Assembly (NCBI GenBank): GCA_963737655.1
Contig: CAVTTN010000002.1
Location: 3,072,001 to 3,136,000 of the forward strand
Source of the DNA: an uncultured Planctomycetota bacterium
Lineage (GTDB): Bacteria > Planctomycetota > Planctomycetia > Isosphaerales > Isosphaeraceae
Length of the DNA stretch: 64,000 bases
Reading direction: 5' to 3'
Under the pieces are notes generated by a model, which saw only the letters and a list, made by a program, of their open reading frames with translations, was not told where the DNA came from and made no database searches. A program made the position numbers and the translations under genes. Shown piece after piece: positions 1 to 64,000 of this stretch (the stretch's first letter is position 1; each line of letters starts with the position of its first letter).

Positions 1-2344
1 GCTGCGAGGTCCCCTTGCCCAGCTCCATCGGCTGCAACTTGGTGGCGCCGGCGCGGCCGAGGGGGACGCTCACCAGCGATCGGCTGTCTCCCTTCCAGTA
101 GTCTTCTCGCTTCGGCGCGATGACCTCGAACGGCACCTCGACGCGGTTGGCCTCCCTCGCCGCGGTGCCGACGGCGTGGAGGAGCTTCGTGAATCCGTCT
201 CCCGGCGGAGGCGAGTCCAGCGAGAGCGGAAAGGCCTGATAATTCGGGTCGCGGAGGACGAACTTGCCGTTGTGCCAGACGAGCTTCGCGGAGTGCATCT
301 CCAGGTCGCGGCGATCGGTATTCACCGGGAAGGGCTGGGCCGTGTCGATCCCCAGGACGAGGTAGACGCCGCACCGGGGGCCGCTCTTGGCGATCGCCGC
401 CAGCCTCTTGGACGACGATTCGGCGAACCCGGTGGGGAAGTCGGCGATCACGAGGACCCGGTACGGCTCGGCGACCTCGCCGGCCTGGGTGTTGTACTGC
501 TCGATCGTGGCGAACTCGTTGCGGAGGTACCGCTGGATCACGGTCTCGATGTGGCTGTTGATCTCGGCGAGCCGGGCGTCGATGTCCTGAGGGTCGGTCC
601 AGATGTGGCCGTTGACCAGCGCCTCGGAATAATCGGCCAGGTGCATGAAGGCGGCGAACGAACGGCCGAGGCCGACCGGGTCGATGATCGTGAAGCGGAC
701 CTTGCCCGGCGGCAGCCCGGTCAGGAACCGGAGCATCACGGCCTGCATCGCGTCGATGGCCTTCTTGCGGCCCTCGTCGCCGGAGAACTCGACGATCACC
801 GACGAGGTGTCGGGGAAGTCGAGAAGGGCGGGCAGGAGGAACTCGTCGGGGGCCATCGCGCGGAGCCGATCGTCCTTCGAGGGGCCTCCGGGGAAGCTCT
901 CCAGCTTCAGGAGGACCTCGCCGATCCTCAGCGCCGGAGGCAGGCCGGGCACGGGCTTCCACGGCGTCCCGTTGGCCCGGGCCCAGTCCGGGAACCGGGG
1001 ATCGACGGCCGATCGCACCCGGGCGATCTCGGCCGAGAGGGCGTCGATGCCGGCCTTCCAGACGTTGGCCAGCGCGTCCCAATCCGCCTTGCGACGGGCC
1101 TCCGCCTCGGCGATCGCGGAGCGGTAATCGGCGAGGGCCTTCTCGGTGGCCGAGGTGTGTTCGGCGGCGATCTCGGCGGATCGGCGCGTCTCGGTCTCGG
1201 CGGCCTGGCGGAGGAGCTTATCCCGGGCCTCGACGATCTCGGCCCTCTGGCCCGTGGCCTTTTCGTCCGCCTCGCGGACCTTCTCCAGCTTCGTCCGATC
1301 GGCGTTTTCGCGGATTCGGTCGCGATCGGCGGTGGCCTTGTCCATCTCGGCGACGCGGCGGGCCGTGGCCTCGGCGACCCGTCGGTCGTGGACCTCGGCG
1401 ATGAAGGGTTTGGCGGCGGTCGCCAGCGCCTCGGCGTCGGCGAGGGCCTGGAGCAAGGGGAGCCGCTCCCGGGCGATGCCGGTCCTGGCGCCTCGGACGA
1501 TCAGGGTCCGTACCCCCCAGCCGATGGCCCCGGAGACGATCACGCCCAGGATCGAGCCGACGATCGGGCCGAGGAAGAAGACGGCCGGGGCGATCAGCAG
1601 GAGGGCGGGCAGCACGAACGCCCAGGCGATCCTCGGCCCCCGGAACGACTGGGCGACCGACAGCCCTTCGAGCTTCAAAAGGGCCGCGTCGGCCGCCACG
1701 ATGGCCGCATGGAGGGGCGGAAAGGGGTCCTCGGCCGGGTCGATCGTGATCGGGGTAATTTCGGCCGCCTGCGGGACGCGATACCCCTTGTAGAGGCCCA
1801 GGATGATCCCGGTGGCGTCCTGGAGGACCTTGAGCGTCTCGCGCTCGGCGGCCAGGAGCTTTAGGTGCTCGGCCCGCCACTCCTGGGCGCCTTTCTCGGC
1901 GGTCTCGAAGACGGCCGACGCCTCCCATCGGGCGGACTCGAACCGCGATTCGGCCCCCTCGACGTCCCGGCGATGGCGGGCGAGGGCCGTCTTCCGGCTC
2001 TTCTGATGCTCGGCCTCGACGGTTGCGGTCCTGGCCTGGAACTGCGAGTTGGCGCCCGACCGGATCTTGGCGACCAGGGCCCGGAACTCGGCGGTCTCGG
2101 CGTCCCGTCGGGCGTCGGCGGCCTGGATCGCGGCGGATCGGGCCTCCTCGGCCCGGCGGATTCGGGCCTCGAAGACGGCCGCCGTTTTGGTCTCGGCCTC
2201 GGCCCGGGCGGAGGTCAGCCGGGCGAGCTCGCCGGGGATCTTCGACCATCGGGCGTGGATGGACGGGCCGGCGGGGTGGCCTTCCCCGTGATGGGGTTCC
2301 GTCCGGGGCGTGGCCCCGGCGTGGGCGAGTTCAGGAGCGGCCAT
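1..2344 (-). CDS. FtsK/SpoIIIE-domain membrane ATPase (EssC/EccC-like), 3' end beyond window
   Basis: ATG at 2344 opens a frame with no stop to position 1, so it is absent from the ORF track. Translation: Ala/Glu/Arg coiled coil, a hydrophobic hairpin (AWAFVLPALLLIAPAVFFLGPIVGSILGVIVSGAIGW), a second coiled coil, then FtsK-like motifs FTIIDPVGLG, IEQYNTQAGEVAEPYRVLVIADFP and GPRCGVYLVLG. It ends VPLGRAGATKLQPMELGKGTSQ, the kind of segment that normally precedes a Walker A motif. Confidence 0.85.
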   Translation of the reverse strand, partial: MAAPELAHAGATPRTEPHHGEGHPAGPSIHARWSKIPGELARLTSARAEAETKTAAVFEARIRRAEEARSAAIQAADARRDAETAEFRALVAKIRSGANSQFQARTATVEAEHQKSRKTALARHRRDVEGAESRFESARWEASAVFETAEKGAQEWRAEHLKLLAAERETLKVLQDATGIILGLYKGYRVPQAAEITPITIDPAEDPFPPLHAAIVAADAALLKLEGLSVAQSFRGPRIAWAFVLPALLLIAPAVFFLGPIVGSILGVIVSGAIGWGVRTLIVRGARTGIARERLPLLQALADAEALATAAKPFIAEVHDRRVAEATARRVAEMDKATADRDRIRENADRTKLEKVREADEKATGQRAEIVEARDKLLRQAAETETRRSAEIAAEHTSATEKALADYRSAIAEAEARRKADWDALANVWKAGIDALSAEIARVRSAVDPRFPDWARANGTPWKPVPGLPPALRIGEVLLKLESFPGGPSKDDRLRAMAPDEFLLPALLDFPDTSSVIVEFSGDEGRKKAIDAMQAVMLRFLTGLPPGKVRFTIIDPVGLGRSFAAFMHLADYSEALVNGHIWTDPQDIDARLAEINSHIETVIQRYLRNEFATIEQYNTQAGEVAEPYRVLVIADFPTGFAESSSKRLAAIAKSGPRCGVYLVLGIDTAQPFPVNTDRRDLEMHSAKLVWHNGKFVLRDPNYQAFPLSLDSPPPGDGFTKLLHAVGTAAREANRVEVPFEVIAPKREDYWKGDSRSLVSVPLGRAGATKLQPMELGKGTSQ

Positions 2345-2347
2345 GGG

Positions 2348-2560
2348 TCAGGAGCATTCCCGGTAGATCCGTGAGAGGACGTCGCAGAGCGCCTGCATCG
2401 CCCGGAGGGTGGCCGTGGCCTGGGATTCCATCGGAATGATCCGCCTCTCCTCGAAGTCCTGGCGGACCACGTCCCGCCAGCCGTCGCCGGTCTCGTCCCA
2501 GCGGGCCAGCAGGGTCTTGGTCGCGTTGCGAAGCTGGGCGGTGCCGGAGCCGACATACAT
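2348..2560 (-). CDS. small helical WXG100-like protein (70 aa)
   Basis: 1 bp from the upstream stop and 3 bp from the downstream ATG. Central W-R-D-x5-F-x-E motif shared with the 90-aa WXG100-like protein. Confidence 0.75.
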   Translation of the reverse strand: MYVGSGTAQLRNATKTLLARWDETGDGWRDVVRQDFEERRIIPMESQATATLRAMQALCDVLSRIYRECS

Positions 2561-2561
2561 C

Positions 2562-3209
2562 TCAGCGTCCCTCCTCGACCGGAGCGGGCCCGGCCTCCTC
2601 GGCCTGTTGCGTCGCGGGTTCGGCCTCGGCCTTGGACGCCGGAGGGGCCGCGATCGTTCCCGTCGTCGAGACGGCCGCCGGGGCGGACGACGCGCCGACC
2701 GCGGGCCGGGCCGGCTGGGTCTCGGGCGGGGCGATCCGCGAGTATTCTTCGATGGCCACGATCATCCGATCGACCATCGCGATCGATTGCTGGAGTTCGT
2801 ATTCCAGCATGTCCGCCAGGGGCCGGGCCCGGCCGTCGTACTCGCCCACGGCCTGTTCCAGCTGGGGAATCCAGCGGCGGACGGTCTCCAGCTTCTCCTC
2901 GGCCTCCTCCAGGTGGACCTTCGCCTTGCGGACCGCCTCGCGCTGCTCGGAGTCGTGGGCGTTCGAGCCGTCCTTCGCGCCCAACTGCTTGCGGAAGAGC
3001 TCGGCCTTGGCGTTGGAGAGGTCTTCCTTCCTCCTCTTGATCTCGGTCTGCCAGTGGATGCGCTGGTCGTGGGTCAGCCAGTCGATGCACCGGCGGATCT
3101 CCATCTCCATCGCGCCGAGCGCATGCTTGGCGTCGTCGCCGAAGAGGGCGAGCGACTCTCGGACGGCCTCCAGGACGTCGACCGACGAGACATCGACGGG
3201 CAGTGCCAT
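2562..3209 (-). CDS. coiled-coil hypothetical protein (215 aa) with Ala/Pro-rich tail
   Basis: Helical heptad-like sequence; tightly packed in the operon; GGAGG-like RBS upstream. Confidence 0.8.
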   Translation of the reverse strand: MALPVDVSSVDVLEAVRESLALFGDDAKHALGAMEMEIRRCIDWLTHDQRIHWQTEIKRRKEDLSNAKAELFRKQLGAKDGSNAHDSEQREAVRKAKVHLEEAEEKLETVRRWIPQLEQAVGEYDGRARPLADMLEYELQQSIAMVDRMIVAIEEYSRIAPPETQPARPAVGASSAPAAVSTTGTIAAPPASKAEAEPATQQAEEAGPAPVEEGR

Positions 3210-3234
3210 CGGGATCGGGCCTCCCCTGGGCTAG

Positions 3235-3507
3235 CTAGCGTTGCCTGAGGTATTCCTCGGCACGGTCGGCCTTCCGGACGAGGAACGGGATGTGCTCATC
3301 GGTGACCTCGATGAATCGCGTGATCACCTGCATGGTCTGCTCGAATTCCTCGGTGAACTTCTCGTGCTCGCGGTCCCGCCAGCTCTGCGAGAGGTTCATG
3401 AGCTGGCCGTGGAGCGCCGTGAGGCTCTCGGAAAGCTCCATGTTGAACTGCTTGAGGTTGTTGGCGAACCGGCGGAGCTCCTCCGGATCGACATTGGCCT
3501 GGGGCAT
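3235..3507 (-). CDS. WXG100-family (ESAT-6-like) protein, 90 aa
   Basis: MPQANVDPEELRRFANNLKQF...LSQSWRDREHEKFTEEFEQ. The N-terminal VDPEEL, central Trp turn and ~90-aa helix-turn-helix size are typical. GGAGG RBS upstream of ATG 3507. Confidence 0.88.
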   Translation of the reverse strand: MPQANVDPEELRRFANNLKQFNMELSESLTALHGQLMNLSQSWRDREHEKFTEEFEQTMQVITRFIEVTDEHIPFLVRKADRAEEYLRQR

Positions 3508-3557
3508 GGGAGGTCCCTCCGACCGGCCTGGGCTCGCGATGGGGCACGACCCTTCCC

Positions 3558-3586
3558 AGGCTATCCGTCGCGGAGGCCGATGTAAA
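3558..3586 (-). promoter_or_regulatory. putative sigma70 promoter of the WXG100/FtsK operon
   Basis: Minus strand TTTACA (3586-3581), 17-bp spacer, TAGCCT (3563-3558); about 50 bp upstream of the WXG100 ATG. Confidence 0.55.
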
Positions 3587-3617
3587 GCGACCGCCGTTGG
3601 ATGCATGGCCCGCATCC

Positions 3618-5578
3618 TCATGTCGAGTGCATTCTTCCAATCCCCATCGCCTTGCGGATCGCTTCGAGGGCCCTCGGGTCCTCCAGCCCCGTGAGGTCGC
3701 CGGCCGGCTCGCCCAGTGCGGAAGCCCGGATCGCCCTCCTCACCACCTTGCCGCTCCGAGTCTTCGGCAATTCGTCGAGGAAGACCACGCGAGACGGCGC
3801 GAACGACTTGCCGAGGGCCTCGGCGACGACGCCTCTCAGCTCCTCCATGAGCCGGCTCGCTTCGAACATCGGGACCTTCACCACGACGAACGCCCAGACG
3901 GCCTCCCCCTTGATCGCGTCGGGCACGCCCACGGCGGCGGCCTCGGCCACCCAGGGATGGCCGGTCAGGGCCGATTCGATCTCCGCCGGGCCGACCCTCT
4001 TGCCCGAGACCTTGATCGTGTCGTCGCTCCGGCCGTGGAGGAACCACTGGCCGAACTCGTCCACCGAGGCCCAGTCGCCGTGCGCCCAGACGCCCGGCCA
4101 TCGCGACCAGTACGCGGCGCGATACCGCTCGGCGCGTTCCAGAACCCCCGGGTCATCCCCGGCCAGGGCTTCCGACACACCAGCTCCCCGACCTGCCCTC
4201 GGACCGATTTCCCTTCGGGATCGACCACGTCCACGGCCATCCCCAGGCTCGGGCCGCCGAGCGAGCCGGGCTCCAGGCGATCGGTCGGGAACGGCGACAG
4301 GAAGCATGCCCCGACCTCGGTGCCCCCGGAGAAATTCATCACCGGGCATCGGCGTCGGCCGACCGTCTCGAAGTACCAACGCCACGGGCCCGGGTTCCAC
4401 GTCTCGCCCGTCGAGCCGAGGATTCGCAGGGAGGCGAGGTCGTGCGAGAGGACCGGCCCGTCCCCGTGCTTCATCAGGGATCGGACCAGAGTGGGAGAGA
4501 CGCCCAGGATCGTCACGCGATGCCTGGCGACGATCGACCACAACCGATCGACGTCCGGGAAATCCGGCACGCCTTCATACAAGACGATCGTCCCGCCCAT
4601 CGCGAGCCCGCCGACGACCTCCCACGGGCCCATGATCCAGCCCATGTCCGTGAACCAGAAAAGTCGGTCCTCCGGCGTCAGATCGACCTGGTGGGCGACC
4701 TCCTGGGCGATCTTCGCGAGGAACCCGCCGTGGACGTGGACGGCGCCCTTCGGCCGTCCGGTGGTCCCGGAGGTGTACGCGATCAAGAATGGATCTTCCG
4801 AACTCATCGATTCGTTCGGCGCGTCGTCCGGGGCGGCCTCCGCGAGTTCTTCGAGCCAGGAATCCCGGCCCGAGCGCATGGAAACCGGGACGTTCGCACG
4901 GCGGACGACCAGGACATGGCGGACCGTCGGGCTGGAATCGGCGGCGAGGTCCGCCACGTCCTTCAAACGAATGATCGCGCCCTTGCGGAAGAATCCATCG
5001 GCCGTGACGAGCACGCAACTGCCCGAGTCGCGGAGCCTCTCGGCCACGGCCTCGTGACCGAATCCCGAGAAGATCGGCAACGCGATGGCGCCGATCCGGG
5101 AGACGGCGAGGAAGGCGGTGACGACCTCGGGGATCATGGGCAGCATCAAGGCCACGCGGTCCCCCCGGCCGACTCCGAGAGACTTCAATACCGAGGCGAC
5201 CCGGCATGTCTCGGCCCGGAGTTCTCGATAGGAGAACGTGCGAACCGGGCCGTCCTCGCCTTCCCAGATCAGGGCCGACCGGTCGCCTCCGGGCGAGTCG
5301 GCATGGCGATCGAGGCAGTTGTGAGCGACGTTCAACCGCCCCCCGACGAACCATCGGGCCCATTCCGGGCCGTCCGATGCGTCGAGCACGCGCTCATAGG
5401 GCTCGAAGAAGTCGATCGGCAGTTCCTTGACCACGGCATCCCAGAACCATTCGATGTCTTCAACCGACCGGAGCCGCAACTCGTCCACCGTCGCCAGGCC
5501 GAGCCGGCGGGCGAACCGCGAGACGTTGCAGCCTTCAACCATTTCGGGGGGAGGCGTCCAGGCAAACGGGGCGTCCAT
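3618..5578 (-). CDS. acetyl/acyl-CoA synthetase (AMP-forming), frameshifted at ~4131
   Basis: AMP-binding motif YTSGTTGRPKG in ORF 3965..5578. The C-terminus (GRSDDTIKVSGKR, LPKTRSGKVVRR) is in ORF 3618..4541. One extra C at 4131-4132 restores FWNAPERY. Confidence 0.88.
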
Positions 5579-5590
5579 CGCTCGTCCTCG

Positions 5591-6199
5591 TCAAGAGGGC
5601 CGGCGGAGATCGAAGAGGTCGGAGGTCCGGCAATAGAAATCCCCCCCGAGACGGCCGATCGTCCGCAGCTTCCTCGGGTCGATCCGGCCGTTCTCGTCGA
5701 AGAGCGCGTCCTCGACGTGAATCGCGAGGACTTCTCCGATGACGAGGTTCGCCGCCATGGGACCGTCGCCGATCGAGACGATTTGCAGGACCCGGCATTC
5801 CATGTGGGCCGGCGACTCGGCCACCCGGGGCGGCTTGACCTTGAACGAGGGCACCAGCGTCAAGCCGGCCAGGTCGGCCTCGCTCTCGCCCCGGGGAAGT
5901 TCGGCCGACGACAAATTCATGGCTTCGGCGACCGACTCCGCCACGGCGTTCAGGACGAACTCGCTGCCCGCCTCGACGTTCAGGAGCGTATCTTTCCGAC
6001 CGCCATCGCGGCGGACGGTGGGCGAGAACACGACCACGGGCGGGTTCGACCCGAACACATTGAAGAAGCTGTACGGGGCGAGGTTCACCCGGCCGGATTC
6101 GTCGAGCGTCGTGACCCAGGCGATCGGCCTCGGCGTGACGATCCCGACGAGCAGGTGGTACACATCCACGGGCGACACGGTTCCAACGTCAATTTGCAT
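5591..6199 (-). CDS. flavin reductase-like FMN-binding protein
   Basis: PRPIAWVTT, NLAPYSFFN, KDTLLN, ECRV and GRLGG motifs. Confidence 0.88.
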   Translation of the reverse strand: MQIDVGTVSPVDVYHLLVGIVTPRPIAWVTTLDESGRVNLAPYSFFNVFGSNPPVVVFSPTVRRDGGRKDTLLNVEAGSEFVLNAVAESVAEAMNLSSAELPRGESEADLAGLTLVPSFKVKPPRVAESPAHMECRVLQIVSIGDGPMAANLVIGEVLAIHVEDALFDENGRIDPRKLRTIGRLGGDFYCRTSDLFDLRRPS

Positions 6200-6310
6200 G
6201 AATGCCTCTCGGGGACATCGCCTCGATCGGAAGAGAGCCCTGGTTCCGGCGGGATTCGAGCCCTTCGCCGAGACGGACCCGACGAAGGACCCGGCGATCC
6301 TACCCGAAAC

Positions 6311-9300
6311 TCATTTCGTGGCCGACTTGCTCTCCAGATCGAGCTGGATCTTGCGGAACCGGACCTCGGTCGGCCCCCCCGAGTGGAGCTGGAAGCCGAA
6401 GATGCCTCGCCTCGCCCCGGCGGGATCGTTGAGATCGACGCACGTCTTCCCGTTGATCCTGGTCACGATCTTCGGTCCGATCGCGACGACCTCATACGTG
6501 TTCCAGTCGCCGGGCTTGACGAACGCCTCGCCCGACTTGTCCCACAGGAGGCCGCGGCCGTTCTCCTCGTAGAGCTTGCCCCACCAGCCGGCGCCGATGT
6601 CGGCCTGATCCCCCTTCATCTCGCCGTCGGCGAGGCTCTGGCTGCGGAACTGGAGGCCGCTGTTCCCCTCATTCTTGACGAGCTTGACCTCGAACGAGAG
6701 GCGGAAGTCCTCGGCGGCCAGCTCGGAGCGGAGGAACTCGTTCCGCTTCAGGCCGGTCGTTCGGCCCACGATCTCGCCGTCCTCGACGCTCCAAAGCTTC
6801 GGGTCGCCTTGCCACCCGGAGAGGTCCTTGCCGTTGAAGAACGCCTTCGCCGTCTCGGGCGTGGCGAGGAGCGGCACCTGATTGGGGCTGGCGAGATAGG
6901 CCACGAGCGACCGGACCTCGAAATCGGTGAGGGGCGTCCAGAGGTCATCGGGCATCATCGACTTGTCGCTCAACTTCCGCTCGTCGATCTCCCCTTTGGG
7001 GACGATCACGGTCTCATTGGCGGTCACGAGAGTGATCGCGTCCTTGTCCTCGGCCCGGACGATCCCGGTCAGGGTCCGGCCGTCCTTGGTGGCGATCACG
7101 TGGGCGAGATAGTCCTTGCCGATCAGGGCGTTCGGGTCCAGGACGTTCGAGAGGACGTATTCGAGGTCCGCCCGATTCGAGCCGGTGAGCTCCGGCCCGA
7201 CCTTCCCGCCCGTCCCGAACAACGTATGACATTGCGAACAGGTCTTCGCGTACATCGCACGGCCGAGCATGACGTCGGGCGCGCCGGTGTAACCCGCCCG
7301 GACGATCCCCCGGTACTTCGTGATCAGCCTGGACTTGTCCGGATCGGTGTCGCGGACCGCGCCCCAGACCTCGGCGATCCGCGAGTTCACGGAGTCGTCC
7401 TTGAGGTTGCGGAGCTGGCGGATCAGGTCGGCCGAGAGCTCCGAGGGGGCGATCGTCTTGACGGCCACGGCATCCAGCATGGCCCGGGCCGAGCGAGGAC
7501 GCGCCGCCAGGGTGTTCAGGGCGTCACGCTTGTCGGCCGTCGTGAGGTCGGGATAGGCTTTCAGGAGGAGTGCGGGCGTCTCGGCGTCGTCGTAGGCGGC
7601 GAGTCCTCGGATGGCCGGGCCTCGCAAGGCCGGGTCCGTTTCGGCCTTGGCGACCAGGTCCCTCAAGGTCGCCGAAAGCTCCGGATCGTGGACCTTGAGC
7701 AGGGTCGTCAAGGCCGCCAGGCGTCGCGAGGTCTCGGCCCGGCCGTCTTCGAGCGACTTGCGGACCTGGGCCAGCGCCGACGGGTCGCCGAACGTGACCC
7801 CGAGCAGAACGGCTCGCGAGCGCAGGCCCTCGTCCGATTCCTTCGCGAGTGCCCGAGACACCGCCGGCCATCCCTTCGGCATCGCGGCCTGGCGGCGCCC
7901 CTTCAGCGCCTCGTCGATCCCGCCCAGGAGGGCCGCCTTCTGATCTCCGCTCGTCGCCTTGCCGAGCACGTCGACGAGGAGCGCGATGGCCTCGTCGGTC
8001 CCGAGAGACGCCACTCGTCGCGTCATGAACGGCAACGTGTTGGGCAGCTTGCTCGAAAGGGCGAGCGCCATCGCCCGGGACGCGTCCGCCGCGGCGAGCG
8101 GCTCGGCCGCGTACCAGGTCATCAGGGGCAGATTCGGGTCGTTCGCATCCTCGGCGTGACCGAGGAGGCCGGCGAGCACGTCCCATCGCTTCCCCAGGGG
8201 CAGCCTCTGGAGGGCCGAGGCCAGCGAGAGCCGGACCACCGGCGACGCATCCGCCTTCGCCATCTCGACGAACCTCGCGAGGATCGCGGCCGACGGCTCG
8301 CCGTCCTCGACCGCCAGCCTCACGGCCCACGATCGGTAGTGCGGCTCCGGATTCGCCAGGGCCGTCGCGATCTCGGAGTCCTCACGCATGCCGCCGACGG
8401 CTCGGGCCGTCAGGAGAGCACGGATCTGGACCTGCGCATCTTCGGCCGCTTCGGAGGAGAGCGTCTTGAGCAGGGCTCGGGCCTCGGGATCGTTCCCACG
8501 CTCCTGGAGAATCCTCCGGGCGTGCCGGGCCTTCCACTCGTTGTCGGATTTCTGGAGCGTCACGAGTTCGGCCGTGCTCATTTTTCTCAGATCCACCGGC
8601 CTGACCTTCGCGTCTCCGTAAACGACCTTGAAGATCCGCCCGTTGGTGCGGTCGTGGGCGCCGTCCTCGACCCGGTGGCACTGGTTCTTGTCGTACCAGT
8701 CGATCATGTACGCATTGCCGTCCGGCCCGTACTTCAGGCTGACGATCTGCGACCAGCTATCGTTGGCGAAGAGGAAATCCGGGGCGTGCGAGCCGACGAA
8801 CCCCGAACCCTTGGGGGCGAGGATGTCGCGGTTGAGCCTGGCCCCGTGGATGTTGTTCATGAAGAGCGAGCCGCGATATTCCTTCGGCCACGCCCCGCCG
8901 AGGTAGATCATCGCGCCGGAGTGGGCGTGGCCGCCGCCCATCGAGTCGGACCGGCCGTTGCCCGCATGGGGGTTGCCGCCGACGTAATGGCGGTGATCGG
9001 CGATGGTCTTGATGTCGTCATAGGTAAACGGATTGAAGTGCGGGCCGGCCTGCCGTTCGTAGCGCCCCCCCGGGATCATCTCGTAGAGGTGGGGGATCAC
9101 GCAGGAGGTGATGAATGCATCTCCATTTTCATCCCAGTCGATGCCCCAGGGGTTGCTCGTGCCGTGGGCGAAGACCTCGAACTTGTCCTTCGTCGGGTGG
9201 TACCGCCAGATCCCGGCGTTGATGCCGACCCGGTTCGCCTCGGGAGTGCCGGGCTTGCCGACGAGCGAGTGGGTGAACACGCCGTGGCAGCCGTAGAGCC

Positions 9301-10342
9301 AGCCGTCGGGTCCCCAGGCGAACGAATTGAGCGTCTCGTGGGTGTCGTGCTGGCCCCAGCCGTCGAGGATCACCTGAGGGGGGCCGTCGGGCCTGTCGTC
9401 GCCGTCCTTGTCGGGAATGAACAGGAATTCGGGGGCCGCGCCGACCCAGACCCCGCCGAAACCGACCTCCAGCCCGCTCACCAAATTCAACTTGTCGGCG
9501 AAGACCTTCCGCTCGTCGAAGCGGCCGTCGCCGTCGGTGTCCTCGAAGATCAGGATGCGGTCCCGGGCCTGGTCGGGTGCCACGCGATGCGGGTAGGAAT
9601 ACGCCTCGGCGACCCAGAGACGGCCGCGATCGTCGATGGCGAAGGCGATCGGCTGGACCACGTCGGGCTCTCCGGCGAACAGCTCGACCCGGAAGCCAGC
9701 CGGCACGGTCATGGCCTTCGCGGCGTCGAGGGGCGAGAGGCCGTTGTTCGCGTGGACGTCGGCCGCGACGTATTTCGCCCGTTCCGGAACGTTCGGCCGT
9801 GCGTCGTGGAGCCGGAAGTTGTCGAAATTGACGTGGCCCCAGCCCGAGGAGTCCTGATCGACCAGGCGGACGAAGATCGTCTGGCCCCGATTCTTGGACA
9901 GGTCGGCGGCCACCGGCTTGAGGTTCTCCGTCTCGTCGCCCCGGGCCTCGAAGATCACCTGGCCGTCGTCGCTTCGGACGAGTTCGACCCGGGTCCCCTT
10001 GTGGCTCCCCCCGCCCACCAGGAACGAGGCCCAGGGCTTCGTCACGACGAACGGGGCCGAGGTCAGGGTGCCATGCGGGTCGTCTCCGTCCGCCTCATAC
10101 GAGCCGACCCAGAACTTGCCCTGATGCTCGCTCTTCATGTCGCCCCGACGGCGGGCGACGGCGTCCCCCTCGACGAGCGACCGGGCGAACGCCTCCCCTT
10201 CGGCCTTCCAGTCGCGGAGCGAGCCGGCCTCGAAATCCAGGTTCAGAGGCTTCCCGCTCTTCGGGTCGGTGGGCAACGCGCCTTCCTGGGCGAGGAGGGG
10301 CGTCGGCAGGGCGAGGCAGATCAGGACGAAAAATGTTCGCAT
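6311..10342 (-). CDS. PVC-type haem-binding (CxxCH) membrane-bound dehydrogenase-domain protein with HEAT repeats and C-terminal DUF1080-like domain
   Basis: Signal peptide MRTFFVLICLAL at 10342; beta-propeller-type repeats (WGPDGWLY); HEAT-like helices; CSQCH...GPELTG haem site; FFNGKDLSGW...LHSGG C-terminal domain. Confidence 0.85.
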   Translation of the reverse strand: MRTFFVLICLALPTPLLAQEGALPTDPKSGKPLNLDFEAGSLRDWKAEGEAFARSLVEGDAVARRRGDMKSEHQGKFWVGSYEADGDDPHGTLTSAPFVVTKPWASFLVGGGSHKGTRVELVRSDDGQVIFEARGDETENLKPVAADLSKNRGQTIFVRLVDQDSSGWGHVNFDNFRLHDARPNVPERAKYVAADVHANNGLSPLDAAKAMTVPAGFRVELFAGEPDVVQPIAFAIDDRGRLWVAEAYSYPHRVAPDQARDRILIFEDTDGDGRFDERKVFADKLNLVSGLEVGFGGVWVGAAPEFLFIPDKDGDDRPDGPPQVILDGWGQHDTHETLNSFAWGPDGWLYGCHGVFTHSLVGKPGTPEANRVGINAGIWRYHPTKDKFEVFAHGTSNPWGIDWDENGDAFITSCVIPHLYEMIPGGRYERQAGPHFNPFTYDDIKTIADHRHYVGGNPHAGNGRSDSMGGGHAHSGAMIYLGGAWPKEYRGSLFMNNIHGARLNRDILAPKGSGFVGSHAPDFLFANDSWSQIVSLKYGPDGNAYMIDWYDKNQCHRVEDGAHDRTNGRIFKVVYGDAKVRPVDLRKMSTAELVTLQKSDNEWKARHARRILQERGNDPEARALLKTLSSEAAEDAQVQIRALLTARAVGGMREDSEIATALANPEPHYRSWAVRLAVEDGEPSAAILARFVEMAKADASPVVRLSLASALQRLPLGKRWDVLAGLLGHAEDANDPNLPLMTWYAAEPLAAADASRAMALALSSKLPNTLPFMTRRVASLGTDEAIALLVDVLGKATSGDQKAALLGGIDEALKGRRQAAMPKGWPAVSRALAKESDEGLRSRAVLLGVTFGDPSALAQVRKSLEDGRAETSRRLAALTTLLKVHDPELSATLRDLVAKAETDPALRGPAIRGLAAYDDAETPALLLKAYPDLTTADKRDALNTLAARPRSARAMLDAVAVKTIAPSELSADLIRQLRNLKDDSVNSRIAEVWGAVRDTDPDKSRLITKYRGIVRAGYTGAPDVMLGRAMYAKTCSQCHTLFGTGGKVGPELTGSNRADLEYVLSNVLDPNALIGKDYLAHVIATKDGRTLTGIVRAEDKDAITLVTANETVIVPKGEIDERKLSDKSMMPDDLWTPLTDFEVRSLVAYLASPNQVPLLATPETAKAFFNGKDLSGWQGDPKLWSVEDGEIVGRTTGLKRNEFLRSELAAEDFRLSFEVKLVKNEGNSGLQFRSQSLADGEMKGDQADIGAGWWGKLYEENGRGLLWDKSGEAFVKPGDWNTYEVVAIGPKIVTRINGKTCVDLNDPAGARRGIFGFQLHSGGPTEVRFRKIQLDLESKSATK

Positions 10343-10540
10343 GATGGCGCAACCCGGGATGAGGGACGGACGGGGAGGGCGGGCCTCGCGTCCGATCTTG
10401 ACCGATCCGGCCCGGAGAAGGAAGGCCCCTGCGAGCCTCCTCGCGACGAGGGGGAACCGGACGGCTGAACTCGGCCTCTCCATCGGTTACAGTATCGAAG
10501 ATGTCCCGACCGCGACCCGAAGAAAGCGCTCGCGAGGCCC

Positions 10541-13500
10541 ATGACGACCGAACCGCTCGCGGCCCCCACGATCGAGGACCTCCAGGAGGCATTACGGCGG
10601 GTTGATCCCCGGGCGAGGCTCCTGCCGTCACGGCTGCTCCGCCGGATCATCCGCCGGGAGCAGAGGCTCGCGTTCCACGGGCTGCACCTCGCCCATCGAA
10701 GGTCGCTCACCATTCGATCGGCCCGCGCCCTGGCGGCCGCGACGGCCGAGGAGCTGGGCTTCCCGGGGGGGCAGGAGGTTCCCGACGTCCTCTTCCTGAT
10801 CGAGGAGCCGGACGCCGACGATCTCGCCGGACTTCGCCGTCCGGAGGCCCTCCGCTGGGCCTGGCGGATGTTGTTTCATGCCCGGATCCACGGCGAATTC
10901 CTCGACCGAGGGCCCGTGCCCGGGGTCGCCTCCCAACGAATCGCGGCGATCGGGACCGTCCCGTTCGAGGAGGCCGCCGCCGTCCTGGAGGGGGAGGGCT
11001 GGCTCCTCGCCCCGAAGGAGGAAGCCGTCGTTTACGAGGAGTTCGTCGCCGTCTACCTCGCCACGAAGTCCTTCGCCGAGATCCTCCTGCCGACGGTCTT
11101 CCCGGCCATCGACGACTTGGAGGCCGTGGATCGCACGATCGCCCAGGACATCGACGGCAACGCCCTCTTCCTGGCGACCCGGCCCGAGGGGGCCGCCGAT
11201 CCCGGCCCCGCGCCCGAGTTGGCCGAGCTGCCATCGCTCGAGGATTCCTCGGCGAGCGTCGAGGAATCCATCGGCCGTTCCGAGCGGAGGTATCGCCGGC
11301 TCCTGGCGAGGGCCGACCGGGCGAGGTCTCGCGGCAATCTCGTCCGCTCGGCCATCCTGAGGACGAGGGCGGCCCGGCTCGTCTCGCCGTCGCGAGCCGG
11401 CCAGGCGAGGGGGGCCGCCGAAGACGACCTCGACCGCCTGGCCGGTCGGCTCAAGGCCGCCCTCGGGCCGGACGTCGGCGAGATCCGCGCGTGGAGGCCC
11501 GCCCTGTCGGACCTGCGGTCGTGGGCCGACCTGGGCATCTGGCCGGTCGAGGCCAAGCTCCTGTTCGACCTGCAAAAGGTCTGCATCGACCACGAGCGAG
11601 AGGTCTCGGCCGTGGACCTCCTCGGCTGGCTCGTGTCATTGGGCAAGAGGGCGATTCGTCGGCCCTTGCCGAATCAGAAGCTGATCCGCACCGCCCGGCA
11701 CCTCCGCGCGGCGACGGCCCGCCTGATGAAGGCCCGGCTCGGTCGAGACGATCGGACCGCGCTCGGCGCGATGCTGGACGCGGCCTCACAGGCGACCGAA
11801 ACGGGCCTCCGCCGGCGCATCGGGCCCCTGATCGCCCGCGCCCTGGATCGCGCCGGACTCCGGCCCGCGAACCTCCCCGAACGGGTCTCGCTGCAGAAGA
11901 TGACCGGCGAGATCGAGGACCTGATCGTGTCTCGGGGGTTCCTGACGATGGGGGACGTCCGCGACGCGATCTCCCGGAGCGCCCTCCGCGACCCGGACCT
12001 CTCGAGCCTCGGCCATTTGTTCCAGGGGGACCGCGTCCTCCGGGCCAACCGGCGGCTGAGGGTCTCTCTCGACGGGATCTATCGACCGGGCGAGGTTTAC
12101 TTGCGGGCCCTCCAGAGGATGAGCCTCGTGGCGTTCGGGACCCGGGTCGGCCGATGGATCACGCGATTCGTGGCCCTGCCCTTCGGCGTCGCGTTCGGCA
12201 CGCTCGTCACGATCCATGAGCTGCTTTCGCTCGTCCGGTTGCACGTCCATCTCGTGGACGTCCCCAACGTCCTGATCCTGGGGACGTTCCTGCTCGGGGT
12301 GTTCTACGTCCGAGGCTTCCGGTCGGCGGTGCTCGCCGGCCTCCGGAGCTTCGGTCGCGTCCTTCGCTGGCTCCTGATCGACGGGCCCGCCTGGTTGCTC
12401 GACCGCCCGGCCATGAGGCGAGTCCTCCACAGCGACACCTTCGACCTCTTCCGCCGCATGGCTTTGGAGCCGGTCGCCTTCGCCGCAGGGACGGCGATCA
12501 TCGTTCGCTGCTTCGAGACCGACCTGCGGATCGTCTTCGGCCTGGCCCTGGTGGCCTATTTCGTGGTCGCCGCAATCCTCAACACCCGGGCCGGGCTGGA
12601 GGCCGAGGAACGGACCGCCGATGCGGTCGTCCGGGGCTGGAGGCGGTTTCGCTCCGACTTCCTCCCGGGCGTCCTCCGGTTCATCAACGACGTCTTCGGC
12701 GTCTTCCTCGACGGCGTCGATCGCGTCCTGTACACCGTCGATGAATGGCTGAGGTTCCGCTCCGGCCAGGGGCGCCTGACCTTCTGGGCGAAGGCCGTCC
12801 TGGGCGTCTTCTGGTTCCTGGTGACGTATCTTGTTCGGATTTATGTCAATCTGCTCATCGAGCCGCAGATCAACCCCGTGAAGCACTTCCCGACGGTCAC
12901 CGTCGCTGCGAAGATGATCATCCCGATCCTGAAGCCCCTGGTGAAGACGATCGCGGCCCCGCTCGCGTTCCTCGGGACTTACCTCTCCTACGGGTTCGCG
13001 GCGTTCACCGTGTTCTTCCTGCCGGGTGCGGCGGGGTTCATCGTCTGGGAGCTGAAGGAAAACTGGAGGCTCTTCGAGGCGAATCGGCCGAAGACGCTGC
13101 GGCCCGTGCCGATCGGCCACCACGGCGAGACGCTCGGCCGTCTCCTCCGGCCCGGATTCCACTCGGGGACGATCCCCCGCGTCTTCGCCCGGCTCCGCAA
13201 GGCGAGCCGCAAGACCTACCAAACCGGCGACGCCCGCCCGTGGCGAGCCGCCCGCGAGGCGCTGCATCACGTCGAAGAGCCCCTGCGTCATTTCGGAGAG
13301 CGGGAATTGATCGCGCTGGTCGAGGACGCGAGAGGGCCGGGCATGCCTCCGGTGGAGATCTCCGAGGTCCATCTCGCCACGAACCGCGTCCGCTTTTCCC
13401 TGAAGTCGGCCGAATCCGAGGGATCGGACCTCGTCGTGGCATTCTCCCTCGAAGGCGGCCGATTGATCTTCGACCGCGAGGCCGATGGCTGGCTCTCCGG

Positions 13501-13717
13501 CCTCCCCGAGGACGACCGAGCCACCTGGATCGCCGCGCTCGACGGTTTCTCGGCCCTCGCCGGCGCCGAGTTCTCGCGATCCCGGGACGGCGCCAGCCCG
13601 GTCCTCGTCCCGGTCCGGCCCATCTCCTGGTCCGAATGGGTCGCGAGGTGGTCACCGGCCGAGGCGCGACCGGCCCCCCCTCCCCTCCTGATCGATTCGA
13701 GGATTTCCGATGTTTAG
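10541..13717 (+). CDS. large hypothetical membrane protein (1058 aa)
   Basis: Long ORF with host-like codon usage; soluble N-terminal half followed by several hydrophobic segments; overlaps the next gene by 8 bp. Confidence 0.75.
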   Translation: MTTEPLAAPTIEDLQEALRRVDPRARLLPSRLLRRIIRREQRLAFHGLHLAHRRSLTIRSARALAAATAEELGFPGGQEVPDVLFLIEEPDADDLAGLRRPEALRWAWRMLFHARIHGEFLDRGPVPGVASQRIAAIGTVPFEEAAAVLEGEGWLLAPKEEAVVYEEFVAVYLATKSFAEILLPTVFPAIDDLEAVDRTIAQDIDGNALFLATRPEGAADPGPAPELAELPSLEDSSASVEESIGRSERRYRRLLARADRARSRGNLVRSAILRTRAARLVSPSRAGQARGAAEDDLDRLAGRLKAALGPDVGEIRAWRPALSDLRSWADLGIWPVEAKLLFDLQKVCIDHEREVSAVDLLGWLVSLGKRAIRRPLPNQKLIRTARHLRAATARLMKARLGRDDRTALGAMLDAASQATETGLRRRIGPLIARALDRAGLRPANLPERVSLQKMTGEIEDLIVSRGFLTMGDVRDAISRSALRDPDLSSLGHLFQGDRVLRANRRLRVSLDGIYRPGEVYLRALQRMSLVAFGTRVGRWITRFVALPFGVAFGTLVTIHELLSLVRLHVHLVDVPNVLILGTFLLGVFYVRGFRSAVLAGLRSFGRVLRWLLIDGPAWLLDRPAMRRVLHSDTFDLFRRMALEPVAFAAGTAIIVRCFETDLRIVFGLALVAYFVVAAILNTRAGLEAEERTADAVVRGWRRFRSDFLPGVLRFINDVFGVFLDGVDRVLYTVDEWLRFRSGQGRLTFWAKAVLGVFWFLVTYLVRIYVNLLIEPQINPVKHFPTVTVAAKMIIPILKPLVKTIAAPLAFLGTYLSYGFAAFTVFFLPGAAGFIVWELKENWRLFEANRPKTLRPVPIGHHGETLGRLLRPGFHSGTIPRVFARLRKASRKTYQTGDARPWRAAREALHHVEEPLRHFGERELIALVEDARGPGMPPVEISEVHLATNRVRFSLKSAESEGSDLVVAFSLEGGRLIFDREADGWLSGLPEDDRATWIAALDGFSALAGAEFSRSRDGASPVLVPVRPISWSEWVARWSPAEARPAPPPLLIDSRISDV

Positions 13718-14896
13718 TCTCCCCGAATACCAGGCCGCCCTCCGCGAGTTCGGCATCGACGGCTGGCTACTCGGCGATTTCCGGGGCAGCAACGTCCCGG
13801 CGCGCCGGGTCCTCGACCTCGACGGCAAGAAGACGACCTCCCGACGCTGGTTCTACTTCCTCCCCGCCGAGGGGGAGCCGACCCGCCTGGTCCACGCGAT
13901 CGAAACGGGCGCCCTCGATCACCTGCCCGGCACGAAGCATGTTTACCTGCGCTGGCAGGAGCTGGAATCCGAGCTCGCCGGCCTCGTCTCGGGCCACCGG
14001 CGGATCGCGATGGAATACTCGCCCCGCAACGGCAACCCCTACGTGAGCAAGAGCGACGCCGGGACGGTCGAGCTCGTGAGGTCGAGCGGCGTCGAGGTCG
14101 TCTCTTCCGGAGACCTGATCCAGCGGTTCGAGGCGACCTGGGACGACGAGCAATGGTCCATGCACCTCGAAGCCGACAGGCACACGCGGTCGGCCTACGA
14201 CCTGGCCTGGAACTTCATCGCCGACCGCGTGCGATCGGGCGGCCAGACCTCCGAGTTCGAGGTCCAGCAGCTGGTCATGGATCACTTCGAACGAAACGAG
14301 ATGACGACCTACAGCCCGCCGATCGTCGGCGTCGGGCCGCATTCCGCCGACCCTCATTTCGAGACGTCGAAGGAGCATGACACCCCGATCCGGGCAGGCG
14401 ATTACCTCCTCCTGGACCTCTGGGCGAAGATGAAGAAGGAACGATCCGTTTACAGCGACCTGACCCGCGTGGCGTTCGTGGGCCCGACCGTTCCCGCCCG
14501 CTATCAGGAGGTCTTCTCGATCGTCGCCCGGGCCCGAGACGCCGCCATCGCCCTCGTTCGCGACGCCTTCGCCGCAGGCCGGGAACTCCGGGGCGGGGAA
14601 GTCGACGACGCCGCCCGGAGCGTGATCGAGGCCTCCGGTTTCGGCCGATTCTTCTGCCACAGGACCGGGCACAACATCGGCCAGGAGACCCACGGCAACG
14701 GCGCGAACATGGACAACCTCGAAACGCGCGAGGATCGCCTCGTGATGAGGCGAACCTGCTTCTCGATCGAGCCGGGCATCTACCTCGAAGGGGAGTTCGG
14801 GGCCAGGAGTGAAGTCAACGTATTCATCGACGCCGCCGGCCAGGTTCACGTGACCGGGGGCCCCCCCAGGACGAGGTGGTCCCCCTCCTCGCGTGA
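13710..14896 (+). CDS. Xaa-Pro aminopeptidase (M24 family), frameshift at ~14861-14867 near the C-terminus
   Basis: Metal-ligand motifs LLDLWA, YSDLTR, HRTGHNIG, FSIEPGIY and RSEVN. Adding one C to the C run gives GGPPQDEVVPLLA*, with the stop at 14894-14896. Confidence 0.85.
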
Positions 14897-14942
14897 GCCG
14901 GGAAGTCCCGTCGATCGGCCCGATCGCCGGCCTTCGGAGATT

Positions 14943-14965
14943 ATCTCAACAAGATTGATCGGGAT
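14943..14965. promoter_or_regulatory. imperfect palindromic operator (Rrf2/CymR-like?)
   Basis: ATCTCAA-N9-TCGGGAT in an AT-rich patch directly upstream of the -35 box. Confidence 0.4.
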
Positions 14966-14979
14966 TGTCGATAATGCTC

Positions 14980-15008
14980 TTGACCGGCCGGCGGAGGCGG
15001 GGAATAAT
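14980..15008 (+). promoter_or_regulatory. putative sigma70 promoter
   Basis: TTGACC (14980-14985), 17-bp spacer, AATAAT (15003-15008). Confidence 0.6.
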
Positions 15009-15064
15009 GCCCGCACCGCTCCGGGACCGGGGTGGTTCGGAGTTCGAGATCGAGCGAGGTCGTC

Positions 15065-15250
15065 ATGGCGAACGGTGCGATTTCGAGGAGGGGCGAGGCC
15101 GGGGCTCCCGGGGAGGCCCGCGCCCGTGAGCTCGACCTGGAGCCGATCCGGGCGGCCGTCGAGGGGCTGCGATTCGGCGAGGTGCGCGTGATCGTCCAGG
15201 ACGGGGTCATCGTCCAGATCGAGCGAGTCGAGAAGCAGAGGCTCCGCTGA
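15065..15250 (+). CDS. YezD/DUF2292 (OscA-like) small protein
   Basis: IRAAVEGLRFGEVRVIVQDGVIVQIERVEKQRLR is the family signature; GAGG RBS upstream. Confidence 0.85.
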   Translation: MANGAISRRGEAGAPGEARARELDLEPIRAAVEGLRFGEVRVIVQDGVIVQIERVEKQRLR

Positions 15251-15398
15251 AGCCCCTCCGTCCTTTCCCGGCCACGCGGTGCCGGAACGGCCCCACCCGC
15301 CGACTCGTCCTCGAGAGGCGTTTCTGACAATCACGGAACATTCGCAGGGCTGACCGGTCGTCCGGAGGCGCTCGCGGGCTCTCACGAAGGAGTCGCGC

Positions 15399-16535
15399 AT
15401 GGAGTCGCCCCGGAACGTCGTCGGAAGGCCCGGCCGTCGCGCCTTCACCTTGATCGAGCTGCTGGTCGTCATCGCGATCATCGGCGTCCTGATCGCCCTC
15501 CTGCTCCCGGCCGTCCAGGCGGCGAGGGAGGCGGCCCGGCGGATGCAGTGCACGAACAACCTGAAGCAGATCGGCCTGGCGATCCACAACTACGAGGGCG
15601 CCAATGGGTCGCTGCCGCCGGGGGCCCTGGCCTACTTCCCCAACGGGAACATCAACTCCACCACGATCTACAACAACCACGGCCCGAGCGCCGTGGCGAG
15701 GATGCTCAACTTCCTCGAACAGGCGCCCCTGTTCAATGCCCTGAACTTCGACGTGAGCATCTTCAATGACCCGGTCGGCGACCAGATCAACAGCACGGTC
15801 ACGACCTCGGTCATCTCCACGTTCCTCTGCCCGTCCTCCTCGCCGCCTGGGTGGGCCATCGAGGGCACGGACGCCGTTCTGAATGGCCGGAAGGCGGTGG
15901 GCAACAACTACTTCGCCTCGCTCGGAGCGACCCTGGAGTTCGCCGCCCAGCAGACCGGCGGGCCGCCCAACGGGCCGTTCTACTACGTGGGGACGCGAGG
16001 CCAGGTCGCCCGCCTGGCCGACATCACCGACGGCCTGAGCAACTCGATCGCCTTCGGCGAGTGGAAGGCGGGCACCGGCTCCCCGAACGTCCAGGCCGTG
16101 CAGGACGTGGTGTTCGTGGGCTCGTACCCGGCGGGGACGGCGCGGAACAACGGCACGCTGAACATGCCCCACCCGCTCCTGGTCCAGAACTTCCCGGCCT
16201 GGCTGAACCAGTGCGGCCAGACCTGGCAGGGCGGCGGAGGGCGCCAGGGGAAGACCCCCACACTCGGCGAGTCCTGGGCCCTGGGCCTGACCGGCTACAC
16301 CCTCGGGAACGTCCTGACCCCGCCGAACCCCAAGACGCCCAATTGCAACACCGACGGTACCGGCACGATCATGAGCCCCGGCGTCTTCGGCCTGAGCAGC
16401 CACCACCCGGGCGGGGCGAACGTCCTCCTGCTCGACGGCTCGGTGAAATTCCTCAAGGACTCGATCACCGCCCCGACGGTCTGGTCGCTCGGATCGATCC
16501 GTCAGGGCGAGATCGTCCCGGGCGACGCCTTCTAG
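15399..16535 (+). CDS. DUF1559 prepilin-like (PulG-like) planctomycete protein
   Basis: AFTLIELLVVIAIIGVLIALLLPAVQAAREAARR, CTNNLKQIGLA, ITDGLSNS and HPGGANVLLLDGSV. Confidence 0.93.
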   Translation: MESPRNVVGRPGRRAFTLIELLVVIAIIGVLIALLLPAVQAAREAARRMQCTNNLKQIGLAIHNYEGANGSLPPGALAYFPNGNINSTTIYNNHGPSAVARMLNFLEQAPLFNALNFDVSIFNDPVGDQINSTVTTSVISTFLCPSSSPPGWAIEGTDAVLNGRKAVGNNYFASLGATLEFAAQQTGGPPNGPFYYVGTRGQVARLADITDGLSNSIAFGEWKAGTGSPNVQAVQDVVFVGSYPAGTARNNGTLNMPHPLLVQNFPAWLNQCGQTWQGGGGRQGKTPTLGESWALGLTGYTLGNVLTPPNPKTPNCNTDGTGTIMSPGVFGLSSHHPGGANVLLLDGSVKFLKDSITAPTVWSLGSIRQGEIVPGDAF

Positions 16536-16662
16536 AGCGGTCTCCCGGGGGCGTCCCCGTCCGCCTCTCGGACGAAGCCTCTCGAGAGCCGATGCAATTG
16601 CGAATCATCCCGAGGCCCGTCCCGGCCCGGATTCCCGACCCATTTCGAGGACCTGGAAACCC

Positions 16663-19284
16663 ATGATCTCTCCCTGGCTCCTGGTCGGCCTGGCGTTCGC
16701 CCCGGCCGACCCACCCGCGCCGCCCCCGGCCGAAGACCCCGCGAAGGTCGAGTTCTTCGAGAAGACGATCCGGCCCCTCCTGGTCGCCAACTGCGCGACC
16801 TGCCACTCGGCCGAGACCAACGCCAAGGGCGGCCTCCGAGTGGACGACCGCAACGGCCTGATCGCCGGAGGCAATACCGGCCCGGCCGTCGTCCCGGGCC
16901 AGCCCGACGAGAGCCTCCTCCTCCAGGCGGTGAAACAGGAGGAAGGCGCCCCGAAGATGCCCCCGAAGAAGAGGCTGGGCGCGGACGAGATCGCCGCCCT
17001 GACGAAGTGGATCGAGGACGGCGCGACCTGGCCCTCGGCCGGGAAGGTCGAGCCCACCCCTCCCTCCAAGACTTCCGAGAAATACGCGAGGCTCCGCAAG
17101 GAGCACTGGGCCTGGCAGCCGCGGAAGGACTCGCCCTTGCCCGAGGTCCGCAACGTCGGCTGGCCCCGGGCCGACCTCGACCGCTTCCTCCTCGCGAAGC
17201 TGGAGGCGAAGGGCCTCGCTCCCGCGAAGGACGCCGATCGCCTCGCCTTGATCCGCCGAGTGACCTTCGACCTCACCGGCCTCCCGCCCTCGATCGCGGA
17301 GATCGACGCCTTCCTCAACGACGGATCGCCGACGGCCTTCGAGGCCGTGGTCGACCGCCTCCTCGCCTCGCCCGACTTCGGGGAGCGCTGGGGCCGCCAC
17401 TGGCTCGACGTCGCCCGGTTCGGCGAGTCGACCGGGTCGAGCCGGAACCTCCCCTACCCCCACGCCTGGCGATACCGCGATTACGTGATCGACGCCTTCC
17501 GCCAGGACAAGCCGTTCGATCGCTTCCTCCGCGAGCAGATCGCCGGGGACCTCTTGCCGGCGTCGAATCCGGCCGAGGCGGACGCGAACCGGGTCGCCAC
17601 CGGGTTCCTGGCGATCGGCCAGAAGGACGTGAACCAGCGGTTCAAGGTCCGCTTCGTGATGGACAACGTGGACGAGCAGATCGACGCCGTGAGCCGGGCG
17701 ACCCTGGCCCTCACGGCGAGCTGCGCCCGGTGCCACGACCACAAGTTCGACCCGATCCCCCAGGCGGATTACTACGCCCTGGCCGGGATCTTCACCAGCA
17801 CCGACCTCTGCTCGGGCCTCCGCAACAAGATGGGCGGAGGCGGGCTGGACTACTACGACCCGGCCCTTCTGATCGCCCTCGGCGAGACGAAGACCTCGGC
17901 CGACGCCGCCGAGAAGATCGCCGGGGCCGAGAAGGCGCTGGCCGAGGCGAAAGCGGCCTTCGAGAAGCTCCGCGACAATCCCGAAGGGGACGAGAAGGCC
18001 CCCGACGGCCGCCCCAAGAGGGCCGTGGCCCGCCAGAAGATGAACCGGGCCCAGAACGAGCTCCTCCTGCTCCGGGACCCCGCCTCCCGGGGCGAGCCCA
18101 CCGCGATGGGCGTCCGCGACGCGAAGGCCCCCACCGACACGCCGATCCGGCTCCGGGGCGAGGCCGAGAAGCACGGGCCGATCGTCCCCCGAGGGTTCCT
18201 CTCGGTCCTCGACGTGCCCGGGGCCCGGGGCGTCGATCGCTCCGCGAGCGGCCGGAGGGAGCTCGCCGATTGGATCGCGTCGGAGGACAATCCGCTGACC
18301 CCTCGGGTCTACGTCAACCGCGTGTGGGCCCACCTGTTCGGCAAGGGGATCGTCCGCTCGGTGGACAACTTCGGGACCACAGGCGACGTCCCCTCGCATC
18401 CCGAGCTCCTCGACCACCTGGTCTCGCGATTCGTCCGCGACGGCTGGTCCACGAAGCGGCTGATCCGCACGATCGTGCTCTCCCGGGCCTATGGACTGGG
18501 CGCCGAGGCGAGCGAGGCCGGGCTCGCGATCGACCCGGAGGACCGGCTGGTCTGGAGGCACGCGCCGAGGAGGCTGGAGGCCGAGGAGATCCGCGACGCC
18601 ATGCTCGCCGCCTCGGGCCTCCTCGATCGCTCGCGGCCCCACGGCTCGCCCACGAAGGGCCTGAAAGTCATCGAGCTGCGGAACAATGGCCCCGAGGCCG
18701 CGAGGTTCGCCGAGGACGCCCGCGACAGCCGGCATCGCAGCGTCTACCTCCCGCTGCTCCGGGGGATGGTCCCGACGTCCCTGGAAGTCTTCGACTTCGC
18801 CGAGCAGGGCATGGTTACCGGCCGTCGCGACGCCACCACGGTCGCCCCCCAGGCCCTGTACCTCCTGAACGACCCATTCGTGAGGAAGGCGGCGCTCTCC
18901 CTGGCCGAATCGCTCCTGGCCGGGGTGGAGACGACCGACTCCGAGAGGATCCAGAGGGCGTATCGCCTGGCCCTGGGCCGTCCGCCTTCGGCCGAGGAGC
19001 TCCGCCGCGCCTCGGCCTTCCTCGCCGAATACGAATCGGCCGCCCGCGAGACCCCGGCCGAATCCGAGGAGAAGCCCCCCGAGCCCGTCGCCGTGGCCCC
19101 CGCCGATGACGCCCCGAAGCCCGGCGAGAAGAAACCGATGCCCCCGGTGAACCCGGATGAGGTCGTGGCCCCGGAGATCGTCCCGAACGAAGAGACGATC
19201 CGGCCGACCGATGCCCGGACCGCCGCCTGGGCGGGATTCGCTCAGGCCCTCTTCGGCGGCGCCGAGTTCCGCTATTTGAAATGA
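16663..19284 (+). CDS. planctomycete cytochrome c / DUF1549 / DUF1553 (PSD1) protein
   Basis: CATCH, RRVTFDLTGLPP, ERWGRHWLDVARF, CARCHDHK, NPLTPRVYVNRVW and QALYLLN. Confidence 0.92.
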   Translation: MISPWLLVGLAFAPADPPAPPPAEDPAKVEFFEKTIRPLLVANCATCHSAETNAKGGLRVDDRNGLIAGGNTGPAVVPGQPDESLLLQAVKQEEGAPKMPPKKRLGADEIAALTKWIEDGATWPSAGKVEPTPPSKTSEKYARLRKEHWAWQPRKDSPLPEVRNVGWPRADLDRFLLAKLEAKGLAPAKDADRLALIRRVTFDLTGLPPSIAEIDAFLNDGSPTAFEAVVDRLLASPDFGERWGRHWLDVARFGESTGSSRNLPYPHAWRYRDYVIDAFRQDKPFDRFLREQIAGDLLPASNPAEADANRVATGFLAIGQKDVNQRFKVRFVMDNVDEQIDAVSRATLALTASCARCHDHKFDPIPQADYYALAGIFTSTDLCSGLRNKMGGGGLDYYDPALLIALGETKTSADAAEKIAGAEKALAEAKAAFEKLRDNPEGDEKAPDGRPKRAVARQKMNRAQNELLLLRDPASRGEPTAMGVRDAKAPTDTPIRLRGEAEKHGPIVPRGFLSVLDVPGARGVDRSASGRRELADWIASEDNPLTPRVYVNRVWAHLFGKGIVRSVDNFGTTGDVPSHPELLDHLVSRFVRDGWSTKRLIRTIVLSRAYGLGAEASEAGLAIDPEDRLVWRHAPRRLEAEEIRDAMLAASGLLDRSRPHGSPTKGLKVIELRNNGPEAARFAEDARDSRHRSVYLPLLRGMVPTSLEVFDFAEQGMVTGRRDATTVAPQALYLLNDPFVRKAALSLAESLLAGVETTDSERIQRAYRLALGRPPSAEELRRASAFLAEYESAARETPAESEEKPPEPVAVAPADDAPKPGEKKPMPPVNPDEVVAPEIVPNEETIRPTDARTAAWAGFAQALFGGAEFRYLK

Positions 19285-19295
19285 CCGAATCCCGG

Positions 19296-19334
19296 CCGAC
19301 CTGGGTCCCTCGGCCGCCGCGGGACCCAGGTCGG
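19296..19334. repeat. perfect 14-bp inverted repeat (hairpin)
   Basis: CCGACCTGGGTCCC, an 11-nt loop, then GGGACCCAGGTCGG. Confidence 0.8.
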
Positions 19335-19444
19335 GATACTCCGGGCCGAACCCAACCCGAACCCCCAACGTCCACCGCCCCCCGCCCCGAATCGCGAGCC
19401 GGAAGGCCGGATGCCGGCCGATCCCCAACCTCCCGAGGCCCACG

Positions 19445-20808
19445 ATGAAGACGTCGCCGCTCTCCACCCGCCGCCAGGCCCTGAAGGCAGCCTCCGCCGG
19501 GTTCGGTTACCTCGCCCTGGCCGGGCTCCTCTCGCAGGAAAAGGCCCGCGCCACCGAGCGCCAGGCCGGCCCCCTCGCCCCGAAAGTACCGCATTTCCCG
19601 GCGAAGGCCAAGCGGATCATCTTCCTGTTCATGCAGGGGGCGATCTCGCCGATGGACACCTGGGAGTACAAGCCGCAACTCCAGAAAGACGACGGCAAGG
19701 TCGGCCCCGGGGGGGGACGCTCGTCGGCTCCAGGTTCCGGTTCGCCCAGCACGGGCAGACCGGCACATGGGTCTCGGATCTCTACCCGAACACGGCAAAA
19801 CACGTTGACAAGTTGTGCTATCTCCGAGGCCTGTTCACCGACACCCCGGCCCATCCCGAGGCGGTGATCCAGGTTCACACCGGGGCGGCGCTGGCCCAGC
19901 AGACCCGGCCGTCGATGGGGTCCTGGCTCCTCTACGGCCTCGGGACCGAGAACCAGGACCTCCCCGGCTACATCACCATCAACCCGCCTCCCAATTTCGG
20001 AGGGGCCACGAACTTCGGCAGCGCCTTCCTCCCCGCCCACTTCCAGGGGACCCGCGTGAGCGACACCGGGCGGATCGCCAACCTCAAGGCGCGGACGCCC
20101 GCGCCGCTCCAGCGGAAGCAGATCGACCTGATCCAGGCGATGAACCGCGACCTGGGCTCGGCCCCTGAGTCGCCCGAGGGGCTGGAGGGTGTGATCGCCT
20201 CGTATGAGCTGGCCTTCACCATGCAGGGGAAGGTGCCCGAAGTCCTGGACCTCTCGAAGGAGTCGCCGAGGACCCTGGAGGAGTATGGCGTGAAGGACGG
20301 TCCCGCCGGGGGCTTCGCCCGCCAGTGCCTCATGGCCCGGCGGCTGAGCGAAGCCGGTGTGAGGTTCGTCGAGGTCTGCCATCCCGGGTGGGACCAGCAC
20401 ACTAACCTCCACCAGGGACTGATCCGCAACACGGCCGCGACCGATCGGCCCGTCGCCGCCCTCCTGGCCGACCTGGAGCGGCGAGGACTCCTGGATGAGA
20501 CCCTCGTCCTCTTCGGCAGCGAGTTCGGCCGCCAGCCCACCGCTCAGGGCCCCGACGGCCGCGACCACAACATCACCGGCTACCCGATGTGGCTGGCCGG
20601 CGCGGGGGTGAAGCCCGGCTTCTCCTTCGGAGCGACCGACGAATACGGCATCCACGCCGTCGAAGGTCGGATGCACACGAACGACCTCCACGCCACCCTG
20701 CTCGCGCTGATGGGCCTGGACCACGAGAAGCTGACGTACCGCTACGCCGGCCGGGACTTCCGCCTGACCGACGTCGCCGGCTCGGTGGCGAGGGAGATCT
20801 TCGCCTGA
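19445..20808 (+). CDS. DUF1501 domain protein (Tat-like signal), frameshift in G run 19709-19716
   Basis: TRRQALK signal and AKAKRIIFLFMQGA in ORF 19445; the rest (RPSMGSW, WDQH, EFGRQP, GRDHN, GRDFRLTDVAG) is in ORF 19411..20808. Confidence 0.9.
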
Positions 20809-20832
20809 TCCGGGAGGAATGCGAAGGACGAA

Positions 20833-20864
20833 GGGCGCCGATCCTCGCCAGGAGACCGGCGCCC
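20833..20864. terminator. GC-rich hairpin between convergent DUF1501 and nuoN
   Basis: GGGCGCCG...CGGCGCCC stem; no clear U tract. Confidence 0.35.
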
Positions 20865-20880
20865 TCCGCCCCGCGACCTG

Positions 20881-22493
20881 TCAACGAAGCCCCACCGCCT
20901 GCTCGGTGGGCTTGACCTCGGGCAGGGAGACGGCCGCCTCCGCGGCCTCTCGCGAGGCGTGGATTAACGGTGCCGTCACGAGGCCGAAGACCAGGGAGAG
21001 CGACGCGCAGGCGCCGACCGCCACCACCGCCGGCCACGAGGGCCGAGGGGTCAACGGGTGCTCGGGCGCGGGCGAGAGGGTCATCCTCATCAGGATTCGC
21101 AGATAGTAATACGCGCCGATCGCCGCGTTCAGGACGCCGATGATGGCGAGCGTCTGGAAGGACCGGGCGTCCGGACCTCGGCCCGCGGAGATCGCCGCGC
21201 CGAAGACCCAGAGCTTGCCGTAGAACCCCGCCATGGGCGGCACTCCCGCCAGGCTGAACAGGCAGAGGCCCATCGCCAGGGCTGCCGCGGGATGCGTCCA
21301 CGCCAGGCCGGCGAGGTCATCGACCCGTTCGACCGGCCGTTCCGGGGTGCTCAGGGCCATGATCACCCCGAAGGCGCCGAGCGTCATCAAGGCGTAAGTC
21401 GCCAGATACAGGTAAACACCTTCCACGCCGAGATACGCCGGGGGATCGGCCGAGCCGCCGGCGTTGCGGAACGCCGCGGCCACGCCCACCATCAGGTAGC
21501 CGGCGTGGGCGATCGACGAATACGCGAGCAGCCTCTTGAGGTTGTTCTGGCGGAGGGCCACGGTGTTGCCCAGGGTCATCGTCGCCACGGCGATCAGAGC
21601 CGAGAGGAACGCCCCGTTGTCCGAGGCGGTCTTCAGCGACGAGAGCGTCAGGTCGCCCCCGGGGCCCGGGTCGTAGGCGAAGACGACGCTCAGGACTCGC
21701 AGGATCGCCAGGAAGCCCACGCCCTTGGGGATCCACGCCAGGAGAGCGGCCATGAAGGTCGGCGAACCCTCGTAGACGTCCGGCGCGTACCAGTGGAAGG
21801 GGACGGCCGCCACGCGGAAACCCAGGCCCGCCATCACGAAGACGATCGCGATCAGGGCGAGCTTGGGCGTGGGATACGGCAGCTCGTTGTGGTTCCAGTG
21901 GATCAGGTACGACAGCGCCTTCAAGTTGCTCACGCCCGTGAGGCCATAGAGATACGCCAGGCCGAACAGGAGGAGCGCCGAGGAGAAGATGCTCAGGAAG
22001 AAATACTTCGTCGCCGCTTCCTGCGTGCTGGCGTTCCGCCTCGACAGGTACAGGAGCAAGTACGTCGGCACGCTCACCAGTTCCAGGCCGACGAACAGGA
22101 ACACCAGTTCATTGGCCGAGGCGACGAGCATCGCCCCGGCATGGATGAAGAGCAGGGCGCCGAAGAACTCGGGGCGCGGGCGTCGTCCACCTGGTCGTGC
22201 GCCAGGGCCAGGATGACCAGGCCGGTCAGCAGGAACCCGAGCCGTGCGTAGCCGGCGAAGGCGTCGTTCAGGGCGACGGCCGAATAGGGGTCGGTGGTCG
22301 TGTGCCGTAGCGCGATCAAGGCGATGAGGGCCGCGCCGATCGCCCCGGCGGCGATTAGCCCCCAGAGCCGCCTCGGTGCCTTCACGAACGGCCCGGCCGT
22401 CATGATCGCCGTGGCGGCGAGCAGGAGGAGGAGCTCGGGCAGGAGCACCAGCAAGGTCTGCTTGGCGACGAAAAGGGCGTCGGGCGGGGTCAT
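20881..22493 (-). CDS. nuoN: NADH-quinone oxidoreductase subunit N, frameshift at 22171-22174
   Basis: EAATKYF, PFHWYAPDVYEGSP, KRLLAYSSIAHAGY and AGVPPMAGF. The N-terminus MTPPDALF.. is in another frame; one C restores ARAPEFF. Confidence 0.92.
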
Positions 22494-24211
22494 CGGGCGC
22501 GATCCTGGGGCAGGGTGGCGAGGCTCGGGGCCGCCGGGCCGGCGGCCTTCCCATCGGTCTTCGTCAGCATCGGAGCGGCCTTCGCTCCGGGCACGCTCGG
22601 GTAGCGCGAGGCGATCGCGTCGACCGTCGGCCGAATCCTCCGAAAGATCGGCCCGGGATACAGGCCGAGGAGGACGATCAGGACCATCAGGGGGGCCAGC
22701 CCCGCGATCTCGTGCCAGCCGATCGGCCGGATCGGCCCATGGCCGTGTTCGCTCGGGCCGTGGCCGTCGTGGCCGGGCTCCTTCAGGGGCCCGAAGACGA
22801 CCTTCTGGAGCATCAGCAGGAGATAATACGCGCCGAGGACCATCCCGACGGCCGCGAACACCCCGACCCAGGCATTCCGGGTGAACGTCCCCAGCAGGAT
22901 CGGGAATTCGCCGACGAACCCGTTCAGGCCGGGCACGGCGGCCGACCCGAGCGACGCGAGGATCAGGAAGAAGGCGAAGAGCGGCATCTTCTCCCACATC
23001 CCGCCGATCTGGTCCATCTCCCGGGTGTGATAGCGTTCATAAAGCACGCCCACGCAGGCGAACAGGGCCCCGGTGGTGATCCCGTGATTGATCATCTGGA
23101 TCACCGCCCCGTCGGTGCCGGTCTTCGTCATCGAGAAGATGCCCAGGGCGATGAAGCCCATGTGGCTCACGGAGCTGTACGCGACCAGGCGTTTCACGTC
23201 GGTCTGGGCCAGGGCCGCGAGCGCCCCGTAGAGGATGCCGATCACGCACAGGAGCGCCAGGACCGGGAACAGGGCCTCGGCCCCCTGGGGGACCATCGCC
23301 ATGTTGAACCGGAGGAACCCGTAACCGCCCACTTTCAACAGGACGCCCGCCAGCAAAATCGAGCCGGCCGTGGGCGCCTCCACGTGGGCCAGGGGCAGCC
23401 ACGTGTGGAACGGGAACAGCGGGACCTTGATCGCGAAGCCGGCGAACAGGAGCGTGAAGACGAGGACCTGAGGCGAGAACCAGAAGTCCGCCAGCGAATG
23501 CCAGTAGGCGGACGACAGCACCCCCGACCGGCCCCACTCGCCCCAGGTATGCGGCGTGTTCCAGTCGGCCCATTCGAGCCGGGACAGGCCCGCCGTCAGC
23601 TCGGGGATCGAGAATGTGAGGACGTGACCCGGCGTCCACTGCTGATGGATGGCCACCAGCGACACCACGCCCAGGAGCGTCAGCAGGCTCCCGGCGAGCG
23701 TGTAGAGGAAGAACGTGATCGACGCCCTCCGCCGCTCCGGGCCGCCGTACAGGCCGATCAGGAAGAACAGCGGGATCAGGGTGAACTCGAAGAAGACGTA
23801 GAACAGGACCACGTCGAGGCTGGCGAACAGCCCGAGCAGGCCGGTCTCCAGGGCGAGCATCAACGCATAATGCATCGGCGCCCGTTCCTTCACGGACTCC
23901 CACGACGCGAAGACGGCCGGGACCATCAGCAAGGTCGAGAGCACGAAGAGCCAGAGGCTCACGCCGTCCAGGCCCAGGGCGAACCGGATCGACGACCGGC
24001 CGACCGGCAGCCACGGGACGTCCACGAGGAACTGCGGGGCCGCCTCGCCCGACCGGAAGCCGAGGAGCAGGATCAGGCTGAAGGCCAGGGACGCCAGGAC
24101 GGTCCCCAGCGCCACCTGCCTCGCCGCGACGTGCGACATCCGGGGCGAGGCCAGGAGCGCCAGCGCCCCGGCCAGGGGCAGGAAGACCGTGATGGTCAAC
24201 AGGATCGACAT
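22490..24211 (-). CDS. nuoM: NADH-quinone oxidoreductase subunit M
   Basis: FAIKVPLFPFHTWLPLAHVEAPT and KRLVAYSSVSHMG. Confidence 0.95.
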   Translation of the reverse strand: MSILLTITVFLPLAGALALLASPRMSHVAARQVALGTVLASLAFSLILLLGFRSGEAAPQFLVDVPWLPVGRSSIRFALGLDGVSLWLFVLSTLLMVPAVFASWESVKERAPMHYALMLALETGLLGLFASLDVVLFYVFFEFTLIPLFFLIGLYGGPERRRASITFFLYTLAGSLLTLLGVVSLVAIHQQWTPGHVLTFSIPELTAGLSRLEWADWNTPHTWGEWGRSGVLSSAYWHSLADFWFSPQVLVFTLLFAGFAIKVPLFPFHTWLPLAHVEAPTAGSILLAGVLLKVGGYGFLRFNMAMVPQGAEALFPVLALLCVIGILYGALAALAQTDVKRLVAYSSVSHMGFIALGIFSMTKTGTDGAVIQMINHGITTGALFACVGVLYERYHTREMDQIGGMWEKMPLFAFFLILASLGSAAVPGLNGFVGEFPILLGTFTRNAWVGVFAAVGMVLGAYYLLLMLQKVVFGPLKEPGHDGHGPSEHGHGPIRPIGWHEIAGLAPLMVLIVLLGLYPGPIFRRIRPTVDAIASRYPSVPGAKAAPMLTKTDGKAAGPAAPSLATLPQDRAR

Positions 24212-24221
24212 CGCGAGGTCC

Positions 24222-26393
24222 TCAGCCCGGGATCGTCAGCAACAGGAGGATCAGCAGGCCCACCACGCCCAGCGCCGTGGCCGCCGCGTACGACTGCGTG
24301 AGGCCGTTCTGGAACGGCCCGAGGAGGTCCCGCCCGACGAATCGCGGTATCCACGCCACCAGACGCACCAGCCCATCGACGATGTACACATCGACGAACT
24401 TGCAGATGATGGCCAGGACACGGACCGGGCGGACCACCGTGACCTCGTAGAATTCATCCACATAGAACTTGGCGAGCGAGGCCCGATAGGCCGCCCCCAT
24501 CGCCTTCGCCAACCGGCCCGGGATCGGGCTGGGCGAGGCGTACATCAGCCAGCTGATCCCCAGGCCGATCACGGCCGCGAGCGTCCCGGCGAGGATGGGG
24601 CCCCAGCCGGCGACGTGCTCGACGTGGGGCAGCGTATCCTCGAAGCCGGGCGTCCGCATCAGGTGACGCTCGAAGATATGAGTCGGCCCGAACAGGATGC
24701 CAACCAGCACGGTGCAGGCGGCCAGGACCATCAGGGGCACCCACATGATCGGCGGCGACTCGTGGCCGAAATGGCCGTCGTGGCCCCCGTGGTGGGGGGC
24801 GCCGTGGTCGTGGCCCGAGCCGGCCGGGACCGGCTCGTTCGTCTCGCCGTGGACCGCCTCCGCATCGGCCGAGCCGAGGGTCGGCACGCTCACCGGCGCG
24901 TGGCCGTGGGAGTGGCCATGGGCGGCTTCCTCGGGCTCGGCCTCGGGGTCGTCGGGGCTCGGCAGCTTCTCGGGGCCGAAGAAGGTGAGGAAGAACGCCC
25001 GCCCCGTGTAGAACGCGGTCATCCCCGCGGTGATCACCGCGGTCCAGTAGATCAGCGAATAGAGGGAGCCCGGGAGGTCCGTCCCCTCGGCCTCATGCGA
25101 CGCCATCTGCAACGCTGCGAGGATCTCGTCCTTCGACCAGAACCCGGCCAGGGGGAAGATGCCCGCCAGCGACAACCCGCCGACGGCGAACGTCTTGAAC
25201 GTGTAGGGCAAGCGATGCCGAAGCCCCCGGAACCGCCTCATGTCGATCACCCCGCCCATCGCGTGCATCACGCTGCCGGAGGCGAGGAACAGGAGGGCCT
25301 TGAAGAACGCGTGGGTGAACAGGTGAAACATCGCCGCCGTGACCGCCAGCCTCGCCGCCCCGCCGATCCCCGCGCCCAGGCCCATGAACATGTAGCCGAG
25401 CTGGCTGACGGTCGAGTACGCCATCACCCGCTTGAGGTCCGTCTGCGTGAGGGCGATCAACGCGGCGAGCAGGGCGGTGATGCACCCGATGCAGCAGATC
25501 GTCACCTGGACGGACGGCACCTGGACGATCAGGAGGCTCGACCGGGCGATCAGGTAGACGCCGGCCGTGACCATGGTGGCGGCGTGGATCAGGGCCGAGA
25601 CGGGCGTGGGGCCTTCCATCGCGTCGGGCAGCCACACATAGAGCGGCACCTGGGCACTCTTCGCCGTGGCCGCCCAGAAAAGGAGGAGGGCGATCCCCAG
25701 CTTCGTCCCGTGAGGAATCAGCCCCAGGGTCGTGGGGTTCAACAGGACGTCATACGAGAGGACGCCCGATCGCTTCGCGGCCTCGGCCAGCTCGGGGTAG
25801 GCCGAGAGGTCCAGCCCCGTCACGGCCGAGTACATCCAGAAGATCGCCACGGCGAACCCGAAGTCGCCCACGCGATTGACCAGGAACGCCTTCTTCGCCG
25901 CGGCGGCGGCGGACGGCTTCGCGTGCCAGAAGCCGATCAGCATGTAGGAGCACACGCCCACGCCTTCCCAGAAGGCATAGGTCAGCACGTAATTGTTCGA
26001 GAGGACCAGCCCGGTCATCGAGAACACGAACAGGCCGACCAGGGCGAAGAATCGCGGATATCCCGGGTCTCCGGCCATGTACCCGGCGGCGAAGATGGCC
26101 ACGAGAGTGGCGACGAAGGTCACCATCGTCAGCATCATCGTCGTCAGGCCATCCACGCGGAACTCCACCGGGACGTGGAGGTCGCCCGCGTCGATCCAGT
26201 GGTACGCCAGGACGTGGCCATCGTGAGTGCCCGCGTCCACGGCCACGTAGAGCATGAACGAGACGACGAACGCCGCGGCGATGCCCGCCACGATCGGCCA
26301 GTGCGAGAGGCCCTTGAGCCGATTCCCGCCGAAGGCGACCACGGCCGCGCCGAGGAGGGGGAAGAGCGGGACCAGGATGGCGAGGTTAATCAC
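24222..26393 (-). CDS. nuoL: NADH-quinone oxidoreductase subunit L
   Basis: KSAQVPLYVWLPDAMEGPTPVSALIHAATMV and HAFFKALLFL; GTG start. Confidence 0.95.
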   Translation of the reverse strand: MINLAILVPLFPLLGAAVVAFGGNRLKGLSHWPIVAGIAAAFVVSFMLYVAVDAGTHDGHVLAYHWIDAGDLHVPVEFRVDGLTTMMLTMVTFVATLVAIFAAGYMAGDPGYPRFFALVGLFVFSMTGLVLSNNYVLTYAFWEGVGVCSYMLIGFWHAKPSAAAAAKKAFLVNRVGDFGFAVAIFWMYSAVTGLDLSAYPELAEAAKRSGVLSYDVLLNPTTLGLIPHGTKLGIALLLFWAATAKSAQVPLYVWLPDAMEGPTPVSALIHAATMVTAGVYLIARSSLLIVQVPSVQVTICCIGCITALLAALIALTQTDLKRVMAYSTVSQLGYMFMGLGAGIGGAARLAVTAAMFHLFTHAFFKALLFLASGSVMHAMGGVIDMRRFRGLRHRLPYTFKTFAVGGLSLAGIFPLAGFWSKDEILAALQMASHEAEGTDLPGSLYSLIYWTAVITAGMTAFYTGRAFFLTFFGPEKLPSPDDPEAEPEEAAHGHSHGHAPVSVPTLGSADAEAVHGETNEPVPAGSGHDHGAPHHGGHDGHFGHESPPIMWVPLMVLAACTVLVGILFGPTHIFERHLMRTPGFEDTLPHVEHVAGWGPILAGTLAAVIGLGISWLMYASPSPIPGRLAKAMGAAYRASLAKFYVDEFYEVTVVRPVRVLAIICKFVDVYIVDGLVRLVAWIPRFVGRDLLGPFQNGLTQSYAAATALGVVGLLILLLLTIPG

Positions 26394-26838
26394 GACGGCG
26401 CTCCCAGGCGTTCAGCGGGTGGGGCGGCTCGACGCCGGCGGGGGTCAGGTGCGGGTAGGACTCGGGGCCGGGCGCCGGATCGGCCGGCTCGGCGTCGTCG
26501 ATCGGCTCCTCGGCGAGCGGCAGGCCGGGCTCGCGGAGCTCGTTCCAGAGGGTCACGTCGAGCGAGCTCCGCCTCTTGAACAGGACGAGGACCAGGGCGA
26601 GCGAGATCGCCGCCTCGCTCGCCGCCACGGTCAGGATGATGATCGTGAAGACCTGGCCGGTCCAGTTGCCGTGGAACCGGGAGAACCCCACGAGGGTCAG
26701 GGCCACGCCCTGGAGCATCATCTCGGCCGAGAGGAACATCACGATCAGGTTCCTCCGGGCGAGGAAGCCGATCATCCCCAGCGCCATCAGGGCGGCGCCG
26801 ATCGTCAGATAATTCGTCAGGAGGTCATAAGTGAACAT
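26386..26838 (-). CDS. nuoK: NADH-quinone oxidoreductase subunit K
   Basis: RRNLIVMFLSAEMML and VAASEAAISLAL; Pro-rich C-terminal tail. Confidence 0.92.
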   Translation of the reverse strand: MFTYDLLTNYLTIGAALMALGMIGFLARRNLIVMFLSAEMMLQGVALTLVGFSRFHGNWTGQVFTIIILTVAASEAAISLALVLVLFKRRSSLDVTLWNELREPGLPLAEEPIDDAEPADPAPGPESYPHLTPAGVEPPHPLNAWERRRD

Positions 26839-26902
26839 GGGCGGCCTTCGGGTCGTCCTCTCGGGACGGGACGGCGGGTCACCCCGCCCCTCGGACATCG
26901 AG

Positions 26903-27844
26903 TCACGTCGGGATATTTTCGAGGTTCCGGCCCTGCCGGGGGTCGCCGGCGGCGTCGGCCAGGGGGTCGGCGATCCGGCGGATCAGGGGCCGGGGCGTGG
27001 CGATGGCGATCGCGCCGACCAGGGCGATGAACAGGATGCCGCCGGCCAGCTCGACCGAGAGCAGGTGATCGGTGAACAGGGTGCCGCCGAGGCCGGCGAC
27101 GTGGGGTGGTGGCGCCCCCGGCGGCAGGCTGGCGGCGTCGGCCTCCGCCTCGTGGAGGAGGGAGGTCTCGCGATTGGCTCGGGCCAGGACCAGGGCGGGG
27201 CCGGAGTCGGCCATCACCCTGCGTCTGACCGTCTTGCCGTCGGGGCCGGGCCCGGAAACCAGTCTTGAGGCGGCGATCGGCTGGCGATCCCGGGCGGTCG
27301 CCGCGGTCTCGGTGGCGAAGTCGCCCGACCTCACGAGGACCAGGGCATAGAACAGGGCCCACATCAGGCCGAAGCCGCTGAGCGTGGCCGCGCCCGGGGC
27401 GCGGGCCATCCGGTCGTACACGGCCCGCCCCTCGGCCTGCGCGAGCATGATCACGAACAGGAACGTGACGATGATCGCCCCGGCGTAGACGATCACGGTC
27501 CCCGCCGCGAGGAACTGCGCCCCGGCCAGCAGGAACAGCCCCGACGACGCGAGGATCACCGACGCGAACCACAGGGCGCTGTACACGGGGTTGCGGCTGG
27601 TGATCGTCAGGATCGCCCCGGCCACCGCCCAGAGGGCGAATCCATAGAAGAAGACCGCCATCAGGAAGGCGTCCGGCTTCTTGTAGAGGAACACGGTCAG
27701 CAGGACGGCCAGCGCGGCCAGGCCGCCGCCCGCAATCTGGGTGTTCCTGGGCTTCAATCGCCCGTGCCGGTGGGGCAGCAGGAGCCACGTCCCCACTCCG
27801 CCGAGCAGGACGACCAGGGTCGGCAAGATCAGCCCGGAATTCAT
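26903..27844 (-). CDS. nuoJ: NADH-quinone oxidoreductase subunit J
   Basis: NPVYSALW and VIVYAGAIIVTFLFVIML; the ATG overlaps the nuoI stop. Confidence 0.92.
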   Translation of the reverse strand: MNSGLILPTLVVLLGGVGTWLLLPHRHGRLKPRNTQIAGGGLAALAVLLTVFLYKKPDAFLMAVFFYGFALWAVAGAILTITSRNPVYSALWFASVILASSGLFLLAGAQFLAAGTVIVYAGAIIVTFLFVIMLAQAEGRAVYDRMARAPGAATLSGFGLMWALFYALVLVRSGDFATETAATARDRQPIAASRLVSGPGPDGKTVRRRVMADSGPALVLARANRETSLLHEAEADAASLPPGAPPPHVAGLGGTLFTDHLLSVELAGGILFIALVGAIAIATPRPLIRRIADPLADAAGDPRQGRNLENIPT

Positions 27845-28458
27845 GAGGTTCGCCCCTTCAGAGGGCCGTCGGTGACCTTCGACGGGAGTTCCTTCGAGGG
27901 GCCGGTCTGCCCCGCCGGGTAGGCCGGTTTCTGCGTCTTCATCGGCTCGGCGTCCTTCGTCAGGTCGTAGACCGACAGGAGCTTGGTCTTGTCGAAGATC
28001 ATCTGTTCTCGCGAGAGGCCCGTCAGGTCGTAGAGGCCGGTCAGCTCGATGGCATCGACGGGGCAGGCTTCCTCGCACATCCCGCAATAGATGCAGCGGA
28101 GCTCGTCGATCACGAAGCTCTCGGGATACTTCTCGCGGTCGTCCCAGGAGTCCGGCGCGGTGGCGCCGACGATGTCGATGCAGTGGGCCGGGCAGGCGGT
28201 GGCGCAGAGCATGCAGGCCACGCACTTGACCTTGCCGTCCTCCTGCTTGTTCAGCCGGTGGACTCCGCGGTAGTTCGCCGGGGGGATGTGCTGCTCCTCG
28301 GGATACTGCTGGGTGATCGCGCCGCTGCCCAGGGCCGCCGAGAGGATGTGGCGGCCGGTCACGAACAGCCCGCCGGCGATCTGCGGCAAATACGTCTTCT
28401 CGAAGAAGTTCAGCCGAGGGGGCTGGACTCGCCTCAGGCTGGGGTCGTCGGCTTTCAC
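27841..28458 (-). CDS. nuoI: NADH-quinone oxidoreductase subunit I
   Basis: Two 4Fe-4S motifs, CVACMLCATACP and CIYCGMCEEACP. Confidence 0.95.
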   Translation of the reverse strand: MKADDPSLRRVQPPRLNFFEKTYLPQIAGGLFVTGRHILSAALGSGAITQQYPEEQHIPPANYRGVHRLNKQEDGKVKCVACMLCATACPAHCIDIVGATAPDSWDDREKYPESFVIDELRCIYCGMCEEACPVDAIELTGLYDLTGLSREQMIFDKTKLLSVYDLTKDAEPMKTQKPAYPAGQTGPSKELPSKVTDGPLKGRTS

Positions 28459-28491
28459 GGGAGGCGCTCTCCGAAAAAAACGGGGCTGAGC

Positions 28492-29529
28492 TCAGCCGCG
28501 GATGGCCTGGACGATCGCGGCGGTGGCGATCAGGTTGAGGATCGACAGCGGGATCAGCCGCTTCCACGCCAGGTCCATCAGCGTGTCGTAGCGGAACCGG
28601 GGGAGCGTCCACCGGACCCACATGATGACCACGATCATGAAACCGACCTTGCCCAGCATCACCGCCAGCTTCAACAGGGACCAGAACCAGCCGACCTGGT
28701 CATATCTCGTCAGGAAAGGGATGTCCCAGCCGCCGAGGAACAGGATCACGACCAGGAAGCTGACGGTGATCACGTGCATGTATTCGCCGAGGAAGAACAT
28801 GCCGAACTTCATCGCGGAGTATTCGGTGTGGAACCCGCCCACGAGCTCCTGCTCCGATTCGGGGAGGTCGAACGGCAGGCGGTTGGTCTCGGCGAAGGCG
28901 CTGATGAGGAACAGGAGGAAGCCCACCGGCTGGACGACGATCCCCCAGACGTGCGTGTCCTGCCAGTTGATGATCGAGTTGAGGTCCAGCGAGCGGGAGA
29001 TCAGGACCATCCCGAGGATCGACATCCCCAGGGGGACCTCGTAACTGATCAACTGGGCGCTCGACCGCAAGCCGCCGAGGAACGAGTATTTGTTGTTGGA
29101 CGACCACCCCGCCAGGATCACGCCGTACACCGCGAGGCTGCCGATCGCGAAGATGTAGAGGATGCCGATGTCGATCCCCGGGGCGATCTGGAACTGGATG
29201 TCGCCGGTGCCGAGGCCCACGCCCGTCTGGCCCACCGGCCCGAAGGGGACCACGGCGAAGCCGATCGTCGCGGCGATGATCGCGATGCACGGCGCCAGGA
29301 TGTACAGGGGTTTGGAGACGTAAGACGGGACCACGTCTTCCTTCAGGAGCATCTTGGCGCCGTCGGCCAATGGCTGCAACAACCCGAACGGGCCGGCGCG
29401 GTTCGGCCCGATGCGGTCCTGGGCCCAGGCGGCGATCTTGCGCTCGACGAGGATCAGGTACGCGACGGTCCCCTGGGTGATCCCGACGACGATGAAGATC
29501 TTGAGCAGGATTCCGATCGCATCCCCCAT
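28492..29529 (-). CDS. nuoH: NADH-quinone oxidoreductase subunit H
   Basis: ERKIAAWAQDRIGPNRAGP, AETNRLPFDLPE and PRFRYD. Confidence 0.96.
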   Translation of the reverse strand: MGDAIGILLKIFIVVGITQGTVAYLILVERKIAAWAQDRIGPNRAGPFGLLQPLADGAKMLLKEDVVPSYVSKPLYILAPCIAIIAATIGFAVVPFGPVGQTGVGLGTGDIQFQIAPGIDIGILYIFAIGSLAVYGVILAGWSSNNKYSFLGGLRSSAQLISYEVPLGMSILGMVLISRSLDLNSIINWQDTHVWGIVVQPVGFLLFLISAFAETNRLPFDLPESEQELVGGFHTEYSAMKFGMFFLGEYMHVITVSFLVVILFLGGWDIPFLTRYDQVGWFWSLLKLAVMLGKVGFMIVVIMWVRWTLPRFRYDTLMDLAWKRLIPLSILNLIATAAIVQAIRG

Positions 29530-29584
29530 GACGGCTATCCACCTCGCTCGCTAAGAATCGAACTTTGCCCGGTTTGACGTCCGA

Positions 29585-31366
29585 TCAGGCGTTGACGGCC
29601 CCCTTCGGGCTGGCCTCGCCGGGTCGGTCCCCCTTGTCCCCTCGGGGGGTCAGCCAGGGGTCGGAATACGGGAACGGCGCGTGGCCGTTGCGGGAGGCGT
29701 CCGCCGCGATCGGCACGCCGAACTCGGGCACCTTGCCCCCTTCGGCGACGCCGAACGCCGGGATCGCCGCGGCCAGCTCGGCCAGGACCGCCCGCGAGCT
29801 GACCGGCCCCTGCCCCTTGCCCGAGAGGATCGCGATCAGGTCCAGGTCGGGCAGGCTGCCGTCTCGGGGAGGCAGGGCCGCCTCCGCGTATTGCAAACGC
29901 CCGTTCGCGTTGACATACGAGCCGGCCTTCTCGGCGAACGTCGCCCCGGCCAGGACCACGTCGGCGGCCTGGGCCAGGGGCGTCACCATCGTGTCGATCA
30001 CGAGCAGGAACGCCGCCTTGCGGAAGGTCGTGGCCTCGGGGTCGCCGAAGGCGGGATCAATCGCGTCGGAGGCCACGACCACGGCCCGGAACTCGCCGCG
30101 ATCGGCCCGGGAGAGGATGGCGGCGAACCCGATCACCTCGCCCTGGAGGCCCTGGAGGACGGCCTCGACCCCCTTGCGGTTCGGGCACTTCTCCGCGTGG
30201 ATCGTGAACGGTCGGGGGACGACGAAGCTGGTGTCGCCGGTCCGTCCTCGGTGCTGGTCGGGCGTGAAGGTCACGTCGTCGCCGAAGACCGGCACGGGGC
30301 CGAGGGCCAGGGTCACGCTCGGGCCGAGCGTCTTGAGGTAGGAGCCGAGGGCGAACGCCTCCTCGACCGTGAGGAACGGCGAGAGCACCCCGCAGATCGC
30401 CCCGCCCTCGTCGGCCGCGCGCTTCAGGCCGTCGCGAGCGAGGCTCACGGCTTGATCGATGGGCGTCGGCCGGAGCTCGACCCCGGCCGCGGGCCGGGCG
30501 TACATCGCCGAGAGCAAGCCGGGGTTGTTCGCCGCCTTGTAGCTGGCCCGGCCCTCGTCGCAGATCCAGTAGTCGTTCACCTCGGGGTTGAACCGGGCCC
30601 GGAACCGCCAGAGCTGGCCGCGATTCTCCTCGGAGGCGATGTTGCAGCCCGTGGAGCAGCGGGTGCAGATGGCGTCGTGCTTGGAGAGGAACCAGAATCG
30701 CTGCTTGTGGAGGAAGTCCTTGTCCAGGAGGGCGCCGACCGGGCAGAGATCGACGACGTTGCCGGCGAGCGGGTTGTCGATCGGGTGGCCGGGGAAGACG
30801 TCGATCTCGGCGTGGTTGCCCCGCCTCATGACCTGGAGCTCGGCCGTCCCGGTGATCTCCCGGGTGAACCGGACGCACCGGGTGCACATGATGCAGCGGT
30901 CTTGATTGAGCTGGATCGCGTCGGAGACGTCCTTGCGGGGGTTGACGGTCCGTTCCTCGACGAAGCGGTGGGCCGCCTGCCCATATTCATAGCTGTAGTC
31001 TTGCAGGCCGCACTGGCCGGCCTGGTCGCAGACGGGGCAATCGAGCGGGTGGTTGATCAGGAGGTACTCCATGATCATCCGCTGATGTTCCTTGACCTTG
31101 GGGCTGTCGGTGACGAGGACGGTCCCGTCCTTGGCCGGGGTCTGGCAGCCCGGGACCATCTTGGGGACCATCTTGACCTCGCCGGTCTTGGGGTCCTTGC
31201 TGCCGACCTCGATCTCGCACATCCGGCAGTTGGCGACGACCGAGAGCGCCGGGTGCCAGCAGTAGTAGGGGATGTCGTGGCCGAACCGCTGGGCCGCCTG
31301 GATGGCGTTCAGCTTCTCCCCCTCGGGGAGGGTGTATTCGGTTCCGTTGATGAGGATCGTCGCCAT
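29585..31366 (-). CDS. nuoG: NADH-quinone oxidoreductase subunit G (short form, 593 aa)
   Basis: IPYYCWH..CRMC, HPLDCPVCDQAGQC, CIMCTRC, DLCPVGAL and CTRCSTGC..CDEGR; true start MATILING at 31366. Confidence 0.92.
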   Translation of the reverse strand: MATILINGTEYTLPEGEKLNAIQAAQRFGHDIPYYCWHPALSVVANCRMCEIEVGSKDPKTGEVKMVPKMVPGCQTPAKDGTVLVTDSPKVKEHQRMIMEYLLINHPLDCPVCDQAGQCGLQDYSYEYGQAAHRFVEERTVNPRKDVSDAIQLNQDRCIMCTRCVRFTREITGTAELQVMRRGNHAEIDVFPGHPIDNPLAGNVVDLCPVGALLDKDFLHKQRFWFLSKHDAICTRCSTGCNIASEENRGQLWRFRARFNPEVNDYWICDEGRASYKAANNPGLLSAMYARPAAGVELRPTPIDQAVSLARDGLKRAADEGGAICGVLSPFLTVEEAFALGSYLKTLGPSVTLALGPVPVFGDDVTFTPDQHRGRTGDTSFVVPRPFTIHAEKCPNRKGVEAVLQGLQGEVIGFAAILSRADRGEFRAVVVASDAIDPAFGDPEATTFRKAAFLLVIDTMVTPLAQAADVVLAGATFAEKAGSYVNANGRLQYAEAALPPRDGSLPDLDLIAILSGKGQGPVSSRAVLAELAAAIPAFGVAEGGKVPEFGVPIAADASRNGHAPFPYSDPWLTPRGDKGDRPGEASPKGAVNA

Positions 31367-31404
31367 CGGGACCTCGGAGGAGGAGACGGTATCCGCGGGG
31401 AATG

Positions 31405-32811
31405 TCAGGCGTGGGCCGTGGCCCGGGTGGACAGGTCGGGGCCGGGCAGGCCGCGGGTGGGCTCGGGCAACGGGGTCCCCATCAGGTCGGCCCTCTGGCC
31501 GTGGGCGATCGCTTCCTGGAGCGGGGTTACGGCCCTTGCCGGAGACCGGTTGGTCCTGATGAAGTCCTCGAGCTCGCCCCGGAATTTGGCCACCGCGTTG
31601 CGGATCGGCCAGCCGGCCCCGTCGGCCAGGCCGCAGATGGTCGTGCCGGGCATGATGCCCATGTTCTTGGCGAGGTTGTCCATCAGGTCGAGGTCCTCGA
31701 GCCGGCCGCCCCCGCCCTTGATCCGCTTCATCATCTTGTAGAGCCAGCCCGTCCCCTCCCGGCAGGGGGTGCACTGGCCGCAGCTCTCGTGGGCGAAGAA
31801 CCGGCAGGTGTTGTAGAGGTAATCGACGATGCTCGTCGTCTCGTCCATGACCGTGACGGCGGCCGTGCCCAGGCCCAGGCAGCCGGTCTTGCGGATGTCC
31901 TCGAAGTCGAGCTTCACGTCGAATTCCTCGGCCGAGAGCAGCCCCATGCTGATCCCTCCGGGCACCGCCATCTTCCCCTTGCGGTTCTTCCAGATCCCGC
32001 CGGCATGCTCGCGGATCAGCTCGTTGGTCGTCACCCCGAGCGGCAGCTCCACGCAGACCTGCTTGTTCACATGACCCGAGACGCAGTAGAGCTTCGGCCC
32101 GTAGCTCTTGGGCGTGCCCATCGACTTGAACCAGTCGGCGCCTCGCTCGATGATGTGGGGGACGCAGGCCAACGTCTCGACATTGTTCACGACCGTCGGC
32201 TTGCGGAAGGCGCCTTCGATGGCGGGGAAAGGCGGCTTGATCCGCGGCCAGCCCCTCTTGCCTTCGAGGCTCTCGATCAGCCCGGTCTCCTCGCCGCAGA
32301 TGTACGCCCCGGCCCCCCGGTGGCAGTAGACCTCCAGGTCGAAGCCCGAGCCATAGATGTTCTTGCCCAGGTGCCCGGCGGCGCGGGCCTCGGCGATGGC
32401 GCGTTCCATGATGCGGAACGCATGGATGTATTCGAAGCGCAGGTAGACGTAAGCCGTCGTCGCCTTGGTGGCGAAGCAGCCGATCAGGATGCCTTCGAGG
32501 AACTGGTGGGGGTCCTTCTCGATCAGCAGGCGGTTGTTGAAGGTGGCCGGCTCGCTCTCGTCGCCGTTGACGCACATGAACGTCTGCGTGCGGTCCCTGG
32601 GCAGGAAGCCCCACTTCATCCCGGTGGGGAAGCCGGCGCCGCCCCGGCCGCGAAGCTCGGAATCCTTCACGACCTGGACGACCTTGTCCGGGTCCATCTG
32701 CGTGAGCGCCTGGCGGCTCGCCCGATAGCCCCCCCGCGACTCGTACACGGGGAGCGTGTGCGAGTCCGGGACGTTCCAGTTGCGGGTCAGGACGGGTTCG
32801 AAGGCGGCCAA
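31405..32811 (-). CDS. nuoF: NADH-quinone oxidoreductase subunit F
   Basis: LRGRGGAGFPTGMKW, GAGAYICGEET and ESCGQCTPCREG; TTG start. Confidence 0.96.
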   Translation of the reverse strand: MAAFEPVLTRNWNVPDSHTLPVYESRGGYRASRQALTQMDPDKVVQVVKDSELRGRGGAGFPTGMKWGFLPRDRTQTFMCVNGDESEPATFNNRLLIEKDPHQFLEGILIGCFATKATTAYVYLRFEYIHAFRIMERAIAEARAAGHLGKNIYGSGFDLEVYCHRGAGAYICGEETGLIESLEGKRGWPRIKPPFPAIEGAFRKPTVVNNVETLACVPHIIERGADWFKSMGTPKSYGPKLYCVSGHVNKQVCVELPLGVTTNELIREHAGGIWKNRKGKMAVPGGISMGLLSAEEFDVKLDFEDIRKTGCLGLGTAAVTVMDETTSIVDYLYNTCRFFAHESCGQCTPCREGTGWLYKMMKRIKGGGGRLEDLDLMDNLAKNMGIMPGTTICGLADGAGWPIRNAVAKFRGELEDFIRTNRSPARAVTPLQEAIAHGQRADLMGTPLPEPTRGLPGPDLSTRATAHA

Positions 32812-32868
32812 GGCGTCACCCCATGTCGAGATTCGAGTCCTGGGCGGAGGTTACAGGCAGACGGTGGA

Positions 32869-33216
32869 TTAACCGACCTGGACCTCTCCGAGTTCGTGCT
32901 TTCGGATGAGACGGGACGTCTGGTCGTCCTCGAACGCGTCGTGAGGAGGTCCGACGAGGATCCGGCCGGCGGCCTTCAAGTGAGGGATCGCATGGATCAG
33001 GAATCCCATGAGGGCGCCGCTGGCTTCTTCCGTGGTTCGAGCCTGGGGGGACGAAACCACCTGATTCAGTCGGCCGAGGTCGTCGAGCCAGTCGGTCATG
33101 TGGAAGATGAAATCGAAGCGGAGCCGAGCGTAGTCTTGGTCCGAGAGGGTCGCTCGATCGTCGGCATAGGCGTCGTCGAAGACCCGCCCGAGAAGCGTCG
33201 CATAGGGATCATCCAT
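32869..33216 (-). CDS. hypothetical protein (115 aa, acidic; candidate antitoxin/immunity protein)
   Basis: MDDPYATLLGRVF...FDFIFHMTDWLDDL...FLIHAIPHLKAAGRIL; the start overlaps the upstream stop by 8 bp. Confidence 0.7.
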   Translation of the reverse strand: MDDPYATLLGRVFDDAYADDRATLSDQDYARLRFDFIFHMTDWLDDLGRLNQVVSSPQARTTEEASGALMGFLIHAIPHLKAAGRILVGPPHDAFEDDQTSRLIRKHELGEVQVG

Positions 33217-33451
33217 CGTCCACTCCCGCGTCTCGTTCCCATTGCCCGATCCGGTCGATCCACATCTGCCCGGTCCGCCTCCCGACGAGTCTCGACAGCT
33301 CACGCATCCCGCCGAGAAAGGCCTTTAACTCGCCCCTCCAGTGATCGGACGCGGGATGGGTCGGGTCGGCGGCGAGCTTTTCCAGGTGCCTCTCTACTTC
33401 CCCAACGAGTTCCTCGATGCCATCCAGTGCCCTCTTTCGACCGATTCCCAT
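33209..33451 (-). CDS. hypothetical protein (80 aa; candidate toxin)
   Basis: ATG 9 bp after the nuoE stop; helical sequence with ERHLEKL..P..DHWRGEL. Confidence 0.7.
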   Translation of the reverse strand: MGIGRKRALDGIEELVGEVERHLEKLAADPTHPASDHWRGELKAFLGGMRELSRLVGRRTGQMWIDRIGQWERDAGVDDG

Positions 33452-33460
33452 CAGAGATGC

Positions 33461-34075
33461 CTAGATCTTCTCATCCCGGGTTGTCACGTCCGGCCCGGAG
33501 GCCGCCGGCGGGGCGCCCGCGTGGGGGCCGGAGACGATCGGGCCGATCGTGTCGTCGGCGATCGGCCCCTTGCGGAGCTCGACGATCATGGCATCGACCT
33601 TGTCCTCGGTCAACGGGCCGAAGATCCGGCCGTCGTCGGCGAGGGCGGCCGGCGCGAAGTCGCAGATCCCCAGGCATTCGGCGAACTCGACGGTGATCTT
33701 GCCGTCCTTGGTGGTCTGGCCCGAGGTGATCCCCAGGTGCTGGCAGGCGTGGGCGAGCATCTCCTCGCCCCCGGTCAGCATGCAGGAGATCGACCGGCAG
33801 ATCCAGACGCGGACGTCGCCCAGGGGCGCCTGCGGGAAGAACCCGTAGAAGCTCATCGTGTCGTGGACTTCGGCCGGCGAGATCTCCAGGATCTCGGCGA
33901 TCTCGGCCATCGCCCCGTACGGCACGCAGCGGAAGTGCTCGTGGACGATGTGGAGGGCCGGGAGGGTCACGGCCTTCTTGTCCGGGTAGCGGGGGATGTA
34001 CGCGCGGATCTTCTCCCGAATCGGCTCGGAGAGGAACGGCAGCCTGGTCGGGGCGCTCAAGGCTTCGGCGGGCAT
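33461..34075 (-). CDS. nuoE: NADH-quinone oxidoreductase subunit E
   Basis: CRSISC..ECLGICDFAP 2Fe-2S motif and SFYGFF. Confidence 0.94.
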   Translation of the reverse strand: MPAEALSAPTRLPFLSEPIREKIRAYIPRYPDKKAVTLPALHIVHEHFRCVPYGAMAEIAEILEISPAEVHDTMSFYGFFPQAPLGDVRVWICRSISCMLTGGEEMLAHACQHLGITSGQTTKDGKITVEFAECLGICDFAPAALADDGRIFGPLTEDKVDAMIVELRKGPIADDTIGPIVSGPHAGAPPAASGPDVTTRDEKI

Positions 34076-34097
34076 CTCGGTCGGGTCCTCCCCTGCC

Positions 34098-35324
34098 TCA
34101 GCGGTCGAGTTCGGCGGCGATCACGTTCAGGCTCCCGAGCACCGCCACGATGTCGGCGATCAGGTGGTCCTGGATCAAGTACGGGAAGACGCTGAAGTGG
34201 ATGAACGACGGCGGTCGCGTCCGGGTCCGCCAGCCGGTCTGGCTGCCGTCGGTCACGAGGTAGTAGCCGAGCTCGCCGTTGGGCGACTCGACGGCCGCGT
34301 AGATCTCGTCCTTGGGCGACTCCATCCCCCGGTTGGGCATGATCAGCTCGAAGTGCTGGATCAGCCCCTCCATGCTGTTGTACGCGGTCGCCTTGTCGGG
34401 CAGGGGGAACTTCTCGGCGATCGGCACGTTGACCGGGCCGCCGGGGAGTTTGGCCATCGCCTGCTGGATGATCCGATAGCTCTGGTTCATCTCCTCCATG
34501 CGGACCTGGAAGCGGGCGTAGCAATCCCCCTCGGTCGCATAGGGCACGTCGAACTCGAAGTCGGGGTAGGCCAGGTACGGCTTGTCCTTGCGGAGGTCGT
34601 ACAGGACGCCGCTGGCCCGGGCGATCGGCCCGGTGCACGAATAATTCAACGCCTCGGCCTTCGGCAGGACGCCCACGCCCCTCATCCGGTCGAGGAAGAT
34701 CCGGTTGCGGAACAGGAGCTTCTCCATGTCCTTCAAGGCCAGCGGCAGGCTCTCCATGAGCTTGCGGATGCGGCCGAGGACCTTGTCCGTGAAGTCGTAC
34801 AGGACGCCGCCGACCCGCGTGTAGCCCGGGTGGAAGCGGTAGCCGGACATCTCCTCATACACGTCGTAGATCAATTCTCGCTGATTGAAGGCGTAGAGGA
34901 ACGCGGTGAACGCCCCCAGGTCCAGGGCGGCGGCCCCGGTGCAGAGCAGGTGGTCGCTGATCCTCGACAATTCGCCGATGATCACGCGAATATACTTGCA
35001 CCGTTCGGTCAGCTCGATCCCCAGCAGGGTCTCGACGGCGTTGTGCCAGGCGATCTCGTTGTACGGCGGGCTGATGTAGTTCTTGCGGTCGGCGATCGTC
35101 ACGTACTGGTTGAAATTCAGGTGCTCGCCGAGCTTCTCGAAGCCGGAATGGAGGTAGCCGATGTGCGGCGTGGCCTTGACGATCCGCTCGCCATCGAGCT
35201 CCAGGATGATGCGCAGGGTGGTGTGGGTCGCCGGGTGCTGCGGCCCGAAGTTCAGGGTCCAGTGGTATTCCTTGTCGCCCGGGGGAGCGTCGAGTTCGGG
35301 CTCGTCGAGCAGGTTGACCGGCAT
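34098..35324 (-). CDS. nuoD: NADH-quinone oxidoreductase subunit D
   Basis: LNFGPQHPATH, GYLHSGFEK, ESPNGELG and C-terminal ELDR. Confidence 0.96.
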   Translation of the reverse strand: MPVNLLDEPELDAPPGDKEYHWTLNFGPQHPATHTTLRIILELDGERIVKATPHIGYLHSGFEKLGEHLNFNQYVTIADRKNYISPPYNEIAWHNAVETLLGIELTERCKYIRVIIGELSRISDHLLCTGAAALDLGAFTAFLYAFNQRELIYDVYEEMSGYRFHPGYTRVGGVLYDFTDKVLGRIRKLMESLPLALKDMEKLLFRNRIFLDRMRGVGVLPKAEALNYSCTGPIARASGVLYDLRKDKPYLAYPDFEFDVPYATEGDCYARFQVRMEEMNQSYRIIQQAMAKLPGGPVNVPIAEKFPLPDKATAYNSMEGLIQHFELIMPNRGMESPKDEIYAAVESPNGELGYYLVTDGSQTGWRTRTRPPSFIHFSVFPYLIQDHLIADIVAVLGSLNVIAAELDR

Positions 35325-35369
35325 CGTGAAGCTCTCGATTCGGACAGGGGCGGGCCAGGGGCGGTGCGA

Positions 35370-35891
35370 TCAGGACTCGCCTCGGGTGATCCTCGGGAAG
35401 TTGTGCCGCTCGCCCCGACCCCGGAGCGGATAATCCTTGCGGAGAGGGAACGCCGTGAACTCATCGGGCATGAGGATCCGGCGGAGGTCGGGATGCCCGT
35501 CGAACTTGATCCCGTACATGTCGAAGACCTCCCTCTCCATCCAGTCGGCCCCCATCCACAGGGAGACGACCGAGGGAAGCGTCGGCTCGGGGTCGTCCAC
35601 GCCGGCCTTGACCACGAGCATCTCGTCGGTGTCGAGGTTGCGAACGACGTAATGGACCTCGAACCGGGCGCCGGTCCGCCCGGGATATTTGAGGTAATCC
35701 GTGGCGCCGAGCTCGGCCAGGAGGGCGAACCCGCGACCCTTCAGGGCTTCCAGCGCCGCGAACAACCGACCGGGCGGGACGGTCACCCGGACGTTGTCCC
35801 GGAACGTGGCGGTCGCGAAGCCATCGCCGACGACGGCGCGGAGGGCGTCCACGGTCGTCGGGCCAGGGTCGGCGGCGGTCCCGGTGCTCAT
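35370..35891 (-). CDS. nuoC: NADH-quinone oxidoreductase subunit C
   Basis: WMEREVFDMYGIKFDGHPDLRRIL..PLRKDYP. Confidence 0.95.
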   Translation of the reverse strand: MSTGTAADPGPTTVDALRAVVGDGFATATFRDNVRVTVPPGRLFAALEALKGRGFALLAELGATDYLKYPGRTGARFEVHYVVRNLDTDEMLVVKAGVDDPEPTLPSVVSLWMGADWMEREVFDMYGIKFDGHPDLRRILMPDEFTAFPLRKDYPLRGRGERHNFPRITRGES

Positions 35892-35933
35892 CTCGGATCG
35901 GGCCTCGAAGGTTCGTCTCTCTGGATCCCGGGC

Positions 35934-36668
35934 CTACTTCGTGTCGCCGGCGCCCAGGGACGCGGCGCCCCCGGGCAGGCGATAGCCGAAGCGGTCCTCG
36001 TCGGCCCGTTCGCCGGTCAGGGCGAAGCCGGGCCTGAGCCTCTGCTCCTGGAGCATCTTCTCGCGTTCGCCCAGCTCGGGCAGGCCGGTCCCGGCGATCG
36101 TCCCGCCGGCCTGCACCTTGTCCTGCATGTCCATCAGGGCCCGGAGGATCTGCTCGGGCCGCGGCGGGCAGCCGGGGATGTAGACATCGACCGGGATGAA
36201 CCGATCCACGCCCTGGACCACGGCATACGTGTCGAACACGCCGCCCGTGCAGGCGCAGGCCCCCATGCTGATCGACCATTTCGGCTCGGGCATCTGGAGC
36301 CAGATCCGCTGGAGGACCGGCATCATCTTCATCGACACCCGCCCGGCCACGATCAACAGGTCGCATTGCCGGGGGCTGAACCGCATGACCTCCGCGCCGA
36401 ACCGGGCGATGTCGAACCGGCTGGCGCCCACGGCCATGAGCTCGATCCCGCAGCAGGCGGTGGCGAACGGCATGGGCCAGAGGCTGAATTTCCGCCCGGC
36501 GTTGACGATCGGGTTGGCCCCCAGCTTCTCCGCCATGCCGTTGATGAACGTCGAGAGCTTGGTGACGATGGTGTTTTCCGGGACCTCGACCCCCCCGGGC
36601 AACAGGCCGGACTTGGCCGGGCCGTTGGTGAGGATCGCCGGGCCGGGGGTTCCGGGTGTTATCGCCAT
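35934..36668 (-). CDS. nuoB: NADH-quinone oxidoreductase subunit B
   Basis: ACCGIE, SMGAC and [10 protein letters not shown]. Confidence 0.96.
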
Positions 36669-37087
36669 TCAAAAACCCCCTTCTTCCACGCGTATGCGAA
36701 CGCCGCCGTGAGGACCGCGACGAACACCAGGATCTCGCCGAAGACCAGCCCGCGGAACTCGACCGGGATGCCGATCCCCAGGACCGGGGCCGAGGCGGAC
36801 GGGACGCCTCCGGCGGGGGCGTCGGCGCTCCACTGGGCCACGGCCCAGGGATAGAGGAACAGGAGCTCGACGTCGAAGAGCAGGAAGACGATCGCCACGA
36901 GGTAATAGCGGACGTCGAACCGCTGGCGGGCGTCGCCGATCGGGTCCATGCCCGACTCATACGGCATCTGCTTGACGGCCGTCTTCTTCCTCGGGCCGAC
37001 CAGGGCCGTGCCGATCATCCCCACGGCGACGGAGATCGCCACGAGGATGAACAGGAAGATCGGCGTGAACTCGCTACCGCTGCCCAT
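36659..37087 (-). CDS. nuoA: NADH-quinone oxidoreductase subunit A
   Basis: [19 protein letters not shown] and [10 protein letters not shown]; start MGSGSEF. Confidence 0.93.
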
Positions 37088-37121
37088 GTCTGGTCGCGCC
37101 CCTGGGGGCCGGCGGGTGGCC

Positions 37122-37139
37122 TTGTGAAGTGTTTCACAA
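37122..37139. promoter_or_regulatory. Rex (or CRP-family) operator upstream of nuoA
   Basis: Perfect palindrome TTGTGAA-GTGT-TTCACAA about 35 bp upstream of the nuoA ATG. Confidence 0.8.
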
Positions 37140-37148
37140 AGTCGTCCC

Positions 37149-37174
37149 AAAAAAAACCCAGCGGATCGCCGGGC
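37149..37174 (-). terminator. intrinsic terminator-like hairpin with U8 tract
   Basis: Minus strand GCCCGGCG-ATC-CGCTGGGT running into a T8 tract (37156-37149). Confidence 0.5.
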
Positions 37175-37276
37175 TGCCCTCGCCGCGGATACCATAGCCG
37201 CGGCGAGGGCCCGATGCAAGAGACTGGTGGATCGAGGCCGCCGGATTGGCCGCCGGCCCGTCCCGCTCCCCTCATC

Positions 37277-38164
37277 TCAGCGCGGGGGGGCCGGGGGAAT
37301 CGCCGAGCCGCCGGAGGTCGGGGCGGCGGAGCTGGCCCGCCTCTGGTCGAATTCCCGAGACCTTTGGAGGGTCCGCTCCGGCGTGCTGGTCCCGGTCCGC
37401 GATCGCGTCGTGGGCAGCGTAGGGGGCGGAGGGATCGCCCCGCCGCGGCCGGCCGGGGTCGTCGAGCGGGCCGGCTTCGTCGAATCGGCCGACGGCAGGG
37501 CCGGGGCGCGGGGGGCGGTCGTGTTCGCGCGGGCCTGGGAGGCCCGGCTCGGCAGGTTGCCGGTCCGCCGGCCGGTCCAGGTCGAGGCCCGCGACGTACT
37601 CCCGGGCAGGGCGGGCGCCGGAGGGATCGAGCGGGTCGAACCGGTCAGGGGACGTCGGACCGACAGGCTCACGTCCCGGTTCTTGGCCCGGGCCTCGACT
37701 TCCAGCTTGCGGATCAGCTCGTCCCTCTTCTTCGGGTCGGTCTCTTTCCGGGCCTCTTCCAGCTTGCGTTCGAGGTCGAGCCGATCGCGGTAGTATTTCT
37801 CGTCGGCGTCTCCGTTGGTGACCGGGCCGCGATCCTGGGTCTGGAACGCGGCGTCGTATCGGCCGCCCCGTCCTCCGCGGGTCGGCGGGGCGAACAGGTC
37901 GCCGGGATCGGCCGGATCGCCGTTTTCCAGGTAGCGCTGGAACTGGTTCACGCCCGAGAGGCCGTTGCCGTACCGGACCGCGTTGGGCAACGACGGATTG
38001 TTGCCGGCCCCCGGGAATGCGAAGGAGCGATAGGGGGCGGAGTACGGGTCGAAACCGGGCGGTTCGGTCGTCTGCTGGGCCTGGGCGGTGCCGATCAGGG
38101 CCGCCGAGCCCGCCAGGACTGCCGCCACGGCCGTCCGACAGAACCAGGGCTGGAGACTCCCCAT
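37277..38164 (-). CDS. secreted low-complexity hypothetical protein
   Basis: Signal-peptide-like AVAAVLAGSAALIGTAQA, a short coiled coil, and a Pro/Thr/Arg/Ala-rich tail. Confidence 0.65.
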   Translation of the reverse strand: MGSLQPWFCRTAVAAVLAGSAALIGTAQAQQTTEPPGFDPYSAPYRSFAFPGAGNNPSLPNAVRYGNGLSGVNQFQRYLENGDPADPGDLFAPPTRGGRGGRYDAAFQTQDRGPVTNGDADEKYYRDRLDLERKLEEARKETDPKKRDELIRKLEVEARAKNRDVSLSVRRPLTGSTRSIPPAPALPGSTSRASTWTGRRTGNLPSRASQARANTTAPRAPALPSADSTKPARSTTPAGRGGAIPPPPTLPTTRSRTGTSTPERTLQRSREFDQRRASSAAPTSGGSAIPPAPPR

Positions 38165-38544
38165 CGTTCCGCTCCTTCCTTCCTCGGGTCACGGGCCGAA
38201 AGTCGTTCGGTTTCCCAGAGAAGAACAGGCAAACCCGATACCAGGCCATCGACGAGATCGAGGCCAGCGATCGCGGGCCGGAGGATCGCTTCGGAGCCGG
38301 TCAAGCCCCGCCCAATCACCGGTCCGGCGACCGGGCGGAATCCCACGTTGTAGTGTACCACATCGCTCGATCCCCCCGCCACGACCTGGAAGCCGCAACT
38401 TTGGACTTCGGAATTTCCCCGTCTACCGAGTGGCCATCGGCCTCGGATGGGATATGATGGGGGACGCGACGGCCCGGAGCCGCCTCCGCCCTCTCGACGG
38501 GTCGGACGGCGTGGGTCCGGGCGGACGGCTCGGGGGACTCCACG

Positions 38545-39920
38545 ATGTCTTGGGCACTCCTCGGCTTGGTCCTCGGGCTGGGAACCGGCGATCCGAACGA
38601 CCCGGCCAGGCTGGTTTACCAGCTGGCGCGGGCAAGTACGCCGATCGCGAGGCCGCCTCCCGCGCCCTGGAGCGGATCGGCGGAGAGGCCCTGCCGGCCC
38701 TGAAGACCGCCCGGGCCTCGCGGGACCCCGAGATCCGATCCCGGGCGACCGAGCTCGTCGAGATGATCGAAAATGACCTGATGGTCCGCCCCACCCTGGT
38801 TCGCCTGGAAGGCGGGGAGCGTCGGCTCTCCGATCTCCTGAAGGACCTGGGCGACCGCTCGGGGATCGTCCTGAGCGCCCCGCCCGAGCTCGGATCGCTC
38901 GCCGTGACCCCGGCGAACCCGGGCGAGCCGATGCCGTTCTGGACGGCCCTGGATGCCGCGTGCCGGGCCGGCGGGGTCCAGTTCGTCGGCAACGCCCCGG
39001 GCCTGTCGGTCTCGCCCTCCGGGGTCCGGACGATGGTCCTTCCCCTGTATCGGACGGTCCCGGGCTCACCTTCGGCGCCCTCGCAGACCTCGGGTCCGTT
39101 CCGCGTGACCCTCCTGAATCTGTCCTATCACAAGTCGCGGTCCTTCGGCGGGACCGTCGAGATGCCCCAGGCCCAGGGCGGCATCGTCCGCGGTCTCGAA
39201 CCCGGGGCCGTCGGCACCGAGCAATTCCAGGCCACTTTCCAGGTCCTGGCCGAGCCGAGGATGGCCATCGCCCTGGCCGGTCCCTCCGTCCGCCTGATCG
39301 ACGCGATCGACGACAAGGGGCAGTCCCTCCAGGTCCCCATCGCGGGCAACACGATCCAAAATCCGTCCGGCTACATGGGTTACGATGTCTTCGGCGGACT
39401 GTCGCTCCAGGTTCAGGCGACTCTCCACTATCCCGACGCCCCGGGCCGAACGATCCGCCGCCTGAAAGGCACGATCCCCCTGATCGTCTCCTCGCGGAAA
39501 GACGATCCCCTGGTGATCCCCCTGGCCGAGCCCACGGGCCGGACCTATCGTCAGGGCGACATGAGCCTGACGGTCCACGAGGTCAAGCCCGAGCCGTCCT
39601 TCCCCGGGCAGACCAATATTGACCTGACCGTCCGCTCCATGGCCCCCTCCAACGGCAATCAGGGGATGTTCAACCAGGAATTCCAGGCGTTCCGAGGCCC
39701 CGGCCAGCCGCAGAGCCAGTTCGAGATCGTCGATGGCCGAGGTCGGCCGATCGCCCAGTGGTACGTGACCAGCCAGACCTACGGCCCGGAAGGGCTCCGG
39801 ATGACGATCCGCGCGACTTCTCAGGAAAAAGCGGGATCGCCGGCCCAGATCCGGTATTATGAACTGGCTCGGGCGACCACCGAGGCGGAATTCGATTTCA
39901 ACGATGTGCCGATGCCCTGA
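38545..39920 (+). CDS. secreted hypothetical protein with N-terminal HEAT-like unit (paralogue 1), frameshift at ~38625
   Basis: MSWALLGLVLGLGTGDPNDPARLVYQL joins AGKYADREAASRAL if one G is added at 38625-38626; aligns with the next gene. Confidence 0.75.
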
Positions 39921-39996
39921 GCGGCGGCCTCGGGTCGGCCCGATGGACACGCCAAGAACACCTTGAGTATCGGACCCGGGACTCGGAGGCGAGGCG

Positions 39997-41364
39997 ATGA
40001 CCTGGATGCCCGTCGGACTGGCGGCGTGGGCCGCGATCGGCCTGGCGACCGGCCCCGAGGTCGAGTCGCTGATCGGCCAGCTCGGCTCGAACCGCTACGC
40101 CGATCGCGAGGCGGCGTCTCGGGCCCTGGAGGGCCTGGGGCCCCGCGCCTTCCCCGCCCTCAAGGCCGCTCGGTCGGACCGCGACCCCGAGGTCAAGAGC
40201 CGGGCCGAGGCCCTCCTGGACCTCATCGAGCGATCGCTCCTGACCCGCCCGGCCAGCATCCCGCTCGACGGCCGCGCCACGACCTTCGGGGCCGTGATCG
40301 ACGCCATCGGCGATGCCGAAGGCGTCTCCATCGGCCTGGGCGAAGGGGTGGACGGCCGCAAGACCTCGCCCCTCTCCGGCCGGGGCCACGCCCAGGTCGT
40401 CACGTTCTGGCAGGCGATGGACCGTCTGGCGCTGACCCCCGTCTGGGAGGCCGAGGCCGAATTCGGCCGGCCGAGCTTCCGCAGGACCACGACGCTCAAG
40501 GTCATCCCCCGAGCCCTGCCCGCCCCCATCACGTCCGACTCCGGGCCGTTCCGCACCTCGGTCCAGACCCTGGTCTACGCGCCCGAGATCGCCGCGTTCG
40601 ACGGATTCCCCCGCCCGGCCGGCGAGGCCGCGGCGAGGCGAGGCCCCCGGGAAATGGACCTGGTCGTCCAGCTCGAGGTCTCCGCCGAACCCCGCCTGTC
40701 GCTCCGCCCGGCCGGATCCATCAAGCTCTTCGAGGCCACCGACGACCGCGGCCAGGCCCTCAACCTCTCCTCCCGAGGGCCGGGCGCGGCGGATAACCTC
40801 GTCCCGGGCGCCGAACAGTCCGTGCCGACCCTCCAGCAACTCCTCCGCCTGAAGCCCCCGGCCCGGGTCGGCATGACCCTGAAGCGGCTCCGGGGCGCGA
40901 TCCCGGTCCAGGTCGAGGCCCGCCGCATCGATCCGACCGTCATCCCCCTGTCCAACGCGGCGACCGCCGAGAAGAGGCCGGTCAATTGCGGGGGCGTGAT
41001 CCTCACCGTCCACGCCCTCCTGCCCCAGACCCGCCGGTTCTCCGGCGGCTATCAGATCGACATGACCATCCGCACCGAGGGATGGGTCGGCCCCCAGGGC
41101 CGCTTCGGCCAGAGGCGGCAGTGGGAGTGGATGAATAGCGAAGGCGAACGGGTCTGGCAGAACCTGGAGATCGTCGACGCCCAGGGCCGGACCCTCCGAG
41201 CCGGCCCGTCCCGGCCCGTCGCCTCGGACAACGAGGGGGTCCGCGTCCTCCTGGACGTGACCGCCGGGGACGACAACCAGCCCCCCGCCGAGATCCGCTA
41301 CTACGGAATGATCCGGACCAACCTCGACATCCCGTTCGATTTCGCCGACCTCAAGCTCCCGTAA
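39997..41364 (+). CDS. secreted hypothetical protein with N-terminal HEAT-like unit (paralogue 2)
   Basis: LIGQLGSNRYADREAASRAL...DPEVKSRA; shares SGPFR, EPR, LxGxIP, EIVD and IRYY blocks with the upstream gene. Confidence 0.8.
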   Translation: MTWMPVGLAAWAAIGLATGPEVESLIGQLGSNRYADREAASRALEGLGPRAFPALKAARSDRDPEVKSRAEALLDLIERSLLTRPASIPLDGRATTFGAVIDAIGDAEGVSIGLGEGVDGRKTSPLSGRGHAQVVTFWQAMDRLALTPVWEAEAEFGRPSFRRTTTLKVIPRALPAPITSDSGPFRTSVQTLVYAPEIAAFDGFPRPAGEAAARRGPREMDLVVQLEVSAEPRLSLRPAGSIKLFEATDDRGQALNLSSRGPGAADNLVPGAEQSVPTLQQLLRLKPPARVGMTLKRLRGAIPVQVEARRIDPTVIPLSNAATAEKRPVNCGGVILTVHALLPQTRRFSGGYQIDMTIRTEGWVGPQGRFGQRRQWEWMNSEGERVWQNLEIVDAQGRTLRAGPSRPVASDNEGVRVLLDVTAGDDNQPPAEIRYYGMIRTNLDIPFDFADLKLP

Positions 41365-41445
41365 TGGGCCTCGCACGCGCCCAGGGCGGATCGCGGCCCG
41401 TCCTCCTCGACGAGCGGGTCGGGCAGGCCCCACAGCCTGCCGGCC

Positions 41446-42291
41446 TCACCAACCGTCGGCTCTAGTGATCCGCCGGACCCAATCCAGGAACCGCTCGTCG
41501 ATGCTCTCCGGATGCTGCCGGAGGTGACGGATGCATTCCAGGACGATCGGCCCGACATAGCCGATCCGGTCGAGCGAGCCGAGCCAGTCCTCCCAGACGA
41601 CCGACCCCATGCCCGGCGGCAGGTGGGAATCCTGTCGGCCGTTGTTGTCGTGAACATGGGTGGTGACGAGCCCCGTTGCCGCGTCGAGCGTCTCCGAGGC
41701 CGCGGAGGCGACGAGGTTCGCATGCCCGGTGTCCAGGGCCAGCCCGAGCTCGGGTCGGCCGATCTCGGCCACCAGCGCCGTCAGGTCGGCCATCCGGCTC
41801 CCGGGATGGACCCCCGGCGGCATGTTCTCGACGGCGATCCGCAGCCCCATCGGCTTCGCATGGTCCGCCAGCAGGACCAGCCCCTCGGCCAGCCGGCCTT
41901 TCCTTGCCTCCTGCTCCTGAACATCGGACAGCCCGCCCGGATGGACCACGAGGACCGTCCCGCCCGCCTTGTTAAGCCAGTCGAGGCAGGTTTTCAGGTC
42001 ATCCAGGCTGGCCTGGAACACGGCGAGCGTGGTCGATCCGAGGTCCACCCGGGATGCCCGGATGGACTGGCCTCCCCAACAACCGTGGGCGCTGTGGACC
42101 CGGAGGCCGGCATCGACGATCCGTCGTCCCAGCTCGGCGGGATCGGGCAGCGCCGACCATTCCGGGAGGACCTCGACGACCTCGGCGCCGATCCGTCGGG
42201 CGATTCCCAGGTCCACGTCGATCGGGCTCCGAGGGAACCCGTGGACGACCATCGTTCCGAGCGTCCGGGCCGGGCGATTCGTGGGGATCAT
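41446..42291 (-). CDS. sugar phosphate isomerase/epimerase (AP endonuclease 2 TIM barrel)
   Basis: VVHPG, AVENMP, LDTGHAN, HVHDNNGRQDSHLPPG and LEC. Confidence 0.88.
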   Translation of the reverse strand: MIPTNRPARTLGTMVVHGFPRSPIDVDLGIARRIGAEVVEVLPEWSALPDPAELGRRIVDAGLRVHSAHGCWGGQSIRASRVDLGSTTLAVFQASLDDLKTCLDWLNKAGGTVLVVHPGGLSDVQEQEARKGRLAEGLVLLADHAKPMGLRIAVENMPPGVHPGSRMADLTALVAEIGRPELGLALDTGHANLVASAASETLDAATGLVTTHVHDNNGRQDSHLPPGMGSVVWEDWLGSLDRIGYVGPIVLECIRHLRQHPESIDERFLDWVRRITRADGW

Positions 42292-42462
42292 CGGGCAAGT
42301 CCGGGCCGGGTCGGCGACGGTTTCGGGGCTCGACCCTCTTGCCCTCGAACCCGAGTCGAGTCATGATATCCCATCGCCGGCCCGTCCGGCCATCGGCCCG
42401 TTTCTCGACCTCGACCGTGCCCGCGGGGTCGCCCCTCGACCCCGGGGAAAGGACCATCCCGA

Positions 42463-42951
42463 ATGCCCCCCGTCGCGCTGGTCGATCCCTCGACCATCGA
42501 TACCTCACACGTCCTCTACGACCTGGAGGGGATTCGCCGGGGGAACCCGCAACGCTTCGAGATGGAGCAACTCGACGCCATCGTCGGCCTTGAGCCGGAG
42601 AATCACCTGATCATCGGGTTCAAGGACGTCCGCCCCGACGAGTTCTGGGTCCGCGGCCACATGCCCGATTACCCCTTGATGCCCGGCGTCCTGATGTGCG
42701 AGGCCGCCGCCCAGCTTTGCAGCTTCTATTGCCACACGATCAAGATCATCGAGGACGGCTTCATCGGGTTCGGCGGGATGGAAGACGTCCGCTTCCGGGG
42801 CCAGGTCAAGCCCGGCGACCGCCTCGTGATCCTCGCCAAGGCCGCCAAGGTCCACCGCCGCCAGACCGTCTTCGAGACCCAGGGCTTCGTCGGCACGAAC
42901 ATGGTCTATCACGGCAAGATCATCGGCGTCCCCCTGGCCAACCGAGACTAG
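42463..42951 (+). CDS. fabZ: 3-hydroxyacyl-ACP dehydratase (FabZ/FabA family)
   Basis: GHMPDYPLMPGVLMCEAAAQ (His/Glu catalytic pair) and FRGQVKPGD. Confidence 0.8.
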   Translation: MPPVALVDPSTIDTSHVLYDLEGIRRGNPQRFEMEQLDAIVGLEPENHLIIGFKDVRPDEFWVRGHMPDYPLMPGVLMCEAAAQLCSFYCHTIKIIEDGFIGFGGMEDVRFRGQVKPGDRLVILAKAAKVHRRQTVFETQGFVGTNMVYHGKIIGVPLANRD

Positions 42952-42964
42952 TTAGATCGCCCCG

Positions 42965-43586
42965 ATGACCGCCTCCCACCCCGAACTCGACGTCTCCCCC
43001 TTCACCCTCGACATGCCCTCGGCCCCCGTCGATTGGGCCGCCCTGTTCGGCAACGATCATCCGATCGAGCTCGAAATCGGCTCCGGCAAGGGCCTTTTTT
43101 TGGCGAATGCCGGGCAGAGTCGACCCGATCGGAACTTTCTCGGGGTCGAGATCGCCAAAAAATACGCACGAAGGGCGGCCGAACGGATCGCCCGGCGAGG
43201 GCTGGCGAACGTGAAGATCTTGCCGGGCGATGCCCGGAGGTTCCTCCACGAGTTCGTCCCGGCCGGGAGCGTCGCGGCGCTCCACATCTACTTCCCCGAT
43301 CCCTGGTGGAAGAAGAGGCACCGGAAACGCCGGGTCTTTTGCGAACCGTTCGTGGATGACGTGGCCCGGGCGCTCGTCCCCTCGGGCGATTTCCGGATCG
43401 CCACGGACGTCGAGGAGTATTTCGGCGTCATGCAGGAACTCATCGAGCGCCCGGACCGACTTCCAACCCGGTCCTCCGTTCGAGGCGAATGACCCGGAGC
43501 ACGACCTCGACTACCTCACGAACTTCGAGCGCAAGTATCGGATCGAAGGCCGGCCAATCTACCGAACGCATTACCAGAAAACGTAG
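42965..43586 (+). CDS. trmB: tRNA (guanine-N7)-methyltransferase, frameshift at ~43447
   Basis: LEIGSGKG, GVEI, YFPDPWWKKRH and ATD; the C-terminus TNFERKY is in another frame. Confidence 0.9.
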
Positions 43587-43603
43587 GGTGCATGCAATGC
43601 ACC
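43583..43603 (+). repeat. GTAG-type REP-like palindrome
   Basis: GTAG followed by GGTGCAT-GCA-ATGCACC, between convergent trmB and purF. Confidence 0.4.
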
Positions 43604-43625
43604 AACCCGCGGGAGGAGCCTGCGG

Positions 43626-45209
43626 CTACCGCCGTTCGTAGGCCCGGATTCCGCCGGCGCCATTGGAGTGGCAGGTCGTTTCGAGGGCGTCGATTTCGTA
43701 AAGCCTCTGGCCGGTCGGGGTTGGGTATTCGCCCGTCACGCAGGCCCGGCAGAGCCGATCGGGCGAGAGTCCGACGGATCGGGCCAGGGACGAGACCGGC
43801 AGATAGCGCAGGCTATCGGCCCCAAGCTCCGCCGCGAGCCTCGCCTGGGCCTCGTCCGAGAGGCCGCCGTCGGGCAGGTCGGCGAACTTCGGGGCCACGA
43901 GTTCATCGCGGCTGGACATGTCGATCCCGTAATAGCACGGGGCGATGATGGGCGGGCACGCCACCCGGAGGTGGATTTCCCTGGCCCCGCCCCTCTCGCG
44001 GATCTCATTGACCAGCGCCCGCATCGTCGTGGAGCGGACGATCGAATCCTCGACGAGCAGAACCCTCTTGCCGGCCAGGACTTCGGGCAACGGCGTATAC
44101 TTCACGCGGACCTTGGCCGCACGGTCCGCCGTCCCCTCGATGAACGTCCGTCCGACGTAGCGGTTCCTCATCAACCCCTCCACCGAGGGGAGGCCCAGCG
44201 CGAACGCCAGGGCATCGCCGGCCGCCTTCGCCGTGTCGGGCACCGGCACGACGATCGTATCGGGATCGAGCGGGACGTCTTCCAGCTTCGCCAGCTCCCG
44301 ACCCAGCGCCGCGCGGCTCAAATAAACCGAACGATCGTCCAGGGTGCTGGCGACGTTGGCGAAATAGATCCATTCGAAGAAGCAATGGGCCGGCTTCCTC
44401 TCGGCGGCGAACCGCTCGATCCGGACTCCGTCCTCGTTGACGATCGCCAGGGTCCCGGGTTCGAGCGATCGGATGCCGGTGAACCCCAGGTTCGCCAGGG
44501 GGACGCTCTCGCTGGCCGCGGCGAACAGGGGCCCGTCCTCGGCGATGCACAACGGCCGGATTCCCAGGGGATCGCGGGCCACGATCAACTCGCCGGTGGC
44601 CGAGAGCAGGACCACGTTGTACGCGCCGTCGAACGTCTCGGCCAATCGCGCGAAGATCCGAGTCCAGTCCGGCCGGTCCCCCTGGTCCTGAAGCTCGTAG
44701 GAGATCGAGTGCATCAGGATTTCGGTGTCGGTGTCCCTCTTGAGGTGATAGTCCCCCTTGTCGAGCAGCTCCTGCTTGAGTTCGGCATAATTGGCCAGTT
44801 GGCCATTAAAGGCAAATGCAAACCATTTGGTCTTGCGTCCGTGGGAGCGTTCGAAGGGCTGGGCGTAGCTCTTGTCCTCGGCCCCGCAGGTGGCGTAGCG
44901 GACGTGGCCGATGGCGGCGGGGCCGCCGTGTTTCTTCATGATCGATTCGAATTTGTCGCGATGGTTGAGGCGGAAGGCCTCGGCGACGGTGCCCAGCTCC
45001 TTGTGGGTTTCGAGGAGGGCCTGGCGGTCGGGGTCGTAGCTGGTCATCCCGGCGGCGAGCTGGCCGCGGTTCTGCATGTCCAGGAGCATCCGGGGGATCA
45101 GCCGGGCCACGCTGGAGAGGTCGCCCGGGATCGGGGCGATCCGGCTCACGGGCTGGCCGGTGGCGTGGTACACGGCGGCGACGCCGCACTCGTGGAAGAG
45201 TTCACCCAT
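43626..45209 (-). CDS. purF: amidophosphoribosyltransferase
   Basis: HECGV N-terminal nucleophile, [30 protein letters not shown] and CRAC. Confidence 0.95.
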
Positions 45210-45302
45210 GGGCGGTCATGACCCCGAGGAAGAGGAGGGTGGTCCGCCCGAGGGGGCGCCGCGACGGTTGACGCATCTAGGCTAGGCCGCTCGGACGGAA
45301 CT

Positions 45303-45331
45303 ATTATAATGTCGGCGTGAAGACGGCACAA
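45303..45331 (-). promoter_or_regulatory. putative purF promoter; palindromic -10 shared with proB
   Basis: Minus strand TTGTGC (45331-45326), 17-bp spacer, TATAAT (45308-45303). ATTATAAT also reads TATAAT on the plus strand. Confidence 0.5.
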
Positions 45332-45415
45332 TCTTCGGCCGGCGCGTCGTGGCCGGACGATCGGCGCGTCGGCCGCCCCATCGACGAGAAAACGCCGGCG
45401 AAGGAGCGGTCTCGG

Positions 45416-46561
45416 ATGTCGCGCGATCTGGTCCGCGATGAGGTGGTCCACTCGGCGGCGACCTGGGTCGTGAAGGTCGGCTCCAGCGTCCTGGCCGGGC
45501 CCGACGGCCGCCTCGACCTGGACCGGATCGGCCACCTCGCCGAGCAGATCAGCGCCGTGGCCGCCACCGGCCGGCGCGTGGCCCTGGTGAGCTCCGGGGC
45601 CGTGGGCGCCGGGATCGGCCGCCTTGGGCTTTCGAAGCGCCCCGACACCTTGCCCCAGGTCCAGGCGGCGGCGGCGGTTGGCCAATCCTACCTGATCCGG
45701 GCGTATGACGAGGGCTTCCGCCGCCACGGCCGCCACGCCGCCCAGCTCCTGCTGACTCATGAAGACTTCGACAGCCGACCTCGCTACCTGAACATGAGGA
45801 ACACCCTGGCGGCCCTCTTCGCCTGGGACGCGGTCCCGGTGATCAACGAGAATGACACGATCAGCGTGGACGAGATCAAGTTCGGCGACAACGACCGGCT
45901 CGCCGCGATGGTCGCGAACCTGCTCCGGGCGCCGTTGCTCGTGATCTTGAGCGTCGCCCCCGGCCTCTGCCGGGCCGACCCCGGCACCGGCGGCTTCGGC
46001 GAGGTGATCCCGCTCGTCCCGGACCTGGATGACGCCGCGATGGGCCTCGCCGGGGACAGCCGCAGCGCCCTGGGCACCGGCGGGATGAAGAGCAAGCTGC
46101 AATCGGCGAGGCTCGTGACCCAGGCCGGCGGGTCCGTGATCATCGCCCCCGGCCGATCCGAATCCCCCCTGACCCGAATCCTCCGCGGCGAGCCACTCGG
46201 CACCCTCTTCCTCGCCAAGAGGGGCCAGGCCCACGGCGCCCGCAAGCGCTGGATCGGCCTGACCGCCCGCCCCCGGGGCCGTTACGTCGTCGATCTCGGG
46301 GCCCGGCAGGCGCTCGAAAGCGGCACCAAGAGCCTGCTGTCGATCGGAGTGGTGGACGTCCTGGGCGAATTCGAGAAGGGGGACGTCGTCGGCATCGAGG
46401 ACCCCGACGGCCACGAATTCGCCCGAGGGCTGACCAATTACGGCACGAGCGAGGCCCGATTGATCCGGGGGCTTCGGACCGACCAGGTCCGCCAGGCCCT
46501 GGGCCAGGCCGCCCCGTATGAAGAAGTCGTCCACAAGGACAATCTCGTCCTCACGGATTGA
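45416..46561 (+). CDS. proB: glutamate 5-kinase
   Basis: VVKVGSS, VSSGAV, INENDT, FGDND, GTGGMKSK and a PUA domain; AAGGAG RBS before ATG 45416. Confidence 0.96.
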   Translation: MSRDLVRDEVVHSAATWVVKVGSSVLAGPDGRLDLDRIGHLAEQISAVAATGRRVALVSSGAVGAGIGRLGLSKRPDTLPQVQAAAAVGQSYLIRAYDEGFRRHGRHAAQLLLTHEDFDSRPRYLNMRNTLAALFAWDAVPVINENDTISVDEIKFGDNDRLAAMVANLLRAPLLVILSVAPGLCRADPGTGGFGEVIPLVPDLDDAAMGLAGDSRSALGTGGMKSKLQSARLVTQAGGSVIIAPGRSESPLTRILRGEPLGTLFLAKRGQAHGARKRWIGLTARPRGRYVVDLGARQALESGTKSLLSIGVVDVLGEFEKGDVVGIEDPDGHEFARGLTNYGTSEARLIRGLRTDQVRQALGQAAPYEEVVHKDNLVLTD

Positions 46562-46576
46562 GCCCGCGGCCCCGGA

Positions 46577-47245
46577 TCAGGCCGAACGGGGCGCCTTCCG
46601 GCGACGGCGGGCGAACCGGCCGAGGGACAGGAGCCCCAGCCCGGTCAGGGTCAGGCTCGCGGGCTCGGGGACCGCGTTGGCCGACCCGGCGATCCCATCG
46701 ACCCGCAGGCCGGTCGGGCCTCCCCCGGAATTGCTGACCACGAAGTCCAGCACGTTCGTCCCCCCGAGGAAATTCCCGCCCGCAGGGAGGCTGAACGCGA
46801 CCAGCGACCCGTTGAACCCGGCGAGTCCGACCCCGGTATCGGCCCCGTTCAGATAGATCTCCACGCCATCGTCCGACGAGAAGCTGCCCGAGATCGTGGC
46901 CGTCGAGGGGTCGAGGCCGGCACCCAGGGAGAAGGTGGTCCGATAGTCGTAGATCGGCGGCGATCCGGGAAACGTCTGATCAAGGTTCGGGTCGGGCCCG
47001 ATCCATTGCGAGGTCGGGCCGTTGGCCTCGTAGCTGCTGGGAATATTCGACGAGACGAACGCGTTCGTGAACCCGCCCGGCGCGCTCACCAGGCTGTAAT
47101 GCAGGTCCAACGCCCCGCCGGGGGCGAGGACGCCGTTGGTGATCACGCCGGTGTCATAAAGGTCGGTGATCGGGTCGGCCGTCGCGGCCGACGCGAGGGC
47201 GAGGACGCAGGCCGGGGCGAGGCCCCATCTCAGCGCGGTCTTCAT
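46577..47245 (-). CDS. PEP-CTERM sorting domain protein
   Basis: Signal peptide; C-terminal VPEPASL, a transmembrane segment and RRRRK. Confidence 0.93.
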   Translation of the reverse strand: MKTALRWGLAPACVLALASAATADPITDLYDTGVITNGVLAPGGALDLHYSLVSAPGGFTNAFVSSNIPSSYEANGPTSQWIGPDPNLDQTFPGSPPIYDYRTTFSLGAGLDPSTATISGSFSSDDGVEIYLNGADTGVGLAGFNGSLVAFSLPAGGNFLGGTNVLDFVVSNSGGGPTGLRVDGIAGSANAVPEPASLTLTGLGLLSLGRFARRRRKAPRSA

Positions 47246-47603
47246 GGCTGCATGCTCCTGGGCAGTCGGACAACCGCCCGCGCCACCCGCGGGCCGGCGG
47301 GATGATCACACGGCACCGGACTCGGGTAGTCAAGTCAAATCCAGATCATTGAAGTGTGAGATTTCTATGTAGACGAGGCCCTCCGCGGCGCGTTCGGGCG
47401 GGAGGGGCGGGCCGGCGTCGCCCGGCCGGGGCCCTGCGATCGCCGGTGCCGATCGCGACGGACGTCCGGCCTGTACCGGGGGCGGGTCGGCCCGGCGTCG
47501 CGCCGGCCTGATCGCCCGATCGACTCCCTCCGATAGTACGGGAAGACGGCCGGGGACGCGGCGAGGAACGCCCGTCGGATCGGTCTTCCAGGAGGGGCGA
47601 CCC

Positions 47604-49473
47604 GTGAAGCTCAACCGCCGCACGGCCCTGGGCGTGCTCGGGGCGATGGGGGCCGCGTCGGCGGCCTCGGCGCCGGCCCGGGGGCTGGACTTGCCCTCGC
47701 CGATCCCCCTGCCGCCCGCCCCCGTGGGCCGAGGGGTCCGAGGGCGGATGACCGGCGCCCGCGCCGCCGTCGCCGCGTTGCGGGCCGAGGGCGTCCGCGT
47801 CGTCTACGGGGTCCCCGGCGCCCAGAACAACGAGTCTCTGGGACGCGATGAAGGCCCTCGGCCAGCAGTATTTGCTCGTCACCAATGAATCCTCGGCCAG
47901 CGTGATGGCCGATGCCGCCGCTCGGGTCTCGGGCGAGGTCGGCGTCTTCTCCGTGGTGCCCGGACCCGGGCTGACCAACGCCATGACCGGCATCGGCGAG
48001 GCCCTCCACGACAGCATCCCGATCGTCGGCATCGTCACCGACGTGATCCGGGGGCCGAATGCCCACATCGGCCAGGTTCATGGCCTTGCCAATGGCGCGT
48101 TGATGCGGCCGATCTGCAAGGCCGTCTATGAGTTGCAGCACCCCTCGCAAATCCCCGGCGCGATCCACCAGGCGTTCCGCGTGGCGGTCTCCGGCGAGCC
48201 CGGCCCGGTCGGCGTGGTGGTGCCATTCCCGCTCTGGAACGAGATGTGGGATTATGACGAGCCGATCCCGCCTCCCCTGCCCGTCCCGTTCGACGAGGCC
48301 GCCTATCGCCGGGCCCTCGGCCTGCTCTCCGACCGCCGGATGAGGGTCGGCATCTACGCCGGCCTCGGCTGCGTGAACGCCGGGCCGGCCCTCGCCGCCG
48401 TGGCCGAGACGCTTCAGGCCCCGGTGGCCACCTCCGTGAGCGGCAAGGGCGTGATCCCCGACGCCCACCCCCTGGCCGTCGGCTGGGGCTATGGCAAGCA
48501 GGGCACCCGCGCCGCCGAGAAAGCGTTCGAGAACGTGGATCTGGTCCTCGCGGTCGGCGTGAAGTACAGCGAGGTCTCGACCGCGAACTACTCGATCCCG
48601 GATGGTCACAAGATCATCCACGTCGATGCCAATCCGAACAACCTGGGCAAGAACGTCCACGCCTGCGCCGCCGTGGCGGCCGATTCCCGCCTGTTCCTCG
48701 ACCGCCTGATGGCCGATTCGTCCGCGATCCGCCGGCCGGCCAGCCCGCCGCTTTGGGGATCGATCAAGGAACTCCGCGACCGAGACCGCCACGAATATTC
48801 TCGGGTGAGGATCACCTCGGCCGTCGATCCGATGGTCTTCCTCTGGTATCTGAGAAGGTCCTTGCGCTGCGATTCGCTGATGTTCGTGGACGTGACCGCC
48901 TCGACCCACTGGGCGAGCGAGGCCATCGAGGTGCCCGGCCCGAGGCTCTATTTCACGCCGGCCAACAACCAAGCGATGGGCTGGTCGGTGCCGGCGGCCG
49001 TGGGGGCCCAGAGGCTCGACCCGTCCCGGCCGGTGGCGTGCGTCGTCGGCGACGGCTCGTTCCTGATGACGGGCCTGGAAGCCTCCACGGCCGCGAGGAT
49101 GGCCCTGCCGGTGAAATTCTTCGTCTTCGACGACGGGGCCTATCACTACATGCAGATGCTCCAGGAGCCCACCTTCCGGCGGACCACCGCCACCGAGATC
49201 GCCCCCATCGATTACTGCGCCTTCGCCCGCGCCCTCGGACTCTCCTTCAACAACATCGCCGCGAACGAGGAGATCGTCCCCGGCATCGCGCGATCGCTGA
49301 GCATGCCGGGCCCGGTCCTGACCCGCGTGGCGATCGGCTACGACGGCCGAGACATCCGCTGGCTCTCGGCCTTGAAAAAATCGTACATCGACCACCTCTC
49401 CGGCCCGCAGAAGCTCCGGATGGCCTCGAGGATCGCGGTCCGTTCGATGAATCTCCGGCCCAATTGCGATTGA
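47604..49473 (+). CDS. thiamine pyrophosphate-binding enzyme (acetolactate synthase-like) with Tat-like signal, frameshift at ~47835
   Basis: GTG start LNRRTALGVLG; YGVPGAQN joins WDAMK; NE..A..MADAAAR, PGPGLTN and GDGSF TPP motif. Confidence 0.85.
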
Positions 49474-49706
49474 TGGGGCGAACCAAGCCGAACCGGGAAC
49501 GAATGCCCTGATGATCCGATCGTCAAGGGCAGGAGCCAGGAATGCCGTCCCGATCCGGCGGAGAAACCCGGCGAACTGACCTTCCCCGATCCCGGGGGAG
49601 AGCGTAACATCCTCGCCCGGCGGGGGAGCCTTCCAGGACGGATGGCCATCTCGCCGGTGATCAGGGATGATCGAATTGCGGGGCCTTCATGGATGACGCG
49701 ACGGCC

Positions 49707-50570
49707 ATGAGCACACGGACGACCCCCTCGGCCCCCCACGCCGAGTTCTTCCCCGCTCCTCCCGAGCCGGGGCCGATCTCGCGATGGATCGCCGGGGTGA
49801 CCTCGGACCTCCGCGACCTCCGCCGCTTCTGGCCGGTCGTCACGAACATGGTCGCGCAGGAGCTCCGCGTCCGCTACCAGAGGTCCGTCCTCGGCTTCTT
49901 CTGGACGCTGATCCACCCCATCCTGATGATGGGCATCCTCACCATCGTCTTCTCCCAGCTCCTGGCCAGCCCGCCCGGTGACTACGCCCTGACGCTGTTC
50001 GCCGGCCTCGTCCCCTGGAGCATGCTCGCCGGCACGCTCAATGACTCGGCATTCTGCATCATCGTCAACGAAGGGCTGATCCGCAAAATCTACCTGCCCA
50101 AGCTCATCTTCCCGCTCACTCGCGTGATCATCAATTTGGTCACATTTGCGCTTTCGCTTGGTGCCATGTTCTTACTTCTGGCGCCCCTGGGGGCCAGGGT
50201 CTCGCCGCCGATGATCCTCCTTCCGGTCATCATCGCCCTGTTCGCGACCTTCGCGTTCGGCCTGGGGATGATGGTTTCTGTCCTGAACACGTTCTATCGC
50301 GATTGCAGCCACCTGGTCAGCGTGGTCCTCCAGGCGTGGTACTTCGCGACGCCGATCCTCTACCCGGTGAGCCAGTTCGCCCGGATTCCCTGGATGATCT
50401 GGCTGAACCCGGCGTACCCGTTCATCCGGCTGTTCCAGGTCGTGATCCACGACGGGGCATGGCCGGGCCTGACCCTCTTCTCGGCGGCCGCCGGCCTCGC
50501 GACGGTGAGCCTGGGAGCCGGCTATGCAGCGTTCAAGTCCAACGAAGACAAGCTCGTCTTCCGCCTCTGA
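49707..50570 (+). CDS. wzm: ABC-2 polysaccharide export permease
   Basis: RYQRSVLGFFWTLIHP, LIRKIYLP, YRD, ATPILYP and LNP. An alternative ATG lies at 49689. Confidence 0.9.
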   Translation: MSTRTTPSAPHAEFFPAPPEPGPISRWIAGVTSDLRDLRRFWPVVTNMVAQELRVRYQRSVLGFFWTLIHPILMMGILTIVFSQLLASPPGDYALTLFAGLVPWSMLAGTLNDSAFCIIVNEGLIRKIYLPKLIFPLTRVIINLVTFALSLGAMFLLLAPLGARVSPPMILLPVIIALFATFAFGLGMMVSVLNTFYRDCSHLVSVVLQAWYFATPILYPVSQFARIPWMIWLNPAYPFIRLFQVVIHDGAWPGLTLFSAAAGLATVSLGAGYAAFKSNEDKLVFRL

Positions 50571-51402
50571 TCGCCCGGCGAAGGCCCGGAGGATCGACCC
50601 GCCGCCGATCGACGTCCGCGACGTGTCGCTCCGGTTCATCGCCTACCACGACAAGGGCTATTCGCTCAAGAGGGCCGCGCTCGACCTGGTCCTCCGCCGC
50701 GAGGACCCGATGCCCGCCTCCGCCTTCTGGGCCCTGAAAGACGTCTCGTTCACCATCCACCGGGATGAGCGGGTCGGAATCCTCGGCCACAACGGCGCGG
50801 GCAAGAGCACCCTCCTGCGACTGCTCGCAAGGATCTATCCGCCGACCTCCGGGTCGCTGGCGATCCGCGGGTCGGTCGCCCCTTTGATCGAGATGGGCGC
50901 CGGGTTCAACCCCGAGCTCTCCGGCCTCGACAACATCATGCTGAACGGAGCCATGCTCGGGTTCAGCCGCAAGGCGATGGAGGAAAAAGTCGAGGGCATC
51001 CTCGAATTCACCGGCCTCCGCGAGTTCGCCAACCTGCCGCTGAAGTACTATTCGAGCGGCATGTACATGAAACTCGCCTTCGCGATCGCCACCGAGGTCG
51101 AGCCCGACATCCTCCTGATCGACGAGGCCCTGAACGCCGGCGACGCCGCGTTCCTCGGCAAGGCCAAGGGCCGGATCATGGGCCTCCTGGAGCGCTCGAA
51201 CGTCGTCGTGATCGTCTCCCACGACATGACGGCCCTCGCCGAGATGTGCACCCGAGGCATCTGGATGAGGAAGGGGAAGGTCGCCTTCGACGGCCCCATC
51301 GCCGAGGCCATCGAGCACTACCACTACGACATCGCCCACCCGTCCGTCGCCGACGCCGACGCCGAGCCGGCCACGGTACCCAACGAAGCCCCGGCCGCCT
51401 GA
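50524..51402 (+). CDS. wzt: ABC polysaccharide export ATPase (no C-terminal CBM); start uncertain
   Basis: FWALKDVSF, GHNGAGKST, GFNPELSG, YSSGM and LIDE. The true start is probably near 50600, after GGAGG, where no ATG is present. Confidence 0.9.
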   Translation: MQRSSPTKTSSSSASDRPAKARRIDPPPIDVRDVSLRFIAYHDKGYSLKRAALDLVLRREDPMPASAFWALKDVSFTIHRDERVGILGHNGAGKSTLLRLLARIYPPTSGSLAIRGSVAPLIEMGAGFNPELSGLDNIMLNGAMLGFSRKAMEEKVEGILEFTGLREFANLPLKYYSSGMYMKLAFAIATEVEPDILLIDEALNAGDAAFLGKAKGRIMGLLERSNVVVIVSHDMTALAEMCTRGIWMRKGKVAFDGPIAEAIEHYHYDIAHPSVADADAEPATVPNEAPAA

Positions 51403-51425
51403 ACACCGGCGAGGGACGCCGAGCC

Positions 51426-53015
51426 ATGACCCGACGGATCGCCGCGATCGCCTTCGTCCTCGGCCTCTCCGGCCTCTTTGCCGGGGGGATCTGGCTTCGC
51501 CTGACCAGCCTCGACTCCATGCCCTTTCCGGACGGCGACGAGGCCTGGTACGGCATCCAGGCCCAGCGCCTCCTCGCGGGTCAATCGGTGGCCTGGACCA
51601 CGCCGACAGGCAACCCGATCAATCCGTTCTACGCCGGCCTCGAAGTCCCCTTGCTCGCCGCGATGAAACCGTCTTTATGGCTCCTCCGCGTGCCCTCCGC
51701 GCTCTGCGGGCTCCTCGCGGTCGGACTCAGTTACGTTTTGATCGCTCGACTCTTCGATCGGACCACCGGGCTGATCGCCTCGGCCATCCTGGCCGCGTTG
51801 CCAGTGGCCATCGTGTTCTCACGGATCGGGTTCGACGCGAGCCAGACGCCGCTTTTCAGCCTGATTGCCGTGTATTTCGCATTCCGAGGCCGCCCGGGGT
51901 GGACGCTCCTCGCGTTCCTCGCCTGCCTGCTGATCCACCCCACGAACGTCTTCCTCGCGCCGGTGTTGCTGGCCGTCCTGGCCGTCCGGGCCCTGGAACG
52001 GACCGCCGGCAACCCTCGGGCGAGGCTCCGGTCGCTCGGCCTCCTCGCCATCGTGCCCACGCTGGGCGTCCTCGCCTTCGGTCTGTTCACGCTCCGCAAG
52101 CGAATGGTCCAGGCCACCTACGCCACGCCGTTCGAGGGGCTCGACTGGCCGAGGTTCGGCACGCGACTGGGCCGCCTTTTTTTCGCCCTCGGGCAGTTCC
52201 CGACCGGCGATTCCACGCTCGCCCTGCATGACTGGGCCTTCCGCCTCACCCTCCTGGTCTCGCTGGCGATCGGGCTTCGAGGCGTGTGGAAGTCGCGGCA
52301 ATACGACGTCCTCGCGATGCTGGGCGGCCTCGTCGCGGGCCTCGTCGCGTTCCACATCGTCGCCGGCCGCGACGCGATCCGGCTCGAATGGGTCTCGTAC
52401 CTCCGCTACGGCCTGTTCGCCGTGATTCCCGCCGTGATCGCCCTGGCATGCCTCCTGCGGACCAGCCTCGCCGACCCGCAAACGTGGCGGGGTTCCTGGA
52501 TTCGAGGGGCGCAGGCAACCGTCTTGCTCGCCCTCGGCTGGGCGATGCTCCTGAGCGTGAAGACGCAGTGGTTCGACCGCTTCACCGCGACCGGCACCGA
52601 GTCGATCTGGACGTTCCGCACCGACGCAAAAGACCCGAACCGCCAGGTCGTCTGGATCCTGTCGAGGGACGCGCTGGACCACCCCCCGGGGAAAATCCGC
52701 GTGTTCGCCCAGGACCAGTGGCTCCAGAGGCCCGTGCGCTACCTCGCGGGGCCGCGAACCGATCTGGAGGTGGTGAACATCGAGGAACATGCCGCGACGA
52801 TCGACCAGATCCGCGACTACCTCCGCGACCCCCTGAGCTCCGGCGCCTACGTCGTCGCGATCCGGGGCGGCAAGGTCGAGGCCGCGGCGACCGCCTCGGG
52901 CCCGCTCCGTCGCTGGGAGGCGACGATCAACGGATCGCCCTATCTCGTCGTCCTGAGACGTCTCGAAGCCCCGAGGACCGCCGCGAACACCGGCGGTTCC
53001 GGCCCGACTCGCTAG
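51426..53015 (+). CDS. GT-C fold glycosyltransferase (ArnT/PMT-like)
   Basis: First transmembrane helix followed by DGDEAWY; LRVPSA; many transmembrane helices. Confidence 0.75.
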   Translation: MTRRIAAIAFVLGLSGLFAGGIWLRLTSLDSMPFPDGDEAWYGIQAQRLLAGQSVAWTTPTGNPINPFYAGLEVPLLAAMKPSLWLLRVPSALCGLLAVGLSYVLIARLFDRTTGLIASAILAALPVAIVFSRIGFDASQTPLFSLIAVYFAFRGRPGWTLLAFLACLLIHPTNVFLAPVLLAVLAVRALERTAGNPRARLRSLGLLAIVPTLGVLAFGLFTLRKRMVQATYATPFEGLDWPRFGTRLGRLFFALGQFPTGDSTLALHDWAFRLTLLVSLAIGLRGVWKSRQYDVLAMLGGLVAGLVAFHIVAGRDAIRLEWVSYLRYGLFAVIPAVIALACLLRTSLADPQTWRGSWIRGAQATVLLALGWAMLLSVKTQWFDRFTATGTESIWTFRTDAKDPNRQVVWILSRDALDHPPGKIRVFAQDQWLQRPVRYLAGPRTDLEVVNIEEHAATIDQIRDYLRDPLSSGAYVVAIRGGKVEAAATASGPLRRWEATINGSPYLVVLRRLEAPRTAANTGGSGPTR

Positions 53016-53052
53016 AAGACCCGGCCCGCTGAGAAACCGAACGGAGACCGCC

Positions 53053-55446
53053 GTGAGGATCGGCATCGACCTCATCCCCCTGCAATCGCCCCACAGCCGC
53101 CGTCGCGGGATCGGCCGCTACGTCGCCTCCTTCCTCCGGGCGATGTCGGAGACCGGCCTCGACCTTCGGCCCTACGCCCACGCCGGACTCGTCCCGCCCG
53201 AACTCGGCGCGATCCCCGCCGGCCTCCGGCCCCAGCCCTTTCCCGAGGCGACGACGCCCGCCGAGGCCGTCGATCGCCTCGCTCGCCAGGACCCCGACCG
53301 CCTCGACTGGCTCCTGATCCCCAGCCCGTTCGAGCTCGGCTCGCAGTACGAGCCGCCCGCCAGACCGATCGGCGGGCCGAGGCTCGCCGCGATCGTCTAC
53401 GACCTCGTCCCGTTCGTCTTCCAGGAACGTTACCTCGCCGACCCGACCGGCTCCGCGATCCTGTATCGCCGCCTTGAACGCTTGCGCAATTATGACCTCA
53501 TCCTGGCAATCTCCGAGGCGACGAGGGCCGACTACCTCCGCCTGACCGGGGCGGACCCTCGAAAGGTCGTCGCGATCGGGACCGCCAGCGACCCCGAATT
53601 CTTCGTCCCCGGCCATTCCCAAACCGACTGCGCCACGCTCGAACGCCTCGGGATTCGAGGCCGATTCCTGCTCGCCGTGGCCAGCGCGGATTGGCGGAAG
53701 AACCTGCTCGGGGTGCTCGACGCCGCGGCCCTCCTGCCGCCGTCGGTCCTGGGTGAGACGCGGATCGTCGCCGCGTGCTACCTCTCGCCCGCCGATGCCG
53801 CCAGGATCGCCGGCGAGGCCCGCGACCGTGGGCTTGCCGATCGACTGGTCCTCACGGGCGAGGTCTCGGACGAGGCGCTTCGCCTCCTCTATCAACGCTC
53901 CTCCGCGTTCGTCTCGCCGGCGTTCTATGAAGGGTTTGGCATCCCTCTGCTCGAAGCGATGCACTGCGGGGCGGCCGTGATCGGCGGGGCGAATTCGTCC
54001 CAGGGCGAGGTCGTCGGCGACGCCGGGATGCTCGTGAACCCTCACGACCCGTCGCACATCGCCGAGGCGATCGGAAGGCTCCTGACCGACCCGTCTCTCG
54101 CCGCCGACCTGGGCCGAAAGGCCGTCGCCAGGGCTTCCAGGTTCTCCTGGCCCGGCGTCGCGCGTGAGGCCCATCGAGCCTTCGCGACGCCGAGGAAAAC
54201 GAGCAAGCCGCGTCCGGCTAAGCCCAGGGTTGCCATGTTCTCCCCCTGGCCGCCGAAGGCCTCGGGCATCGCCGACTATTCCCGGAGGCTGGTCGCCGAG
54301 CTGGCGAAATCCTACCGGATCGACATTTATTACGAACCAGGATATGAGCCGGATTTCGGCCCCGAGGGCCGCGAGTTCGCCATGTTCGACGCGCGTTCGT
54401 TCGAACGGAACGACCGCATGCTCGGGCATCATGCGGTCATCTATCAGATGGGCAACTCGCTCTATCATAAGTTTGTCTACGAGCGCATGCTCCGGCGACC
54501 GGGGATCGTCGTGCTCCACGACTTCGGCCTGGCCGGATTCCACCACGGCTATGCCCATCAGGAGGGCGTGCCCGCGGGGCATTTCGAGCGAGAATTGCGG
54601 CATTCCGAGGGACTTCGCGCGCCGTGGGCCCTCGAACACATGGACGCCTGGATCTGGGACGAGGGAGGGGTGCAGGAGGCGTTCGCGGCGCGATCGTTGC
54701 CGATGAACCGCCGGGTCTTCGACTCGGCCTCCGCCGTCCTCCTCCATTCGCCGTGGCTGCTCGGGAAGGCCGAATCGCTCCATCCGGACCATCGCGACAA
54801 GCTCCGGGTGGTCCCCATGGGATGCTCCCCACGAGCGATCCCGGTCGCGGAGAAGACGGCGATCCGCGCCCGCCACAACCTCCCCGGCCACGCCCTCGTG
54901 TTCGGCAGCTTCGGCATCCTCCACCCGAGCAAGGGGAATGTCGAAACCATCGAGGCATTCGAGCATGTGCTGAAGCAAGTTCCCCACGCGCTCTTGATCT
55001 TCGTCGGCAAGGACCTGGCCGACGGGGAGGCGCGGGGCCGGGCCGAGGCGCTGGGGATCGACCATCGCGTCCGGTTCCTCGGCCGACGCGACGCCCCCGA
55101 GTTCGCCGATTTGATCGCGGCGACGGACGTCGGCGTCTGCCTGAGGAGGCCGCCGACCAACGGCGAGACCTCCGCCGCCCTGCTCGACCTGCTCCGCCAC
55201 GGCGTTCCCACGATCGCGACCCGGACCGGCACGTTCGGGGACTACCCGACCGAAGTCGTGCGATTCGTGGAGCCTCGGAACGACCGCGACGGACTGGTCT
55301 CCGCGATGCTGGAACTGGCGGAGGACCGCGAGTCGAGGGGCCGCGCCGCCCTGGCTCACGCGATCGAACGACACTCCTGGATGCTGTGTGCCAAAGGGTA
55401 CGCCGCCGCGATCGAGGCGGTCGCCGCCCGCCGCGTCGCGTCCTGA
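53053..55446 (+). CDS. double-domain GT4 glycosyltransferase
   Basis: RGIGRY, YDLVP, RKN and YEGFGIPLLEAM; second domain FSPWPP..GIADYS, LHD, KG and GETSAAL. Confidence 0.9.
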   Translation: MRIGIDLIPLQSPHSRRRGIGRYVASFLRAMSETGLDLRPYAHAGLVPPELGAIPAGLRPQPFPEATTPAEAVDRLARQDPDRLDWLLIPSPFELGSQYEPPARPIGGPRLAAIVYDLVPFVFQERYLADPTGSAILYRRLERLRNYDLILAISEATRADYLRLTGADPRKVVAIGTASDPEFFVPGHSQTDCATLERLGIRGRFLLAVASADWRKNLLGVLDAAALLPPSVLGETRIVAACYLSPADAARIAGEARDRGLADRLVLTGEVSDEALRLLYQRSSAFVSPAFYEGFGIPLLEAMHCGAAVIGGANSSQGEVVGDAGMLVNPHDPSHIAEAIGRLLTDPSLAADLGRKAVARASRFSWPGVAREAHRAFATPRKTSKPRPAKPRVAMFSPWPPKASGIADYSRRLVAELAKSYRIDIYYEPGYEPDFGPEGREFAMFDARSFERNDRMLGHHAVIYQMGNSLYHKFVYERMLRRPGIVVLHDFGLAGFHHGYAHQEGVPAGHFERELRHSEGLRAPWALEHMDAWIWDEGGVQEAFAARSLPMNRRVFDSASAVLLHSPWLLGKAESLHPDHRDKLRVVPMGCSPRAIPVAEKTAIRARHNLPGHALVFGSFGILHPSKGNVETIEAFEHVLKQVPHALLIFVGKDLADGEARGRAEALGIDHRVRFLGRRDAPEFADLIAATDVGVCLRRPPTNGETSAALLDLLRHGVPTIATRTGTFGDYPTEVVRFVEPRNDRDGLVSAMLELAEDRESRGRAALAHAIERHSWMLCAKGYAAAIEAVAARRVAS

Positions 55447-55471
55447 ATCGAACTGGCCGGGGGGCCTCGCC

Positions 55472-57955
55472 GTGAGAATCGGGATCGACATGCTGGCCGT
55501 GCAATCCCCGGGGAGTCGCCTCCGCGGCGTGGGGCGGTTCGGCCTCAACCTCGTCTCCGCCATGCTCGCGGCCGATTCAAAAAACGACTATGTGCTGTAC
55601 TGTCACGACGGATTCCCCATCGAGCACGTCCCGGGATCTCCGCGCTCCGAGACACGATCGATCGCGATCGACTCCGGACGCGGCGAGACCAGCCTCCGGC
55701 ACGCGATGGACCGGATCGCCCGGGATGATCCCGACGGCCTCGACGCCCTCTTCACCCTGAGCCCGTTCGAGCTGGTCCCGGGCTATGATCCCCCGTCCAG
55801 GCCGATCGGTGGCATGAAGATGATCGTGCTCATGCACGATCTGATCCCATTCCTCGCCCCCGAGAAGTACCTGGACGATCCCGGCAACGCCCGATGGTTC
55901 TATCGCCGGCTGAGGACCGTGGAGCGATACGACCTGATCCTGGCGAATTCCGAGGCGACGCGGGCCGATTGCCTCAAGATGCTGGACATTTCGGCCCATC
56001 GAGCGGTGACCATCTCCGGCGCCGGGAACGGCGCCTTCTTCCACCCGGATCGATCGTGGCCGATGCCTCGGGAAGTCCGACGGACGCTCCATCGCCTGGG
56101 AGTGTCGCGGCCGTTCGTCTTCTCCGTGGGCGGGTCGGATGATCGCAAGAATATCCGAGGATTGATCGACGCCTTTCGCCTCCTGCCTCCGGCGCTCCGA
56201 ATCGGCCATCAACTGGTCGTCACGTGCGGCTGGAGGGACGGCGACGAGCAAAAAACCCGGGATTTCGCCGCGTCCCGAGGCGTTGCGGATGCGCTGGTGC
56301 TCACGGGCGAGATCGAGGACGCCGATCTGCGCGTTCTCTATCAGCGATGCTCGGCGTTCGCGTTTCCCTCGCTGTACGAAGGGCTGGGGCTGCCCCTTCT
56401 CGAGGCGATGCACTGCGGGGCGCCGACCATCGGCGGCCACAATTCGTCGCAGATCGAGGTGGTGGGCGATGCCGGCCTCCTCGTCGATGGCCACGATTCG
56501 GCCGACATCGCCGAGGCGCTCCGGACCCTCCTGGAACGCCCCGAATTCGCCCGGTCGCTCGGCGATCGGGCGATGGCGAGGGCCTCGGAGTTCACGTGGG
56601 AACGGTCGGCGAAGCTGGCGATCGGCGCGATCGAGGCGCTCGACGCCCCTCGTCGGCCGAGGCTCCGCGTCGATCGGCCGAGGCTCGCGCTGGTCTCGCC
56701 GTTCGCCCCGAAGAAGTCGGGGATCTCGACCTACTCGGCGAGGCTGGCCTCGGCCCTCTCCCGCGATTTCCACATCGACCTCTATCACGATTCGGGCTAC
56801 GTGCCCGAAACGGGGCTTGATCCCAAGGGGTTCTCGGCCTTCGATCACCGTCTCTTCCCCCGATTCGCGCCGATCCGCGACTATCGCGGCGTCCTCTATC
56901 AGATGGGCAACTCGGGGTATCACACGTTCGTCTATGAGATGATCCTCCGACATGCCGGGATCATCACGCTTCACGATTTCTCAATCGCGGGATTCCAGTA
57001 TCTGTACGCTCATCATCGCGGCGGCGACCCGTCGGCGAATTTCCGCCAGGCCCTCCAGGACTCCGAACCCGCGAGGTTCGTGGAGGCCCTCGCGGGGCTG
57101 GAGTCGTGGAAACGCGAGCCCGGCGGCCTCCAGGAAGCGTTCACTCGTCGCGGGATGGCCATGAACCGGCCGATTTTCGAGAGGGCCCGGGCGGTCGTGG
57201 TCCATTCCCCGTGGTGCCGGGATCGCGCCTCGGAGATGGACCCATCCTTCGTCGAGAAGACGTTCGTGGTGCCGATGGGCGCGAAGGCGAGTCCGCCCGA
57301 TCCTGGCCGGAGGGCCGCGATCCGCGAGAAGTTCGGCCTGCCGCCCGATGGCCTGCTCTTCGCAAGCTTCGGCATCCTCTCGCGAGGGAAGATGAACGTC
57401 GAGGCGTTGCGCGCGTTCGCGATGGTCGCGGCCCATGTGCCCTCGGCAACGTTCGTGTTCGTCGGGCAGGACTGGGAGGAGGGCGAGGCGAGGCGAGAGG
57501 TCGATGCGCTCGGGCTGTCGTCTCGCGTCCGATTCCTCGGCCACCAGCCCGATTCGGCGTTCGACGAGCTTCTCGGAGCGGTGGACGTCGGAGTGTCCCT
57601 TCGAAGGCCCCCGACCTACGGCGAGACCTCGGCCGCCCTGCTCGACCTCCTCCGCCATGGGGTCCCGACGATCGTCACCGACGTCGGGACGTTCGCCGAC
57701 TATCCGGACGACGTGGTCCGGAAGGTCTCGCCCCGCGAGGAGGGACTGGACGAACTCGTCGAGGCCATGAGGATGCTCGCGACCGACCGCGACACGCGAC
57801 GGATGCTCGGGGAGGCGGCGTTGACCTATGTGATCGAGAAGCACGACTGGTCGCGGACGGCCGATGGCTACGCTTCGTTGCTTGAGAGTCTGTACGCCCG
57901 CGATTATGTGCGCAGGAAAAATCGCTCACGATCTCATGAAGGAGCCGGACGATGA
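55472..57955 (+). CDS. double-domain GT4 glycosyltransferase (paralogue)
   Basis: GTG start MRIGIDM; RKNI and YEGLGLPLLEAM; second domain SPFAP..SGISTYS and GETSAALLDLLRHGVP. Confidence 0.9.
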   Translation: MRIGIDMLAVQSPGSRLRGVGRFGLNLVSAMLAADSKNDYVLYCHDGFPIEHVPGSPRSETRSIAIDSGRGETSLRHAMDRIARDDPDGLDALFTLSPFELVPGYDPPSRPIGGMKMIVLMHDLIPFLAPEKYLDDPGNARWFYRRLRTVERYDLILANSEATRADCLKMLDISAHRAVTISGAGNGAFFHPDRSWPMPREVRRTLHRLGVSRPFVFSVGGSDDRKNIRGLIDAFRLLPPALRIGHQLVVTCGWRDGDEQKTRDFAASRGVADALVLTGEIEDADLRVLYQRCSAFAFPSLYEGLGLPLLEAMHCGAPTIGGHNSSQIEVVGDAGLLVDGHDSADIAEALRTLLERPEFARSLGDRAMARASEFTWERSAKLAIGAIEALDAPRRPRLRVDRPRLALVSPFAPKKSGISTYSARLASALSRDFHIDLYHDSGYVPETGLDPKGFSAFDHRLFPRFAPIRDYRGVLYQMGNSGYHTFVYEMILRHAGIITLHDFSIAGFQYLYAHHRGGDPSANFRQALQDSEPARFVEALAGLESWKREPGGLQEAFTRRGMAMNRPIFERARAVVVHSPWCRDRASEMDPSFVEKTFVVPMGAKASPPDPGRRAAIREKFGLPPDGLLFASFGILSRGKMNVEALRAFAMVAAHVPSATFVFVGQDWEEGEARREVDALGLSSRVRFLGHQPDSAFDELLGAVDVGVSLRRPPTYGETSAALLDLLRHGVPTIVTDVGTFADYPDDVVRKVSPREEGLDELVEAMRMLATDRDTRRMLGEAALTYVIEKHDWSRTADGYASLLESLYARDYVRRKNRSRSHEGAGR

Positions 57956-58290
57956 AACGCATCCTGAAGCGATTCGCGAGGGCGGGCTGGAGGCTGACGG
58001 GGCCGATCCGCCGGCCCCTCGGGCGGAAAGCCGAAGCGACGCTCACGCGGATCGTCCACGATCAGGTGGAAGGTGCGGTACGTCCGAGGTTCGACCTCCT
58101 GCTCCACGTGATGAACACGGCGAGGCAGGAGGCGCACGCCAACCGGGTCGAGACGAACCTGGTGCTCGACAGCCTGGTCCGCGAGATCACCCGGTTGCAG
58201 CTCCGGGTCGAATCGCTCCAGGAGGCCCTGGAGGGCGCCGGCTCGGACTCGTCGCCGCTGGGGATCGTCGATCGCGAGGCGGCGGCCTGA
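57952..58290 (+). CDS. small protein with basic amphipathic N-terminus and coiled coil
   Basis: ATGA overlap with the GT stop; MKRILKRFARAGWRL; LDSLVREITRLQLRVESLQEAL. Confidence 0.75.
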   Translation: MKRILKRFARAGWRLTGPIRRPLGRKAEATLTRIVHDQVEGAVRPRFDLLLHVMNTARQEAHANRVETNLVLDSLVREITRLQLRVESLQEALEGAGSDSSPLGIVDREAAA

Positions 58291-58363
58291 GGCAAGGGCT
58301 TCCGCCCCGGTCAGGGCCGATTCTTCCGCCGGGAGGTTCGGGCCGGGAGCCTGTCGAGCGGCC

Positions 58364-58391
58364 TTGACCGATGGGGAAGTCGTCGTATGAT
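58364..58391 (+). promoter_or_regulatory. putative sigma70 promoter
   Basis: TTGACC-N16-TATGAT upstream of the hydrolase gene. Confidence 0.55.
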
Positions 58392-58456
58392 ACGTCCTCT
58401 GCGCTGCCCCGGGCGCCCGGCTCGGGGGGTGGAAGGGTCGATGGAGTGGCCCGGCG

Positions 58457-60394
58457 ATGAACCCCGCGATCCTCGGTTTGCTGGCCGCGACCCTCGTGGG
58501 CCAGCCCACCATCACCGTGAGCCCGAGCAAGGCCGACCGCACTCACTCGGCCTGGCAGATGAGCCTCGCCGGGATCGACCGGCCGAGCGAACGGACCGTC
58601 GAGACGCTCAAGCGGTATGACCTCGAAGGCCGCTATCGCAAGGACCCGGACGGCGCTCTGGCCCTGCTGAAGAAGGGCGCGCGGAGGACTCCGGAGGCCG
58701 AGCTCGTCTACGCCCTGGCCGAACTCTCGTGGATCGAGGGGAGGCGCGCGGAGACCCGCCGGTTCGCCTCGCGTCGGGGCACGAACGCCCTGGATCACTA
58801 CGTCGCGACCGTGGCCTACGCGTTCGACTACCTGTTCGACCCCGACCTCGCCGCCGGACGGAACACGACCGATCCCCGGTATCGGCTGGCGTGCGACCTG
58901 TACAACGCCTCGCTCGACCGGCTCCTTCACGCCGCGAAGGGCCAGGACAAGGACAAGCTCCAGCCGGGCGGGGCCATTCGCCTGAAGCTCAATGGATCAG
59001 AACATGTCTTTCGTCTGGTGATGGGCGAAGGGACGCCCTGGAAGGCCGAAGACGTCGATGAGCTGCTGCTCTCGTCGGACTTCGAGGTCGCCGGCCTGGA
59101 CAGTCGGAGCCGGCAGTTCGGGCTCGGGGTGCCGATGATCGGCGTCCGCCGTCCGCCCTCGGCCGACGGCGATCGCGTGAAGGGGGTCGAGCGGTTCTAT
59201 CCCCCCGAGATGGCCTTCCCGCTCACGGCCGTCCTCCGGCCGACGAAGCGGCTGCGCGACGCCGACGAGGCCGAGGGCGAGGAGGGCCGCGAATGCGCGA
59301 TCGACCTGGTGGACCCGGTCCGCATCCGCACGCTCGGCCAGGGGCCGGACGCCGTGTCGATCGAATCGGACCTCACCACGCCCCTGGCTTACATGTGGTC
59401 GCGCACCGACCTGAGCCGCTATCGATGGAACGGGCTGTTCCGGCCCGGCGAGGCCCAGGGCCGCGCGGGGCTGATGCTCCTCCGGCCGTACGAGGCGGAC
59501 AAGATCCCCGTCGTGATGGTCCACGGCCTGGCGTCCAGCCCCCTGGCGTGGATCCCGATGCTCAACGAGCTGCTTCGCGACCCCAACATCAATCAGAAAT
59601 ATCAATTTTTCCTGTATGTGTATCCGACGGGCGTGCCCGTGCCGATCGCGGCGGCCGGGCTGCGTGATTCCCTGATCGACGCGCAGGCCGAGTTCGACGT
59701 CGAGGGGGCCACGCCCGATCACGAGTTCAACCAGATGGTCCTGCTGGGCCACAGCATGGGCGGGTTGCTGAGCCACGCCATGGCGCTGGACAGCGGCGAT
59801 CGATTCTGGGAGCTCAGCACCGACCGCCGGTTCGAGGACATCGCCGGGCCGCCCGAGGTCCTCGAGGAGCTCCGCCACTACACGTTCTTCAAGCCGCTGC
59901 CGTTCGTCCGGCGGGTGGTCTTCCTCGCCACGCCGCATCGGGGCTCGGAGATCGCGCGGAGGCTCGTGGGACGGGTCGTCTCGTCGCAGATCTCGGAACC
60001 CGACCGATATCACAGGCTCCTGATGGGTCTGGTGAAGGAGAACCCGGACGCCTTCAACGTCCGTCGATTTCGACATATGCCCACATCAATCGATACGCTC
60101 GAACCGGAATCCAAGGTGCTCCTCGCCCTCCTGGGGATGAAGCCGGCCGAGGGGGTGATCTTCCATTCGATCATCGGCTCGCTCCGGCCCGACGGCATCC
60201 GCGACACGACCGATGGCGTGGTGAGCTATCACAGCGCCCACATCGACGGCGTGGCCTCCGAGAAGGTCGTCCGCTCCGATCACGGCGTCCAGAAGGACCC
60301 GGTGGCGATCCTGGAGGTCCGCCGGATCCTCCACGAGCACCTCAAGGCCGACCTCGCCCGCCGCGCCGCCCCCGCCGGAGACGCCGTCCGGTGA
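58457..60394 (+). CDS. secreted alpha/beta hydrolase (lipase/esterase-like)
   Basis: Signal peptide; VMVHGL, GHSMGG, ATPHRGS, DGVV and a terminal His. Confidence 0.88.
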   Translation: MNPAILGLLAATLVGQPTITVSPSKADRTHSAWQMSLAGIDRPSERTVETLKRYDLEGRYRKDPDGALALLKKGARRTPEAELVYALAELSWIEGRRAETRRFASRRGTNALDHYVATVAYAFDYLFDPDLAAGRNTTDPRYRLACDLYNASLDRLLHAAKGQDKDKLQPGGAIRLKLNGSEHVFRLVMGEGTPWKAEDVDELLLSSDFEVAGLDSRSRQFGLGVPMIGVRRPPSADGDRVKGVERFYPPEMAFPLTAVLRPTKRLRDADEAEGEEGRECAIDLVDPVRIRTLGQGPDAVSIESDLTTPLAYMWSRTDLSRYRWNGLFRPGEAQGRAGLMLLRPYEADKIPVVMVHGLASSPLAWIPMLNELLRDPNINQKYQFFLYVYPTGVPVPIAAAGLRDSLIDAQAEFDVEGATPDHEFNQMVLLGHSMGGLLSHAMALDSGDRFWELSTDRRFEDIAGPPEVLEELRHYTFFKPLPFVRRVVFLATPHRGSEIARRLVGRVVSSQISEPDRYHRLLMGLVKENPDAFNVRRFRHMPTSIDTLEPESKVLLALLGMKPAEGVIFHSIIGSLRPDGIRDTTDGVVSYHSAHIDGVASEKVVRSDHGVQKDPVAILEVRRILHEHLKADLARRAAPAGDAVR

Positions 60395-60415
60395 TCGTCT
60401 GTCCATGAACACGAA

Positions 60416-60445
60416 TGCAGATGCATTTTGGTCGATGGATCTGCA
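60416..60445. terminator. hairpin after the hydrolase gene
   Basis: TGCAGATGCAT-N8-ATGGATCTGCA (one mismatch) followed by AGAATTTT. Confidence 0.4.
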
Positions 60446-60874
60446 AGAATTTTCGCCTGAATTGGATCGTCACCTGAGAAATCGTGATTTTCGGGGAAGT
60501 TGACTACACTTTGCGGTGCAGAGAAGAGATTGAGGCCGGAAATCTGTCCATTTGTCGGTGCGCATCGACTCTGCCACTTTGTCGGACAAATGACTCCGCG
60601 TCGTTCGGACAATCCGCCGATCCTGTTGGTGCGTAACGGGCTTGCGGCGCGGGACGCGTCCGGCTCCGGATCGGCGAAGGGTCCGAAATTTCGGACAACG
60701 CGCCCATCGAACGCGACGCGGTGATTCACACGTCTTCATGATAATCGCTACGACGCCCGGCGATCGGTCCGCGAATGGACCGATCGCCGGGCGGCGGGCT
60801 CTCGATGATACCTTCATCGAACTCGGGGCGGAGGGGCGGGCGGACGTCCCGCAAGGCCCCTCGCGCCCGTGTTT

Positions 60875-61603
60875 TCAGCGGAGAGGGACCGTGTACAGCC
60901 AGTCGCGGCCGTCGGTGGCCGAGCGGACAGTCAGGGTCATGGGCTGGTTGCCGGCGCGAGCCACGATCCATCGGAGGTTGCCGGGCTGCGTCGTCGCGAA
61001 GCCGTTGGACTGGTGGATCACGTCGCCCGGCCTCAGCCCGGCGCGGTCGGCCGCCGATCCGGGCGTCACGGAGACGATCTGCATCCCCGTCCCCTCGGCG
61101 TCCGTGGCCACGGTTTCCACGATCCCCAGGCCGTCCACGCGGTCGCCGACCGGACCGGGCGTGAACGTCGCGGTCGCCGGTGCGTATGAAGTCCACGTGG
61201 GGTAGGAAGAGTACGTGGGCGAGTAGTTGTAGCCGTAGCTCGGATACGAAGACGAGTTGCCGTAGTAGCCCGACCCGTAATAGCCCGAGTTGTAGTAGCC
61301 GGAGCCGAAATAGCCGAGATTGGAGAAGCCGTTGCCGTAGAAGAGGCGGGGCCGGTAGCCATATCCGTAGCCGGAGCCGGAATGGTGGACGGTCGAGCCG
61401 TGGTGGTAGCCGCCCGAGGAATGCCCGGAGGCGTGGTGGCCGCCGGAATGCCCGCCCGAGTGGCCTCCGCCGTGCCCGCCTCCGCCGCCGTGTCCGCCTC
61501 CGCCGCCCTTGGCCATCGCGGGGGGGCCGCCGAAGGCCAGGAGGCCGAGGGCCAGGGTCGCCGTCGAAATCATCGCCACGCCGCGCCGGTTGCAGGGAAT
61601 CAT
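60875..61603 (-). CDS. secreted Gly/His/Tyr-rich protein with C-terminal PDZ-like domain
   Basis: Signal peptide, GGGGHGG repeats, a Tyr/Gly/Ser tract, then LGI..GMQIVSVTPGSAADRAGLRPGDVI. Confidence 0.8.
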   Translation of the reverse strand: MIPCNRRGVAMISTATLALGLLAFGGPPAMAKGGGGGHGGGGGHGGGHSGGHSGGHHASGHSSGGYHHGSTVHHSGSGYGYGYRPRLFYGNGFSNLGYFGSGYYNSGYYGSGYYGNSSSYPSYGYNYSPTYSSYPTWTSYAPATATFTPGPVGDRVDGLGIVETVATDAEGTGMQIVSVTPGSAADRAGLRPGDVIHQSNGFATTQPGNLRWIVARAGNQPMTLTVRSATDGRDWLYTVPLR

Positions 61604-61881
61604 CGTCGCTCTCCCTCTCGGGGAACGCCCCGTCGATCGCTCGGAGTCGGGGCCCCGGCCGGACGGCCCCATCGGGGTTCTCGCCCCCGACATCTTTCGA
61701 TACGACGCCCGCGATCGGTTCGGGCCGGACGGTTCGAAGAAAATTCCGGGCTCGGGGATTTTTCCCCGAATTGCGGAATGCCCCGGGTCTCGATCGTATC
61801 CCCGGGGGGGACGGCGGTTGGCTTCGAGAGGGCCGCTCGCTACGATGGGGCCTCCATTCCCCGGGATCGGAGAGAGGCCCC

Positions 61882-63249
61882 ATGTCCGCGACCCTGGCCG
61901 ACCGCCTGGCCGATTTCGCCCTGTCCGTCCGCTTCGAAGACCTGCCCGCCGAGGTCGTCGCCGAGGCGAAGCGGCGATTGCTCGACGCCTTCGCCTGCGC
62001 CGCCGGGGCCCTGCATGAGCCGTCCTCGACGATCGCCCGGAGTCTGGCCTCTCGGGTGAAGGGCGAGCCGGGCGCGGCCCTGATCGGCGGCGGCCGGTCG
62101 TCGGCCGACTGGGCGGCGTTCGCCAATGGCGTTCATATTCGCTATCTGGATTGCAATGACACATATCTCTCGCTCGAACCGGCCCATCCCAGCGACAACT
62201 GGGCGGCCGTCCTGGCGGTCGGCGAGCACGTCGGGGCCTCGGGACGCGACCTGATCGCCGCGGCGGCGGTGGCCTATGAGGTCCAGTGCCGGCTCTGCGA
62301 CGCGGCGAGCATCCGGGCCCGGGGTTGGGACCACGTCACGTATGGATGCCTTTCCTCGACCCTCGCGGCGGCGAGATTGCTGGGCCTGGACCACGCGAGG
62401 GCCGTCCATGCGCTGGGGATCGCCGGGACGACCGGCACCGCCCTGCGACTGACCCGCGCCGGCGAGCTCTCGATGTGGAAGGGCTGTGCCTTCGCCCATT
62501 CCGCGAGAAATGCGGTGTTCGCGGCGCTGCTCGCCCACGATGGGATGACGGGACCGGCCCCCCTGTTCGAGGGGGACATGGGGTTCTTCCAGCAGGTATC
62601 GGGCCCGTTCGAGTTGACCCGGCTCGGCGGGCCGAGCTCGGCCGACTGGATGCTCCCGAAGACGTCGATCAAGTTCGTCCCGGCCGAGTATCACAGCCAG
62701 TCGGCGATCGCCGCCGCGTTCGCCCTCCGGCCGAAGATCGGCGACCCGTCGCGAATCCGGTCGATCGAGATCGCCACGTTCCGAACGGCCGTCGAGATCA
62801 TCGGCCAGGACCCCGAGAAGTGGCGTCCGAAGACCCGGGAGACCGCCGATCACAGCCTCCCGTACTGCACGGCCGTGGCCCTGGTCGATGGCATGATCTC
62901 GGCCGACCAGTTTTCGCCCGAACGCCTCAACGACCCGGCGTTGCTGGACCTCGTGGCGAGGACCACGGTGATCGAGGACCCCGAGCTGACCGCCGGCTAC
63001 CCCGCCGGCATCCCGAACCGGATCACTGTGACGCTCGACGACGGCTCGAAGCTCGTAGAACGGAACGACTTCCCGCCGGGTCACGACAAGAACCCGCTCA
63101 CCGATGGTCAATTGCGGACGAAGTTCGACGGCCTGGCCGTGGCCGAGATCGGCGCCGAGCGAGCCGAGGCGCTGTGGGACCGGGTGTCGGCGCTGGAGTC
63201 CGACCCTCGCCCGTGGGAGTCGATCGAGTTGATCCGTTCGGCCCGATGA
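61882..63249 (+). CDS. prpD: MmgE/PrpD family (2-methylcitrate dehydratase-like)
   Basis: RYLDCNDT, HPSDN, GWDHV, GELSMWKG, PAEYH and TADHSLPY; GGAGAGG RBS. Confidence 0.85.
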   Translation: MSATLADRLADFALSVRFEDLPAEVVAEAKRRLLDAFACAAGALHEPSSTIARSLASRVKGEPGAALIGGGRSSADWAAFANGVHIRYLDCNDTYLSLEPAHPSDNWAAVLAVGEHVGASGRDLIAAAAVAYEVQCRLCDAASIRARGWDHVTYGCLSSTLAAARLLGLDHARAVHALGIAGTTGTALRLTRAGELSMWKGCAFAHSARNAVFAALLAHDGMTGPAPLFEGDMGFFQQVSGPFELTRLGGPSSADWMLPKTSIKFVPAEYHSQSAIAAAFALRPKIGDPSRIRSIEIATFRTAVEIIGQDPEKWRPKTRETADHSLPYCTAVALVDGMISADQFSPERLNDPALLDLVARTTVIEDPELTAGYPAGIPNRITVTLDDGSKLVERNDFPPGHDKNPLTDGQLRTKFDGLAVAEIGAERAEALWDRVSALESDPRPWESIELIRSAR

Positions 63250-63259
63250 TCGACTGCGG

Positions 63260-63288
63260 TTGACCGATCGGCGAGCCGAGGGTAAGAC
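63260..63288 (+). promoter_or_regulatory. putative sigma70 promoter
   Basis: TTGACC-N17-TAAGAC upstream of the MBOAT gene. Confidence 0.4.
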
Positions 63289-63383
63289 CCTGGCTCGCGG
63301 AATCGGAGAAGTCCGCGCGCCGATTGGACGATGATTGGTGTTGTACGGGCTTCGCGGGCCGACGTCCCCAGGGAGGGGGTCGC

Positions 63384-64000
63384 ATGCTGTTCAACACGTA
63401 CAAGTTCGCGTACTTCTTCGGCCTGCTGTTCCCCGTCTACTGGCTGTTGCATCGGCATTTGCGGCTCCAGAACCTGCTGGTCCTGGCCGCGAGTTACTAT
63501 TTCTATGCATGCTGGGAGCCGAAGTTCCTCCTCCTGCTGATCCTCTCGACGGCCTTCGATTTCGGCTGCGGCCTGGCCGTGGACCGGATCGAGGACTCCC
63601 GCAAGCGCAAGCTGTTCGTGGCCATGAGCATGGCGCTCAACCTGGGAATGCTGGGCTATTTCAAATATTTCGACTTTTTCGCGACCAGCATGCAAACGCT
63701 CCTCGCCCGGGGCGGCCTGCACGTGTCGATCCAGCTCCTGCACGTGGTCATGCCGATCGGGATCTCGTTCTACACGTTCCAGTCGATGAGCTACGTGATC
63801 GACGTCTACCGCCGGGAGATCAAGCCGACGCGGGACCCGATCGAGTTCGCCGCGTTCGTGAGCTTCTTCCCTCATCTCGTCGCCGGGCCGATCATGAGGC
63901 CGACGACGTTGCTCCCGCAGATGGAAAGACGCCGGACGTTCAACCCTCAGCAGTTCTACGAGGGATGCTACCTGATCTTCTGGGGCCTCACGAAGAAGGT
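63384..64000 (+). CDS. MBOAT family O-acyltransferase (AlgI/PatA-like), 3' end beyond window
   Basis: MLFNT, ASYYFYACW, YFKY, PIGISFYTFQSMSYVIDVYR, FFPHLVAGPI and GLTKK. Confidence 0.92.
   Translation, partial: MLFNTYKFAYFFGLLFPVYWLLHRHLRLQNLLVLAASYYFYACWEPKFLLLLILSTAFDFGCGLAVDRIEDSRKRKLFVAMSMALNLGMLGYFKYFDFFATSMQTLLARGGLHVSIQLLHVVMPIGISFYTFQSMSYVIDVYRREIKPTRDPIEFAAFVSFFPHLVAGPIMRPTTLLPQMERRRTFNPQQFYEGCYLIFWGLTKK

Follow-up and report, generated by a model that had tools for sequence, protein, structure and literature searches.

Type VII secretion ATPases, namely EccC in T7SSa and EssC/YukB in T7SSb, are anchored in the membrane by two helices, behind which FtsK-like domains are arranged in tandem; the first of these domains holds the active site, and a WXG100 protein is the partner. 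Type VII substrates can form composite helical complexes for targeting, as PE-PPE pairs do. LXG toxins and their Lap partners are described in the same terms in PMC9600955. A further class, in which a solo WXG100 gene accompanies an FtsK-like ATPase of three domains, the middle one alone being intact, is already in print: Table 1, footnote 6 of Zhang et al. (2012) names planctomycetes among the carriers, and such systems are called mobile versions of T7SS there. According to the relevant passage of a 2023 review, Gram-negative pairs of WXG100 and FtsK proteins are known and functionally unconfirmed, with no secretion shown for the class. The WXG part of this class has a solved member, Helicobacter pylori HP0062 (3FX7/2GTS), whose gene adjoins an FtsK/SpoIIIE gene.

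In this study, we analysed a window of 64,000 nucleotides from an uncultured planctomycete of the Isosphaeraceae (assembly GCA_963737655.1, contig CAVTTN010000002.1, positions 3,072,001 to 3,136,000). It was found to contain a four-gene set which is very likely a copy of the class described by Zhang et al., as a solo WXG gene lies beside an ATPase with three HerA/FtsK domains, of which the middle one alone is active. A preliminary description of the locus had proposed a stripped-down and little-studied type VII-like system. The gene inventory and the label fit, but the curated cut-offs for EccC and EssC are missed and the active domain is the middle one, and the class itself was published in 2012. 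The planctomycete set differs from the class as described in that publication by two further conserved genes, g2 and g3, which do not appear in that description. Moreover, the class is described there as mobile, whereas the planctomycete ATPase tree roughly follows taxonomy (FastTree, 75 of 88 rows).

Organization and distribution of the module

The four genes are co-oriented in the order g1-g2-g3-ATPase and are separated by gaps of 25, 1 and 3 nt; the minus-strand ORF coordinates (Table 1) bear out the arrangement reported initially. In many orthologues, the g2 stop and the g3 start abut or overlap. A Shine-Dalgarno-like GGAGGG run precedes the g1 ATG by 7 nt. With regard to the promoter that had been assigned to the operon, both hexamers and their spacing are present, but a consensus promoter scan listed no promoter-like site at this pair, because TAGCCT matches the consensus at only three of six positions. 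The pattern TTTAC(A/T)-N17-TAnnnT is kept in three of four same-genus upstream regions while the flanks diverge; the fourth has TTGTCT instead and retains TAnnnT, which is therefore found in all four.

Table 1. Features of the locus. Positions refer to the window, except for those preceded by L005, which refer to a stretch reaching beyond its left edge.
Feature	Position	Strand	Remark
Promoter-like pair TTTACA-N17-TAGCCT	3558..3586	-	Putative promoter, with the g1 ATG about 50 nt downstream; TTTACA 3581-3586, TAGCCT 3558-3563, 17 nt between
g1	3235..3507	-	90-aa WXG100 protein of HP0062 type, WRD replacing WXG
g2	2562..3209	-	215 aa, long helical hairpin and disordered tail (model)
g3	2348..2560	-	70-aa helical hairpin, W-x-D turn
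ATPase, N-terminal 781 residues	1..2344	-	Start at 2344, runs off the left window edge
ATPase, main ORF	L005 15084-18344	-	Continues left of the window, where the active middle domain lies
ATPase, third domain	L005 14401-15063		Past the frameshift

The synteny comparison suggested in the preliminary description showed that the gene order is kept at 15 of 20 loci across Planctomycetota; it also recurs at 9 of 11 loci of close relatives and at 61 of 80 loci retrieved through g1 alone, which is far beyond chance. Sampling of 401 Planctomycetota genomes found the module in 61, and relatives of g1 occur in at least 595 species genomes. The genomic context varies between loci, and within about 8 kb any further ORF cluster is confined to at most 3 of the 21 loci; neither an effector gene nor a relaxase or conjugation gene was found conserved beside the planctomycete module. 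The four genes are thus a self-contained module or operon. Relatives of the module were found on two plasmids and on no phage.

The ATPase orthologues are single ORFs of approximately 1300-1430 aa. In the present genome, the ORF stops after 1086 aa and another frame carries on for 220 aa, corresponding to about the last 230 residues, the split being due to one G missing in a G-run, for which an error in the assembly is the most likely cause. The opposite reading, that the frameshift is real and the operon is decaying and inactive in this genome, whatever the module does elsewhere, fits the interrupted ORF and the fact that all 20 aligned orthologues are uninterrupted. However, it is distinctly improbable: the break consists of a single missing G in a run of five, the restored reading fits the orthologues (QGGxNLL), both halves are fully conserved, and g5 is 58.6% identical to its same-genus orthologue. 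In addition, the neighbouring AMP-binding gene is broken likewise at a G/C run (window 4145-4149), and a marker-gene completeness of only 87.7% for an assembly of 3 contigs is in keeping with indel errors scattered through it.

Architecture and affinities of the ATPase

The assignment of the fourth gene to the membrane FtsK/SpoIIIE ATPases was confirmed: residues 758-936 match PF01580 (E 5.3e-30), the sole family above its cut-off, and a hydrophobic segment or hairpin occurs in 20 of 20 orthologues. From the N-terminus, the protein exhibits a cytoplasmic coiled coil (about 230 aa), the hydrophobic hairpin (approximately residues 237-283), a second coiled coil (about 190 aa) and a degenerate first P-loop domain. 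Given that the anchor is a two-helix hairpin, the N-terminal coiled coil and the three P-loop domains are placed on the same, presumably cytoplasmic, side. Reading the contig leftward for a Walker A motif, as had been recommended, revealed GRTGSGKST just beyond the window. In 21 sequences (alignment A1), the Walker A and B motifs (GxxGxGKS/T and hhhhDE) are kept by the middle domain only. Comparison of the two domains shows the third to be a degenerate copy of the middle one (97% probability, E 3.1e-11). For the first and middle domains, hhalign found no significant likeness (E 0.15). All three domains were modelled as alpha/beta P-loop folds, and the first is identified by this fold together with a weak Pfam match (E 0.0099).

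The preliminary description had made its interpretation dependent on whether the ATPase clusters with ordinary FtsK translocases. On sequence profiles and on its tandem-domain fold, it is closer to EccC/EssC. NCBIfam E-values were 2.4e-29 for EccCa, 8.8e-28 for EssC, 3.6e-23 for EccCb and 6.2e-6 for FtsK, and a search of PDB sequences gave 6.2e-32 for EccC, 5.4e-27 for EccC5 and 3.9e-11 for FtsK. The EccC and EssC families score best although their curated equivalog cut-offs are missed widely (TIGR03924, 102.6 of 509.15 bits; TIGR03928, 96.5 of 778.4; TIGR03925, 81.7 of 346.55). Structure searches, which used the model of a same-genus orthologue, likewise returned EccC D1-D3 as the best Foldseek match (4nh0, E 2.4e-33, about 960 columns), followed by D2-D3 of EccC and EssC and then by FtsK (1.3e-16). 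VIA-align superposed model residues 289-853 on EssC D2-D3 (Z 28.4, 485 residues) and residues 583-851 on D3 of Staphylococcus aureus EssC (Z 18.2). In contrast, the catalytic domain taken alone is structurally at least as near to the FtsK motor (Z 32.0, the highest single-domain value; rmsd 2.5, 281 residues, 25% identity) as to single EccC/EssC domains (Z 27-28).

The single-domain Z values of 31-32 for FtsK motors and 28 for the conjugation coupling protein TcpA, together with the fact that PF01580 alone exceeds its cut-off, are what speaks for a DNA translocase resembling FtsK, TraB or TcpA, involved in chromosome or plasmid DNA transfer with the small proteins as accessories. We consider this very improbable. 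The fold and motifs of the catalytic domain are those of FtsK/SpoIIIE, but three tandem domains, two of them degenerate, a different N-terminus and an operon shared with hairpin proteins are unlike FtsK. Neither FtsK_gamma, the KOPS-reading domain, nor FtsK_alpha nor any other DNA-binding domain is among the 15 Pfam families matched at E <= 0.1, and the EccC/EssC profiles are better than FtsK by about 20 orders of magnitude. Furthermore, a separate 802-aa frame elsewhere in the genome has a weak single-domain FtsK-type match, and conjugation genes are missing from the conserved neighbourhood. Compared with EccC/EssC, in turn, the planctomycete ATPase has its active site in the middle domain rather than the first, and coiled coils where EccC/EssC have FHA domains or a DUF domain.

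The small proteins and their predicted complex

The proposed HMM search supported the identification of the 90-aa protein, as g1 matches PF06013 above the cut-off (E 3.1e-10; 40.6 bits, cut-off 27.3) and is the sole such match in the genome; against TIGR03930 (NCBIfam WXG100_ESAT6) it scores 35.7 bits, below the cut-off of 44.85. Its turn reads W-R/Q-D in 19 of 19 orthologues, W43 and D45 being invariant, and hence differs from a literal W-x-G. The best solved relatives of its profile are HP0062 (3fx7, E 5.2e-14; 2gts, 3.6e-13), which has the same WRD turn, and then EsxB and EsxA. We conclude that g1 is a genuine WXG100 protein, a hairpin with the WRD turn of HP0062. Its mean column identity over 19 orthologues is 63%, which is above what is usual for a secreted effector and counts against export.

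The description of the 70-aa product of g3 as WXG100-like holds at the level of profiles, where it aligns with g1 with the W-x-D motifs superposed (hhalign, 76% probability, E 2.3e-5), but a Pfam search gave no match. This apparent likeness is accompanied by an E of 0.027 to EsxA in a PDB profile search, and the nearest named Atlas cluster (score 0.79) serves as a lead only. All 18 orthologues in alignment A3 have W28 and D30, and the C-terminal end is conserved as an R-x-E-C-S-like sequence.

For g2, the AlphaFold2 model (mean pLDDT 82.7) shows a long hairpin formed by helices 10-77 and 84-159; the tail behind it is disordered and rich in Ala, Pro and Glu. The g2 sequence has no match in Pfam, NCBIfam, PADLOC or PDB sequences, and Foldseek returned generic coiled-coil hairpins only, none at E <= 0.001. 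The core profile retrieves 3262 cluster representatives at E <= 0.001. The length of the tail varies from 0 to more than 200 residues, and in 13 of the 150 best relatives the protein ends in an Imm33-like domain; no toxin domain was found on g2 in planctomycetes. An immunity-type domain is odd for an exported protein, and this too counts against export. The three small proteins are helical hairpins as anticipated, g1 by Pfam, g2 by its model and g3 by profile alignment.

In the predicted g2-g3 complex, g3 sits on the open end of the g2 hairpin. The ipSAE is 0.83 (median of three runs) against 0.02 for the best of three controls; 116 of 157 solved complexes attain the mark applied to this score, compared with 2 of 215 mismatched pairs, a calibration which is rough here because the prediction used three chains and alignments of our own. 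At least 96% of contacts are common to the runs, the partner pLDDT is at least 90, and replacing g2 abolishes the score. Given three helical hairpins and this predicted binding, the small proteins look like type VII substrates. As in LXG-Lap and PE-PPE, a longer helical protein with a variable C-terminus would be bundled with a small hairpin encoded next to it. However, g2 has no sequence relation to LXG and, in planctomycetes, no toxin domain.

Export or another ATP-driven activity

The expectation that EccB/D/E, MycP, EssA/B and EsaA are missing, which sets the module apart from T7SSa and T7SSb, was upheld for the genes covered. Besides the conserved neighbourhood, the genome search for type VII membrane parts covered EssB and EccB; PF10140 (YukC/EssB) and PF05108 (EccB) each gave 0 matches in this 87.7% complete genome, while positive controls were detected. 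The LXG family (PF04740) has no match in the same genome either, and the single YukD match is part of a Ubl-E2-E1-JAB operon. The genome contains no paralogues of g1, g2 or g3, and no toxin, immunity gene or toxin-immunity pair was found in it; nor was a gene for an outer-membrane step found.

The plasmid relatives belong to the same ATPase family, the Helicobacter protein matching at E 1e-51 over about 770 residues, and the planctomycete ATPase aligns end to end with the Helicobacter and Caballeronia homologues. However, its N-terminus is extended by about 450 aa, made up of the two coiled coils with the hydrophobic hairpin between them, whereas the plasmid-borne ATPases have no such extension and no clear membrane segment, nor do the neighbours examined encode one. 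Membrane translocation is therefore not obviously the shared activity of the family. In the Helicobacter cassette, the slot flanked by the WXG gene on one side and by the small gene and the ATPase on the other encodes a protein of 340 aa that carries a WHH nuclease at its C-terminus; a SUKH immunity gene comes next. The N-terminal part of the WHH protein has no detectable homology to g2 (probability 0.3%). The Caballeronia cassette is followed by genes for CARF, VWA, PP2C phosphatase and Ser/Thr kinase proteins.

The export reading that we favour, known-class membership combined with an export mechanism, is given a probability of approximately 0.5, the mechanism itself being about an even call. 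Export across the inner membrane, like the antagonism suggested in the preliminary description, is an inference, and it would proceed as follows. The ATPase would oligomerize at the inner membrane, as EccC and EssC do, with ATP turnover in the middle domain only, and the two degenerate domains may serve regulation and substrate docking. The clients would be g1, as a dimer like HP0062, and a four-helix bundle formed by g2 and g3; recognized by their helical ends, they would reach the periplasm through the cytoplasmic membrane. For variable cargo, the g2 tail could provide a slot, in view of its variable length, its occasional Imm33-like domain and the WHH/SUKH slot of Helicobacter. The empty EssB, EccB and LXG searches, the missed curated cut-offs, the lack of a toxin-immunity pair, of paralogues and of an outer-membrane gene, the structural closeness of the catalytic domain to FtsK, the insignificant hhalign result for the first domain, the missing homology between g2 and the Helicobacter WHH protein, the unanchored plasmid ATPases and the interrupted ATPase gene weigh against this reading.

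Several of these observations would also suit a cytoplasmic or membrane-associated ATP-driven machine for conflict, defence or regulation, in which the hairpin proteins are adaptors or regulators that hold or release partners, for instance nucleases to which Imm33-like or SUKH domains bind, rather than being exported. The missing anchor on proteobacterial plasmids, the Caballeronia neighbours, which are a typical conflict-system context, the Helicobacter nuclease-immunity pair, the Imm33-like fusions, the high conservation of g1 and the empty YukC/EssB, EccB and LXG searches all agree with such a machine. In PADLOC, moreover, the active domain has matches to two defence models, SspH and mad8, in their FtsK-like parts. 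Nevertheless, we regard it as rather unlikely, since every planctomycete ATPase aligned has the hydrophobic hairpin, the small proteins lack PADLOC matches, the tandem three-domain layout with a WXG100 partner is a hallmark of type VII ATPases, and effector genes are not conserved beside the planctomycete module.

Returning to export, it is possible, though doubtful, that the module represents a third architectural class of type VII-like protein export in two-membrane bacteria, with the ATPase as the sole membrane part, the g2-g3 bundle as the targeting unit and the g2 C-terminus as a general slot for cargo or adaptors. In most lineages this slot would hold a disordered tail; in a Phycisphaerae-type clade it would hold an Imm33-like domain, which could carry a bound nuclease, and in the Helicobacter plasmid relative a fused WHH nuclease with its SUKH immunity gene. 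The planctomycete four-gene set is of a kind already noted in comparative genomics; if it does represent such a third class, a route of secretion and antagonism in hundreds of Planctomycetota species would have been overlooked.

Results

Gene organization and conservation of the cassette

The cassette is real, conserved and self-contained. The four co-oriented genes of the preliminary description, said to be separated by gaps of 25, 1 and 3 nt, were recovered with the same gaps from the ORF coordinates. Among close relatives, the order g1-g2-g3-ATPase was found at 9 of 11 loci, one of the others being cut by the locus end and one showing no small-gene matches within 1.5 kb. A comparison of synteny across Planctomycetota, a check that had been proposed, found this order kept in 15 of 20 loci by tblastn and in 16 of 20 when ORF clustering was added; within about 8 kb on each side, no other ORF cluster was common to more than three of 21 loci.

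The ATPase is strongly matched in 35 of the 41 genomes sampled from the family and class (including the genome studied here, G000), the remaining six giving FtsK-level matches only. The module is common across Planctomycetota: at E <= 1e-40 the ATPase was found in at least 61 of 401 sampled genomes of the phylum, a lower bound owing to the stricter filter applied. All close homologues are annotated merely as FtsK/SpoIIIE-domain or hypothetical proteins. Scanning species genomes for the g1 motif pattern yielded at least 598 stretches, at least 595 of which encode a relative. Among the best 80 of these at least 598 stretches, 74 are labelled Planctomycetota, three 'Alcaligenaceae' and one Candidatus Electronema, and two carry no label; all four genes occur in order at 61 of the 80 and the ATPase is present at 70.

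A FastTree phylogeny of the second and third ATPase domains, comprising 75 of 88 rows, roughly tracks the taxonomic labels. Among the 13 rows dropped for coverage or stops are the copy in the window itself and the locus from Candidatus Electronema (L107), which is unplaced at a coverage below 85%. Three bins labelled 'uncultured Alcaligenaceae' (L052, L088 and L108) carry a planctomycete-type g1. Two of the three fall within Gemmataceae in the tree, L088 adjoining Limnoglobus, and are therefore probably mislabelled; the label is probably wrong for all three. A second copy in another genome, G300 (L032 8370-12691), has the ATPase gene first, followed by two g1-like genes; g2 and g3 were not detected there, and its branch is long.

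With regard to expression signals, the hexamers TTTACA (window 3581-3586) and TAGCCT (3558-3563), proposed as the cassette's own promoter, are indeed separated by 17 nt and lie some 50 nt before the g1 ATG, which is preceded by a GGAGGG run. The pattern TTTAC(A/T)-N17-TAnnnT is kept in three of four same-genus upstream regions and TAnnnT in all four, with diverging flanks, but a consensus scan reported no promoter at this site because TAGCCT matches only 3 of 6 positions. Comparative support for a promoter-like pair is modest. To the left of the window, the stretch between the end of the ATPase frame and a convergent gene for a 919-aa trypsin-like protease (L005 11586-14345) contains an 11-bp GC-rich inverted repeat (CCCTCGGGGTC ... 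GACCCCGAGGG; L005 14345-14400); having no T-run, the repeat is unlisted by the terminator scan.

Coordinates of the cassette genes and related features. L005 is a locus with the 16 kb left of the window; the other L-numbers in this table are loci in relatives or on plasmids.
Feature	Location	Strand	Description
g1	window 3235-3507	-	ORF, 90 aa
g2	window 2562-3209	-	ORF, 215 aa
g3	window 2348-2560	-	ORF, 70 aa
ATPase	start at window 2344, past left window edge	-	ORF
ATPase, main part	L005 15084-18344		ORF, 1086 aa, ends at TGA
ATPase, continuation	L005 14401-15063		ORF, 220 aa, other frame
Helicobacter sp. plasmid NZ_AP024820.1 cassette	L122 8001-12403		five genes
Caballeronia plasmid NZ_CP049321.1 cassette	L121 7267-16264		
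g2 homologue with Imm33-like domain	L027 6619-7755		above cut-off
g2 homologue with Imm33-like domain	L074 8278-9330		above cut-off
g2 homologue with Imm33-like domain	L062 8082-9212		just under cut-off
g2 homologue with Imm33-like domain	L106 8313-9371		just under cut-off

Architecture of the ATPase

Reading the contig for 16 kb to the left of the window (G000:C2:3072001-3136000), as had also been proposed, located Walker A (GRTGSGKST) and Walker B (IVDEFQEF) just beyond the edge, together with the rest of the gene, which in this assembly is broken by a frameshift into two ORFs. Orthologues are single ORFs, with open frames of about 1300-1430 aa (1205-1384 aa for the 20 aligned ones, depending on the chosen start), and the parts matching the two ORFs are contiguous in them. 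One extra G in the five-G run at L005 15098-15102 (G000:C2:3071098-3071102) gives QGGANLLIIGQ, and orthologues have QxGxNLLIVGQ. An AMP-dependent synthetase/ligase-like gene directly upstream of the cassette (window 3618-5578, minus strand) also consists of two overlapping ORFs (537 and 307 aa); its frame changes at a five-base G/C run (window 4145-4149), where one more base restores the PWPG...ERY motif region. Both breaks are probable assembly indels, since the two genes are split alike and the assembly, in three contigs, is yet only 87.7% complete. Homopolymer run lengths in G000 and in the relatives' loci revealed no clear depletion of runs of six or more. Downstream of the AMP-binding gene, a 1390-aa ORF (window 6311-10483, minus strand) has a signal-like segment at its N-terminus and a CxxCH motif for haem binding.

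The assignment as a membrane FtsK/SpoIIIE ATPase was borne out. All 20 orthologues, and the protein P0001, contain one hydrophobic stretch of about 40-50 residues, located at about residue 130-290 depending on the start; on its two sides lie helix-rich regions of low conservation, about 230 and 190 residues long. The hydrophobic stretch is long enough for two helices, which would place both ends of the protein on one membrane side. The protein has three FtsK-like domains. The first is well conserved, has no Walker A and bears ADFP at the Walker B place; the second carries both Walker motifs, with a mean column identity of 70%; the third exhibits NLLIVGQ instead of a P-loop. Comparison by hhalign shows the third domain to be a degenerate copy of the second (97%, E 3.1e-11), and the first domain gave no significant match to the middle one. 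The AlphaFold2 model of the C-terminal 869 residues of a same-genus orthologue comprises three alpha/beta domains (mean pLDDT 85.5, pTM 0.76).

Kinship of the ATPase with EccC/EssC and FtsK

NCBIfam profiles rank EccCa (2.4e-29), EssC (8.8e-28) and EccCb (3.6e-23) ahead of FtsK (6.2e-6), all far under their curated cut-offs. A search of PDB sequences gave the order EccC (6.2e-32), EccC5 (5.4e-27), YukB (8.6e-17) and FtsK (3.9e-11). With the structural model, Foldseek placed EccC D1-D3 at the top (4nh0, E 2.4e-33, about 960 columns), followed by EccC and EssC D2-D3 and then FtsK (1.3e-16). The picture given by VIA-align is more mixed. Taken one domain at a time, the model is matched best by FtsK motors (Z 32.0, rmsd 2.5, 281 residues, 25% identity) and by TcpA (Z 28.6). 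The two-domain matches are EssC D2-D3 (Z 28.4, 485 residues) and EccC D2-D3 (Z 27.8, 502 residues), and the three-domain match is EccC D1-D3 (Z 27.4, 743 residues, rmsd 13.4); the third domain taken separately matches S. aureus EssC D3 (Z 18.2).

That the protein differs from ordinary FtsK therefore holds for the profiles and the multi-domain fold, which favour EccC/EssC, but not for the catalytic domain alone, which is closest to FtsK motors. The two families are told apart not by the catalytic domain but by the tandem arrangement of domains, the profile scores and the absence of a gamma domain from the Pfam matches. A DNA translocase, the reading that the single-domain match would favour, is an improbable identity for this ATPase. 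In PADLOC it gave only generic FtsK/HerA-domain matches (SspH, mad8, HerA). Elsewhere in G000, a separate 802-aa frame shows a weak single-domain FtsK-type match only. A 1012-aa protein (L120 4114-7152, minus strand; G000:C2:1366114-1369152), which combines an AAA_16/STAND-like P-loop at its N-terminus with a C-terminal FtsK/SpoIIIE domain, differs both from the cassette ATPase and from canonical FtsK.

The small proteins and their predicted complex

The HMM search that had been called for placed g1, described as WXG100-like, in the WXG100 family (PF06013, E 3.1e-10, above the cut-off); against TIGR03930 it scored under the model's cut-off. Its turn motif, W-R/Q-D, is invariant across 19 orthologues. 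The best solved relative of the orthologue profile is H. pylori HP0062 (3fx7, 5.2e-14; 2gts, 3.6e-13), with EsxB and EsxA behind. HP0062 is described in a review of H. pylori structures (PMC3397514) as a dimeric hairpin with WRD in the bend, whose gene is clustered with an FtsK/SpoIIIE-domain gene.

No family match was found for g2 in Pfam, NCBIfam, PADLOC or PDB sequences. Its model, built from a 17-sequence alignment, is a single long hairpin of helices 10-77 and 84-159 (pLDDT above 90 at most positions) with a disordered tail. Foldseek against the PDB returned only generic coiled-coil hairpins, none at E <= 0.001. Homology of g2 to g1 was rejected (hhalign probability 6%). The claim that g3 is WXG100-like fared less evenly: its invariant W-x-D aligns in register with the g1 motif (hhalign 76% probability, E 2.3e-5), but it has no Pfam match, so that it may be called WXG100-like only with reservations. 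Profile searches of the PDB with g2 and g3 gave nothing meaningful, and neither g1 nor g3 has a PADLOC match.

When g1, g2 (residues 1-170) and g3 were predicted together, each with its own alignment and g3 scored as the partner, the median ipSAE for g3 was 0.83, against 0.02 for the best of three controls. Among 157 solved complexes, 116 attain this ipSAE mark, compared with 2 among 215 mismatched pairs, a calibration that holds only roughly because custom alignments and three chains were used. Contacts agree by at least 96% between runs, with a partner pLDDT of at least 90, and the score falls to 0.02 when g2 is replaced. The predicted g3 contact involves g2 residues 2-49 and 106-149, the hairpin's open end; on the g1 side the contact is limited to residues 86-90. 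The prediction favours a g2-g3 four-helix bundle without proving it. The stop codon of g2 adjoins or overlaps the g3 start codon in many orthologues, as would suit partners that are translated together.

The g2 protein has a conserved core of about 165 residues and a tail of none to more than 200 residues. A core profile from 84 sequences matched 3262 cluster representatives at E <= 0.001, and tails were scanned with Pfam in the 19 relatives of at least 255 aa among the best 150 of these. A C-terminal Imm33-like domain (PF24719) lies above the cut-off in all 13 relatives of 338-371 aa in that set, including protein P0138; the other six of the 19 show no Pfam domain. Among the loci examined, the fusion occurs in a Phycisphaerae-type clade, in which no linked nuclease gene or conserved neighbours were found. 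A search for longer fused forms gave none at E <= 1e-5, which is weak evidence as it missed the known 338-371-aa fusions.

Other type VII components in the genome

In G000 (87.7% complete), g1 is the sole PF06013 match, and the g1, g2 and g3 profiles found only themselves. No match to PF10140 (YukC/EssB), PF05108 (EccB) or PF04740 (LXG) was obtained there, control genomes being positive, which agrees with the earlier statement that no EccB or EssB gene is recognizable in the visible part. A PF08817 (YukD) gene 3.8 Mb away was rejected as a type VII lead; it is unrelated to the cassette because it heads an operon of Ubl, E2 (UQ_con), ThiF-type E1 and JAB genes. This operon (L119 8433-16142; G000:C2:6876433-6884142) encodes the YukD-like ubiquitin-like protein, the E2, a 734-aa protein without Pfam match, the E1, a Uma2 endonuclease-like protein and a JAB peptidase. 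It is of the kind of bacterial ubiquitin-like conjugation sets linked to phage defence.

Plasmid relatives

Among 72,556 plasmid records, a tblastn search with g1 matched two; phage records gave no match. The Helicobacter cassette comprises, in this order, a g1-like gene, a gene whose 340-aa product carries a WHH nuclease at its C-terminus (1.1e-11), an immunity gene of the SUKH type (1.6e-6), a 77-aa gene and an 823-aa three-domain ATPase. In the Caballeronia cassette, VWA, WXG100, 436-aa, 113-aa and 76-aa genes and a 927-aa ATPase are followed by CARF (DUF1887), VWA, PP2C phosphatase and Ser/Thr kinase genes. Both ATPases align end to end with the planctomycete three-domain region (Helicobacter, E 1e-51; Caballeronia, 2e-81).

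The nuclease-immunity pair at the g2 position would be an argument that the wider family handles toxins. The argument that the nuclease protein and g2 occupy the same slot rests on gene order, as hhalign comparisons of g2 with the WHH protein's N-terminal part (0.3% probability) and of g3 with the 77-aa protein (1.6%) detected no homology. VWA, CARF, PP2C and kinase neighbours are a context typical of conflict systems. Together with the missing anchor, they would speak for a non-secretory conflict or regulatory machine, an alternative that we consider clearly less probable than export though not negligible. The plasmid ATPases have neither an N-terminal extension nor a clear membrane segment, whereas the planctomycete ATPase has both.

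Discussion

Our main reading, to which we give about even odds, is that the hairpin proteins are exported across the inner membrane by the ATPase. The EccC pore, PE-PPE pairs and the EsaD/EsaE/EsaG system offer analogies. Accounts of type VII secretion usually place it in Actinomycetota and Bacillota, and the planctomycete envelope is of the Gram-negative type.

The cassette falls into a class known from earlier comparative genomics, a solo WXG gene beside a three-domain FtsK-like ATPase (Zhang et al. 2012). In Poulsen et al. 2014, WXG100 proteins are nearly confined to Actinobacteria and Firmicutes (PMC3935865), and Abby et al. 2016 left ESX out as absent from diderm-LPS bacteria (PMC4793230). 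A 2023 review (PMC10765036), citing Sutcliffe 2011 and Unnikrishnan et al. 2017, mentions a few WXG100 sequences in Gram-negative species, beside an FtsK/SpoIIIE protein and unconfirmed as secretion systems. The limited literature searched contained no functional test of this module class, with which that review agrees.

Given that the class has been noted in print, this copy contributes little except three leads, the predicted g2-g3 complex and the variable g2 tail, together with the comparison of membrane-anchored planctomycete forms and anchor-less proteobacterial plasmid forms. If the module exports proteins, it would be the simplest known relative of type VII secretion, with one membrane protein, in cells with an outer membrane, and would bear on how type VII pores form and how substrates are recognized.
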